From positions 41,168,001-41,232,000 of the forward strand of contig OZ038378.1 in NCBI GenBank assembly GCA_964036045.1: a stretch of DNA of 64,000 nt, written 5' to 3'. Under the pieces are notes generated by a model. It ran no database searches. It was not told the DNA's origin and saw only the letters and a list, made by a program, of their open reading frames with translations. Source of the DNA: Eutreptiella sp. 'Long Island Sound 2002' (lineage: Eukaryota > Protista > Euglenida). The translations under genes were made by a program, and so were the position numbers. Shown here in pieces: positions 1 to 64,000 of this stretch; the stretch's first letter is position 1, and the number at the start of each line of letters is the position of its first letter.

Positions 1-1986
1 GTCCGCAATACCAGACTCTAAATGCTCCACACTCCCTGACCCCTTGACATGTAGAAAATTGAACACCAGAAATCCAAAATGTTGAGTGCCATTCACCGTT
101 TCCTTCGCTTTGGTTTCACCAAAATCCATCGTCCAAAAAAGGCTCGGTTGCACTGGGTGTTCGTATTTCGGCATGGGGGGGGGGGGGGTGCAGCCTGTTG
201 TGCAGGGCGGGCTGTTTGAACGGCTGTGTGTTGGTGGTCGAGAGTAGGGACGGCAAGCCCAGCGTCCCAAGCAACGCAGATTCTATCTCAGGAGCACAAA
301 CATAGCATCCCGCAGCATGGGAACGAGACGGCAACAAGACAGAGGGGTATCAATTCCATGTGTGTATAGTACGTGCCCGGTCGTCTCGTAATTGGGGCGG
401 GTGTCGCACACTGTCTCTGCGTATGCATCCATCCGCCCATCTAAACACAGAGATCGTCCATGCGCCACTGTTTCAGAGCGGCACTTTGCCCAATGCCTCA
501 CAGATTTCGATGCCCAACACTGCTGCCCTGGGAGTTGTCGGCTGTGGGCGAGTGCGTGTGCGTGTGCATGCGTGTGTGCGTGTTGTACTGTGTGTAACAC
601 CGCGTGCCTCTGCATCTGAGGATAGCCACGCACCGCCGCAAGGGGGTGGTCAGCCTGCTCTGCACTCTGCACCAATCATTGGGACCTCGACATCATCTAC
701 AGCCCTGCGGCCATTCTATTTGTATGCCAGCATACCAAAAGGTCGCTTTCTCCGGGAGGACGAACTACTCGACGAACTGCTCATGCTGGACCACTCATTA
801 GAGGAGGAGGACACCGACGAAGAAGAGGACTCTGAACTCGAATCGTATCTTCCCCCAGTTCATCCCCAGGCCCACTTTTGGGGTTAATCCCCAGGTCATT
901 TTGGTTGAAGACCATCTGCCTTGCTCCATCTGTCAGAGAAAGGGGTCGTACAATATTTGTATGCGGCCTGACCAGGCAAATGCACTCAAGACCACCGCTT
1001 TGTTGCTCTGTTTGTTCGCTTGACGCCGCGCGCGACTTCTTTCCTGGCCAGATGGAAATTGCCTGGTCCTGTGCTGTACCGATGCTCCGAGTTTGTATGC
1101 ATTTTGCCGGTGTGCAGAGTCGCTGGGTGTCCACCCCCGTTTGTTGTCTGTCAGCGGCTGGTGGTGGGATCGGACACCGGCAGCAGTCTGTGTTTCGTTG
1201 GGTTTTGGCATGTTGCCGATGTCCTGCCTGTGCAAGGAAGGCGCCCGAGAATTGTCTCAGGGGAGGCACAAATGCACAATAGCACTAAACAACGGCACGG
1301 CCCTCAGAAGTATATACATATAGTATATATGAGAAGCAGTGGAAGGAAGAACATTGTACAGTTTTTCTGCATGTCGTGCCCTGATATTGGCCCGTGAACT
1401 ACCTGCTGACTCCCGTCCGATCCCAGTCATTTGTGGTGCATGACGTTTGTCGAGGCTGTCCCCTCTGCACAGCCCTCCGATTGTGTTGCATTGGGGCTTT
1501 CCATTCCGCAGTGCAGTGTCAGTGCCGCACTGATATTCTGAGGTCACCGCTCCAACACCTTGTAGCATGCGGTTAGGGCTGATTGGTGGATTTGGTACCC
1601 ACCCCGGACTTGATTTGTGTATGTGGTTAGGGCGACTTGGTGGATGTGATACCCCCCCCGAAGTGGGTTTGTGATAGTTCCTGGTGGTGTGAATGGCTTC
1701 TCACTTTTTTTTGGTCCTCAGGCTCTCCGCGGCCCTTGTGCAGGCATGGGCTCGTCTCAGCACAGGGATCCCCAGTGGACCGCACTTTCGTAGCCCATTG
1801 TTGTTTGCGGTGCCGAATCCGAAGGTAGAGGGGGAACGTTAGCACGCCGGACGCGCGCCGGGCATCTTTTTGGACCCGTGCCCCTCTAGTGGCCTTTTAG
1901 GGGGTGCACTAAGGGGGCGCACTTAGCACAGTGCAACTATTTGGGCGCCTGGCTGTACTAGAGACCCACACTTTGAGATACTAGGA

Positions 1987-2394
1987 GCATCATGGTGACC
2001 CCTAGCGTAGGTTTTGACTTCTGATTTTGTCTCCTTTGTTGGGGACCCCCGAGCATAGCATTTCCGCCCTCTTTTGGGCCCCAACCTTCCGGTGCTATTG
2101 AGGAAACCGGGACAATCTTTGAATCCACGCTTTGTTGCGTGGTGCATCATGGTGACCCCCGGCGTAGGTTTTGACTTCTGATTTTGTTCCCTTTGTTGGG
2201 GACCCCCGAGAATGCAGGGGTGACGTAGCATTTCCGCCCTCTTTTGGGCCCCAACCTTTCGGTGCTATTGAGGAAACCGGGACAATCTTTGAATCCACGC
2301 TTTGTTGCGTGGTGCATCATGGTGACCCCCGGCGTAGGTTTTGACTTCTGATTTTGTTCCCTTTGTTGGGGATCCCCGAGAATGCAAGGGTGAC
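1987..2394. repeat. About 2.5 tandem copies of a 170-bp unit derived from family B internal sequence, inside A1
   Basis: GCATCATGGTGACCCC starts at 1987, 2144 and 2314. Sequence from about 1900 to 2060 is homologous to about 59930-60080 and 58110-58200. Confidence 0.9.
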
Positions 2395-2949
2395 GGGACA
2401 TCAGCAGATGTTTTGATTTGGGATGGGTATGGACCTTCTCGTACCCGAGGTTATTTCTTTGATTTTGAAGTTGGGGGCCATGATGGTGCTTATAAAGGCC
2501 GGATTCATGTCATTGTGCCATTCATTGGAAGAAAGAATGGCACTTTGACAGCCCGCCAACAATGTTACAATGATGTCCATGGGTGTTACAGGGCACGCAT
2601 TGAGCAGCTGTTTGCTCGGTTGTGGCATTGGGGTTTGGTTAGGAACATCTAGCGTGGCGGCCCCAATGAGTTGCACCAGTCAGTCCGCATTTTGTTGCAT
2701 TTCACTCAGTTTTGCGTCCGGAGGCAAGTCCGTCACCCCCCCTACGGACCATGGGAGCATGTGCCGCCTCAGGTTTGGACTGACCAAAGCAACTCGGCCG
2801 CCACGCAAGATGAGGCAGAGGATGAGGCGGAAATGTGTGTTTTGTGTTGCCAAAGGCGCTCCACCGTCGCAGTTTGTGATGAGTGTAAGGAGCACTATTG
2901 TAATGAATGTATTGACACCCACACTTGTGGGACCAATGTTGTTTGTTAA
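2395..2949 (+). pseudogene. C-terminal fragment of DDE_Tnp_4-like transposase with B-box-like zinc finger
   Basis: GTSADVLIWD...HDGAY...PFIGRKNGTLTARQQCYNDVHGCYRARIEQLFARLWHW fits the D-x2-Y and R-x2-IE-x2-F catalytic motifs of DDE_Tnp_4. The TAG at 2650-2652 is TGG in copy A3. The frame continues through PYGPWEHVP and an acidic linker to C-x2-C-x9-C-x2-C-x4-C-x2-C-x3-H-x-C (2836-2928). Confidence 0.8.
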
Positions 2950-5102
2950 TTACACTACAAATGACAGTTGGAGTGGTTGAAATCACAGATCCTGCTTTAT
3001 TTTGCAACGTGCTTTGTAGGGAAGGTGTGCAGTGCAACGTGGTCTACTTGGGGGGCTTCTCCATGGGAGGGTAAATCTGGGGCTGAAGTCGGGATAGCTA
3101 ATAGAAAAGTAGCGCGCCGGGCGCGCGCCGGGCAAACATTCCCCCAGAAAGGAAAGTGATGAGCATCATCTGAGCGCGACCTCAGTCGACGACTGGCAGA
3201 TGCCAGAGATTTGAACTCGTGGCCCCACACAGAACTGTGGTAAAACGAAGCGTCATTGGCTCGTCTGAGACGTGTTTTCTGCAGGAGTTGCACGAATTTC
3301 TCCACCAACATGAAAGTGCGAGGAGGGAGGGCTGTGTGTGTGACCGAGCGATGAGAGGCCCGAAGGGCCGCCGTAACCGACGTGGTTTTCTCCATCGACG
3401 ACGCGTCAAGGCGCTGCGTCTCACAGCGGTCCTCTTCTGCTTCTCTGCAGTGGCTCACAAAGTGCAGAATGGTTCCCATCCCAAGGCAGGGCGGGCCCAC
3501 CATGAACGTGCAGCGCTTGCGTACGTTGGGGCCACCCCCGCCCTGGTCTGGTGCCCTGCTTCCATTGTGGGCCACGGAATGTGGCTGAAACCACATCCAC
3601 CCCTACCTCCTGCTGGCCCCTGTCCAAACATGTCTCATGTATTTTTCCATAGCATTCCCCCCCATCTAATGGGGACAACCTGTCCGTCCTTTGGAGCGGG
3701 AGGCGGCTGGTGGTGGACCAATGGCAGTTGATGTCTTCGTTGATTGACAGCAGGTGGTGTCCAGCCGATGGCGTTATGGCGAATGGCGGCTCAATGGCTA
3801 GCGGCTGAAATTTGACTGTTGATCGGTGCACCAGCTGCTCTCCTGGCACACACGACGGACCATGCACAGACCACACGTGCCGTCTTTTTTCGGAGATGCT
3901 CCAGCTCCACGGGCTCTTTACCATGCGCGGGTGTGGTGTCGGCTCGAAGCCCTGCAAAAAAAAGCGCTCAAAAGGGTGTGCCCTCGTCTCCGCTTGTCTC
4001 AGGGCCGGAAAAGACCGAGTAGGTCAACCACCCCCACACCCATACATTGCACACCCAAAGCCTCATCAAGGTCCTGTCCTAACAAGGCGCCCCCATGTTT
4101 CTGCTTTGCTCCTTTTGGGCATTTTTTGGAACCATCATTTTGGCGGTTCATACCAACAGGCCCCTGGAAGGGTCAATATTGGTGTCAAAGTGTTGGTGTA
4201 GTTGTAATTCCATGTGCTCTTGTATTCTGGGGTTTATGCTGGCGTGTTGGACAACCTGTTGTAGTGATGAAGAATTCTCTTTTCACTGCCGGACTGCCTG
4301 TCACATACCAGCGGTACACGAACAATGAGTTTGTGCCTGCTCAACTTTTGGGTCCCTTTACACAAGTTGAGCAGTACAGTCGCATTGTGTAGGAGTGCAA
4401 TGGTCACGAACAAGAGCATGATGCCCCCCTGGATCGTGTTACCTTCCCCCATACAGTCACCTTCACCCTCAGACCCTCAGCCCCTAAGCCAGCTCCTAAG
4501 CCAGCCCCAACAGGCAAGCATGTCCAGCTCTTCAAGATGAGGCGCAAGGTTGGCAAGGGGTTCTATTTCGTGCCTTTCAATCAGTATGCAGGCAACAGAG
4601 TGGTACCTGAGTTGTGCACATGAAGAAAACCTGCTTTGTATTGTCATGTTTTGAGGGGTAGGGTTAGCTTATGTCTGCAACATGTGTTCCGTGGTGCTGT
4701 GAAATAACATGGGTTTGTCCGAACGGCGCGACCCCGCGTTTGTGCACTTGAGTCCCTGTACCAGAACCTGGCCCGTGTTAGGACAGGGGGGATACATGTA
4801 CTGGCTTCTTGCACGTTGCACACTGTGCACTCTGCACATTGCAGCTCTCAGTGCCCCGCTATGCTCTATGGACTCTGCACATTTCACTGTCTTTGAACAA
4901 ATAGGATCACAATTGTGTTCGTGCTGCATGGGCACATCACGTGCTCCCCATTGTGCCACCATGCTATGCACCCTGTGTTTCCGCACTTTTGGATGTTTTT
5001 TGGAACCATCGTTTGCGGTTCCAACCCAAACACAGCGACCCCGTGTTTCGGCACTTTTGCCCTTTGAACCAGAAGCCGGCCCGTGTTAGGAGGGGGGGGG
5101 TT

Positions 5103-5190
5103 GAACTGGACAGCTCTGAGGTTGAATCCCGAAAAATCATCTCGAGCACCATACGGTGATCAGGCTACACCAGCTCATCTTGGCCTCCCC
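5103..5190. repeat. Dispersed ~105-bp repeat (family E), partial copy
   Basis: GAACTGGACAGCTCTGA...TCTCGAG.AC.ATAC.GTGA.CAGGCTACACCAGCTCATCTTGG matches 51367-51470, 51867-51970 and 57134-57240. Confidence 0.75.
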
Positions 5191-6096
5191 CGTCCCAAAA
5201 AGAGCAATTTCCTTCGTGCTCAAACACACCGACCACCACAGTTACGCTACACGGCACGTACCACGGAACACATGCCAATTTAATATTTTGTCTTGCAGAC
5301 GTAAGCCAACCCTACCCCTCACAACATGACAATGCAAAGCAACAGGCCAGCATACACCCCAGAACACAAGAGGCCCCGGGATGCAGCTGTCTGCAGGTGC
5401 GTTTTAGAGAAATTTTGCAAAAAATTTCGATAATTTCGATTTTTTTAAGAAGTTTCTGAACACCTTGAAAACCACACCCCTCCCACCCCGGTTATGTATA
5501 TGATGACACCCGACACCCGCGGTGCCATCTCTGCGAATGTACTTCAATGTACGACGTGTCAGCCACATCCCAAGATGGGGTTGTTGTAGCCGAAGGTACA
5601 GTGGACCATCAGTCCCAATGGGTAGGTGGCTGAGTGCCGCCGACAGCTGCAGCAGAAAAAGCAAAAGCCACATGGGCCGATTTCCGCCCCTTTCTCCTGG
5701 GCACAAACATATTCCAAGCCCATGTCCAAAGACTGGTTTGTGCTGAGGTCGCCGCGTCATCAAGGTTGCTGTGCTTAGGGATCGATCCAGGCCTGTGGTG
5801 ACCACCTGAGTTTTGATCGTGGCTCTGTCTTTGTCCTAACCCCCCCCCCCCCCCCGCCCCGGCCGCGCAAAAAACAACTGGTGACTGTGAATGACCGTGT
5901 ATGGTGGGCTGGCCTTTCTCAACCTGAACGTTGTGACTTGGGACTGTGGACAGGTGTTTCCAAGAAAAAGAAAGAAGAACGCTACTGTCAGATTGGAGAA
6001 ATCTCTGTTTGGAGAGGTGGCCCGGCGGCCCAGCCCCATCCTGCCTCTATGCTAACCCTTGTATGCACAGCGTGCAGGACCTTAATCGGCTAGTTT

Positions 6097-6683
6097 GGGA
6101 ATGCCATGCACGCAGTGCGCACACAATGCGAAGTTTTGGATGTCGGCGAGTACTCAGACCCCACTTTTGGCCCCTTTTGACAAGTTTTTGGTTACAATAC
6201 TAGGGTGTTCCTAGTATGGAACCAAAAATATTTTTGCCCATTTTCAACCATTTTTTCTCATTTTGCATCCCCCACATTGAACTCTCCCCACCATGGGGAC
6301 CCCGAGAAGGCAGGGGTGATGTGATGACCAACCACTTAGCCTTGTAAGGTACAACTATGCATGCAAGATGCACACATGTTCGAGTGGCAAATGCCACACT
6401 CGGATATATCACCAGGACAGTGGCCACACAATTGGCAACAAATACCATCATCATTTTCCTCCTCCTCAAAGGTGGCCTCCTCCTCTGCCCACACAGACTC
6501 AGGCACATGAGGCCAAGGTCCATAGGGTTGATACGGACATTGGAGCACCAATTTGAACGTAGTTTCATTTGTTATCCTGTGGGCTTTGCTGCTTCGCCGT
6601 GCTATCAGATAGGTGACAGGTAATCTTGGGTGAGTATCCCGGCATTTGCGTGCGCAATATGCACGCAGTGCAACAACTTGGCC
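6097..6683 (-). mobile_element. Family C non-autonomous TIR element, copy C1, with transposase C-terminus on the minus strand
   Basis: Ends are GGGAATGCCATGCACGCAGTGC and GCAGTGCAACAACTTGGCC, with TSD TTT/TTT. Minus ORF 6336..6551 (PYQPYGPWPHVPESVW-acidic-CQLCGHCPGDISECGICHSNMCASCMHSC) is homologous to the family A C-terminus. Confidence 0.8.
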
Positions 6684-6979
6684 TTTGTTTCTGCAAGTTT
6701 TGGAACCATTGAGTTTGGCGGTTCCTTTTCTGTGAAGAGCAAGTTTTCCCTGTGATTTGGGGCCAGGGATGGTATTTCAGGGATGCTGATTACTGTCCTG
6801 TCACTTTTTGCCCCCTTCAGCACATGACTTTGATGCACCTTACCCCCCCTCCCCCTCGCGCGTGAGCGGGAGCGCGGGAGCGTTGACTCTAACGGGACTG
6901 AGCATCTACGGTTCGAGAACGCTATTGCCCTGCTGTAGACCCACTCTTTGTTGTTGAATGTGTTTGCGGCCCCCTTGCG

Positions 6980-7300
6980 CGAGCACGGCCTTGTCTAAGC
7001 ACGGGGTGGGCGTTGAACCGCTGTTTTTAGGAATTTTTGGGACCACTGTTTTTGTGGTCCCAGATGTAACATGGGGTTTAAAGACAGTTTGCCACACATT
7101 GCCACCCGATGATGTTTGTTTTGATGTGATTCTTAGCCATTCCTGATATTTGCCTTCCACAGCCTATCACCATCTGCATCTGAGGGCCCTCCTGGATGTA
7201 GGCGGTCATGTGTGTTTGCCATCATGTGTGCCACACGCAGGCATGGTCTTGTCTAAGCACGGGGTGGGCGTTGGACCGCTGTTTTGCCTGCTTTTTGGGG
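6980..7300. repeat. Two direct copies of a ~45-bp motif
   Basis: CTTGTCTAAGCACGGGGTGGGCGTTG(A/G)ACCGCTGTTTT at about 6989 and 7249. Related TTTTGGAACCAT..TTTG(G)CGGTTC motifs occur at about 4120, 4995 and 6700. Confidence 0.7.
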
Positions 7301-10300
7301 ACCGCGGCCCTGCTTGCGCAAGGGGGGGGCGGGGTACATAGACATGGCTGTCTGGGCCTGGATGATGCGCTGCTTTTGCTGATTGTGTGTCCGCACAGTG
7401 TGCACAAACAAGGCCCTTGTCAGGACAACAGGAGGCATTGTTTCTGTCATTTTCAGTGCTTTTACCATCGTTCTCGCAAGGCGGCTGGGGAAGCTAGAAG
7501 GGGCATATATCCTGTAATATGTTGGGACCTGGGCGCATCTTGGACAATGGGGGAGCCAAACAAGTCGGGGTGTAGTCATGCACAGTGCGCAGAGGAGGAA
7601 TAGGGAGGCTACCTGATTGAGCCCATGCCCAGTGCTTGCGCTGTGCCGTGGCATCCCCACACCGCCACATCACTGCAGGTCCCTTCACGCAAGTATGGGA
7701 ATCAACACCCAAAATGTATGTACGAATCGATCCACGGAAGGGGGGGGTGAGCATTCGGCATTGGCATGGCACACTGGGCTCTGATGGGCCTTTCTGGCGA
7801 GCCTGTGCTTGTGTGTGCACATGACAGCTGTGGACCCTGCAGGCAGTGCACACCCTTCCAGGTTATGTGTGTGCGCGTGTGCGGACTGTCTATGTGTTTG
7901 AACAGTCCCTTTGTGTGGGGGCCAGTGCTCCAGGCCCACGTCGCCATGCCTCCCCCACCAAAGCACGGACTCAGATCAAAACTGTTGCGGCATCTCAGAA
8001 ATCCCTGCCAGTGACCGTTTCTCAGCCCCGGTTGGGCCTGCATAGGGACGTTGTTGTGGTGCTGTAAGTCTTAGTTCTATCTTGATGTTTGGTGCCTTGC
8101 ACCACATCATCTGCCCCCCTGCATCCCCCCGCTCAATCACTACAGAAAACGGAGGATTGACTGTATCCTGATTCCCACCTCTTTCCAACCCCTCATCACT
8201 GAATGCTATGAATGTTTTCTCTCGCAAGCTGTGATCACAAAGCAGTCCTACTCAGTCTGCGCACCAGCACTGGTGGCGACCGCTGGCGCAAACGGTGCCC
8301 GACATCCTTTCTCACATGTGCGGACACAATTTCGAGTATAAGTGGTAAACTCAGTGACATTCCGACCACGGGCTTTGCACGCTGGGCTGACGCTATGTCC
8401 CACATCCGATCAGAGGCTTTCATCTATTAAAGGAATCATAAAAACACAGGCTCATCTGCGCTTCAGGCGCTGCTACGTGAGTCCTCCACTCACACATTGG
8501 CCCCTGGGGCAAAAGAGTTCTTGGCCTCCAAAGGACACGCCACCACTGACCCGGTGGTAGCTTATCGCATACTGGCAGCGCTAGCAGCACGGGAGGACTC
8601 AGATCGCACGGGCCAGTTGGTTCTGGACAAGCTCAAGGCAGTGATTGCGGACCCGCGCCTCCCAACCTTGATGTGTCAAACATGAGGTCTGGAGGCTCAT
8701 TCGCCAGCTACAATTTAAAAGGAAGCTCCACACTTTGCGCACGAAACAGGGATTAGTCTTGCCGGATGTAGATTTCATTGCCCAAGAAATACACCTTTTT
8801 TTGGTTAGGCACCCTCACCTCCAGGGGACTTCCGTCCCCACAAGTAAAGCCCTTTTTCCACGGCAAGCCCCTGGCTGACATGGCTAAGCTGCTCATTAAG
8901 CCCTGTCACCAAACCTAGTACATGCGGCCCTGGAGTCCCTCAACTCCACCTCGTCCCTGGGAATAGATGGCTTCACAGGGGCCATCTACAAAGCTTTTGC
9001 TTTGCTTGCCTTTGCATTTCCTTCCCCTAATGCATGACATCTTCAAAGGTCTGCTTACCACCCCTCGGGTCCCAGACTCCACGGGCCTAGTGCTTTTGAA
9101 CCCCATCCCCAAAGCCCTGGGACTGGCCGGGGTGGAGGACCTTCGGGTGTGAGACATGGTTGCCCATTGTCTCCTTCCATTTTTGCGATGCTTATCTCCC
9201 CCGTGACGCATAAGCTGACCTCTATTTCTACGCACATCCAGGAACCCCTCTATGCAGATGATCTGCTTGGTTGTCGACACAGGGGTCCCAGACCAAGCGG
9301 TGTACCTTTTTCTTATCGCTTGGGCAGACATACGGCCATTCTCTAAATTCTCGTGATTAGATGTCAATTGCAAAAACCAGCGATCTTACCCAAAAGGTCT
9401 TTGGGCGGAAGCTCACAAAGTCCACCTCCTTGCCACGCACTCCCCATTCGGACTTCTTACGAATACCTAGGAATTGAGTTCATATCCGCACCGCGGATGA
9501 ATCCTACTCTCGCGCCTTACAAAAAGCCATGGGACGAGCTTTTATACCTGGGCACACTCCCTGCTGGAGAGAGTCCAGGTGCTAAAACTCTGGATCCCCC
9601 CCCCTACGGGTGTAGTCGGGCTGAAAGTGTTGATGGCGGGGGCATTCGGTCAATCAACACCGACCCTTGATCCCAGTAGTATTTTTTTGCTAGGTGACCC
9701 GTCAGCAATCTGGAGCTCTAGAGACAGCTTCTGCAGCAATTGGACACATCACACAGGGTGGCGGAGTGGATCGAAGCCCCCTCTCAAATAGGCATACAAG
9801 GTAATGAAGTACCCGGCTCGCATCGTCTTCCCGGGCACCGGGTTAGTCAATTCACCTAAAACAATTTACCATGTCGCGCTCAAACTGATTTCTTGCAGGG
9901 TTACAACGGATATCCTCTCCCACACCTGTGATAAAGGCGGATACAGACTCGCCCCGCTAGAGGCATTCCTCTATTGGCAGCACTCGACCGCCTTTGTGAA
10001 CCATGTTAACAGCCCACTCCATGTGCCTAAAATATTGAGCCACAGCTTCCAGCTCTTTGCCAAGGAACTCGGCTTGTGTGTCAATTCTACCACTCCGCAT
10101 ACATTTCAAATGGGCTCCGATGTTATTTGGAATAAAATGTTGTTTCTGGGCTGGTCTACGCGGGCCTTTTCTTTGGTTAAACAGTGCTTGTGCTTCGCGG
10201 AACCAGATCTCCTAGCCTATCACACCGTGATTTGGCACTCAACATTTTTTCGCAATCAACACAACCAAAGCTATCTTGCCCCTCGGCTAATTAAAATGGG

Positions 10301-10401
10301 CGTCCTCAGAGCTACCACCCTTACAAAAAGATTTCATTCATCAAGCACCCTCGGCCCGCCTCCCAGTTGGACAGCGCCGGTAGGCATGGAAATTATCTTC
10401 A

Positions 10402-11358
10402 GGGGAAGTTCTTGCACTACGTGCATACTACGCACACAGAGGCTGGGATGCTCACCCAAGTAATAGGGGGAACGTTAGCGCGCCGGGCATCTTTTGTGAC
10501 CCGTGCCCTACCGCTGGACTGTTGCTGGTGATATGTTGGGCAACATTATATGGATTTGCCCCTTAGCCCCCGGGACATCAGCAGATGTTTTGATTTGGGA
10601 TGGGTATGGACCTTCTCGTACCCGAGGTGATTTCTTTGATTTTGAAGTTGGGGGCCATGATGGTGCTTATAAAGGCCGGATTCATGTCATTTTGCCTCTC
10701 ATTGGAAGAAAGAATTGCACTTTGACAGCCCGCCAACAATGTTACAATGATGTGCACGGGTGGTATAGGGCACGCATTGAGCAGCTGTTTGCTCGGTTGT
10801 GGCACGCAAGATGAGGCAGAGGATGAGGTAGAAATGTGTGTGTTGTGTTGCCAGAAGCGCTCCACGGTCGCGGTTTGTGATGAGTGTAAGGAGCACTATT
10901 GTACTGAATGTATTGACACCCACACTTGTGGCACCAATGTTGTTTGTTAAGTACAATACAGATGATAGTTGGAGTTGTTGAATTCACAGATATTGCTTTA
11001 TTATGCAACGTGCTTTGTAGGGAAGGTGTGCAGTGCAACGTGGTCTACTTGGAGGGCTTCTCCATAAGAGGGTAAATCTAGGGCTGAAGTCGGGATAGCT
11101 AATAGAAAAGTAGCGCGCCGGGCGCGCGCCGGGCAAACATTCCCCCATACGGTTTGTGTTGACCATATTATTTCCTTCGAATCTATTTCAGAACAATGAA
11201 CAATCCAAGAACTTTTGATTGTTTACGGAAGAAGTTTTCCTTTATAAGAAACCAAGGGCACAGAATCAATGTTTTACCACCAAAACGTAGCTAGGGTGTG
11301 AGTAATTGCCGACATCCAAACATTTGCGCTGCGTGCGCACTGCGTGCACGGCATTCCC
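10402..11358. mobile_element. Family C element copy C2 (inverted relative to C1 and C3), host of A2
   Basis: Left end GGGGAAGTTCTTGCACTACGTGCA is the reverse complement of the C1/C3 right end. Right end is GCACTGCGTGCACGGCATTCCC. TSD TCA/TAA has one mismatch. Confidence 0.75.
10466..11146 (+). mobile_element. Family A element copy A2 (681 bp) with internally deleted transposase fragment
   Basis: Same TIRs as A1, with perfect TSD ATA (10463-10465 and 11147-11149). Encodes GNIIWICPLAPGTSADVLIWD...HDGAY...YRARIEQLF plus the B-box-like tail (10747..10950). Confidence 0.9.
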
Positions 11359-11905
11359 TAAGTTTGGTGCCCAATCGACAATGGGCTCGAGAAGGTCTCC
11401 CAAACTTTGCATCAGTGCCACTTTCTCTCTTGCGCCTTTGAAGTCAACGACGTAGCTTTTCGCTCAAAGGGGTCCCTGCCTTTTTCCAACGAGAAAATAC
11501 TTTAGAATGAAGTTGTTGATTCACTGGCGACACCAGCGGTTATCTTGGGATGATCCGTAGTATACACCAATTGGACACTAAGATGCGCCAAAAAACACAA
11601 CCAGTTTTTCACAGTCATGCTGGAGTCCTTCTGCCGTAAATGGAGAGGCAACCTCAATGTATGGAAAACGTGCCCAAGCTTGCTCCCCATTCCCAGTGAA
11701 GTCGTGATGTGGTTTTTTTTTCGGAATTTTAGGATCTCTCGCATCGGGAACCCCCCCCCCCCTACCGGGTTTCGAAAACGTCCCACCAACACCTGCCCCA
11801 AGCAAAAGACAAATCAAAGCCAATGCTCGTCAACCACGCGAATTGTAGAGGGCGGAAGAACTGCAAGAAGTGCTGTCCAGTCCCACACAGCATTATCTGC
11901 CTCTC

Positions 11906-12320
11906 GTTTTCACGGACGGGTACTAAGTAGGGGAAGAGGGGAGGGGCATGCTAGCAAGATATGGCATTTACCGCGATGCATGTGTTAGCATTCTAGCCTT
12001 TGTACCGGTTGAATATCGACAAACACATAACACAGCAAAATTGCTCGCCGTCTATCGCGTTGTTGAGATCTTCACGACGGGAGAGGTAGCAATTTGCACG
12101 GAGTCACAATATGTCATCCTAGGACCCTCAAAGGCAGCCGTGCACTGCAAAATCCGGGGTGAGGGAGGCTCGTCTGGCCCCGTCTCCAATGTACCACCTT
12201 GGGAACCGGTGCTTGCCGAGTTGGGAAGGCCCGGACGTGCGGTAAACGTGGTTAGAGTCCTCTCCCATGTCACGGTAGAAGGTTACAATGAAGGAGACCG
12301 CGTGGCGGAACAAGGCAGGC
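11906..12320 (+). pseudogene. RNase H1 domain remnant (cellular type), probably from a retroelement
   Basis: VFTDG (11906-11920), then after a frameshift RYGIY...QTHNTAKLLAV...VAICTESQYVI...PVSNVPPW...VLSHV...GYNEGDRVA. All RNase HI motifs are in order, though several catalytic residues are decayed. Confidence 0.85.
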
Positions 12321-12489
12321 ATATGCACCCACGCTACCCTCGGCCGCACACCCCCCTTTCCAATTGTATCCACGGTCAGCGCCTAAGGGCCCCAAACACC
12401 GGAGGATTTCTTCACCCGACTTCTCACCGCTCCCGCCGACAACTACTTTTCTCACTAGATGCACCACACATACAACTGGCCTTGTCAGA

Positions 12490-13175
12490 GGGTATGCCGT
12501 GCACGCATTGCGCACATAGTGCGAAGTTTTGGAGGTCAGCAAATACTCGGACCCTCCTTTTGGCCCCTTTTGACAAGCTCTTCGTTGCATACCGGGGTTT
12601 GTTTAACTTCCTATGCATTTGGCATGTGGCACATTTGAATTGTCACCCTTTGTCACCATTTTTACCCATTTTCCATCCCCCATATTGAACTCTCCTCACT
12701 ATGGAGACCCCGAAAAGGCACGGGTGATGTTGCCAAACATAGCTCGCGGACCTTGAGGAGTTGGTGGTACGGTCTTCATCCCCACCACATCACTGTCCTC
12801 GCTCGCCATCAACATGTGTGCGCGTCCACGCTGAGAATCTCCACCGCCCTCCCCTTCACCCTATTCTCGGTCCCCATCACCCAAGAGACCACGGACAACG
12901 TGCTCCCCGCACTCCGAGTCAAGGGACACCTCATCCCCGCTTCCACTAGTGGAACCATGGGCACCGAAACACTCGAAGCAAGCAGACTTTACAAGACTGA
13001 GTGGTTTCTTCATAGGGACAGTGGAGTACCATTGTTGAAGGCAGTTTCGTTGTTCTCACGTGGGCTTTACTGCTTCGGTGTGCAACCAGTCAGGTGGTGG
13101 GTATTCTTGGGTGAGTATCCTGGCCTCTGCGTGCGCAGTATGCACGCTGTGCCCACACAATGCAACAACTTGGCT
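12490..13175. mobile_element. Family C element copy C3 with foreign internal segment
   Basis: Ends are GGGTATGCCGTGCACGC and TGCAACAACTTGGCT, with perfect TSD AGA (12487-12489 and 13176-13178). Excision restores the frame LALSE|AQEALLAIHL. Confidence 0.82.
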
Positions 13176-13617
13176 AGAGGCACAAGAAGCGCTCTTAGCA
13201 ATTCATCTATCGCATGTGTTACAATTTTTTAGACAACCAAGGAACCTCACACGCCGACAAGAACGCTTCAAGGGCCAACAACACGGAATCCTATGGCATC
13301 AACCGTGGTGTCGCCTACTCCACTGAGTGTAGCAGATAAATTTCGCCCCCCAAGTGCCTTTTGGCCCCACCCACATGAACCGTCATGACTATGTTTTGCT
13401 TGATTGGAACTAACCAGCCAGGGCCTAGGTCAAGCCGAAGGAGTGCCATGCGATGCGGCTAGGGAAGTGCGCATATGGTACCATTTAGCCGGGGCTCACC
13501 TCGACGACAAAGAATAGTGAATTGTGTTGCGATCGGTTTCATGACAGACGGATTCGGATTTACCACAAAAAAACAGACATATTGGCGTCAGTGGTCCCAT
13601 GGCTGTGCGTAACCATG

Positions 13618-13656
13618 TACATAGAATAGTGGAGCACCCCATCCAAGAAGGGGACA
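13618..13656. repeat. ~40-bp dispersed motif, copy 1 of 3
   Basis: TACATAG(A)ATAGTGGAGCACCCCA(A/T)CCAAGAAGGGG(A/G)CA also occurs at 26292-26330 and 55354-55395 with unrelated flanks. Confidence 0.85.
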
Positions 13657-16600
13657 AGGCTATGAATTAAGCGGAGTTGTGCCGGAAAGTGGATGCCTCA
13701 GCGGCCCCTTCCTAAGACAGTCACGCCTTCCAACAACACACGACATCTCTCGATCTCTAGCACCGCAAAGGGGGTCTTGTTTTTCCCCACGACTTGCAGC
13801 TATTGTAATTTTAGACTTAGAAACAAGCGTGTCTGAGGAAGACTGAGGTTGTGCTCTCGCGCCTGACAATCCGGACGTCAAGCCTCGTTCTTCTGACACC
13901 TTTGCTCCACACCACATTGCAATCTATCCCATAACCCCCCCCCCCTTTTCAAAGCACTCAGGGTTTGTTGCTCACTTTCAATCACCCTATTTTGTCAATC
14001 TTGCCTGCAGCCTACCTTTCTTCTCGACCCACATTTGTGGCATTCCCCAGCCGTCAATACCCCCCTTCATGGGGTAGACACTCCCCCCGTGATTCAAGTT
14101 CGGATAAACAACACAAATCTGCGACCCTCGCTCTCACTAGAGGGCTAAATCTGATGAGACCTTGTCTGCCTCTCGTGCCTCCTTCGCACGTACAGATGTT
14201 TGAATTTCCGGTAAATGTAGTCCTTTTGTTGCGGGCATGCATGTGGCAAGGTTGTCTTAGGAGGTCGCAACCACCATGTCTTTTCACGCGGGGCCTCGCA
14301 CGTGCCGTTGGGAGAACCCGAGTGTTCCCTGGCTGGCAGTGGGGCACGAGCACCTCTTGGGGGCACCACCACCGACCCCTGGCGCCTCGGCCGCAATCTA
14401 GTGTGCGTTGACAGCAACTGCACCTGTGGCGGCGGCCCCAATCGCAATGCCTATCCATGACCCATTGCGTCTCTGGGGGCCTTTGGTTGGCTCTTGGGCC
14501 GACGAAGTGTTTGCAGACGAGGCGGCCCCTGCTACCACTCACATGCAAACCTTTTCGTGGTTCGGGGGCTCTTGGGGACGCATGCCCCTAGAATAGGGCC
14601 ATAGGGGGTGATGCTGCGACCGCTCTGTCGCATGCTGTGGTCACGACAGCCGCTGGCGGGGATGTTGCGAGCGCACCCGTAACACCAGCTGCTGGGGGCG
14701 CAATGGCAAAAAATCACTTTAAAAGGGAGGGTGGCCGCCAAACAGGCAGCAGAAGACGGTGCAGCTGCATTGCAAGTCGTCGTATGCCCGGTTGCTTCGG
14801 GCCACACCTCGGCACGAGGCTTGCGAGGTGGGAGCTTGGGAGCCGGGGCAGATGCAGCCATCTCAAACCGGGCCCCCGGACTTCCTAGATTTCGGCTTGC
14901 TCAATTTTATTTTTGGCTGCCCGTACGTGGTCATGGCTTCTGTAGGGCATCATTGTCCCCCGGCGTGCCCCTACACACCCCTATACCCCTCCAGCTGGCG
15001 TGCCAAGACATTTTGCAACAAGAGGGGTAAATAGGCAGCTTCATAGCCCAGTATCCGCTTGCATTGCTGGAGGTCGAGCACTCCGCTTTAGCCTCGTGCT
15101 GCCAGCCGGCCAGCCTGTGCTCCGCTAGATGAATCTCTATTTAGCCCGTCAACCCGCCCCCGCAGACCCTGAGGGCAAGGACAAGGAGTGCCTTGCCGCT
15201 GCCGGAGCTACGAGGGGCTTTGCACGCAGGCCCCGCAGGATTCCCCAATGGGGGGGGGGGGCATGCCCCCCGCCGCGAAGAACATCGGGTCCGCCTCCGT
15301 GCTCTACCCTACTAGGGCGGGGATAGGGTGACCGGCAGGGTGTGTACAAGTGCACCCCGGCGGGGACAGGGGGTTAGGACCAAGGCCTCGTCCACCCTTG
15401 CCTGGCATGTGACGGGCATGGCAATGCAGCTAAGGACCGCGGAGAAGGCAGGGAACGCAACCTCACCCTGCCCCGGTCATAGTAGGGAGGCAAGCTACAG
15501 GCCTCGGCTTGTGGCCGGCCCCGAGGAGCACTTGGGGGGGGGGGGGGGCAGGAGATCACAGCTTTTCTTTGCCCAAGGCAGGGATGAGGGTCTTTCGGCC
15601 AACAAGGGATGGAACGCGTCCCATGGAGCACAGCTGAGGGCGCTACCGTGGGCAGAGGGGCTGACTAGGGAAGGGTGCAGGGCACTAGCCAAGGCGCACG
15701 GGAGGGCGAGCTTGGAAGACACCTAGTGCCAACCCGCTCATCCTGCTCTGCCGCCATACTCCATACGTGGAGGACCTTCATGGGGGAGGGGGCGCCACAA
15801 CGCTCATCGGCCCCGTGTTCTCGCCCGTCAACCCTTGTACATAGGCCTACAGACATAAAAAGGACTCGTACTCATTTTCTAGGCAATGTAAATGGGTTAA
15901 CTCGTATTTTGGTTTGCGCCTTTTTGTTTTCATTTATTTTTGCCATGCTTTTGGTCACACATAAAAAGTAGCATGCTCACGTTGATTGAGAGCGGAAGCA
16001 GTACTTGATTACAGTGGTGCTGGGAGGTAGGATATGCAATAATCTAATGTGTCATGTAGGTTTTTCCGCAGCGGGCGCCTAGAGCAACCATATCTTTCAT
16101 ACACGCGAGAATTTCGTGGTTTGATATCTCGGAACTGCCTTGCATGTTGTACGTCGTTGACTACCCGAACCCTAGTTTTGGCCCTTTTTGCGGAGATTCA
16201 TTGTTCTATAATAGGGGTTTTTCAGGTTATTATGCATTCCGTGCATGACGTATTTGCATTATTATCCCTTTTCACCCCATGTTCACCTATTTGTACCCAT
16301 TTTCACCCGCTTGCCATTCAGGTAGAATTGAGGACAATCGGCACAACAACATTCTTTGTCGGGGTTCCGAAAAGTTGAGCGGAGATGTGAGATGGACACC
16401 AGAGTTCGTGTGTCACCCAAGTCTTAAACCCCTCACACACATGCAGTCACCATCAATTACGTACTATGACATTATGAATAGTATGGCCGAGGGCTTGGGT
16501 GAGACTTGGGGTTAAGGCACGTGGGGGGCGACTCCATAGGTCCTAGGACGCCAGCTACCCCCCCCCCCCCCCACGCCAAGGGGCTTTCGCCCGCCAGTTA

Positions 16601-16699
16601 ATTGCCAAAGGTGTCTTCTCAGGCGTCCATGTGCCAAAGGTGCCCCACGCTCCATGCACACCATCGGTGCCCCAAGCAACGTTTTGTCCACTTTGCACC

Positions 16700-16802
16700 C
16701 CAACACTATCCTTAAACCCAACCTTGACTCTAACGCCCACCCCGACCCTCAGCCTACTACTCCTAACCCAACACCTAACCCTACCCCTGCCCCTAACCCA
16801 AA
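16700..16802. repeat. Degenerate telomere-like (CCCTAA)n tract
   Basis: CCTAACCCAACACCTAACCCTACCCCTGCCCCTAACCC with 6-nt periodicity. Similar tracts at 21625-21660 and about 42785-42830. Confidence 0.6.
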
Positions 16803-17431
16803 CCGCAATTGCATATTGGGACCGAGGTCGTGGGGGAAGGATCATCGTCTAGGAGACTTCAACGACAAATGAGGTAGGCATTGGAAAGTGGATGAGAGCT
16901 GCTCAAAAGGGGCTCAAGATGAGCTGTATTCATCCGTTTGGGCACCACTACTGGACTTGGATCCTTTTTGGAAAACCATGGTTTTGACCTGTTTTTAAGC
17001 CATTTGTGGTCCAAAGTGCCCCATTTTCAAGGCTTCGGCCTTGAGAGGGGCCCAAATTGCCCAGCATGGGCTCAAAATGGGCTCATTCAACTATTGTGTG
17101 CAACACGAATTATCCGAAGTATATTTGAAAAAACATTTTTTTCATCTTTTTTTGACTAATTGTAGGCCCCAAAACAGCCCATCTTCAAGCCCTTGCCAGG
17201 TCTAACTCGAGCTTCTCCTCCCCAGTGGGACGCCAACCCTCTACCTCATGCACTGAGAGGGGGACCCCCCAGGGAGACGGCCCCGCTCCCCAGCACGTAG
17301 GCTATTCTACCAAAGAGGCACTAACTGCAACCCCGCGACCTCCTGTAGTTAAAAGTGCGACTGCCAGTTGTTGCCAGAATGCCTCATGAGCTCGTGGTGC
17401 GTTGTGAGGTTTGTCCCTGGCGCAGAGGTGC

Positions 17432-17503
17432 ATAGACGTTGCGCTCTAGTTGGTCGTGCACTCTTCTTCAATCCCACGGGGGGTGGTTCGAACCCCGGGG
17501 AGG
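17432..17503 (+). pseudogene. tRNA-derived unit (pseudo-tRNA or SINE head)
   Basis: A-box-like TTGCGCTCTAGTTGG and perfect B-box GGTTCGAACCC (17484-17494). Stems are incomplete. Confidence 0.5.
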
Positions 17504-17808
17504 ACATGGATCCACCGAACGATCCGCGTCTCCAGAGGCTGTTGTTTTTCGATTTTCAGGATCACAGGCCACGTTTTCGCGTCGCTTATGAGTAGTGAGA
17601 TGCGAGCATACCTGAAAGTGCACGGGGGCCCGGCCCCACAGTGCGCTCCGTCATCGCGGCCCGTCGCGGACCGTGCAAGCGACAACGCCCACCGCCCCAT
17701 GAAGAGCTGTTCTTCTTGGTATACTAATAGAGCGCGACCGCAAAACGCCACAGGTGGTATTTTCCATTGTAAGGAGGTGGTCTGTGTTTCAGGTTTTTTT
17801 ACCACATC

Positions 17809-17880
17809 GGTAGCGTAGCATACTGGAAGTGCACGGGGGCTTCGTCCCGGAGGGCGTAGGTTCGATGCCTAGCGTGGAGA
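17809..17880 (+). pseudogene. tRNA-like pseudogene, possibly Arg(TCG)-derived
   Basis: A-box TAGCATACTGG, D stem GCAT/GTGC, anticodon-like loop CT-TCG-TC, T arm GTAGG-TTCGATG-CCTAG. Acceptor stem is poor. Confidence 0.55.
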
Positions 17881-19433
17881 CAATGGCACCAACGGCCCCC
17901 TCTTGCTTTTCTTGATTGAGCCGAACACTCTAACGGGACACGTGCGGGTGTGTGGAGAAGTGCACGATAATGGACACATCGTCGTGGCACTACACTGGAC
18001 AACCACCCGGCCCTGCGTTCCCTGGGGGTAGGTTCCAATTTTGGGGGCTCATAGTGGGTGGGTTTGGCGACACAGTCCATGGATATCTCCCTCCTGTCAA
18101 CCACTTTGTTTTGCACTTATTTTGATCCTCGGAGACAAAGGACACCATCTCTTCCTTTCTTGCAGTTTTTCCTCGATCCTTCAGGTGGTACACCGGGGGT
18201 GACGGCCGTCGATAGGTTATGGCTTCGCCTTGTTTTTGTTTGTACTGTCTTTCTTGTCTGCTATTTTGTCAGGTTCATGAAGGTCCTGGTCGGTGCCACG
18301 CAGTTCTTATGGTGTACATATCGTGCTCTATCTTAGCAACTGGATGTAGCATAGCAGTTTGATTGTGTGCTGACTCTTGGAACATTGCCTCGAATTGCCT
18401 GGGCGGGGGCATCCAGGATCTGTTACTGACCATCATTGAGCCATTTTCAAGGCATTTTGTGATTTTGCGGTGGCCAAAATGGCTTGCAATGGGGTCAAAA
18501 TGGACTCATTTCACTTGTTTGTGCACCCCAAATGGTGTAGGACCATTTTTGGAAAAACTCATTTTTGACCCATTGTTGGTCACAAAAAAGCCATTTTCAA
18601 GGCATTTCATTACTTTGGAGGGGCCAAAATGGTTTGTAATGCTCCCAGAAGTGCCTCACCTCTTTTTTTGTAGGCACCCCAAATGGTCTACACCTTTCTT
18701 TTGGAAAAACACATTTTTGACCCATTTTTGCCCTTCTTTTTGTCCCCAAAATAGCCCATTTTCAAGGCATTGTGGGCTTTTAGGAGGGCCATAACGGGCC
18801 ACCACATGCTCAAAACGTGCCAACAACACTTGTTTTGGCATTCCATGTGGTCCACAACCATTTTTGAAAAAAATTCTTGCGGCCGGTGGACCTTGTTGAC
18901 CCATTTTGGCGCCCACCTCCTTGGACTACCTCTTGTAGCTTGCCGCAGCCCACTAGGCCTAGGGACGGGGGTCTAGGTGTCGGTTAGGGCAATTTTGAGG
19001 GGTGGAAACCACCAAAAGTGGGTAGTTGCGGGTGCAGTTGGTATGCTAGAAAGCCCGTACGAGCCACGGAGCCCAAAATGTGGTTTGTTTTTGGTTTGGG
19101 GTTGTGGGCGGCCCATGTGCACCTGTTGTTTGACACTTTAGGTTTGGCAAGGATACAGGGGGACAAGTAGGGGGAGGCAGCAAGACGGAACAGTTCGCAG
19201 GGAGAGCAGGCCACCATAGAGCCAGCACTTATGCACCTGTGATTGTACATAATGAACTGCATACAACTCATGAACTGTGCAGTGGCTACGATCCCAGCTT
19301 TGAGGGGCTGAGGGGAGCGTTTGAAAACCTCGAATGAGACCAATGTGCACAAGTTTTGGGGTCTTTGCGGCCCTTTTCAGGGCAGTTTGCAGACATGTTG
19401 TTGAGTTAGAGGTCCCTAGAGGGCCCTTTAGCA

Positions 19434-19791
19434 CAGGGCGGTCCTTAAGGGAGTAGATTTGGTTTTATTAAGGACCGCCCTTAAAGACAGCCCCCAGGGA
19501 CCACCAACCGCTAACCTGCAACTGCCATTGACCGCCAACCGCCACAAGCCGCTAACCGCCAACCGCGACCAACCGCCAACCGTCAACCGCTGCCAAGCGC
19601 CACCAACCACCCATCACCAAGTGCCAACCGCCGCCCGCCGCCGCCAACCGTCGCCAACCACCAACCGGCAATCTCCACCAACCGCCAACCGCCAACCGCC
19701 ATTAACCATTATTGAACATATGAGCTACACACGGTCGTTTTTGAAAAATACCATGTTCCGGAACAGTTTTTTTTTGTTAAGGACGGCCGTG
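19434..19791. mobile_element. hAT-type MITE with internal (AACCGCC)n minisatellite
   Basis: TIR CAGGGCGGTCCTTAA / TTAAGGACGGCCGTG (13 of 15 match). 8-bp TSD CTTTAGCA/CTTCAGCA. The equivalent site in the next family D copy (about 21210) is empty. Confidence 0.88.
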
Positions 19792-21974
19792 CTTCAGCAC
19801 GGGTAAGTCTTGCTGTATGTGTAGAGCAGCCACTATTTTTCTTCATTTTATCGTCTTCAGCAGGTTGTAGGGCGGTTTTGGGGACAAAAAGGCAAATTTT
19901 GGCCTCAAATGGCACGTTACGAAATGGAGATCGCGCACTTGTGATGCTCAATCCCGGCCGTCACCGTTCATTTTGTGGCTCATACTTTGTGTGTTTCTCC
20001 CTCACACCCATAGGTAGCATCCACCAAAATTGTGGTTGATTTCGAAGCACCATGACGGAGTTGTGATTTTTCCACATTTCGCGCGTGCTTGCTGCCTGCT
20101 TGCTGCCTGATGCTTGCTGCCTGCTGCTTGCTGCTTGCTGTCTTGCTGCTTGCTACTTGTCAAACCTGTTAGGTCCACCTTGGACAAAAGGATGGTCATT
20201 CAACCCGGACTAGTTCCACCAGCTCGGTGACCCTAACGAGCATTGAAAATTGCGACCGAGATGGTGGGGGAAGGAACATTGTCTAGGAAAATTTCAACGA
20301 CAAATGAGGTACGCACCGGAAAGTGGATGAGAGTGGCTCAAAAGGGGCTCAAAATGAGCTGTATTATTCCGTTTGGGCACCACAACTAGACTACCATCAT
20401 TTTTTGAAAACCATGATTTTTACCCGTTGTTGAGCCATTTGTAGTCCAAAATGGCCCATTTTCAAGGCCTTTTCGGCTTTGAGAGGGGCCAAAATTGCTC
20501 CACTTGGGCTCAAAATGGGCCATTCAACTAGTTTCTGCACTCCAAAGAATCCAAAAGTATCTTTGCAGACGCACATTTTTGACCCATTTTGGGCACATTC
20601 TTTTGATCTCAAAGCAACCCATTTTCTCGGCATTTTGTGACTTTGGAGGTGCGAAAATAGCGCGCAATGGGCTCAAAAAGGGCCCATTTCACTTGTTGGT
20701 GCACCCCAAATGGTCTAGGATCATTTTTGGAAAATTTTTTGACCCATTTTTGTTTTAAACCGGCCCTCTTTCAAGGCATCTTGGGATTTTACAAGGGCCA
20801 AAACGGGACACCACGAGTTCAAAACGCACCAAAACCACTTCTTTTGGCATTCCATGTGGTCCATGGTTATTTTTTGAAAAGAGTCATTTTTTGCGCCCGC
20901 TCGACCTTGTTGGGCAATTTGGCAACCACCTCTGTGGGCTACCTCTTGTAGCTTGCCGCAGCCCACTGGGCCTAGGTATGGGGTTGAGACGTCGGTTAGC
21001 GAAATTTTGAGGGGTTGAAACCACCAAAGGTGAGTGGTTGAGGGTGGATTAGGTGCGTTACATATCGCGTTTGGAGCCAGGGAGCACAAGATGTGTTTTG
21101 TTTTTGGTGTGGGGCTCTCGGCGGCCCATGTGCACGCAGTCTTGGCTCTTTGGGGGCTTTTGGGGGGCGGTTGCGGACATGTTGTTGAGTTAGCGGGCCC
21201 TCGAGGCCTCTTTGGCACAGGGAAGTAGTTGCACATGTAGAGTCGCCACTATTTCCCTTCATTTTGCCGTTTTCGGCAAGTTTCAAGGGGATTTGGCCCC
21301 CCCCAAAAAAGGCTGATTTTGGCCGTGAAACGCACATTTTGAAAGGAAGGTGCAGCACTTGCGACATTCGTTTCCAGCCGCCACCGTTGAGTTTCTTACT
21401 CATACTTTGTGTGGTTGTCCATCACACTCATAGCTAGCATCCACGAAAATTTTGGCTGAATCCGAAGCACCATGACGGAGCTGTGATTTTTCCTCATTTG
21501 GCGTGTGCTTGCTGCTTGCCGTTTGCTTGCCTGGCTACTTGCTTGATGCTTGCCAAACCTATTGGGTGCCCCGTACACACTAAAGCTGGTTATAAAAAAA
21601 CAAGGCTAGTTCCACCAACCTGGTCACCCTAGCCCTAACCCTAGCCCTAGCTCTCACCCTGGCCTAGGGTCAATGTGAGTGTTGGGGTCCAAAATGGAGA
21701 GCAATGATGTTGCAATAGCAACCATGAACATACTTTTTGGGATCTTGTTCAGCCCAATCAACATGGCCAACATGGCCACACGAGCTGGTTGCAAAGCTTA
21801 GGGTTAGGTTTATGGTGATGGGATGGTTAGAGGGAGGGCCGGAGGGGGGGGGGGTGCCCCCCCCCCCCCCCACCCCAAATCGCCCCACTTGGACCCTCCC
21901 CAACCGCCCCGCCGCGTGGCTGGCCGGCCGCAATACCGCGTGTGCGTGGGGCCCCTCTTCGCAGGGGGGGCTCG

Positions 21975-24900
21975 GTCACCCTGGTGCCCGCTTGCTGAAC
22001 GGGTCCCAAGTCCACGAGCATGCTCAAGAGCACAGCCTCTGCGTGCTTGTAGAGCCCGCCAAGGCTGCGGTGCTAGCGGCCGTCAATTGCACCTACTGCC
22101 GGCCCTGCCCGCAGCTCGACGCCGGGCAGTCTTGGGCGACGCCTCCGCCTTCCTGCGCACGGCGGGGACCAGTGTCAAGGTCGTGGCTGGCGACCTCAAC
22201 AAGGCGCAGGGCCCGCGCGAGAGAGGGTGGCTCTCCAAGGCCTTGGGCTGGAAAGGCCCGCTACCCGAGTTTCGCGGTCCGTACCGGCCGGGCGACCCGA
22301 CGAATGTCTTCTGGCACGTGGTGCGCCCCCTCCGAGCGGGAGCTTGACTGGATCCTCATGGGACCGCATATCCCGTGCGTGCAAGCTTAAAAGGTCCTAC
22401 TGCCCGGTCTCAGCACCCGCCGGATGGTGCATTGCGACCTGGGGTTCGCGGAGCGCGTCTTCGCCGCAACGGACCATCACCCGGGGTACCCCGGTGAGCA
22501 TGAAGCCCACGGACTGCAGCGGAAGCGGGCCCAGTGTCGTGGGCAGAGTCCTTGGCGCAAACTGCAGCCGGCGGTGCACAGAACGAGGTAGTATACCTTC
22601 AGCTTTCCCATCTGCACCGAGCCGTAGGCTGGCGCGCACGTGACCGCGCAGATGCCCCATCAGCCAGGCAAGGCCCGAACCCGTGAGGGCGAAGTGGCGG
22701 CGGTCGTCGCTGCACGCAACCTCGGGAAGGAAGCCGTGGGGGGCGGCAGGCTGCCGCGGGACATAGGTCGCCGGGTCTGGCGCGCTAGGTCACCGGTTCT
22801 CGGGGTACATGCCCCGCGGACAGCGTGCCGGAGGTACTCCGTCCGTTTCTCCAAGAAGTACCCCACGCCCTGCTTGTCGCCCTGGACCCCAACATGGCAC
22901 AGTTTGTATGGGCCCGCCTGGCCGTACGGGGAGGCTACCCACACGTCGAGCCCGTCGTACAAGTTGTGAAGCCGGGGCGACAGAGACTCCTCAGGGACCT
23001 CGTGATCCCGGACCCCCGCTGCCGCGGGGTTTGGGTTGCACAAGGCATTCGCCTTATTCCAGTCGTCCAAGCAGACCGCTCCATGCTGGATTGCCGAGCC
23101 GGCCAACAGCCAACGGCAGGCTAGGGCCACGGTCCGGCATGCCAATTGCCGCCCATAGGCCAAGTGCTCCGGGGGCACACCGCACCTGAGCTCCCGGCGG
23201 GTCACCGGGCGCCCCTGCACGACGCCCGTCTCCAGCCGCCAGAGGTAGGGCTCCAGCATGACGGGCCGGCTGTTGCCCACCAGCCACGCTGGGAGCTTCT
23301 TGGCGAGGCAGAGGTGGAGGACGGCCGAGAGCAGGCGGCCGGGGCTCCGTCAAGCCAGGGCAGGTCGTCTGTGGGATCAGCCGGATGCACGGGGGCCTAG
23401 AGGCGCGAGAGGTTCAGGGGGAGGCCCGCGTGGCCGCAGTGAAGGTCCGGGGCCTGGCGGAAAAGCTCCTCGTGGAAGGCCTCCGGCGTGCACGGGAAGC
23501 AGACGCGGTCGGGGCTGACCTCAGTGAGGAGGCGGAACTTGGGCGGCCGGAGGCGCAACGCGCGCCCTGTTTGGGACGTTAGGGCCACCCATTGCAGCTT
23601 GGCCGTCTCCATGCGGAGGAGGGCACCGTACGCCGCGTCTTGGCGCTCCAGCCACAAAGCTTGCACCATGTCCGCTGTCGCTGACCCGACGCCCGCATCA
23701 AGTTCCTGGGCCGCCCGCAGGACGTGACGATCCGGGTGGTGCCAAGAGTCCTACTAGGAGGGCAAGAGGCCTTCCAAGGTGGCCCACACCGCCTGGACTG
23801 CTCCATCCGGGTTCACGCGGGCGTGGGCTAACCACCACAGGGCCAGCGAGGCTGCCGCCGCCGCGGGCGCTTGCTGCTCCGGGCTGAGGCGACCACCTGC
23901 GCTCACAGATCGCCAAGGCGGAGACAAGCCTGGCGAAAATAGAGTGTGTGCTTTAACGCTTACGCCCAGCCCACGTGCTCGTCCTTCTCATCGTCCTCGC
24001 GTACGTAATCTCAGGTGCGGACTATGTCTACGAGGCCATGTAGCCGTGCCCGACGCGCCTTCGCCGCACACAGAGGGTAGTGGATAGGGTCTTGACTAGG
24101 GCGCCGCGGGTGCCACGGAACGTGCCCAGGGCCTTACCGTGGATGCAAGTTGCAGGCGGAGGCTTCAGCTTCCCCCATTTGTCCCACCGGATGCGCCTCC
24201 GGCATGTTCTGGGGTTTCTCGGGGCCATGGATTCGCGCAGCGTACTGGTTCAGGAGAACGTCCGCGCCCTCCGCCACCGAGACCAACGGACGGGCACAGA
24301 TGGCCCGGACCAGGGTCGCCTACTCCACACCATGGCGCAAAGCCACTTGAAGGTGCACGTTCTCCCGGCGGCAACTGCGCAGCCAGCGGCTGTGTTCATC
24401 CACGTGTACAGACCATACGAGTCTGGGAGGGGGGGGGGCAATGGAGGTCACGCGGGACAGCGACACCCTGGGATGGGGCGCGCTCGTGGGGGACACCACG
24501 AGGGTCTTTGCATCCGTCGTCGCAGGGGTTCACACGGTGGCTGCCAGCCCATGGGCCGCTCAGTGGGCGGGCAAGCTGAAGGCGTGGCGCCTTGCCGAGA
24601 CGTTGGGTGTAGTCCCCACGGCGGTCCAGTATGTAGGGGCAGAATGCACCTCCGCCACCCTCGGCGGTGACGGGGGTGTCCCCTCCTAATCCCCCGGCTG
24701 GACAGGTTCACGGTCACCTTCGCCGAGGCCACGGGGCGCAGACGGCTCGACCTGTACGTGCCACTTCAGCACAACACCTAGTGGTCAGGCCTCCTGTCGG
24801 ACCTCCAAGGGGGCTCACGACTTGACGGCGGTGGGCATGGGCATGGCGCGCGAGTGCATGTACCCGCTGCCGAGCGCACTGGACGGGACGGCCCAGCTAG

Positions 24901-26230
24901 TCTTATCACGCCACCTGCAAAAGGCGGTCCGGCGGGAGACGGACCGCCTCTACGCCCAGCTGGCCCCGTCCGTAACCTTCGTCCGGGGTGCAGCAGGGGA
25001 CGACCAGGCTTGTAGGCCTAGGCTCAGCATCCGGCCGACAGCAAAGTGCTCACGGAGAGCCTCAGGTTTGCGGTGTGGGTGCGCATGGCGCCCTCAACCC
25101 ACACCTCGGCGCACGCGGAATTCCAGTGCGCGTACTGCTCGCAGCCGTGCAAGGGGTGGGGGGATCAGATGGTCCGCCCTTGCCCTGTATTGCTCGCAGC
25201 GTCCTTGACCGGTTTCCGGGCCATGTGCGCCCTGCTACGGTCCCGAAGTTATGCCGTATGATGACGCAACTCCCTGGGGGCCACGGTCTACAACAAAGCA
25301 GGCCACACCACGCATTGGAGGCTGGTGCGGGACGAGGACGTGGTTGTACACTCCGAGAGCGCCGCCCGGGACATGGCCATCACGTGGTCGATGACGGTGT
25401 GGGCCAGGGCCCCACCGCCCTGGCCTGCCCGCGAGCGCGCAGCCCTTATGGCGGGGTACGTGCGGGCAGTGGCGCACTCGCTGGTGCTTCCACTGCCCGC
25501 ATGGTGGTCGTGCCTCATCGCCGGCGGGAGCGGGTTGCTGCTGGGCCTGTTCTCGCCCTTGGCTGACGCTGGCACACTGCTACGCTATGCCATGGGAGAG
25601 TGCGCGTGCATAGCTGGGCCGCGCCCTGAGCTGGTGGGCCGCGCAATCCCCGTGTCCATATCGGACCCGGCGGAACGTGGGGTGTGCCCAAACGTGGTCC
25701 TCCGCGTGCGCGCCCGGCCGTCCTTGCATCGGGCCACCCCGGAGGTGGTTGTAGCCCCGCCCGCAACCTGCTGGGCGCTGCTCCCCGGCTTTACCATCCA
25801 GCCGCTCGTGGATGGGCCCTTGCTGGCTTTCCTTGCGGGCGCGGCGCCAGCCGGCTTCCTTGCAGCATCAGTACCCTTCCTCCCCTTAGAGAGGACGCCT
25901 CCGGGGGACCTGCTGGATGAGGGCGATGGTCCCGAGCCCCAAGCCGGTAACGCTGACTGCGGCGTGGTGCTCAACGTTGACGAGGACGACGAGTATGTCC
26001 TCGACTAGTCCCCCCCCCCCCCCCACCTACCCCCCCCCCTACCCCGCCCCCCCTCCAGCTCCGACCTGGCGTCGGGGGGGGGGGGGGCGTCGGCTCAACC
26101 CGCGGCCGGACTGCCCCCGCGCCTAGGGCAGGGATCCCTAGCGCTGCGCGCAGCCCCAGGGCAACCCAGCCCCCGGTCACGCAGGACAGTGCTGCCTCGG
26201 TAGGCCATGCCCTCGCCCCCCCCCCCCCCC
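21975..26230 (+). mobile_element. APE-type LINE remnant: APE - (inverted linker+RT) - RNase H-like - Zn finger - C-terminal ORF
   Basis: On plus: VAGDLN, RELDWIL and GLSTRRMV (APE). On minus 22475-23669: GNSRPVML, LDDWNKA, GVQGDKQG and VACSDD (RT). On plus again: IKFLG, GGGFSFPHL, GWGALVGD...AAQWAGKLKAWRLAETLG (RVT_3-like), CAYCSQPC, and 227-aa ORF 25325..26008. Confidence 0.85.
22475..23669 (-). other. 1195-bp internal inversion within the LINE
   Basis: Flanked by inverted 5-bp microhomology CGGAC (22470-22474) / GTCCG (23670-23674). Re-inversion gives the in-frame join ERVFAATD|MVQALWLERQ. Confidence 0.85.
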
Positions 26231-28399
26231 CGACCTTCGACCCCTCACACACATGCAGGGGACACTGTCACTGTGGCTGGTCACGGCTATTTACATAGAT
26301 AGTGGAGCACCCCAACCAAGAAGGGGACACATGGAGCCTGTGTGAATGAACTGCACTTGCACGCACTAACGTGATGAACTTATGGATGTACGACAGGCGG
26401 TGGTGGACGTCTGTACGTTTCAGCAAACCACCTTTATCTCCCCCCCCCCCCCCCGGGCCTCAGCGTGCCCCACACGCCGCACCTCCTCTCTCCCTTGACC
26501 GGCGTGCCGCACCTCGCCGCGGCCCCCGGCCGTGCGCTTGCTCCTCGGGCTGGGGTAGCCGGCGCCACGGCAGGCCCCCACGCAGCCCGCAGCACCGGCG
26601 CACCTAAGTGGCCATGGGCTCGCCCCCTGTGGCTAGCGGGGCGCCCGCCGTACGCTGGCGCCCTGCCCACACCACTGCGCGGCCCTCCTTGACCTCCCCG
26701 ACGCACACAGCGGGCCCAGTCTCAGCGGGCAGAGGAGCGCACCATCGGCCCCACCGCAGGCCGGCGGCAGCGCCGGCGCGAGCATAGTTGATTGTAGCAT
26801 CCGTTTCGCAGCATTTCGTCAACCCCGTGCCCGCTTTGTTTTGCCCGCGTAACGCGTGTCCGCCCTTGCTACCAATTGACGAGAACCGGGAGGTAGGGGC
26901 GACCCGCAGGGGCGGGAGGGGGCGACACGGGGGAAGGGTTCGAGCAGAGGGTGGCGTCCGGGAGCGGCGCCAAGGCGCAACATGCAACTACCATGTTGGC
27001 GAGGAGGGGAGACGCCCGCTCCAGACCCTCCCCCCCCGTCAGCAGGGAGGCCCCTCCCCTAGTTCTCGCTGAGCGCCGTCGCAGGCCCAGCTAACAGCCA
27101 CCCCTCACCGGGCCCAGGTGCACGGCCAGCTCCGAGAGATGTTCGGGGAAGGCGAGACCTCCGTCGTGGACCCGGTCATGCCTACATGCCCCCCCCCCTA
27201 GCAAGGCACAGGGACGCTAGGCACGCTCCGCAATGTGGGTACAACTTTGCACCATGTTACGGCTGTATATTGTTTAACCCCAGTACCGCGGCCTCCCGCC
27301 GCTATCCACGTACTAGACCGGCCGTCGCGAGTTGCAGCTGGTTTCCTGCAGCCGTCTTAGCACTTGGGAGCTGCACACACACCGCTCGATGGCGCGGTGC
27401 GACCCGGCGCCACCCCTACATCTTTGGCTCACCCATGTGAGCCAAGCGCTGCCCCACCCCCGCCTCCCGCGCATAGAGCAGTCCCTCGCGAGCGTCGCCT
27501 GTGCGCCACACGCCCTCTGTGAGCTGACCCTAGCCTCCTCAGCTTGGAGGACGTCCTCATCGGGTGCTTTCTCCATTGGACGGCTACCAGAGCGGCCTTG
27601 AGATGTCGGCCCCTCGGTGCGTTCCCCAGGGCTTGACAGTGTCGGGGCAAGCGCTCCAGGAGGCCCTCGGCTAACGGTATGACGTGGCAGCCCCGCTCTC
27701 GTGGTCCCCCCACCTCCACTGGAGGAATGGCATGTAGCCCGCTCTGCTGGCGCGACACGCCCCTCGCCACGCCCCCGGACCTACATGCGGCAGCCGGCGC
27801 GGCGTTGGCCTTGATCCCGAGGGTATTTGCGGTGTGGTATGCGGTGTTGCCAGCCCCAAGGGTGCCCCCGCAACCCCCACAGCACCAGTCCCCCCGCGCA
27901 GGGCACGACGCCACAGCGCGGGCGTGGCTCGCAGCCCGCGAGCTTGTGCGGGCACGGCGGTAGCGCCGTAGGGTGCAGGTCGCTTTTCCTGCACCTTGAC
28001 CCTGGTGTGCGGGCATTCGGCGGCCGTCCACCGAGGCTAATGTGACCCTCCCCCTCCCTCCCCTTGCCCCAACCCCCCGCCACCCATTGCCCCCATTGCA
28101 TGCATGGCCGGCCAATATGCAGAGGCATCGGGACAACCATCGAGCGTCCCTCAGGCGTCTTGTGAGCCTCAACATCGGCCCTCAAATCAAAAGAATGAAA
28201 TCCCCAACCGCCCCTCCCGCAGCCCCCACCCCCCCTCGTACCCCCTCCTAGACCCCCTCCCCCCATTGCCCCTCCCTGAACCCCCTCTAATGCCCCCCTC
28301 GCCCCCCCTTGGGGGGCCTACGACGAATAGTTACATAAGGGGGTAGTCGGCGTCCACAAACGAGGTGTCGCCCCCCACCCCCTCCGTGGGTGAAGTCCG

Positions 28400-29900
28400 C
28401 CCAGGCTTTGGTTTGGCCCGTCAAGTTGGGGTTAAGGACTCCCACATGGTTCTTTGCGAACGTGCGGACAATTGTTGGATTATCACATTGGTAACGAGTA
28501 CAATAGGGCACCCATGTGATGTGATGGGTACGTGGGACACAAGGTGGATTTACCAGATGGACGGCTATCATAGCCACACCCGTCCAATTAGTGGCGCCCA
28601 GCGAGGCACAAGGGCCGGCAGTAAGCAAGCATAAATTACCACGCTTTGAAGCCAGTGTTAGGAGTAGACTCTGGGGCAAGTCTCGCGATGACAATGCGCT
28701 AGAGATAATGCACACCCTCTTCAACCCTAGGACACAAGGTGTCGCCCATCATGAAGGTGGCATATAAATGGTTGGGTGTATCAAAATTGCTCAAATGCGG
28801 GGAGACCTCCAGACCTTGGTGTAGTCCACCGTGTAGTCCACAGTCAACGCCGTAAGCGGAGAGGATCCCAAACAATTCTCTGCCGGTTGGGTCCCACGAT
28901 CCCTTCATGAATTGCAATCCATTGGATGGAGAGACATTGGAAATTGGTGGCCCTAGACTAAGCCTCTACAACAGTCCGCAATAAACATAGACACCACCCC
29001 GTCCGAAAAACTTCAGCACTTGGTCAGACACTCCATGCGCAGACATGCCCTGTGCACCTTGGAGGTGAGGCGCCCGCGGCAGTGCATGGCAATCGGAGGA
29101 AATGTAGACCCAAGCACTATAAACATTCTACTCTCACCAGGCAGAGTTTGAGCACTCCCTACTCCGGGGACGAAGTGTAGAAGCGCTATGGATTGCACAT
29201 CAGGCACATGAACGGAAGTTGAGGTCCAACCCCCAATACGTGTACTACCATGCTCACTCCGAGACTCAAGGACACATCGTCTGGTAATGCGGGTCTTGGG
29301 CGCACATCCCTCTGTGGCACTAGGATGCGCAGACGCAAAAGTCGCAGTCCATAGGCTTGCCAGTAGCACCATCCAATTGGCCGGTGTGTCTATGCATCTC
29401 CGGCATCGTGCCTACCAAATGCTCCAAAGCAGAGGTGAACGACGCAGTACAATGCTTCATAATGGAATATCACTCGACGACCCTCTCGATCCTCAGGGAC
29501 CAGGTTGTGAAAAAGGACATGGACATCTTTGATTGGCGGAAGTAGAAAAAGGTGGGAATTGAGTACCCCTACTGCCAGCTTGTAGGCCCACTGCCAAAGC
29601 CCATACCATCCATGGCCATCACTGTATAGCCAATGAAACCAATTGAACTAGGACCACTCTCGCCGCTAGAAAGCACCAAGGTACTGAAACTGGAAGTTGC
29701 TATACTGCACAAACACCACAAGACGCTTGTTCCTAGGGGGAGTGCCGACGAAGTGCACGGCCCTTGTCCCACTAGGGGAACCCATGCTAGCGGGTCTATT
29801 GCCGCGCCCCTACTTCACGAGCACATACTTGATGTTCCCCATGATATTAAACGTGCGGAAGGACTGCGAGACCAGCTAGGTGACCAAGCTTTCACGGCAA
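28400..29900 (-). pseudogene. Penelope-like reverse transcriptase remnant
   Basis: Across frameshifts and stops on minus: IKDVHVLFHNLVPED (motif A-like), GLHQGLEVSPHLSNF (motif B'-like), and WVPYCTRY...IVRTFAKNHVGVLNP (resembles the PLE post-thumb motif). No intact xDD motif or GIY-YIG seen. Confidence 0.35.
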
Positions 29901-29992
29901 TTAGGAAGAGCGGAGTTGGACAAGCGAAGCCGGAACGCTAAAGACAAGCGTGAATTTAGGGAGTGCAGCCCGGCATTCAAAGTTGGCTCACC

Positions 29993-30155
29993 AAGATGGT
30001 TTTCATGGCCTTGTTACTCCAGCGATGCACCAACCAAAGCCAATCTTAGTGAAAGGAGGGGGGAAACCCGCTCCCAAAGATGGCATTCATGGCCTCGTTA
30101 CTCCACCGATGCACCAACCAAAGTCGGACTCAGTCAAAGGAGGAGGGAAACAACC
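29993..30155. repeat. Two-copy 84-bp tandem duplication
   Basis: AAGATGG starts at 29993 and 30077. Encodes DG(F/I)HGLVTP(A/P)MHQPK...VKGGGK twice in frame. Confidence 0.9.
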
Positions 30156-32910
30156 TTCGGGTCTCTTTGCAGTTGATTCCGTCCCACATTATCCTCGGGG
30201 TAGAGCATGAGCAAAGCCTTACGGCCTTCAGAGACGTACGAAACGGGCCCAGCCCCCTACTGTGGCCCCGTCGGCCCCAATTTCAGCCACCACAAGGGGA
30301 GGGTGCAGGCCGTGGGCTGGTTCCCCTTGGGTACCAGGAAAAGGGGTGCAGACGTTTTGCTGCCCCTACCCCCCCCCCCCCCAACAGAAATACAGCCGGA
30401 CTGAAGGCGGGCCCGGCACACCCCCCCCTCCCCCCTAGCATGCCCTTGCACCCTCACTGCAGGCCAACACATGGTGATCGAGGTCCCTCCCCTCGAGAAC
30501 AAGGGACCCGCATGGTAACGCAGCAGGTGGTCCACCTCTTCCCAGCAAGTGAGCACCACGAACCAATGAACGGACAGGTATACACATCCACCCCTACCCC
30601 TCTACCCCCCCACCCTACGCCCCCGACGGGAGAGGTGCACGGAGTCGGCGCCCTCGGGGCCAGCAACGTGGAGGCTGTGAAGGGCTCACAGCTTGACCGC
30701 TGTGGGTATCCCCTCGGCGGCCTGCCCAGGGAACCTCCAGGTGTGCGTGTGCCCCTCCAACTACATCCCGGACGCCTAGGCCAGCACTGCCCCGTGTGCA
30801 CTCCAGTGCAGTTGTGGGTGACCCCTGGAGGCGTGACAGCCACCTGCCGACCCCTGCCCCCCCCCCCCCTTCCCAAACCAGGAGGGCTGGCGAGCGTTGT
30901 CACCCTCTGGGTCCCGCCTTGTAAGAGCTGACCAAGGCGCAGTAGGCTCACTGGGAGCTCTGCTCCCTAGAGTGCTCCTGGGGCAGGGAAGTGCTCAGCA
31001 CGCCCCAGGACCTTCCTTCTACTAGGACGCTCCCAGCCGGTCTCGCACTCTGTGCAACGCTACTTGTGACCCTCTGGGTCAGTCAAGGAGCACCACAGAC
31101 CACACGCCCCGTGCACCCCTCTGGGGTTCAGTCGTGGGTTGGAGGAAGCTGCTGGTCACCCAACCCACAGACTCCCTCGGCAGCTTCGTGGTAGGGCACC
31201 CATGCCCGCTGCTGGGGCCCGGAGCACCGGGCACACACAACCCCCCACGCGCGCCAACCACGGCCCGCTGGAGAACGACAGAGGTGTGCCCATGCCTTGA
31301 AAGCCCCCCCCCCCCCCCCCCCGGGACCCCAGCGCGCGCGGACACACAGGCACGGCGGCATCTCCCCCCACGAGCGCCTTGGTGGGGTTCGGGGGTCGTC
31401 AGCAGTCTGGAGGGCTGTGAGACCAGACAGCCGGGGTAGGGCCTAGTCGAGCCGGTGAGGGAAGGACACACTGGGCGTGGGAGCCTGCCACCGATGCAAG
31501 CCACGACCCAACCCAACCCAACCCCCTCTTGTGGCTCCCCAGCAAACAACACCTAGCAGCCGGCAACCAGCAACCGCAGAGCCGCGGCATGCTGTGACTT
31601 ATCCAGAACTGCGACTCATGAGCTGTCACATGTTGTGCATGCTTTCATGAACACCGGTCATTCAATAAGACAACACCGGAAGCGATGTTGACCCCTGAGG
31701 CCTTCTCATCTCAGTACTCTCAGCCGCCGACCTCCATATCCCGGGGTAACCCCGCCACCCCTTTGACGAGCCGTGCACTTAGGCCCGTTGGGCGGTTCTC
31801 TAGGCGAAAAAAGCATCTAGGAACCCACGCCACCGCAAGCTAAGTGAAACGGGTACTGCGCTTCGCACTGCGTGCCAAGCGTCCAAGACCCTTACCAGCC
31901 GGACCCCTAGGCCCGCGACAAGTGCAGTGTAGAAAGCACATGGAGGCGCACCCTTCTAATAGGCTAGAGCACACAGCCTAGACCTCGCGTGGCAGCCGTG
32001 TGTTGACGCCACCCAGAGCGCCCATCACTCCTGGGGCAATCCAATGATTCCTTGGGCTAGGCTATCTAACCCCGGACACTGCGGCACCTATGCCGACCCA
32101 AGCGGTGCGGATACCCACGCAAAGCGTACCCAAATGCCCCCCGACGACCGGGGAAGGTAAAGGAAGGCCTCCGGGGAAAGCAAGCCTAAGACGGCAAATG
32201 CAACCTTCACACAAGGCACTAGCACTGGGCCTAGCACAAGCGCGCATGATGCATGTGGCGCTAGCAGCGGCGACGGTGCCCGAAACACACCGCGCCAAAC
32301 CACCCCACATAACATATGTCCCACAGCCGACATCAGATGCAGTATGCGTGCGGCGAACAACAACTCGGGAATGTCCTGCTGGTCCCCGGTAGTCACATCC
32401 ACCTCGAAAAGTGAATTTTGGCGTCCCGTAATAGGATGTGGTCCGGAGCAGCAACCTCTGCAATAGATGACCACTTGCATCCGATGTGCTGGATGGGCGA
32501 CTTGAACATTTTCTTGCGGGGGAATGGCACGCACACCTGCTACAAGAAAGGGGGGCGGGCTTCCAGAAATGGGATGCCGTGCCGGGCCCTTTGTTTTGTC
32601 TAAGGATCCATGTTGCCACCAAAAGCCTCGATGACAAAATTTGGAACCAAAACCTTTTTCCACCAAAAATTTTCCCCCACATATGCGTAGTCAAAACGAT
32701 CAGCGCGACGCGGGCATTATTTTGAGCCATATGTGTTGGGGGGGTAGATGATTGCTTTTTGTTTGCAAAACCGAAGTATGTACCAAAATTCAATGCGAAC
32801 CCAACCCGAAATCGGAACAGCCCAAACCCGAGACCAAGCACCAACCCAATCCCACACCAAAACCAAGCCCAACGTGCACGAGAGCCGAAGTGAACGCCAT
32901 GCACACTGAA

Positions 32911-33060
32911 TGTGAGGTCGGCACACTGGTGCAGGTGGTCTACAATGTCGAGCGCCCAAAAGAAGCCAAGAAGTGGAGATGGTTTAAGGGTACCGTCAAA
33001 GACCACATGCTCGCACCAGGCGCCAATGGGGCCATGCAGCTAAAAGTACACTGGGAAGCC
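32911..33060 (+). pseudogene. Tudor-like domain upstream of a LINE APE
   Basis: CEVGTLVQVVY...WRWFKGTVKDH...QLKVHWE within ORF 32752..33270 has the VG-x2-V-x-V / W-F-x-G-x-V / V-x-W pattern of Tudor-type barrels. Confidence 0.5.
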
Positions 33061-33329
33061 CAACCAAGATGGAGATTCAAAGAGGCGGCCCACCCATTGG
33101 AAGTGCGGGAGGACTGCCCTTTCCCGGAGAGACCACTGCAAACCTGCACACGTGAGAACGCGCTGCAGCCACGAACACTTTGGACGGACACATGGCTAGA
33201 GCAACCCGATGTGTCCGACGAACAACGGACGGCAGTCATGCTAAACATACACTTGTGGCCGGGACAATGACTGCTCTGCAGGGGGCGTGCACGGAGGTTA
33301 CACGTATGCACCGCCCCGTGTGACCACCG

Positions 33330-36300
33330 ACATCATTACACTCGCATCCTAGAACGAAACGGGGATCAAATATGGCCTAGCCAAAGCTCCCCACCTGCAC
33401 CACATACCCATTCTGATGCGAAGTGACCGGGACGCCATACTGTGGCAAGAACACGCCCTGATAACGCACATGACCCTGCTAGCGCTCACGCCCATTATCA
33501 CACGCAGCAGCTACCAATGCCACACACTACTTGGGTCAAAGGAGTACCCACCACCCACCGCCAAAACATCTAGGTGCACTGCCATCACGACATCGGGGTA
33601 CCGAGCCGGCTCGCAATGTATGAGCTACTGGGACCCACTTGGCAACTCCACGTGCTCAACATACAAGTAGCATTTGGAGCAGTCACATAGGAATTCTTGG
33701 ACGAAGTCATGAAGGCATACTGCCGGATGGCGTTCACCGGACGCACAATCATCACTCGAGACTTCAACGCGGCCCCCACAAATGACGACAGAGGGGGCCA
33801 GCCGACACAAGAAGACGTAGCGGTGCGGCTAGCCATGCACCACCTAGGCCTATGCGATCTCACTTCCTTCATGCGGGGGCAAACTTCCCACAAGGTGCTA
33901 CAACCGGGAAAGGCGCACTGCCACGTGCACTTGTGCTACGCGGACCCGACACAAGTGGAGGTGGATGCGGCCCGAAATTACAACCTCCTATCCAAATCTA
34001 CCGGCCACCGCTTCTTTGAACTGTGCCTGCGGGTGCCCCAAATGGCACCAGCACCAGTGTTTGCAACGGACGAGGGGGTGCCACCACCCATGCGAAAGGA
34101 GGACAACACTCGGCGCTGGACAACATACTATCCGACAATGGAGCGCGTGTTGGGGCGGCAATCCACACCACATCTTAACGTGCCCATGACGCAACCGGCC
34201 ACGGTATGTAGCCTACACAAGCACCATAGCTCTAACCGGGACACACCCACCCACTGTTAGTCTTTGAGTATTGGTATGGGACCTATGGCACGACAAGCGA
34301 GCCCTCCACAGAGCCACGCACTCCAACCGCCTACAAGTCCGCCAAACCGGCCCCGATATAGCCGCACGCCCCCACATGACGCGACAAAGCTTCCGCGAAT
34401 GGGGAATCGTGGCGCAATGACAAGTTACTGTCACGGTGGCAGTGACATGGGCCTCACACGTGGACGCCTGCGCTAGGGTGCTCGCCGTGTCCGCTCAGTG
34501 CACGCGGTTTTGGTTCCACCATAGTGTTCGGGTGACTCTCTATGCGGCGCACCGCGCACGTCAACGTGTCCTGTTGGGCACACTTTCTAGACTGCGCCGT
34601 CTCACCACAAGGGTCCTCCGGCATACAGAAATGCTGGAACTGGCGTTCCGCTGTGCGCTCGCCCACTCGGCCACAGTTGCCCGGTGACCCATGAGCTGGG
34701 GGACAGGGACACGTGGTTGACCGCAACCATGTGCAATACCTTGCAACTTTCCCGCGTCAGCCAACACGGATCCATGAAACAATGGCGGCAGGAGTCACTG
34801 GAGGAGGTGCGGGCCTGCATCAGCCGGTGGATGATGGAGTACCAGGCCTGGGTGGAGGAAATCGCAGAGCGGTGGAGCCTTGTCAGGGAACAGAAAAAGA
34901 GGCGTGCGAGTGCAGTCGCCTTATCAACGGGTTGGCGTTTCAAGCGATACGGGACGCACCACCCCGACACCCCGGACTACATCCAGCTTACTGGGGACCC
35001 TGAACCGACAGACCCATGGGAGATTCAGCTGACTGAATCTCCCAGGACCCACCGCACGTGACCCTTGGCTCGCTACCACCACAAGAGAAAAACATCACTT
35101 GAAAGTTCGGACTGCGCAGCCAATGCCCGTGGCAAAGCAGATCTGCACACCACTGTCAGCCGACTTGTGGGATAACTTGTCCCCACAGGCGTCCTCGATG
35201 GACGTGCATAACCCGCACGAAGCCTGTGGCTATAGTTACAACGGCTGTACTGATGCTAGGCGACCTGCCTATGAGTGCCCCTTCTTTGTTCATAGTGAGA
35301 CTTTGAACTTCGAACTTATGTGGCGCCGGAAGTATAAAAAAAAAACAAAGTTTCCGCAAATGGCATGACCACACCACGCGGAGGTAGCACAAGAGTAACG
35401 GCGCTACCTCCACCAACCCCACCGGTACAAATCCCTCAACCATGTCGAGCGGGTTTGGGGTGCCATAGGCCACCGGGACATCAAAGCGGTCCTACCGGCG
35501 GACAGCTCCATCGCTAACAACCCCGCCATAATCCTGCAAGGGGGTTTCTTACCCTCTTCCAAAAACAGCACGTCTTTGGACACCAGGAGTCGTCTAAGCA
35601 CACCAAAGAACTCATGTTTCACCCGATCTGCCTCTACAACCGGGAGCGAGGACGAAACATGCACACCAGCCCATTCAGCCTCCAAGACATAGACACGGCA
35701 TTGAGAAAATTGCAACCGGGCAAAGCCCAAGGAGTGGACGGACTCCCCGCAAAAGTGTTTTGCACGCTCCCACTGCCCCTTAGGCGACACCTAGTATCAC
35801 GCCTTTGGAGCATCGCCATTGGAACAACAAAAATACGCCCGGACAAGGCAAAGATGAAAGGGTGCTGGATGGCAGGTAGATGCGCACGGACACCGTTTTG
35901 GTTTTATGGGATGCACTAGGTTCGCTCGATTCGGGGGTATGTCTTTTTTGTGTTGTGGTGCCACATGAGTTCAAAGTTCATCGGAAGAGCTATGAAAAAA
36001 GAAGACACTCTTAGGCGTTGGCAGAGTATGTACAACCGTTGTAACGATAGGCAATGGGATTTTGCAAAGCGACGATAAAAAGCACATTGCCGCAAGTGTT
36101 GACCAATGGGGACCTGTGTTGACTACCTTCTCTAACATGATTGTTTGGACACCTGGTGTCTGTGGCAGATTTGCACTAGCATAACAACCGACGCCTAAGG
36201 TCACCGGTACCCACAAATGTACAACGGTGGACATTCCACACCAAGTCACAGTTTGCCAGTGCACCTGCCGTTGGTGATGGCAAAATCTGCTCACCCCCTT

Positions 36301-36750
36301 TACCAGAAAGGGGACTGGGTAAACCAAGACAACTGCTGCCCAATCGTGTGCGCCGCGACGGAGGCCACGCTCATGTGGAGGCAGCTACTGAAACGCATAG
36401 CACCTCCTGTGTACCAAGGCATCCCACCTACCATGTGGGGGCCATCCCAACCGCGCCCGAGGCCATTTTCATACAATACGCGGTGGCAGACACGGACCGC
36501 ATAGACCTCATCATTGCATCACTCAATGTCAAGGGCGCCTTCCCCAACACCCCACACTGTGTGCCGGAGGCCATCTGGAAACAAATGGGGCCCCCATTTG
36601 TGGGATTTCTTCACGTGTACTTGCTCCCCGGCGTGTGCGCTATCCAAAACAAAGTCCGCATCACACCATGGGTCTATCCCATCAGTGGAGTACCGCAAGG
36701 AAGAGTGTACGGACCTTTCTTGTTTCTACTCGCCTCACTACCCATGTGAC
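33330..36750 (+). mobile_element. APE-type LINE ORF2 remnant (APE, linker, RT up to motif B')
   Basis: ITLAS*N and DAILWQEH; IITRDFNAAP and STGHR (APE). KLQPGKAQGVDGLP, PLYQKGDW, SLNVKGAFPNTPH and SGVPQG (RT). Truncated before the xADD motif. Confidence 0.88.
35853..36278 (+). mobile_element. 426-bp insertion in the RT region carrying a possible divergent DDE_Tnp_4 fragment
   Basis: Flanked by GGCAAA direct repeats (35847-35852 and 36279-36284). Removal restores IRPDKAK|SAHPLYQKGDW. The insert reads LDSG(fs)Y...KFIGR...TLRRWQSMYNR. Confidence 0.6.
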
Positions 36751-39700
36751 CCCTCTGCCAGGCCCCCAACGTCTTGTGCCCCCGGGAAGGCCCATAGGAC
36801 CCATCGGTGCAAACGCATAGCGACACGAGGCGGCCCACCAACACAGTGCGGACCAAGGACACAGGATGGCGGCGCGACCACACTGGGCCTTGCACTACAA
36901 TGAGCTGTGGCCCTGATGGTGCGCCTCGAGATGGGTTACCCCCCCGGCGAGGAACCATCCTCAACGTCCCCAACCGGGCGCGCTACTCGGAAGCCGGCAT
37001 GGCACGCCTCCCCCATATCCGCAACCTTGCGGAGGACTGGGACCTCGGCCCCAACTTGAGGGAATGGTACCGCAATCTCGTTGTTTACCTCCTCCAGTGT
37101 CTCCACCACCGCTTCGGCTTGTTCCACTGGGACGCCGAGTGGGCCCTGGGGGTGTTACACGGCATGCACGGCGCTGATTGTGGATAAATCATCAACCACG
37201 ATGGGAGCATGTCCCCGGGCCCCGACTCAGTGTGGCGTGGTTGTGGTTACGGCCCTTCTCCATCCCGGAACGCCTGAGCCACATGGTGCACATAGCGGGA
37301 TGGGTTACCCCACATTTATCCCCCCGACCGTAGGCTGTGCAGCCCACGGCGGCGGGGAGGCAACAATGACCCCTTGACCCGAGACGTAGCTCAACCTCAC
37401 CGTGCCCCTGCCACGGATCGTCAACCAAAGAACCAAGAGTGACGACAACCACACCGGCGTGCCGCTCACGTGCCCCCCCCTTCCGCTGCCAGACGCAACA
37501 CGCCACCCACAACAACCCCACGGAGCAGCTCTACCGGAGGGTTCCGGCGAGCACAAAACACCGCAGCCGGGAGAGCCGCTCAAGCCGCCGCACTCGGGCG
37601 GCGCCCGGGCGCAGCACAACCGGCCCACACATGCCCAAGTTAGCCCGGGTCCACCCGGCCCCCAAGGCTGCGGCCGTCGTAGCCCACTAAGGAGCGGCCG
37701 CCGGACCCCTACAAAACCCGCCGAATCAAGGGCACACGCACATCACCCGGCGGCCCACGCTCCCCCTGCGACCCACTCAATTCCTCCCGACCAACCGCGC
37801 ATCCGGCTCATTGCCTGAAGGCTGCAGGCGATGGACCCGTTAGTAGGCACACGTCCCACCACCACAGCGCCAGGCACGGGGGACCGAGCACAAATTGGCC
37901 CGACAAGTGTGGCGCCCGAGCCCCACACCGAGAGCACGGCACCCTCGGACCCCCCGGGATACCCTCACCCAACACCGTAACACGCGGACTATGACACAGC
38001 CAACAACACCGACTCTTGCACAAGCTTCATGAAGGAGGTCCAGAATTTCGGAGCCATCCTGCGAGCGTTCCATGGCCCAGAACCTCTCACCAGGGCGTCG
38101 TCAACTCTGCATTGTGGTGTCACGTTGACAGAACAACGGAACGCCACCAAAAGGACCACACAACCGACGGCCCTTCCTCCCAAGAGGGACGCGCCCAGCT
38201 TGGGCAAGTGCCACGCTGGAGCAGGCGCAGCATGGCCAACCTCAAAGGCCTGAGCTTCCGTCTCTGTCTAGCAAGAGGCCCACCTCCTTCGCCAAAACCA
38301 GGCTACAACACAAGCCATCAACATCGAAGAGCAGGAGGCCTAGGAGCAGCACATGGCACAACACGGGCGAGTGGCAAAAGCAGGGAACACTGCAACGGCA
38401 CACAATCGTCGAACACCAAACGTTTGGAGCAACCACACATGCCCTACCAAGGCAGCGCCGCCCCACGGCACGCCTTGCGAGGGTTCGCAGCCCCAGAGAC
38501 CCGCGGAGAACGCGGCACGCCACGGGGGACCCACCCTAGCCGACGCAACAAGTGGCCCGCCCACGGGGATGATAGACCACGGCACGGCGGAAAGCACACA
38601 GCCAAGCCTTGACCTGTCCCCACACGGCTAGGCACCCACACTAGGGCCCCACATAGGATGCCCATCCCCGACAGCCCACACCCTACGAAATAGCAGACGC
38701 CGTGCCCCTAGGACCACAAAGCCTCACAGTAGGACATGTGCACTACACAAAGTCTAGACCCCCCCCCCCAAAACAACATGCAGATGCGGAAGACCAAGGC
38801 TATGGACTCTGCGGCCGTCGATCGCACGGCTCACCGGCGAGGAGCAAAATCAGCTGGCAGCCGGTATCCGGTGGCTGCACCAGCGAGCCACATAGTCCAT
38901 GCCCACCGGGGCGCACTCCATCGTGAATCTCATTTTCATACACCGCCCCCTTTCCAACGCGCCCCCTTTGACCAATGCCCCACGTAGCCCAGTGCAATTA
39001 CATCGCTATGCGCCTGAGGGCACACTTGGGGCCGAACACCCGAGACAAGGCCAACCGCCCATACCACACGTGGCACAGGCGGCTACGCCTCTGCATCCAC
39101 GTCGTCATGCAGGCTCTGCGCATTTGGGACCCTTCCCAAGGACATAGTCAGCAAGGCCACACAGGCCAAGGCCGCCAGCGATCCCTCACGACCCCGGACT
39201 CCGCTACCATGAGAATCGGCACCTGGTGTGGGCCACCGCCGCTGACCCCGCCCACTTACCAACCCGACCATTCCTCCCCTCACCTTCAAGCCTTCCCCGC
39301 TTACACAGGCAACCCATGGGGACCCCTAGGACCTCACGCCCAGGGCGGGTTTCCAGATGACCACGATGCACACCCCCGGGGAAGCTAGTGCACCAAACAC
39401 AACAACGGCCGCACATCCCGTCACCAAGTTGTGCGTCGCAACACCTTCGGGGACACCGATGAACCCCGAAACCGCGGCAACACGCCAAAGCCCACCCATC
39501 CTCTACGGCGAACCACACACCCTCAGGACACGCCACATCAGCGCAAAAGGCCCCGCCTACAACTGCAGGTGATCCCAACAATCCCCCCACCCCCGAGAGG
39601 AACACGCCCGCCAATACACGCCCCAACGCCACCGAGGCGCCAGCGATGGCGACCACAACGGAGGCACCCCCCACGTCACCTACCGGCTCACAGACCCGAG

Positions 39701-40299
39701 AACCGCCCAAGGGGCCCCAAGAGTCCCCGTGTTTGGCAACCGGCCACGCTCCACCTGCGGATGCCAACACTGAAGCACCTGGGGAAGTTGGCTACGTGCT
39801 CCACCCTCACGCGGAGGCAGCCACCAACGATTACCACCAACATACCGGCTGCGATGACCACCCCAATCAACCGACGGTCGTCAAGCCGGCCGTCGCGGAG
39901 GTAGCACGGGGCCCAGAACCACAACCATGCCGCGCCGCGGAGTTCCACCACAAGACACGCCAAGGAGAGCCACACCCACTTGCGCCGACCGCGGAAAATC
40001 CCCCGGAAGCCACCGTCGCACCCTGCAAGGGCACAGCCGAAGACAAGGCACGCGGTGATGCGGTGGCCATGTATGCGGTGGCCACCCCCAACCCAAAACC
40101 CGCCAACGGGGGCTCCTACCCTCGAACATTTCACCGCACTCAAATACCGAGCGATCTTCAGCATCCGGCAGCATACCAGTGAAGACCGGCTAGTGGGCAC
40201 CCTCGGGCAGCATCTGCACCAATTCCGCTGACATCATGCAAGTCAACATGCAAGTGCCGTAAGGGATCACCCCCATCTATGTACGGCAACTGGCGGCTG

Positions 40300-41000
40300 C
40301 CCTCAATCCCGGAACACAAATCCCGGATGACATCATGGACAACCGGATCTGGAACTTCAACATCAATCAACCAACCACAGACCAAGACAAGCTGTGGACT
40401 CCACAACCCTCCTAGACACACATCCTCATCGCTCCGCCCTACCGCCCAACCCGGCGCAAATCAACGTCCCACTCCACGACGACCCGCAAAAGTGGGAACA
40501 TGACACCTGGCCATATCGTGTCCAGAACGTCCAACACATGGCCAAGGAGTACGCGGAGACAGCGGGCTCCAACACCCACCCAACGGGGACAAGTGCCCGC
40601 GGCCCTTCCTCCTCATCGTCTTTGAGGCAAAACACTAGTACCACGTCTTGGCCACACCCCGACCGAACGATGGGAATTTGAGGCGGTGGGCTCCATGATC
40701 CCGGCAACCGGGCCCCCGTACCACCACACGGGCACCCTCGACAGAGACAACTAGGACCTCCTGACGGCTATAACCTCGGGACATGCAAACTCATGGCATG
40801 TGGGCAACGTCTTGTACTGCCTGTAGAACCGGGCCAGACGACACTAGCCCTGCACGAGCCGGTGGCGAGTTACCCGGTGCATCCACCGAGACAGCAGGTA
40901 GCAGGCGAAGGCACGCCCTCCACAACCCGCTCCTTGAGCCCCCCCATCAGCAAGGCTAACCTGTGGCCCATCTTTGCCACACATCAAATTTGGATGTACT
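40300..41000 (+). pseudogene. Possible Ulp1/C48-like cysteine protease remnant in LINE-like sequence
   Basis: Across frameshifts: LNPGTQIPDDIMD.RIW, FLLIVFEAKH*YHV and ANLWPIFA, in the order expected for the Ulp1 N-terminal helix, His strand and Cys helix. The Cys position is W here. Confidence 0.3.
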
Positions 41001-42063
41001 TCATTGGAGGGGACCCGGCCATCTGAACACACCTCGAGGCTCACGTTGTCCGGATAGGATTCATCTATGAGATTCTCGGCGCACTCCGCCGCACCCACGT
41101 CAAGGGGGAAACCGCTCGCCACACCCCGATCAGCCCATTGGCATCCCCATGGGAATGAGGAGACCAACCTCCAACCTCGCCGTGCCATCCCACGGGTGCC
41201 ACGGCGAAACCACCCACACAAAAGCAACCACGACACCCGCAACACGCCGCCAACCGGAACGGCACCTTGCGGAACTTGCTGAACGAAGCCGCACCGCACC
41301 CTCAGGCGAACACCCCAACACCATCTGCCACGGCCTCCCCGGCGACACCACATACGACCTCGGCTTGCGGCGACTAACCCACCACCTACGCTAGGGGGTG
41401 TGCCCTGTAGCACACCCCCTGCCAGCCCCAAGCGCCCTGGCTAGAAAGATGCTGATGGCACACCGCGCACTGCCCACCTCAACACACGATGAAGCCATTG
41501 CCGCCGAGGGCACCGTACATGTCACCCGCCACCCAAAAACAAAGGGGCGCAAAGAAGGGACCCAGCCTTTCACCACAACTGGGTGGCAGTTACCTACCCG
41601 CCACCTAGGGCCTGCACCCACCGCGCACAGATGCGAAAAGGGCACCATGGCCCACACCAAGTTGCCCACCTGGAACAGGGGAACTACAGGTCCCCTTACG
41701 CCTAGTAGCACGCCACCCAGGAGCCACGGGCACCCACCAGCTCCACCCTAAGGAGCAACACGCAACACGCCGGCCGCAAATCCCTCCCACCCAGCCAATC
41801 AAGTCACGCATAGCGCTCCCCTCGCCGACCACACCCTACGCCCCACCTTGTCCTACCACCCACAAAGCCCCACCAGCGAAGCACTCCACCAAAACACTAT
41901 GGTGCACCACAAACCACCCATCCCAGCGGCACATCACACCTAACCTCAAGGGGGCGCAAGCCCACATAAGCAGCAGTCCCACAATTAGCACACACATGCA
42001 CACTTACCCGTACACGCTAACCGCGCACCACATCACACACCGCACAAGAGCACTTTCCAATGC

Positions 42064-42696
42064 CGAACAGGGGAACCCAGTGGGAACGGCTGTACTCCGC
42101 CACTGGCGAACGGCTGTACTCCTCGAGGCGCGGTCCACGGTGTCGCGCAAGCTCGCCGTGGCATCCTCGTGTTGGGAGCAGGCACATGTTTCGCTGTCCA
42201 CCGGCATCCAAGCGGAAGAAGCATCCGAATGGCGGCATATGTCCCAAGTGCACGCGGTGACCCTTACGGCCTTACGGCGGACGACTTTGTCGGACCCCCG
42301 ATGGGACGTCCGAGGGGCCACCGCACAGCGCATGAAGCGCCTGCGGGGCGAGAACCCACCCGAGACACACAAGAAACGGAGGACAGAGACGCCGGAGGTT
42401 CCTAGTGATCTCAAGGATATGGAAATCCCGCTGGAGGACATGGGCGATGTCATAGTCTTGACTGGATTGTAACACCCCGAGAGGTCTGGGAGGACGCGCA
42501 TACCCGTGCAAACGGGGCGACAGGGGTGGGGCAAGGCGCAGGACTTGTTCCTCCCGCCCCCCGCCGCAGCCGTCTTGGTGAGGGTAGGTCATACCAAACC
42601 CATACCCAAAGTCGGCCCTGCCACTGACCCGTGACCTGCTATGTGTACTCTCAATGGACACTTGGTGGAACTTCGGTCAGGATTAAAAAAAAAAAA
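42064..42696 (+). mobile_element. Young 5'-truncated LINE insertion
   Basis: Perfect TSD ACAAGAGCACTTTCCAATGC (42044-42063 and 42696-42715; the first A overlaps the tail). A12 tail at 42685-42696. Open ORF C-terminus to the stop at 42472 and about 210 bp of 3' UTR. Confidence 0.93.
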
Positions 42697-43960
42697 CAAG
42701 AGCACTTTCCAATGCACCATTAGGACACTAGGCACCATCGGGATGCCGTAGTGCCAACACATCCCCGATCAATCCAACCTATCATGAGCCAGCCTAACCT
42801 ACCTAACCCATCCGTGGCAAAGCCTAACCCGAAAACCCAAGGAGGGCAACTCGCAGACCGTAAGACTATGCCTCTTGCACTACCCACTGACCTGCCACCG
42901 CAGAACACTACCCCGTAATGGGACCGCCACAACGGGGACTACTCATTAGCGGAGTCCCACAGAGGGCGAGGGTATCGCGAGACAGATGAAACGCTCATTC
43001 CCCTGGGGGACCACCCAGGACAGCTACTGCTGCGTGGCTAGACTTTATAGCACAGAACGGGCCGAAGAATATGCCAGACACAGGCGCAGGGCCCACGGAA
43101 TGTACATAAGGATGGCACCACACATTGGCGACAAGGCAAAGCACGCAGAACACCAATTGCCAAGGTATAGCGGACGCTGAATCACCTTATGAGAGGCCGC
43201 CGGTGGAACTACACTTTGAATCTTGCGTCGTGTTGTGCAGGTGCTAGGGCTGTGAGCAGCGGCTAGAAATCGCAACTCAAGGCCCCGCAAGGGACGAGGA
43301 GCTGGTGAGGTAAGCATAAGCAACCCCCGGGCCAGCAACTAGGGAAAGAACGCACCCCCGACGATGCTTTTCCACACACCCGCAGCCATGTGCCAGGTCC
43401 ACAGGGCAACGGCCACACGGCCCGAACAACCAACCAACAACGACACAACAAGACGACCGATGAGTATCATCTAGACGACATCACGCCCGGCCGGCTACAC
43501 CAAAACACATCGACTCTGCTCCGAATATGGTGCCGCCACTAGGTGGACCACGAGGCACAGACACAACACATGGCCGCTGGAACACAATGACGGCACCCCA
43601 CCACCAGACACAACCCAACCGACAGGACACCAACCCCACAACCCACCGACCGCACGCACCCCGACCGGGACACCACCGGCCCAACAGCTGGCAAATTGGA
43701 CGTCCGCCAACCACCACAACACCAACCAAACCCCGAACAACCAAGCACACACCGGCAAGAATGATGACACTACCACCGCTAGCAAGGTGAACGGCTGACC
43801 AGAACGACTCAACAACACGATGACTAGGCTAACACCAACACAGGTACCACCGGTGCCCCGCATAGAACATTGGATGAGAGACTAATATTGTCCCGTTACC
43901 AGTGGCAATTTTAGGAAATCCGTACCGACGTGCATGCGATATGCTTCGGTCCGCCGCTTG

Positions 43961-44116
43961 AAAGTTTTCGAAAACCCTTGGAAAGATGCTCGGAACTTTT
44001 GGCAGCCAGATTGGCCCCCCAAAACGCAACCGATATCGGTAGGAATGTTCCATTGACTTCCCAGCCGACCGTGCCAGGGGAGCTCGGAAGAAATTTTTTA
44101 GCCCGAACCCAGTGGA
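43961..44116. repeat. ~150-bp repeat R, direct copy at 48594-48746
   Basis: Shared GGAAAGATGCT.GGAA.TTTTGGCAGCCAGAT...AAAACGCAACCGATATCGGTAGGAATGTTCCAT.GACTTCCCAGCCGACCGTGCC. Confidence 0.9.
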
Positions 44117-44127
44117 ACTTTGGTTGG

Positions 44128-44400
44128 ATGCTTGGTGCCTACCTTGCCTGCAAGATGCCATGGAGAACAGTACGTTGAAACTAATGTTTGTCTACCCTTT
44201 GTCTGCTTTGCCTACAAAATTGCATGGAGAACACTGTGCTCAAGCTTATGATTGCTTCCCCTTTGAGCTCCTTTGTGAATTTGCACTTTTGGTTTTGACA
44301 TGTGCAATGCCAGTTTGATCCTTGGTGCCTGCTTTGCCTACAAACTTGCATGGAGAACACTGTACTCAAGCTTATGACTGTTTGCCCTTTGTGCCTTGTG
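44128..44400. repeat. Three-copy degenerate tandem repeat
   Basis: Core TTGCCT(G/A)CAA..TGC(C)ATGGAGAACA at about 44145, 44207 and 44335. Confidence 0.75.
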
Positions 44401-44529
44401 AAGCTTTGTGCCTACTTTTGTGGTTTTCTTTTTGCATGTGTGTCGCTTTTTCACCTTGGCCCCTTTGAGTAGACTCACTATTGTATTCCCTTCTTGTGCC
44501 CAGAACACTTTTTGTCACCTGCAATAGAC

Positions 44530-45140
44530 ATGTCTGGTAGCCAAGGTAGTGCCGCTAGTGCCTCGTCTTCGTCCGCTCAGCCCCCCAAGCCCGTTTAGCA
44601 GCTCTTTGAACCAGATGTGGAGTTTGAGGGCGAGCGCATTGACGCGGACACAACCAATATTGAAGTGCCCGAACCGGGTGATACACAATTGCGCCTCCAA
44701 CACGCCTTGGCAGCACTGTGCCTACGGCATAAGCCGTCAGAGTCCATTGAACCAAGGATGCTAAGGGTTTTTTTTAGACAGGGTCGTCCCTAATGCATAC
44801 CGCATCCAGCCAAAGGATACCTTGCTGGCTATGCTGTTGCAGAAACATTTTTCAATCCCTGTCTTGACGACACGGGAGGCTGTGGGCAAGACAAGCCCCA
44901 GCAAACATGAAACTTCTTACGGTGTACAATACAGAAACCTCTGCATTGTTGGTCTGGATCCAGAATACAACACGGACCGGACCTTTGTAGAGGAATCTGA
45001 TGAGAGGCTGCGTGTGCATTACATGTACTTGAAATCAATACTGTCCAGACACCCGGACAGTACCATTCGCGAGTTAAAGTGAACGCAGAGCGATGTAGTT
45101 ACTTGGTTCGAAGAGGCCAAGGTGAAAAAGCGGTCCAAAA
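44530..45140 (+). pseudogene. Decayed ORF with SWIM-like finger; inverted homolog at 48255-48480
   Basis: Starts MSGSQGSAAS. VGKTSPSKHETSYGVQY...IRELK*TQSDVVTWFEEAKVK matches minus-strand CECSVGKTTPCKHETSYGVQY...IRELKWTQSHIVTWLKEAKVK, which has an intact CxC-x7-CxH SWIM motif (48435-48473). Confidence 0.6.
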
Positions 45141-45656
45141 AGTAGTTACCTGCAACGTGCAGTTCCCCCCCCCCTCTCATTTATTCATGTTCCGTTCGAG
45201 GTTTTGAGGGTTATCATAAACGATGCCTTCTGTGAGTCCCCACATGCAACGATTCACAGCGCCCCCAGAGCCACCATCACAGGTTCACATGTGATGGAGG
45301 TTGTCGGGGAAAAGGACGGTTGGCGGGTGTGGGACCAAGCCCCCTCAGGCACGTGGGAAAAGGTGGTTACCCCCCCCCCCCCCCTGACGGGGAGGTTTTC
45401 AGGACAGACTAGCAACCCACGTACCATGCGCACGGTGTCTTGTGGGGCATTGAGTTTCTTTTGGCCCCAGCCCCCAAACCTTCTTCCGAGGGCGCACGAA
45501 AGCGGCAGAGACTTACCATCTTAGGTGCATGGTTGCAGGCCAAGGGTGAGGTCCAGGGCCAGGTTGAGGCCCCAGAAGCCCCCCCCCCCCCTGCCTAAGT
45601 GGTGCCTGGTGGGTGCGAGCTGACCCAGATATACAGACAGCCAAAGCACAATCACA

Positions 45657-45784
45657 AACCACCTGGAGTGGTACTGAACTGGTCTGCGCTGCAAAGCAGC
45701 AAGGCAAAACATTGAACTGAGTGGTGATGACCATGCGCCTGTGACACGGGGGCGTATAGCCCAGTATCCGTTGCCTCATGGCCC
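45657..45784. repeat. ~130-bp dispersed repeat, second copy at 63215-63345
   Basis: AACCACCTGG.GTGGTAC.GAACTGGTCT...ATGACCATGCGCCTGTGACACGGGGGCGTAT...CCGTTGCCTCATGGCCC in both copies. Confidence 0.9.
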
Positions 45785-45820
45785 TGCCTAAGCTGGGGAT
45801 GCACTGTGTTGGGGTCTTGA

Positions 45821-47086
45821 TTGTCCCTGTGTTTCGCTTTGATGTCTGCAATCTCAGCCGCCCTGGCTGCCCGCGCCCAGCCACCAGCTCCTACCGCCGT
45901 CCCCATCTCCTCGGGTCGACTAGCGGAACTTGGGAGTGGGAACCCCAGCGCCGGTAGCAGTGCCGGTGCCAGCAACCCTTCGCCAGCCACGCCCAATTTG
46001 TGGGAGGCGCCAGCAGCCGGAGGAGCAGCAGGAGTAGCAGCAGCAGAGCCCGCCACCGCCTCAGAAGCAGCACAAGACGCCGAGGACCCCAAGGGCATGC
46101 AGGCTGCTCTCTGCGCAGCTGTGTTGGTGGCTATTGCAGCTGTGCAAGTGCAGATGGTGCTTGCACAGTTGAGTAAGAAGACGGTTAGCTGGTTTGCGGC
46201 CGGGGCACGCTACGGGCCAGGGGGGGAGGGGGCGGTGGTGTGGGTGACTCGGGCGGCCCTGACCCCCCGCAAGCAAGTGGAGCATCGTGCTCCTATTGGG
46301 CAGATGCCCCAAAACCTGGCCAAGGTGGTTCTTGACTTGGCCATTTTTGATCGGAGTGTGGGGGTGTGTGGGGAGGTGGGGGTTCCGGCCCAGTTGAGGA
46401 AAATTATCCTCAAGGAGTACCGATTACCAGCCGATCGGTACTCCGAGTTGAAAGGACAATTTGAGCAGGCGCTCAAGTTGTTTAAGAAGGCTGAGCAGGA
46501 TGTGCGGGAGGGGGTGGGGGGGAGGAGGCAGAGGGGGCAGGGGGTGAAGACTAGGGAGGGAAAGCTGCGGGCAGCAACTACTGCCCACCAAGAAAGGGCA
46601 GAGCATCTGCTGGGGCAGATGCGGGGGCCTTGGGAGGAGGCAAAGAAACGCCGCCTCCTTAAGGCCCCCCTCCCCAAGATGCCCCCCAGCACCCTCCCCC
46701 CCTTTGGGAAATGGGAGGTGACAGGTGGACACTACGAGGAGCTCCTGCATGGTGTGGTTTTTGTGGGGCATCCTGGTGGGTGGGAGGTGTACGACCTGGC
46801 TGCCACGGCAGTTTCAAAGTCGTGCACCCAGAAGTTGAGGGAGGGTGGTATTTCAGTGAGGATACACACCGCCCCCGAGTCCTGCACTCGCCGCAACTGT
46901 ATGCATGTGGCTCTCCGGGTGCTCCTGTGGCACATGAGCCACCCTGTGAGTGTGTGGGGCAACCCACCCGCTCTCAAAAATTTTTCTATGTGGGGGCGTC
47001 AGTGCCGTGAGTTGATGGACCAAACCCTGGCATGGGCCCAGGTGAAAGGGAACTGGAAGTGCCGCCGCACTGGCTGGGGCCCTTAG
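45821..47086 (+). CDS. 421-aa ORF, longest in the window; possible Ulp1-like peptidase fold in its C-terminal third
   Basis: Long open frame with helical and basic segments. LHGVVFVGHPGGWEVYD...SCTRRNCMHVAL has His-Asp-Cys in the C48 order. Start codon is uncertain (TTG). Confidence 0.45.
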   Translation: MSLCFALMSAISAALAARAQPPAPTAVPISSGRLAELGSGNPSAGSSAGASNPSPATPNLWEAPAAGGAAGVAAAEPATASEAAQDAEDPKGMQAALCAAVLVAIAAVQVQMVLAQLSKKTVSWFAAGARYGPGGEGAVVWVTRAALTPRKQVEHRAPIGQMPQNLAKVVLDLAIFDRSVGVCGEVGVPAQLRKIILKEYRLPADRYSELKGQFEQALKLFKKAEQDVREGVGGRRQRGQGVKTREGKLRAATTAHQERAEHLLGQMRGPWEEAKKRRLLKAPLPKMPPSTLPPFGKWEVTGGHYEELLHGVVFVGHPGGWEVYDLAATAVSKSCTQKLREGGISVRIHTAPESCTRRNCMHVALRVLLWHMSHPVSVWGNPPALKNFSMWGRQCRELMDQTLAWAQVKGNWKCRRTGWGP

Positions 47087-47505
47087 GCCCTGAAGGAGAT
47101 GAAAGACGTCTCCGAGAAGTTGGCCCCGGTTGGGGGGGGCAAAGGGCCTGTCCCCTTTGCCCCCCTCTCGGGCAACATGGTGCCCATTGTGGTACTTTAC
47201 TGCACCGCGAATCCTGATTCTGGCCCTGTTATCCCTGGGGCGGGTAAGGGGAAGGGGAAGGGAGGGGGAAGGGGGGGGGGGGGGCGATTGAGACTCTTCA
47301 GACTCTGACCCAGAGATTGCAGTGGGGAAGGGGAAGGAGAAGGGGAAGGGGAAGGGGAAGGGGAAGGGGGTGTGGGATTCAGACTCTGAGTCATCTGACT
47401 CAGAGTCCCAAGTGCCTATTTCCTCCACAGGCGTGAAGGGAGGGCGGGCAGCCCCTGAGTCTGGGGCCCCTGCAGGTAAGAGGAGGAAGAAGACCCGAGA
47501 GTGAT

Positions 47506-47907
47506 GTGGTGTGTGTGTGTGGGACCTGTGGCTCAAAGCGTGGTGTGCGTCAATGGGTACCACTGGACACGGAAGCTGTCTGCAAGTGGCCCAAACTGGG
47601 TCTGAAGAGCCGTGCCACATTTAAGTCCTGTGTTGCACGCCGTAAGGCGCTCAAGGACAAGGGAAAGGGTAAGGGACGTGTGGGGCCCATCCCTCAAAGC
47701 AGAGTTTCTAACCCTGGGACAGTTGGTATTGTACCCCCTTCGGAGGGTGAGGACAGTGCTGCTTCATTTCAAGGTCCTACGGGTTTGAACGAGCACCAGC
47801 GTGTTCAACCCATGAGACATACGAAGTTGGCGCGTGTACCCATTGTTGATAGCGACATTGAGCAGCAACTTGTGTGCCCTCGTGGCAGTGGCAGTAGTAG
47901 CAGTAGT

Positions 47908-47952
<45 letters not shown>

Positions 47953-48216
47953 GATAGTGGGTGCAGTAGCAGTCCTGAGGATAATGATTCGGATGATGAT
48001 GATGTGCACCTATGTGGTGGCTCCACAGTAAGTGCCTCAGATTCTTCCTCATCATCCAGTGACAACCCTGAACCGCAACCTCAACCCAAGAAGTATCGCC
48101 GTGTGGTTGTACATAGTCCTAGGGGAGGGGTGGTGGATGTGGATGCCATGTCAAGTGATGGCTGTCCTGTGCAGATGCTCAACGAAGGGGAGTACAGCAT
48201 TCGCAGTTCAAGCTGA
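47506..48216 (+). CDS. 236-aa ORF: degenerate PHD-like finger, GK-rich and poly-Ser/acidic tail; probable frameshifted continuation of the upstream ORF
   Basis: CVCGTCG...WVPLD...CKW...GL...F.SC resembles a PHD that has lost ligands. It is preceded in another frame by GKGKGKG, DSDSESSDSES and KRRKK. Confidence 0.45.
47893..47952. repeat. (AGC/AGT)n trinucleotide microsatellite (poly-Ser); (GGGGAA)n at 47324-47370
   Basis: Directly visible runs. Confidence 0.95.
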
Positions 48217-48375
48217 AATGACCAGGCAACCTGCTTTTTTTGGGATTAGGGGCTTCACGGAACGCATCTTTTTTGATCAGGCTCAAGACATCGAATGGCC
48301 TTTTCACCTTGGCCTCTTTCAACCAAGTCACTATGTGGCTCTGGGTCCACTTTAACTCGCGAATGGATACAAGTA

Positions 48376-48430
48376 GTGGACTTGTATTGTACACCGTAAG
48401 AAGTGGACTTGTATTGTACACCGTAAGAAG
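48376..48430. repeat. Perfect 27-bp tandem duplication
   Basis: AGTGGACTTGTATTGTACACCGTAAGA twice. Duplicates TSYGVQYKS in the minus-strand SWIM ORF. Confidence 0.92.
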
Positions 48431-49619
48431 TTTCATGTTTACAGGGCGTTGTCTTGCCCACTGAACATTCACATTTCAAGCTTAAGTGAACAGTCATGCT
48501 TGTCTTTTTTTGTGTTTCTTTGCTGAGGTGTGGGATTTGGGAACCAAGAACGGTGTAGTTCATTGTACAAAAAACCAATGGAAATACGCCTGGAAGTTTT
48601 TGAAATCCCCGGGAAAGATGCTAGGAAGTTTTGGCAGCCAGATCGGGTCCCAAAACGCAACCGATATCGGTAGGAATGTTCCATGGACTTCCCAGCCGAC
48701 CGTGCCGGGGGAGCTCAGAAAAAATTTTGGCTCGGACTGGCGTGGATCAACCCTGCAATATGAGTCCCATTTGCTGAGCATAAATGCTGAGCATCCCCAA
48801 ATATCCTGAGCAATATGCTTAGCATTTTCCTGCCATTTTTTACCTTCTATGCTGTGCGTTCCAGCACCATGTGACCAAACGGCCACCGCACCAAACACAC
48901 GTTGGCCAAGACACGACTGACCCCACCCCAAATGCGCCACATCTATGCTGACCCACAACAACCATGACTCGACGGCTGGCCAACCAAACAAGCGCCGAAC
49001 ACGACATGGCCCACCCAACCCCAAACGACCTCACCAAACGTGGGCCTAGACAACAACATCCCCACAGCCGTGTGACCACACAAACCGCAAAGGGAACCTC
49101 ACCACTGTCACTCCAAACCAACTGCACACACGCCGTCCGAGATCACGCCAACCCAGCAACCAAACAAACGCACGCCGGCCAGGGAAAAAACAACCCAACC
49201 CCGACCGGGTCGAGCAATACCGAACACCGGGCACCAAGCGACAACACCAACAGCCGAGCACATGCCGCCCAGGACACCACCGACCCAACAACCAACTAGC
49301 CCAACCCACACTGGCTAGGACAATTGGAATCTGACACCCGACCAGGCGAGCACACGCCGGCCAAGACACCACCAACCCAACAGCTGGCCGGCGGAGCACA
49401 GACCGGCCAAGGTGCTGCCAACCCAACCCCACACATGCCGACCACACGGCGGCCAAGACAACCGCAACCCAACAGTCGACTTGCACGGACGGGACGACAC
49501 AAGACGTTGACCAAGACACGACGACACTTCGAGACCATTGAGACCGTTATGACATGAACCGACATCAACCGCAAGGAGACAATACACACTCCAACTCCCC
49601 GGCCCCCCGGAAGCGCGCA

Positions 49620-50062
49620 AGCCCGACCGAGTTAGGAGGCATAAGATCGACACGGCACACGAACCATGGAGCGCGTGATTCTTTAGAGGCCTTATGCCTA
49701 CTGAAAACCCAGGGGGGGGTTGAGGGGACCAACTATGCGTGAGGGCCTCGGCTTGGAGCGTCATCCCCGGGATCCACAAACCCGGAGGTTGGTGAGGACA
49801 CGCGATGGGACCCACCCCCCGCGCCGCCCGCCAAAAGGAGGGAATGTGAGGCCTAGGTCACGCATCGGGTTACCCCTCCCGGTAGGACCCGCCGTAGGGA
49901 ACTGCTGGCGGCGATATGCCCTTCTCCCACGTGGGAGGGCCGCTTTGTGGGGCGTTTGACACCATGGTTGACACCAGGGCCGTGGGTGGGTGAGGCAAAG
50001 CCCCTTGGTAAGTCCTCCCTGGGGGCAACCCCAGTCCCGACGATACCTACCTACCTACCTCC
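49620..50062 (+). mobile_element. Probable LINE/SINE 3' end with (TACC)n tail
   Basis: GC-rich segment ending GATACCTACCTACCTACCTCC at about 50042-50062, followed by a compositional shift. Confidence 0.35.
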
Positions 50063-50099
50063 TTATTTCAATATGTTCTCGCTATTTTGTACACAGTCG

Positions 50100-52060
50100 T
50101 TAGGCTTGCCACGCTTGTGGGTACCTCCGAGTGGGTGCTAGATTTCATCAAGATCACATGCAAGATGCGCGAGGAGGAGGTATCCTGAAAATTCAAAGAC
50201 GGCTGAACAGTCATTTGATAGCCCCCCTTGTTACAATTAACCCTATCCAATGCTCTGCGAATCAACACACTGCTGCCAACAAAGACGACTGCTACCAAGG
50301 CCCTTGGAGAGTGTGTTGCGCAGCGGCACACCGCCCCCACCTATCCCATCGCTGAAGGGGATGAGGCCGAACTCTTATGGACTTGTCTGGGACTGCAAGG
50401 CGGTACCCTGGATGATGGATGTCCGCACTTCCAGATGCAGCAGGGCTTGCCCCTGCAGCATTACACCATGGTGTACAGCATGCGGTCGAACCGGCAATAG
50501 ACACGTGAATGCACGGGGCTTGGCCAGGCAATCACTGAGCAAACATAACCAAGGTCAGCCGTGGAGCCTCTTGTTCTGTCGGCACCGAAGGCACCCTGCC
50601 ATGCGACCCTCAGGGAAGCAACGGCGGGACTCAGTGCTCTCCAGCCCAAGGCCAATGCTCCTAAGTATGCACTCTCTCTGTGCTATTCTTGCACCCAGAA
50701 GTTCTTTACGGTTCCTTTGGATCCCCAGTACCATTTGTGTTGCATGAATCACATTGGCAGAGCATCAATGCAAAAGTCGCTTCGCCTGTGTTCTGTTTGC
50801 TTGCATCAGTGGAAGGTACCACAGTTTGCCTTGAAATACCCTTGCGACCCCCCCCCCCCCCTCTCCAGGAGACTGTCACGTGCTACGGGGGGAGATTGCA
50901 AGAAGGGGTACTGTGAAGGATTCAGCATTTCGGACACTGTTTGCCCCAAAAGCCGTATGTGACCAATGCTGCAGTGTCACAGGGATTTGCTTTGTTTCTG
51001 ATTGGCACTGGACCGGCCCCATAAGAAGAGTCAACTTTGCCTATCTCAACCATCAGCGGCGTGTGCTGATGTGCCTTCGATGCTCGGAGTGCTCTTTCCA
51101 ATGGTTCATTGCCTACAAGGTGCTGAATATTGGTAATCAAACCCACAATGACAGTAAGACAGAAGCAAGCAACTTATGCTGATTCTATCTTCTGGTCCTT
51201 ATCCTGATCGTGTCCGCATACAGGTGGCCTATGGTACACAAATCGCTGAGGACTTTGCGGAATTCACCGCCAACTATGAGCCCTGTGACACCTGAGCCGG
51301 GTTGTATTTGGCTCAGCCCCACATGGGCATATATATAGAATGCTGCTGTTGTAGGGGACAGCCATTTGTGGGATCATCATAGAATCGGATAGCTGTGAAC
51401 GTTGATTCTGAGAGTTATCTCGAGTACCATACAGTGAGCAGACCACACCGGCTCATTTTGGTCTGCCCCCCCCCCCCCCCGAAAAAAAAAAAAAGAACCG
51501 AACACTGCTGTTGTGGCAGACTCTGAATCAAAATTCACACATGCTTGTTACCCGTAGCAAGCAGCCTGAGCGCCATCCCGATCAGCCTTGTCCAGCTCTG
51601 CTTCTTGGATGATTAACACGTCGATGACTGACCTTTTGTGGCGGGACCGTCATTGGCAACAGCGGCCTCATCAACTGTGTCAACCATGCCCTCGAAAGAA
51701 ATGTTGTATGCAAGAAACACACTTGTGGTCAATTACAAACCCACCGTACATCCTTTTGTGCTTCCTGTGCACACTCGGAAGCCTGCGGGCGTGGTTTCCT
51801 GCTGCAGAATCTGATATCAAACGCATCTCACCCTCACCACGTGTCTGATACACTGCCACATTCATTTGTGGGATCATCATAGAACTGGACAGCTCTGAAC
51901 CTGGAACCCATTAGTTATCTCGGGTACTATACAGTGAGCAGGCTGCGCCAGCTCATCTTGGTCTGCCCCCCGGAAGAAAGTTGCAAATTCACTGTGCATC
52001 CGGCATGTCCAGCATGATCCAACATGGTGCTCCTTGCACGAACACCCCACTTTATTGTTG
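50100..52060. mobile_element. Family E decayed element copy (homologous to about 55890-57330)
   Basis: Shares CCAAGGTCAGC...GAGCCTCTTGT (about 50550 and 56200) and the 105-bp repeat (51367 and 51867, exactly 500 bp apart; 57134). Cys-rich decayed frames. Confidence 0.5.
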
Positions 52061-52249
52061 AACGTGCCCGGTGGGCATCACCGCGAACAATCGCAACGAA
52101 AGCCCTTTGGGCAAGCCCCAGCAGGGAACGTCCAGGAGACCCCATCTGTACTCAGAGAATGGGGGTTAGAAACCTGCACTGTGCTCTTCCTACTCCTGCC
52201 GTGTTGCCCCTAGTTGCCCCAGTACCCCCCCCCCCTTTGTCCTAGCTAT

Positions 52250-52560
52250 GCCCTCGTCCAAGCTATAGTAGGCATAGGGACCGTATTAATTTGGGACCTA
52301 ATTTAATTCGGTACCAAATGTAGTGCAGCCACATAAGACATGGGTTTAGTGACGAATTTGCCAGATACATAGCGTCATGGACACATTTGTTGTAAGTGTC
52401 TGCCCATTTGAACCCACATAGCTCTGATTTTGGGGATATTTGTGTACCATATCCCCCTTTCTGGCACCAGGTCAACATGCAATCTTCTCTTTTTGAACCT
52501 GGGTGTCTACGGCCTTGTCCAAGCTACAGTAGGCGTAGGGACCGTATTAATTTGGGACTT
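52250..52560. repeat. Two direct copies of a ~50-bp motif
   Basis: GTCCAAGCTA(T/C)AGTAGGC(A/G)TAGGGACCGTATTAATTTGGGAC at about 52256 and 52517. TA-CAGT start is reminiscent of pogo/Tc1 ends. Confidence 0.75.
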
Positions 52561-54735
52561 TTGCGTAGCTAGGACAAGGGGAGGTGGGTAGTTGCGCTGA
52601 GAGAGGGCAGGGGGCTTATCTACACCATTGGACTGCCAAGCGCACGCACCAGCAAATGCTCAATGGCGCAACGTGTCGTTGGTAAAAAAAAACCAGCTTG
52701 CAGCCCCTCTCTTTTGGCTGATGCAGACACGCCTGCTCTAGAACCAATTCTGAGAAGAAGAAAAAATTGGGAGCAGCCAAATGGTCCAGCTTTATAGGTC
52801 AAGGGGGTTCAAACTGGGAATGGTTGGCAATGAATTGCTTGTGGGTCATGTTGCATTAGGGTTTGCCTTCGTATAGGCCCCAGGTCCTAAAGATTCATTG
52901 TGATGCCAGGGGCAGGGGGATGGGGATTTAAGTTTGTTGGGGGTGAGGAGCAGCTTTCTCTTGGGGCTGGGCCTCTTGGGAACGCTTTCTCTTGTGGCTG
53001 TTGCAAGGGTGGGAGGATTAAACATGTGTGACGGGGTGGCGGGTATGTCTTCTTGTGCTGTGCCACAACTACAGCTGTGTGCGTTCCAACTACACGGATC
53101 TGGGTGTAGGGTTTGACCCCTGTCAGTTATTTCTATCCTCTATGGTTCGTGCCTCCACTGCACGTGGTGCCTGAGGCAGGACACTTTTTAGCGGACGGGA
53201 TTTTTTTTTATTTACAAAACATGGTGCCCCTTCCGTGTCCTTACCCCCCCCTCCCCACCTGGGGGGGAACAGTCACTTGGCCCAAAAAGCATAGAAAATA
53301 CTAGGCGGCAAAGGCGCCAAAGAAAAATTTTATACAAGGCGGCGAACGCGCCGAAGCTGATTTGCACTGTGATGCTATGGTACAGTTTTGTGGTGCACTC
53401 CCCCCTGGCCCCCCCAGCATACCGGGCACTGATCAGGCCGTCAGGGGAGGACGCCATGGGCAGAAGTTGCATTCTGGATTCCCACCCAGGAAGGTGGATG
53501 CCCGCGGCAGTGCGGATGCCCGCAGTAGTACGGATGCCTGCTTGTCATAGCAGAAGGTTCAAAGGCGAGAGGCCAATAGGCGCCGCCACAGGCTAACAGA
53601 GCCAACCACCAAGGCCTTGTGCCAACCCCCTCCCCCCCAATTGCGGCCCCCCAGGGGGGGAACCGTCACGAGATTGGTGGGGAGATTGCAAGGGATAGGG
53701 TCCCTCCAACCGCCATCGGTTACTCTCCAATTGCCGCCGGTTATCCTCCAACCGCCATCAGCCACCTGCTCTGCAACCTCTGTCTAATTGTGCGCCTAAA
53801 TGATGAGCCTGGAGGGCCCGATGTTTTTTTCAATCAAAACATGTCCTGGCCTGACGTCTTGGCCAGCCTGTTCCTGTTCCTTTTAGGCCCAGCCCAATGA
53901 TTTGACCATGATGAATGCTTTTTAGTGGCGGGTCCCCCCCCCCCCCCCCAGAACCCCAGAACCCGGAGCCCACAGCCCTGACCCCAGTCAGGGAGGTAGG
54001 GACCTGGACCTGTTTGGACCACGAACAAGGCCATTGGCCGGAAGAACACATGATGAACTGAGAGAGCAATGAAGGCTGTGGGGCAGGCGCAGCTGGAGCG
54101 ACAGTGGCGGGTCCACACCTGACCAATTGTGGCCCTTTCCACTGACACCCTCCCCCAGCGCACATTGGGTGGTGCCCACAGAGCCTATTGCCCCCGGGCA
54201 AAGGTACTCGGCAGCAGAACATGGACCAGCATATGCGGTTAGCTGCAAGTGGGTGGCACAGATTGCCCCGCCATGCTCTCGTACCCAAACAGGGTAAAGG
54301 GCAGGGAACCGCGACCCGTAACCCACACTGAGGCCTGTCAACAGCCTCTGAACTGCCTTGGCGGACACTCAGTGGATCATCGGCTTCGAGTTACAAAAAA
54401 AGAGCAGTTTGGGCAGATTGAGCAGTGTAGAGTAGATGAGCCGGTCTACGGCTGGCGTCCAGCAGCAGGTGGGTCCTGTGTGAGGGCGTAGCATTTGTGT
54501 GCATTCTGGTTGGGGCCCACCCTGGCCCGTGTTGGTGTCCTGTGTTTGTCGCAGGATGGAGTGTGGCAGACGTCCGTCTCTCTCTCTGGGGTTGTCTGTG
54601 TGCATGTGCATGACCGAATGGCCGACAGCAGACCCATCCTGCAGACCTGCACTTGCAGCTGGGAACCCGTATGAAATTGGCTTGAGTTGGCCCTCACCGC
54701 ACCGGACAGTCACAACAAACCATCCCAGCCGCCTA

Positions 54736-55887
54736 GGGGGAATGTTAGCGCCCTGGGCATCTTTTTGGGCCCGTTTTCCACCCATGACCTGTTCTCACCA
54801 CACCAGGGCCCCCGAGACACCACAGGCCATGTAGCCACTTCTGGTTCCTTTTGTTCGACCTTCCAGTGCTCTTGAGGTTGATTGGCCCATGTTCTTCATC
54901 CCCGTATTGGAGACCCCTTGGTTTGGGGTTATGGAGCCATTTCACTTTTCCCCAATGTGGCAGGGGTAATGTAGCCATTCCTCTTTTTCCGGATCATTTG
55001 GCCTGGCCATTCATTGGCAGAAAGAATGGCACTTTGACAGCCTGGCAGCAATCCTATAATGATGTACATTGGTGGTACGGGAGGCGTATTGCGCAGCGGT
55101 CTTGTGGCATTGGAGTTTGGTTAGGAACATCTGGCATGGTGCTCCTGATGTGTTGCACCAATTGGTCCATATTTTGTTGCATGTTGCATTTTGTCCGTTA
55201 CCCCCCTTCCGGACCATGGGACCACCGTTTTTCATGCACCATCTAGCTCAGCAACACACAGGTATTGATCTTTAGTGGTTCGCCGTCCACAGGTTATATA
55301 ACAAATGCAGCTGCCACTGGCACCGCTGATTGAAACCTTGTACCTACTTGTTGTACATAGAATAGTGGAGCACCCCAACCAAGAAGGGGGCACATGCATT
55401 TGTGAGAGAACCTCTGGACTAATGGCTGAAAGTGTCTATGGCGGGGACATTCAGTCGATCAGCACCGACCATTGATCCCCCATGGGACCATGCCCTGCCT
55501 CAGGTTTGTAATACAAATAACTCAGCCGCCATGCAAGATAAGGGAGAGGATGAGGCAGAGGTGTGTGCATTGTGTTGCCAAGGGTGCTTCATGAGATTGT
55601 GGTATGTGCCACGAACATTGTTGTTTTGAATGCATTGAGTCTCACAGTTGTGGGGATAACACTATTGATTAGCAACATGACACATCACTGTTTATTAGCA
55701 ACATGATCACTGGTGTTATGTGGAGTTCGCAATTTTGCGCCTTCTGCAATGTGCTTCGTAGAGAAGGATTACAATTCATTCTACTGTGCTTGAGGGGCCT
55801 TCTCTGGGGCAGGGTAAAACTGGGGTTAAAGTCGGGGTTGTCAATACAAAAGTAGCATGCCAGGTGCGCGCCGCCAAACATTCTCCC
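54736..55887 (+). mobile_element. Older family A copy A3 with a 255-bp insertion
   Basis: Ends GGGGGAATGTTAGCG and CAAACATTCTCCC, with flanks CTA/CTC. Encodes PFIGRKNGTLTAWQQSYNDVH and VRNIWHG. Insert 55225-55479 is flanked by CCATGGGACCA. Confidence 0.82.
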
Positions 55888-58069
55888 CTCACACTGCACG
55901 ACATGACTGCAGTCCTTCAAGACCGTGGATTCATTGTGTTATTCTCCAGTAAAACCCCTTGCAGCTTTGGGGAGCAGGGTATCTGGGCAGACGCAGGCAG
56001 ATTTGGCTCTCCATTGGGGCAGTCTGGGCTGGACATTTGGATGCTGCCAACGCGGCAAAGTCTTGCAATACCCGGCATGCTAAGCGGCAGGCACCAGGGA
56101 AGCAGAGTCCCTGACCACAGCAGCATGGCTCGCAGCATGTCTTCCTCCTCCACTGCAGCTTGCATGTGACAAAACATAACAAGGCAGTGGCGGAGCTGAC
56201 CCAAGGTCAGCGGGGCAGAGCCTCTTGTCCAGATTGATGACCTGTGGCGCCAGCCTACTCACAGCTCTTCAGGCTTATCGGATCGGATCATACCAGATCG
56301 GATCATATTGTATGGTATTGCTGCCAGATTCGGTTTATCCTCACTGCACATTACATCCACTATCCTCAGTGTCTATGGAACATGCTCCTCAAGACCGTGC
56401 CCTTCCATGCCTGTTGGCTCCAGATGCGAGGGGCAGCTGCAACCCTGTGAGGTCTGCAGGGGGCTTGGGCATGAGGGAGATCATCTGGATCAGGGTCCTG
56501 GCCATCCCTGGCAGCATTTGGAATTCCATCGCCAACCAATTATCGTTTGGCCAATGTGGGTCACTGCTTCGCTGAGCAGCCTGTGGAGCAGCTTGTAGTT
56601 TGTAGATTTAGAGGTTTTTTCATTTGAGATTTGGTGGGCACAGTCCTGGAATATGGCACGATTGTATTGGATGACCTCAGTGTGCTCACCCAAAAATAAA
56701 TTCTGGCGTGCAAGAGCCTTTCCCCCCCGCCTGGCCCCGTAGATGCAGGCGCAGTCACGTGCAAAGCAAGAATTATAGATTCATCGATTTTTTCAAGTTG
56801 CGTTTTGGAGGTTCCATGCCTCCCGATGCTTAACAAGGTGGTCTGTGTGTGTCTGCACTCAGATGGGATTCTTGACGGTTTTCAGCTGGACCAGTACGGA
56901 TCAGCAGAGGACACATGACCCTTGACGTGCTGTTGTTGTGCCATTTTGGAACCTTTCCACTCAAGCGACCTGCACTCGCAGCTAAAACACTATGATCACA
57001 GGTGAGGTATCCAAAAGAAACTCAGATGGTCTACTAAGATGGTCTACGGGCGTGGCAGTCTCCCACTGCATATATAACCTGGTTTCAGACTCAGCTAATC
57101 TTCACTACATGTCAGATCCGCTACCGCAGCCACTGTGGGATCATCGTAGCACTGGACAGCTCTGAACCTTGATTCTGAGAGGTTATCTCGAGTACTGTAA
57201 AGTGAGCAGGCTACGCCAGCTCATCTTGGTCTGAACCCCGCCAAAAAAGAGACTCAGATGGTCCAGCAAGTCTATGCAGCATGAATTCCTGGTGTTGTGT
57301 CTGCCTCGGATAGATGGACGTGATGTGAAGCAGGACATCTTGCGCGTTATAACTGGACACGGCACTGAACCTCCAACGCCACGTCCAGGCACCACACAAT
57401 GCCATACCCCTCCCCCTCGCAAAACACTTTATTCCTTCGTGTACCAAGGCAATTGTTAAGTAAGCAAAGGGTCCACATTTCTGTCGTGCATGCTGTGCTT
57501 GGGACCTTCTTGGTACAGGAAAGAGAATTAAGTTTAATTAAGGTTGGAGGGAATTGTCCTCTGGTAGGTTCGGCAGCCAGCTGAACCGCTGCATGGTGCT
57601 TCAGCCGACTGGCCAGCCTGCCAAACCTCCAAGCAGTGTTTCGCCTGGCCCAGGCTGAAGCTGGCCATCACCGGAATGCACTCTTCCACGGTCTAAAACT
57701 CCATCCCCCTGCCCCAATTCCCATGTTTTCTGCACGTTTCATTGCTCACCCTGACCCTCTTCCAATAGTCTCGGGGCTTGATGCGGGATGGGCCACCTCA
57801 GATCGGCTTGCAAGAGCTTGGTCACATAAAGCCATCCCCAGTCCTCCCTTGATGCCCCCTACATCACCACCCCATTCTATCCTCGATTGCTCTAACTCTT
57901 ACTGAAATTCCCGCACTCACCCAAAATTGCCCTACTACTATACTAGCACAAGAGGGAAAACATATGCCCCTCGACCCAACACTATCCATGAGTAGACTGA
58001 CACTGGCACAAGCCTTAGCCCATGTCCAACCAGGGAGTAACCAACTTGTGACCGTCCTTCTTTGGGGGG

Positions 58070-58350
58070 GGGGGCTAGCGTAGTGTGCGCGCAGTGCAAG
58101 CGCAGCGCAACCATTTAGCGCAACCATTTGGGCGTGTGGCTGTACTAGAGACCCATACTTTGTCAAACTAGGGGCGTCATTGTTGTTTGAGAGTAGGTTT
58201 TGATGCTTCTTCCACATTGGGGATATGGCATTTTTGTATTTTCACCTAGTTTCACCTATTTCCCACTTTTTTTTGCTCATTTCCACCACATCCACTCTTT
58301 TCTAGGTTGATTTCTCCCCACCATGGGACCTCGAGAACGCAGAGGTGATG
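58070..58350 (+). mobile_element. Family B left-end fragment
   Basis: G-run followed by GCGCGCAGTGCAA...CTGTACTAGAGACCCATACTTTG, and CTCCCCACCATGGGACC.CGAGAA.GCAG.GGTGATGTG shared with families B and C. Confidence 0.7.
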
Positions 58351-59905
58351 TGTCCAGATTGTTTTCTCCCCATCATACGGACCCCGAGCAACCACAACTG
58401 ATGTCGGACCTGAGGATCATGATCAAGACCAAGGGACAATCCAACCAGGCCGGTGGTGAGCCAAACAAAATGAACCATCAAACAAACCAAACCAAACAAC
58501 AGCAGGCACGTGCTGACCTAGCCCCCATGGATGCCTGGTAGAGCACACTATCACAAAGCTCAACCACTTGGCCCCCATTGTCGGGCCTTTGTGGAACAAT
58601 TATCCCCTTCCCACAACTCTTGACAGAGCCCCCTCTCCACCCCAACCTAGGTGTCCTCCTTAGGGGAGCGCCTCTTTGCAGGTGCTTAAGGGACTGATGC
58701 AACAACGGCTTCAAACAAGAGGCTGGTTGAGACCAAGGTTTGGTCTTAGAGATTGGAATCTGCAGCCTATTCTGCTCTCAAAAGACATCACAGCGCACAA
58801 ATTGGCACCTCCATGTAGGGTTGAGAACCCACCGGCATAGGTGGAAGGATTTATTTTGTTTTTTACCACAACTCGGTTTCCTATTAGTGTATTGGGGGGG
58901 TCATTGCCATGTTTGCGCTGGGTTGATTCTTTGCCATTTATCCAAGGGGTGACACTCACCCCATGTGGGGCACATTGGCCCCACCACTTGATGTCCTCTC
59001 CCTCTAAAACAGCATGGATCACGGATTTCATCCGGTCTATGGGATTCTTGGGCACAACAAGGGAGTTATTGGACATGGCTGCCTGTTGTTGTGTGATGGA
59101 CACCCTACGATTGGACACGGTAGTCAAGAAGTTCATTTGGAACGAGCCGCCCCCTCCACAGGGTGTTGCAAGCGACAGTGGTGTGTTGGAGCTGTTGCTT
59201 ACGCAAATGAAGTCGCACGGGCCGGCCCTCGAGGCTATGACCAAGAAACTGGCGCCGACTTAGCAAGCCAAGAATGGGGAGACATGATGGTGCCAAAGTC
59301 TTGCTAGGCTGAGTACGGATAGGTACTCAGAGCACCCGTGCCCCCCAAGGACGAACGCCCCTTTGAGCATGGAGGTGGTTCAAGCGAAAGGCACGCGGCG
59401 CTGGCGTGGCGGTGGCGGCGGTGGTGGGTGCGGTGATGAAGGTCCTGGGCGGCCGGCCGGGCCTCCATCGATTTACAATTTTAGCGTGACCCGTCCCCAA
59501 AGCAAGTAACCCTACCAACGGTGGCCCCCATGGCATGCACCATGGGTTCCCCAAACATCCTGATTTTTTTTTATTTGCTATGCTTGTTCGGGTAGTGTTC
59601 CAACCAAACGTTGTAAATGTGTTGCCATGGCGTTGAGGTGTAACCTTTTTTCAAGGCAACATTTTTCCTGTGAAACCCCAAATATGAATGTACGTATGGC
59701 CTCCCCGCTGGGCACGCTCATGGATTGCTTGGGCGCGATCCATAAGAGAGCAAGCGTGTACCCCATCCCCTTCGTGTTACTCATGTTTGCCAAGGGAAGG
59801 AGCATACATGAAACACACTCGGCACACGCGACACCGTGCTCTCCGGGTGGGAAGCCAGGTCCACCTCCCAAGGAGGCGATGGGACCACCCCTGCATTCGG
59901 TCTTA

Positions 59906-60433
59906 GGGGGAGACTTAAGCGCAGTGCGCGCGCAGTGCAACTATTTGGGCGCCTGGCCGTACTAGAGACCCATACTTTGAGATACTAGGGGCCGCTAGGG
60001 GCATCATGGTGACCCCTAGCGTCCGTTTTGACTTCTTATTTTGTCCCCCTTTGTTGTTGACCCCCGAGAATGCAGGGGTGGTAGACTTGAATGAAGTTCA
60101 GGTGGAATTGTTCGCGACTAAGGTGTAGCATATGATGCACCTCTACTGTTCGCGATACCTCAATAACGCTATCGCTTCCACTAGAGATCGATAGGGTTGT
60201 GCTATGCTAGCTCCCTTATCCCAACTTGCTAAGTTGTTGACCACGATCGCCCTTAAAGGAGCGAGAGTGGTACCGTCTACCCCAGTTTGCAACTTTCTTG
60301 AGCTGGGGCAGTTTGGGTCACCTAATTCTAAGGGTGTTTCCAAGGGATGTGCTTGGGGGCTCTTCGGAGGGAACATAGTCTAAAAGTAGCGCGCAGTGCG
60401 CGTGCAGTGCGCACGCAGTGCAAAGATTCCCCC
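59906..60433 (+). mobile_element. Family B element (528 bp) with captured methylase fragment
   Basis: Left end GGGGGAGACTTAAGCGCAGTGCGCGCGCAGTGC. Right end AAAAGTAGCGCGCAGTGC...GCAAAGATTCCCCC. TSD TTA/TTG. Confidence 0.8.
60084..60290 (+). pseudogene. Fragment of DIRS-type N6-adenine methyltransferase-like domain
   Basis: VELFATKV.HMMHLYCSRYLNNA(fs)YRFH*RSIGLCYAS(fs)PLSQLAKLLTTIALKGARVV follows the DLFA...YxS...W...YAxPP...KVLxKI...ARV pattern. The NPP motif is decayed. Confidence 0.6.
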
Positions 60434-61366
60434 TTGGGCAAGTGATACAAGCTAGTCGTTGGAAGGAGACCACAAAGGGGCTCAAAAAGCAGTTGCTGAG
60501 TTGACGGCAATGTAGCATACCGGACACACACAACATATACACTCCATGGATCACAGATTCGAACCTCCTCGGTCGGCCTGCCACGGAGCCGTCGCTTTTG
60601 TCTTTTTGTGATTAAAGCTGGGGAGTGCACCCTAGAGTGCAAGCTTCATGGCTAACCGGCGCCTATAGGAGGGAGAAGAGCTTACCAGGGCAGCCCATGG
60701 AACATTCGATAGCCGTCTTGTGCAGCGACCTCAAGGCAACATGCTGCAGTGATATGGTTTGTGGTGCAGTGTAGCAGGGCAAAATAATGTACTCTGAGTT
60801 GTGGCTATGGCCATATGCCTTTGTCATGGGGTCATGTGTGAGCGCAGTATTAGTTGCTCATGGCCCTAGGCACGCAAACAAGATATTGTCCTTCCATTTT
60901 ACAACGGGCCAGGTAAGGGGTCAAAAGGACCTTGAATTTTTATTATTATGGCCACAACCACAATCGTCTGCAGGAGTGGGACTCTGCAATGCCACCAAAA
61001 CTCAAAATCCGGTGAAAGACGATGGCACAGGGGTCACCGGATAGAGAGCGCGACTAGGCTTCCATCAATGCCGTCAATCATACCCACTTACATGATCCTA
61101 AACACGGGCAACGTGGAATGGAACCTCAAAAGTCTAAGGCAGAACTGCATGTTGTGCTCACCCTTGCTATCTGCATGCCGCCCTAGGCCCTAAGTGCTGA
61201 TTGTGTGGGAGGCGGGTGTACGACCAAGCGGAAAAGCATTAGACCAAAGGAAACAACATGTGAGAGTAAGGTCAATGGGCAACGCACAGGGGCGGAGCGT
61301 ACCTCAAGGGTGCAAACCGCACGATGGGGAGAGAGTGCGAATGTTTGGGGCGGAGAGCGCCAGTGC

Positions 61367-61417
61367 TGGTTGCGCGACTTTACACAAGATGGAGATGTGG
61401 AATTCAACCCTGGTCCC
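61367..61417 (+). other. 2A/StopGo-like ribosomal skipping peptide
   Basis: WLRDFTQDGDVEFNPGP contains the full D(V/I)ExNPGP consensus (61394-61417) in ORF 61205..61459. Confidence 0.85.
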
Positions 61418-62044
61418 CACAACTCGATACCGACACACCCGCTTGCGGGTTTAGCCTAGATTGTGCTCACCCTCATGAAAGGGTTGCTTGGCCAAAGCGC
61501 ATTCCAAGATGAAGCAAACAAGCCACCTGAAGAAACAGACAAACCATTGCCTCCAGCGCCGGCCAATGAAGTACCATACTACAGCAGCTCGGCAAATCCA
61601 CATTCCAGAACTGGCAATCATACATTCACGGATGTGGTATTCACCAAGATGGAAAAGCATACCAGAATATGGCAACGGTGATGGCGTGCACGGAGCTGTA
61701 CTGGGACATCCTTGCGACACGGCCATGAAATGTGGATTTCTCAGATAGTCTCAGCACGCCAATACTACTCTTCCTTGATCATTTTGCACACTTTGGGCCG
61801 CTGACCGTGGATCCACTATGTTGCTTGCAGCCAGGGGAAATGGCCATGTGGACTATGTACCTGTGGCTCATTGGGTGGCTTAGTGGCAATGTGAAGTTGG
61901 GGCTCATTTGGGGCTCACCCATGCATTACAGTGTCTTTGTGCTTGTTTGTTGTGCTTTTTGCATTCTTGGTAATGTGCTTTTAACGTTTTTAGAAGAATT
62001 ACACCCTCACTTGGTCAATGTTGAAGGGGGGGGGGTTTCGACGG

Positions 62045-62195
62045 CCCAGTTGACTGAGCGCCCGACCGAGCCGTCAATTAGCCGTAAGTGTGCCAGCCCA
62101 CCTGCCTCTCACTTAGCTCTCACCTGCTCTCACTGAGCGCGCGAAACGGCTCACTAAGCGCTCATTGACAGCTAATTAGGGGCTCACTTAGGGCC
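62045..62195. repeat. Array of GCTCA-N-T(G/A)AGC palindromic motifs; inverted partner at 63948-64000
   Basis: The reverse complement of 63948-64000 (GCTCACTGAGCGCTCACTAAGAGCTAATTAGGGGCTTACTCAGGGC) aligns with 62125-62190, with indels. Confidence 0.8.
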
Positions 62196-63479
62196 CCCTT
62201 TTAGCCCGCCCCCCCCCCCCTTACGGCTCTCCCCCCCGTCCGCCCACCCACCCATTCCCCCTGGGTCCCATAGGTCCATCTTCTCTTGCCACATCATGTC
62301 CAGCATCATCATAGGCCTAGAGCCCACAGCTTCAAAGGCTCTCTCGTCTTTTCCTAGTTGCCCCCGGGTACGTACCGTATTCACGGAGCTAGCGTACCCC
62401 GGGGTGCCTTCGCAAGACCTTGAGCCAGCACCTCTCCGCCCCTTCCCCAGAGGAGGTTCTCATCAAGATGTTTGACCCTTTTGGGAAAGAGTTGGATGTC
62501 CCGTGGCAACAAAATATTGCGATTGGTGCATCCAACAAATCGTGTCGTTCGGTTCTGCTTTCCTGTGGACGGTGTGCCGGATTTGTGTCAGCTACACCGA
62601 TGATCGGGGGCCATCAAGTGGGGGTGAACGCCATGGATGCATGTGTGTAGTGAGTGATGGGAGGCATTTGCTGCCACGTCCCATGTGACGTGGAAGGATG
62701 ATTTCAAACTTCAATTTGTAAGTATACAAACTTTAGTTTGGCTCCATTGCCATTATCACCTACGGGGCGTGTCGGCATACTTCGTTCATAAAGCACACAT
62801 GACAAGGAGAAATTGGGTAATTGGAATATTCTTTCCTATATAGAGCATACTACACACCCACAATGGTAGAATGCCGCATAACGCAATCTAGATTCTTTTG
62901 GTCCTAGCAGCTCCAAAGGTACATAGAACTGGCCATCGCCGAAATCACCATGCATGACAAAGGGATCAGTCCATATCCCCAATTCGAAAGCTGCCAATAC
63001 AAATCCAAACTCTTGATACATACCACGAACTTGTAGGCAAGGATGCAAAACAACACAAACCGGTGCACTAGAAATGAGGACAAAGCATGCATGGATGCAT
63101 ACCAAGGCTCATTGTTACTCGCACTACTATGCCGCTTTGGTACAGTCCAAATTTTCGCGCAACGCGCACACTGCACACAGTACACCCCCCCCCCCCCCCC
63201 GGCGCACAGCCAGCAACCACCTGGTGTGGTACAGAACTGGTCTACGCTGCAGTGCAACAAGCAAAACACTGAACAATGTGGTTATGACCATGCGCCTGTG
63301 ACACGGGGGCGTATGCGAGCCCAGTTTCCGTTGCCTCATGGCCCCCCGGCGCACAGTACACCCCTCTAGCAACCAATTGGGTTGGAATCTCTCCAACACG
63401 CCTTCCACACGAGTGATGGACAAAGGGTGAAAAAGTGCCCCACCATTATCAAGAAGATTGCAGCAACCATCTTGAGCGG

Positions 63480-63897
63480 CTCGGGGCAACGGGCCCGGTT
63501 GCAAAAGCATTTGACCATGGCGGCAAGGCACCTTGACTAGGGTTGGGGGAAGACCTTGTGGACACACATGTTGATTGGCCACATGTATGCATATGGTGCA
63601 CAATGGAGGACCATTGCAAGGTTTAGTTGTGCATTGGAGGGCACGCATGTGCGACTGAAGCGGCTGCTTAGTAATAGTGGGGGGATAAGCTTGTTGAATG
63701 ACAAATCGGGGTTGCAGTGTGGCATGGACAACCGCACATTGGATGATAACCTCCATAAGGAGGGTCGGGAGGTTGGAAGTAGGGCGGTGACCAAGCAAAG
63801 GGGGTTCCAACGGCAGTGCATGACTTGGTCACGTGCCCAGCGGGTGAGCAAAGTGGGGCACAACATGGTGAAGAGGATTGTGGAACGTGCATTGTGA
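63480..63897 (+). pseudogene. RAG1/Transib/Chapaev-like transposase C-terminal fragment
   Basis: KTLWTHMLIGHMYAYGAQWRTIARFSCALEGTHVRLKR has H-x4-H-x18-E (63565, 63580, 63637), matching the RAG1 HKTLAH...GSIGAWASEGNE zinc/catalytic segment (H-x4-H-x19-E). Confidence 0.55.
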
Positions 63898-64000
63898 CAA
63901 AGAAGTTGTTGGGAATGTGAAAGTAGGATTTTTATGCCCGTGCACATTCAGTGAGCCCTGAGTAAGCCCCTAATTAGCTCTTAGTGAGCGCTCAGTGAGC

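Follow-up and report, generated by a model that had tools for sequence, protein, structure and literature searches.

A single-ORF PIF/Harbinger-type transposon from a protist genome with a putative B-box1-like finger at the C-terminus of its transposase

Harbinger-type transposons are the textbook case of cut-and-paste elements that need two proteins of their own. The stretch of 64,000 nucleotides analyzed here (the window) contains, at positions 2395-2949, a coding segment in which a transposase-like catalytic region runs into a PYGPW motif, an acidic stretch and a cluster of cysteines. This raises the question of whether there is a Harbinger-type lineage whose transposase ends in a finger of its own, and what such a finger would do. 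An earlier note made from the sequence alone had proposed a Harbinger/ISL2EU-type transposase clade ending in a B-box-like zinc finger. As a whole, the locus is probably best explained as a dead copy of an element of the PIF/Harbinger-ISL2EU-Spy (PHIS, IS5-like) superfamily, in which the finger would serve as a protein-protein interaction module and partly cover the job of the missing helper. A helper-free lineage with a conserved candidate protein-interaction finger would offer a natural test of the helper's purpose, be it end recognition, nuclear import or synapsis.

Dead copies in the window

What remains at 2395-2949 is 3′ coding sequence from a cut-and-paste DNA transposon of ~2 kb and very high copy number, here called family A; the copy concerned is dead and has lost internal parts. 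Searches of the window by tblastn and blastn located three family A copies, and a fragment of a second family (C1) lies between the first two. The features of copy 1 and the other copies are as follows.

1830-3145, forward strand: family A copy 1, 1316 bp from TIR to TIR, internally deleted (TIRs and flanks read)
1830-1864, forward strand: 5′ TIR, with GGGGGAACGTT at its start, followed by GC-rich repeats of the GCGCGCCGGGC type
2056-2395, forward strand: 5′ subterminal tandem array of a 170-bp unit, two copies 98% alike (Tandem Repeats Finder)
2395-2949, forward strand: transposase pseudogene remnant, 3′ coding part, corresponding to about residues 131-324 of protein P0153
2740-2766, forward strand: PYGPWEHVP motif, of the form P-Y-G-P-W-x-H-x-P that is invariant in all 22 aligned tails
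2779-2835, forward strand: acidic linker, 19 residues, net charge -7
2836-2928, forward strand: putative B-box1-like two-zinc finger, C-x2-C-x9-C-x2-C-x4-C-x2-C-x3-H-x-C
3111-3145, forward strand: 3′ TIR, ending AACATTCCCCC
6338-6563, reverse strand: C1 fragment, ~200 bp, with only PYGPWPHVP, acidic linker and finger, translated over 6339-6551
10466-11146, forward strand: family A copy 2, 681 bp, TSD ATA, coding match 10509-10947, DNA identity to copy 1 94-96%
54736-55887, forward strand: family A copy 3, older and diverged (70-83% identity), coding match 54995-55666, ~80% identical, with frameshifts

Copy 1 is 97% identical to full-length elements at loci L001 and L003 and is flanked by the 3-bp TSD AGA (1827-1829 and 3146-3148), while its 5′ TIR is complementary to its 3′ end over ~35 nt, near-perfectly so in the first 11. 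The word depth of contigs from one DNA run over 1700-3300 was 19-36 outside copy 1 and 10^5 to 10^6 inside it, with ~10^4-fold steps in the bins 1808-1861 and 3104-3157, which hold its end positions 1830 and 3145. Since word depth does not equal copy number, our conclusion is confined to a copy number that is very high.

Translated on the forward strand, 2395-2949 reads HDGAY...RARIEQLF, LLHFTQFC, PYGPWEHVP, an acidic stretch and the Cys cluster before the natural stop at 2947-2949. The catalytic region described in the earlier note is present in that HDGAY...RARIEQLF is there, with the second catalytic Asp at 2482-2484 and the Glu at 2602-2604, but the frame is interrupted by a TAG at 2650-2652 and the first Asp is missing. 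Nearly all other copies have TGG (Trp) at this codon, and because position 2651 reads G in them, the TAG is a Trp-to-stop change private to copy 1. The first catalytic Asp is absent because ~490 bp of 5′ coding sequence were deleted at 2394/2395. Contigs from RNA libraries run leftwards past 2394 into intact coding sequence, so that the missing 5′ ORF was deleted in the copy 1 lineage alone.

Copy 2 is a non-autonomous deletion derivative in which both the 5′ ORF and the counterpart of 2628-2801 are missing, so that the end of its DDE part abuts the acidic linker and finger. Contigs from four runs contain the resulting 2625-to-2802 joint as well, which makes this derivative, too, a multi-copy form. 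Copy 3 has a degenerate TSD in its flanks (CTA/CTC) and an unrelated short repeat inserted at ~55352-55481.

The C1 fragment, which has no DDE core upstream and a two-codon deletion just before the His, is 85% identical at the DNA level to the 3′ end of an intact C1-family gene in locus L008, and the intact C1 relatives P0154, P0163 and P0204 carry a DDE core in the same ORF as the tail. It was this family in which the earlier note saw the same motif, linker and cysteine spacing; the spacing C-x2-C-x9-C-x2-C-x4-C-x2-C is indeed the same at ~33% identity, but what the window holds of C1 is only a ~200-bp fragment from which two codons have been lost.

The full-length element and its place among PHIS groups

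Full-length elements were recovered at L003 3351-5387 (2037 bp) and L004 3573-5476 (1904 bp), which are 99% identical and each contain one long uninterrupted ORF that includes the tail, encoding P0292 (396 aa) and P0289 (422 aa), respectively. In the L003 element, the long ORF occupies 3845/4001-5191, and all other ORFs are short overlaps on either strand. The 650 bp 5′ of the ORF in full-length elements consist of the TIR and an array of the 170-bp tandem repeat, which lies 5′ of the ORF in L001, L003 and L004 as well as in the window, and whose copy number varies among elements from ~2 to 4.5 (window 2056-2395; L001 4131-4903; L003 3431-3853). This subterminal repeat could provide transposase binding sites or a promoter.

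Comparison with full-length loci of a public assembly gave GGGGGAACGTTAGCGCGCCGGGC as the start of the element and GCCGGGCAAACATTCCCCC as its end, with both ends inverted over ~35 nt, and the TIR consensus starts GGGGGAAYGTT and ends AACRTTCCCCC. The TSDs of six complete copies, a small sample, were AGA and ATA (window copies 1 and 2) and TCT, TGA, TAT and AAA (L003, L004 and L008), all of a 3-bp, A/T-ended form; TAA was read only at two single-end flanks. The TIRs, TSDs and very high copy number rule out a domesticated host gene.

Full-length elements contain neither a second ORF of substance nor a Myb/SANT helper gene, and the neighboring ORFs of three loci (L005-L007) matched no Myb/SANT or other Pfam family. 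The 5′ TIR, used as an exact pattern, had 0 matches among metagenome contigs. Sequence of the element is present in estuary metagenomes and metatranscriptomes, and contigs from RNA libraries, which may contain DNA, suggest that it is transcribed. The near-identical copies point to a single ORF that may be competent for transposition. They also document, with full-length copies 99% identical, a major repeat family in a large, poorly known estuarine eukaryote genome; the genome piece that contains the window is longer than 140 Mb. A further family A copy, L003 6333-8013, lies 1 kb 3′ of the full-length one and lacks 304 bp including the linker and finger; its ORF of 465 codons has no ATG (its first codon is GTG) and ends right after PYGPWEHVPPQV.

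We searched a profile of the window tails against 1.84 billion representative proteins and obtained 196 matches at E<=0.001 and 81 at E<=1e-10, mostly short fragments, which puts the motif and spacing shared with C1 far beyond chance. The intact proteins, drawn from the longer matches and from follow-up searches, measure 320-656 aa and come from at least three ENA assemblies (ERZ25074135, ERZ27267618 and ERZ28668935). The homology searches retrieved solely this family, all of it ENA or JGI proteins, with no named outgroup. Tail and DDE core share one uninterrupted ORF in P0292, P0289, P0296, P0204, P0151, P0156 and P0085, and the fusion of the Cys tail to the core put forward in the earlier note thus holds for every intact copy, in seven or more proteins from three assemblies. 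A tail encoded by a separate exon or gene is ruled out by the uninterrupted ORF of the intact copies.

The earlier note had also recognized a DDE_Tnp_4-like core, and this was confirmed by the Pfam model, which scored 43.1 bits for P0154, 39.0 for P0204, 33.0 for P0085 and 30.9 for P0155 against a gathering threshold of 24.8. The window fragment, which extends over no more than positions 81-132 of the profile, accordingly scored less, at 21.5 bits (E 2e-4). D111, D186 and E224 (P0155 numbering) are invariant or nearly so and, from their position inside the DDE_Tnp_4 match, are the candidate catalytic residues.

The protein, of ~400 aa or more, is ordered as a basic N-terminus, a conserved helical region, the DDE_Tnp_4 core, PYGPWxH[VI]P, the linker and the finger. 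HTH_Tnp_4, the N-terminal helix-turn-helix of canonical PIF/Harbinger transposases, matched the helical region of P0155 weakly (E 0.13), and AF2 predicted helices with pLDDT 70-86 for the corresponding region of P0292; the AF2 model of full-length P0292, built with 85 family sequences, had a mean pLDDT of 46 and was unusable. An ESM Atlas feature search with the whole protein returned generic DDE_Tnp_4 clusters only.

The modules at the N-terminus vary: family A has basic PKPQ repeats, P0204 a long Ser-rich extension and P0296 a Tudor/SH3-like start. In the longest members of the P0155 subfamily, such as P0296 (469 aa; residues 1-60), this Tudor/SH3-like module (weak Pfam SH3_12 match, E 0.037) is joined in frame through a Pro/Ser/Lys-rich linker to the finger-bearing transposase; at L002 4448-4999, the module forms a separate adjacent ORF in another frame. 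P0204 (656 aa, C1-like, L005 425-2395) has a 330-residue N-terminal extension without a Pfam match, composed of a conserved basic start, Ser-rich low-complexity sequence and an NLS-like KRK stretch, and partly common to P0163 and P0211. The deleted copy L003 6554-7951 bears a comparable extension. Given these extensions, the ancestral transposase may have been much longer than 400 aa.

By its sequence features, the element belongs to the PHIS superfamily, because it combines a DDE_Tnp_4 match above threshold with TIRs and a 3-bp TSD. To this extent, the Harbinger/ISL2EU-type label of the earlier note stands, but nothing specific to ISL2EU was found. In ISL2EU elements, a THAP domain lies at the N-terminus of the transposase and a second ORF encodes a YqaJ exonuclease (PMC4482050), and Pfam scans of P0085, P0155, P0154, P0204 and the neighboring ORFs gave no THAP or YqaJ match. 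The DDE cores of ISL2EU and of our element are related, and in both the transposase is fused to an accessory domain that binds zinc or, in our case, is predicted to; there, however, the domain is an N-terminal THAP, whereas here it is a C-terminal finger of a different type.

With canonical PIF/Harbinger elements (PIF, Ping/Pong and Harbinger3_DR), the element has in common the DDE_Tnp_4 core, TIRs that start with G residues, a 3-bp A/T-rich TSD and abundant internally deleted (MITE-like) derivatives. On the other hand, canonical elements have two ORFs, while ours has one and lacks the Myb/SANT ORF1, and their TSD is TWA, while the TSDs here are not limited to that sequence (AGA, ATA, TCT, TGA, TAT and AAA; n=6). 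Mobilization of PIF/Harbinger elements needs two element-encoded proteins (PMC2836001; PMC4482050); of the six PHIS groups, four have a Myb/SANT ORF in their canonical members, and the YqaJ ORF is found in ISL2EU (PMC4482050). The mean consensus length of Pangu, NuwaI, NuwaII and another PHIS group is ~3.5-4.8 kb (PMC4482050), compared with ~2 kb for the element here.

Spy is the sole PHIS group with a single ORF and inserts into AAATTT without a TSD (PMC4482050). Our element resembles it in having a single transposase ORF and no helper gene but differs in its 3-bp TSDs, found at 6/6 complete copies, and in its finger, as no C-terminal finger is described for Spy. Pangu, NuwaI and NuwaII have a TSD of ANT, CWG or C|TNA|G together with a Myb/SANT ORF (PMC4482050); the six TSDs, taken as a set, disagree with these patterns, and our element has just one ORF. 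Compared by features rather than by phylogeny, the element appears to lack the defining features of each named PHIS subgroup considered, and we read it, on that feature comparison, as a new single-ORF PIF/Harbinger (PHIS) lineage.

The combination of PYGPWxHVP, acidic linker and B-box-like finger is unreported for PIF/Harbinger in PMC4482050 or in the literature searched. Searches of full-text papers turned up none in which a Harbinger/PHIS transposase has a C-terminal tail of this kind, which agrees with the novelty suggested in the earlier note. A transposase with PYGPWxH[VI]P, linker and finger adds a new domain architecture to transposon classification, and the element might yield a small, single-component gene-transfer vector, as Spy did.

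The C-terminal tail and its possible role

The tail alignment comprises 22 tails from at least nine subfamilies that are 33-97% identical to the tail of the window. Besides the PYGPW motif, all eight finger ligands are invariant in 22/22 tails, as C-x2-C-x7-11-C-x2-C-x4-C-x2-C-x3-H-x-C, and no other finger position is. The finger would bind two zinc ions in a cross-brace. The earlier note had listed six cysteines with a fixed spacing: that spacing is found in the window, but the pattern includes two more invariant ligands (H-x-C), and the loop between the second and third Cys ranges from 7 to 11 residues and differs between subfamilies. Linkers have 17-21 residues and a net charge of -3 to -10 across subfamilies; fingers have a net charge of -3 to +1.

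Subfamilies that share the eight invariant ligand columns are only 33-50% identical, and ligands are lost in visibly decayed copies (P0066, P0025 and P0050). Ligand invariance in the tails together with ligand loss in decayed copies is strong evidence that purifying selection acts on the two-zinc domain, as the earlier note had argued from two families. The same data bear on the idea that the Cys pattern is a chance or decayed pseudogene feature, or a captured host exon, without function in the transposase. The window copies are dead (stop codon, deletions and frameshifts) and the C1 piece is an isolated fragment, as this idea would have it; however, none of the eight ligand columns varies among the 22 sequences of at least nine subfamilies, the tail is in frame in intact ORFs of three assemblies, and it is the degenerate P0066, P0025 and P0050 that have lost ligands, which makes such an origin extremely improbable.

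By sequence, the finger resembles B-box1 domains most closely. When solved structures were searched by profile, MID1 B-box1 (2.2e-4) and TRIM28 B-box1 (4.5e-4) ranked first, followed by the MID1 tandem B-box (2.4e-3) and PML B-box1 (0.023), with FYVE-like, RING and PHD domains after these. In Pfam, sub-threshold matches were to ANCHR-like_BBOX in 10/22 tails (best E 4.4e-4), zf-B_box in 7/22 (best E 0.0081) and zf-HIT in 1/22, and no Pfam zinc-finger model reached threshold on the tails (cut-offs 27 bits for ANCHR-like_BBOX and 24.1 for zf-B_box). The tail profile also retrieved P0122, a protein with 13 B-boxes (E 1.2e-7), and hhalign of the tails with the B-box repeats of P0122 gave a probability of 90%.

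The AF2 model of the tail has a finger of two short strands and a helix at pLDDT ~80 and a linker below 50. Fold searches with this model (Foldseek against the PDB, VIA-align wide and ESM Atlas by shape) gave weak, mixed and non-discriminating matches to AN1, HIT, FYVE, MYND, RING, PHD and B-box folds, all at Z<4 or E>0.1, and the ESM Atlas feature search with the tail gave no usable match.

With TRIM-type B-box1 and the ANCHR-like B-box, the finger shares the spacing C-x2-C-x7-11-C-x2-C-x4-C-x2-C-x3-H. It fits the first seven ligands of the TRIM-type pattern (C-x2-C-x7-10-C-x2-C-x4-5-C-x2-C-x3-6-H-x2-8-H) but differs at the eighth, which in B-box1 is a His 2-8 residues past the first His and here is a Cys at H+2. 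Moreover, TRIM B-box1 domains sit in a RING/B-box/coiled-coil array, while this finger forms the C-terminus of a transposase. The B-box-like label of the earlier note is therefore apt in that B-box1 gives the best profile matches, but all of these lie below the Pfam thresholds. With its sub-threshold scores and its last ligand pair of H-x-C, we regard the finger as B-box1-like and outside the Pfam family proper, on evidence that is not decisive.

Judging from sequence, the finger most likely mediates protein-protein contacts. Finger and linker, which range from neutral to strongly acidic, would be a protein-protein interaction module and not a DNA binder: their acidic charge disfavors direct DNA binding and fits the protein-interaction role known for B-box1 domains. 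The likeliest role would be to let transposase subunits associate with one another in the paired-end complex, or to dock a host factor, and the finger would cover part of the job of the separate Myb-like ORF1 protein of canonical Harbinger elements. As a counterpoint, the long, unannotated N-terminal extensions of some members (P0204 and the Tudor/SH3-like start of P0296) could supply DNA binding or targeting that this reading partly ascribes to the tail.

We considered whether the finger could instead bind DNA at the element's own ends and so directly replace the end-binding Myb-like protein. There is a precedent in piggyBac, in which a C-terminal cross-brace zinc domain is established to bind subterminal repeats; as in our element, the domain lies at the C-terminus of a DDE transposase encoded by a single-ORF element, so that piggyBac offers a functional analogy. 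The element has no other recognizable DNA-binding ORF, and its TIRs and subterminal region hold repeated motifs that are candidate binding sites, namely the GC-rich GCGCGCCGGGC repeats in the TIRs and the 170-bp subterminal repeats. However, the piggyBac cysteine-rich domain, which belongs to an unrelated transposase superfamily and binds TIR DNA, is basic, whereas the finger here is acidic; the net charges of finger (-3 to +1) and linker (-3 to -10) are acidic in nearly all subfamilies, which is atypical for DNA binding. In addition, the sequence affinity of the finger is to B-box1, a protein-interaction domain, and the N-terminal helical region with its weak HTH_Tnp_4 match (E 0.13) is the more usual DNA-binding part of such transposases. 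We consider end binding by the finger unlikely.

A third view takes linker and finger as an appendage for regulation or host interaction, dispensable for catalysis or synapsis and serving, for instance, in autoinhibition, nuclear import, chromatin targeting or E3-ligase-like docking. This would agree with the position of the tail, which lies past the end of the DDE_Tnp_4 match and behind a flexible, low-confidence acidic stretch, and with the swapping of N-terminal accessory modules among subfamilies (P0296 and P0204), which suggests modular targeting domains. Yet it is the N-terminal modules that vary, whereas the finger stays invariant in all intact subfamilies, which speaks for a core rather than an accessory role; a dispensable appendage thus seems quite improbable.

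Returning to the finger as a protein-interaction module, we tentatively propose a more specific and possible, if doubtful, scheme: a single-protein PHIS lineage in which the PYGPW motif, acidic linker and B-box1-like finger replaced the Myb-like helper through self-assembly or recruitment of a host factor. If the helper has indeed been replaced, a giant protist genome would harbor a Harbinger-type system that is compact (~2 kb) and recently active, works with a single component and has multiplied to a very high copy number.

Other repeats and ORFs of the window

The window contains further repeats. The short repeat inserted into copy 3 belongs to a family that recurs at 13614-13656 and 26289-26333 of the window and at 5767-5895 and 6127-6261 of L008. 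A MITE-like short element of a related family lies at 59905-60433, with TTA|GGGGGAGACTTAAGCG at its start and ATTCCCCC|TTG at its end; it has no coding part, contains a 170-bp repeat unit at 59998-60080, and is 89.5% identical to L008 1579-1884 in its 3′ region.

Among the other long ORFs of the window, the Pfam scan gave nothing besides an RNase H match near threshold (24.7 vs 25.8 bits) in a 246-aa ORF at 11948-12685, which probably belongs to a retroelement; L002 has a comparable RNase_H ORF at 9378-10115. Rfam returned 0 matches, and a dinoflagellate spliced-leader pattern likewise had 0 when up to 3 mismatches were allowed. The region 22000-28000 has a G+C content of 67-69%, compared with ~52% elsewhere, and long overlapping ORFs on both strands, which are typical for GC-rich sequence.
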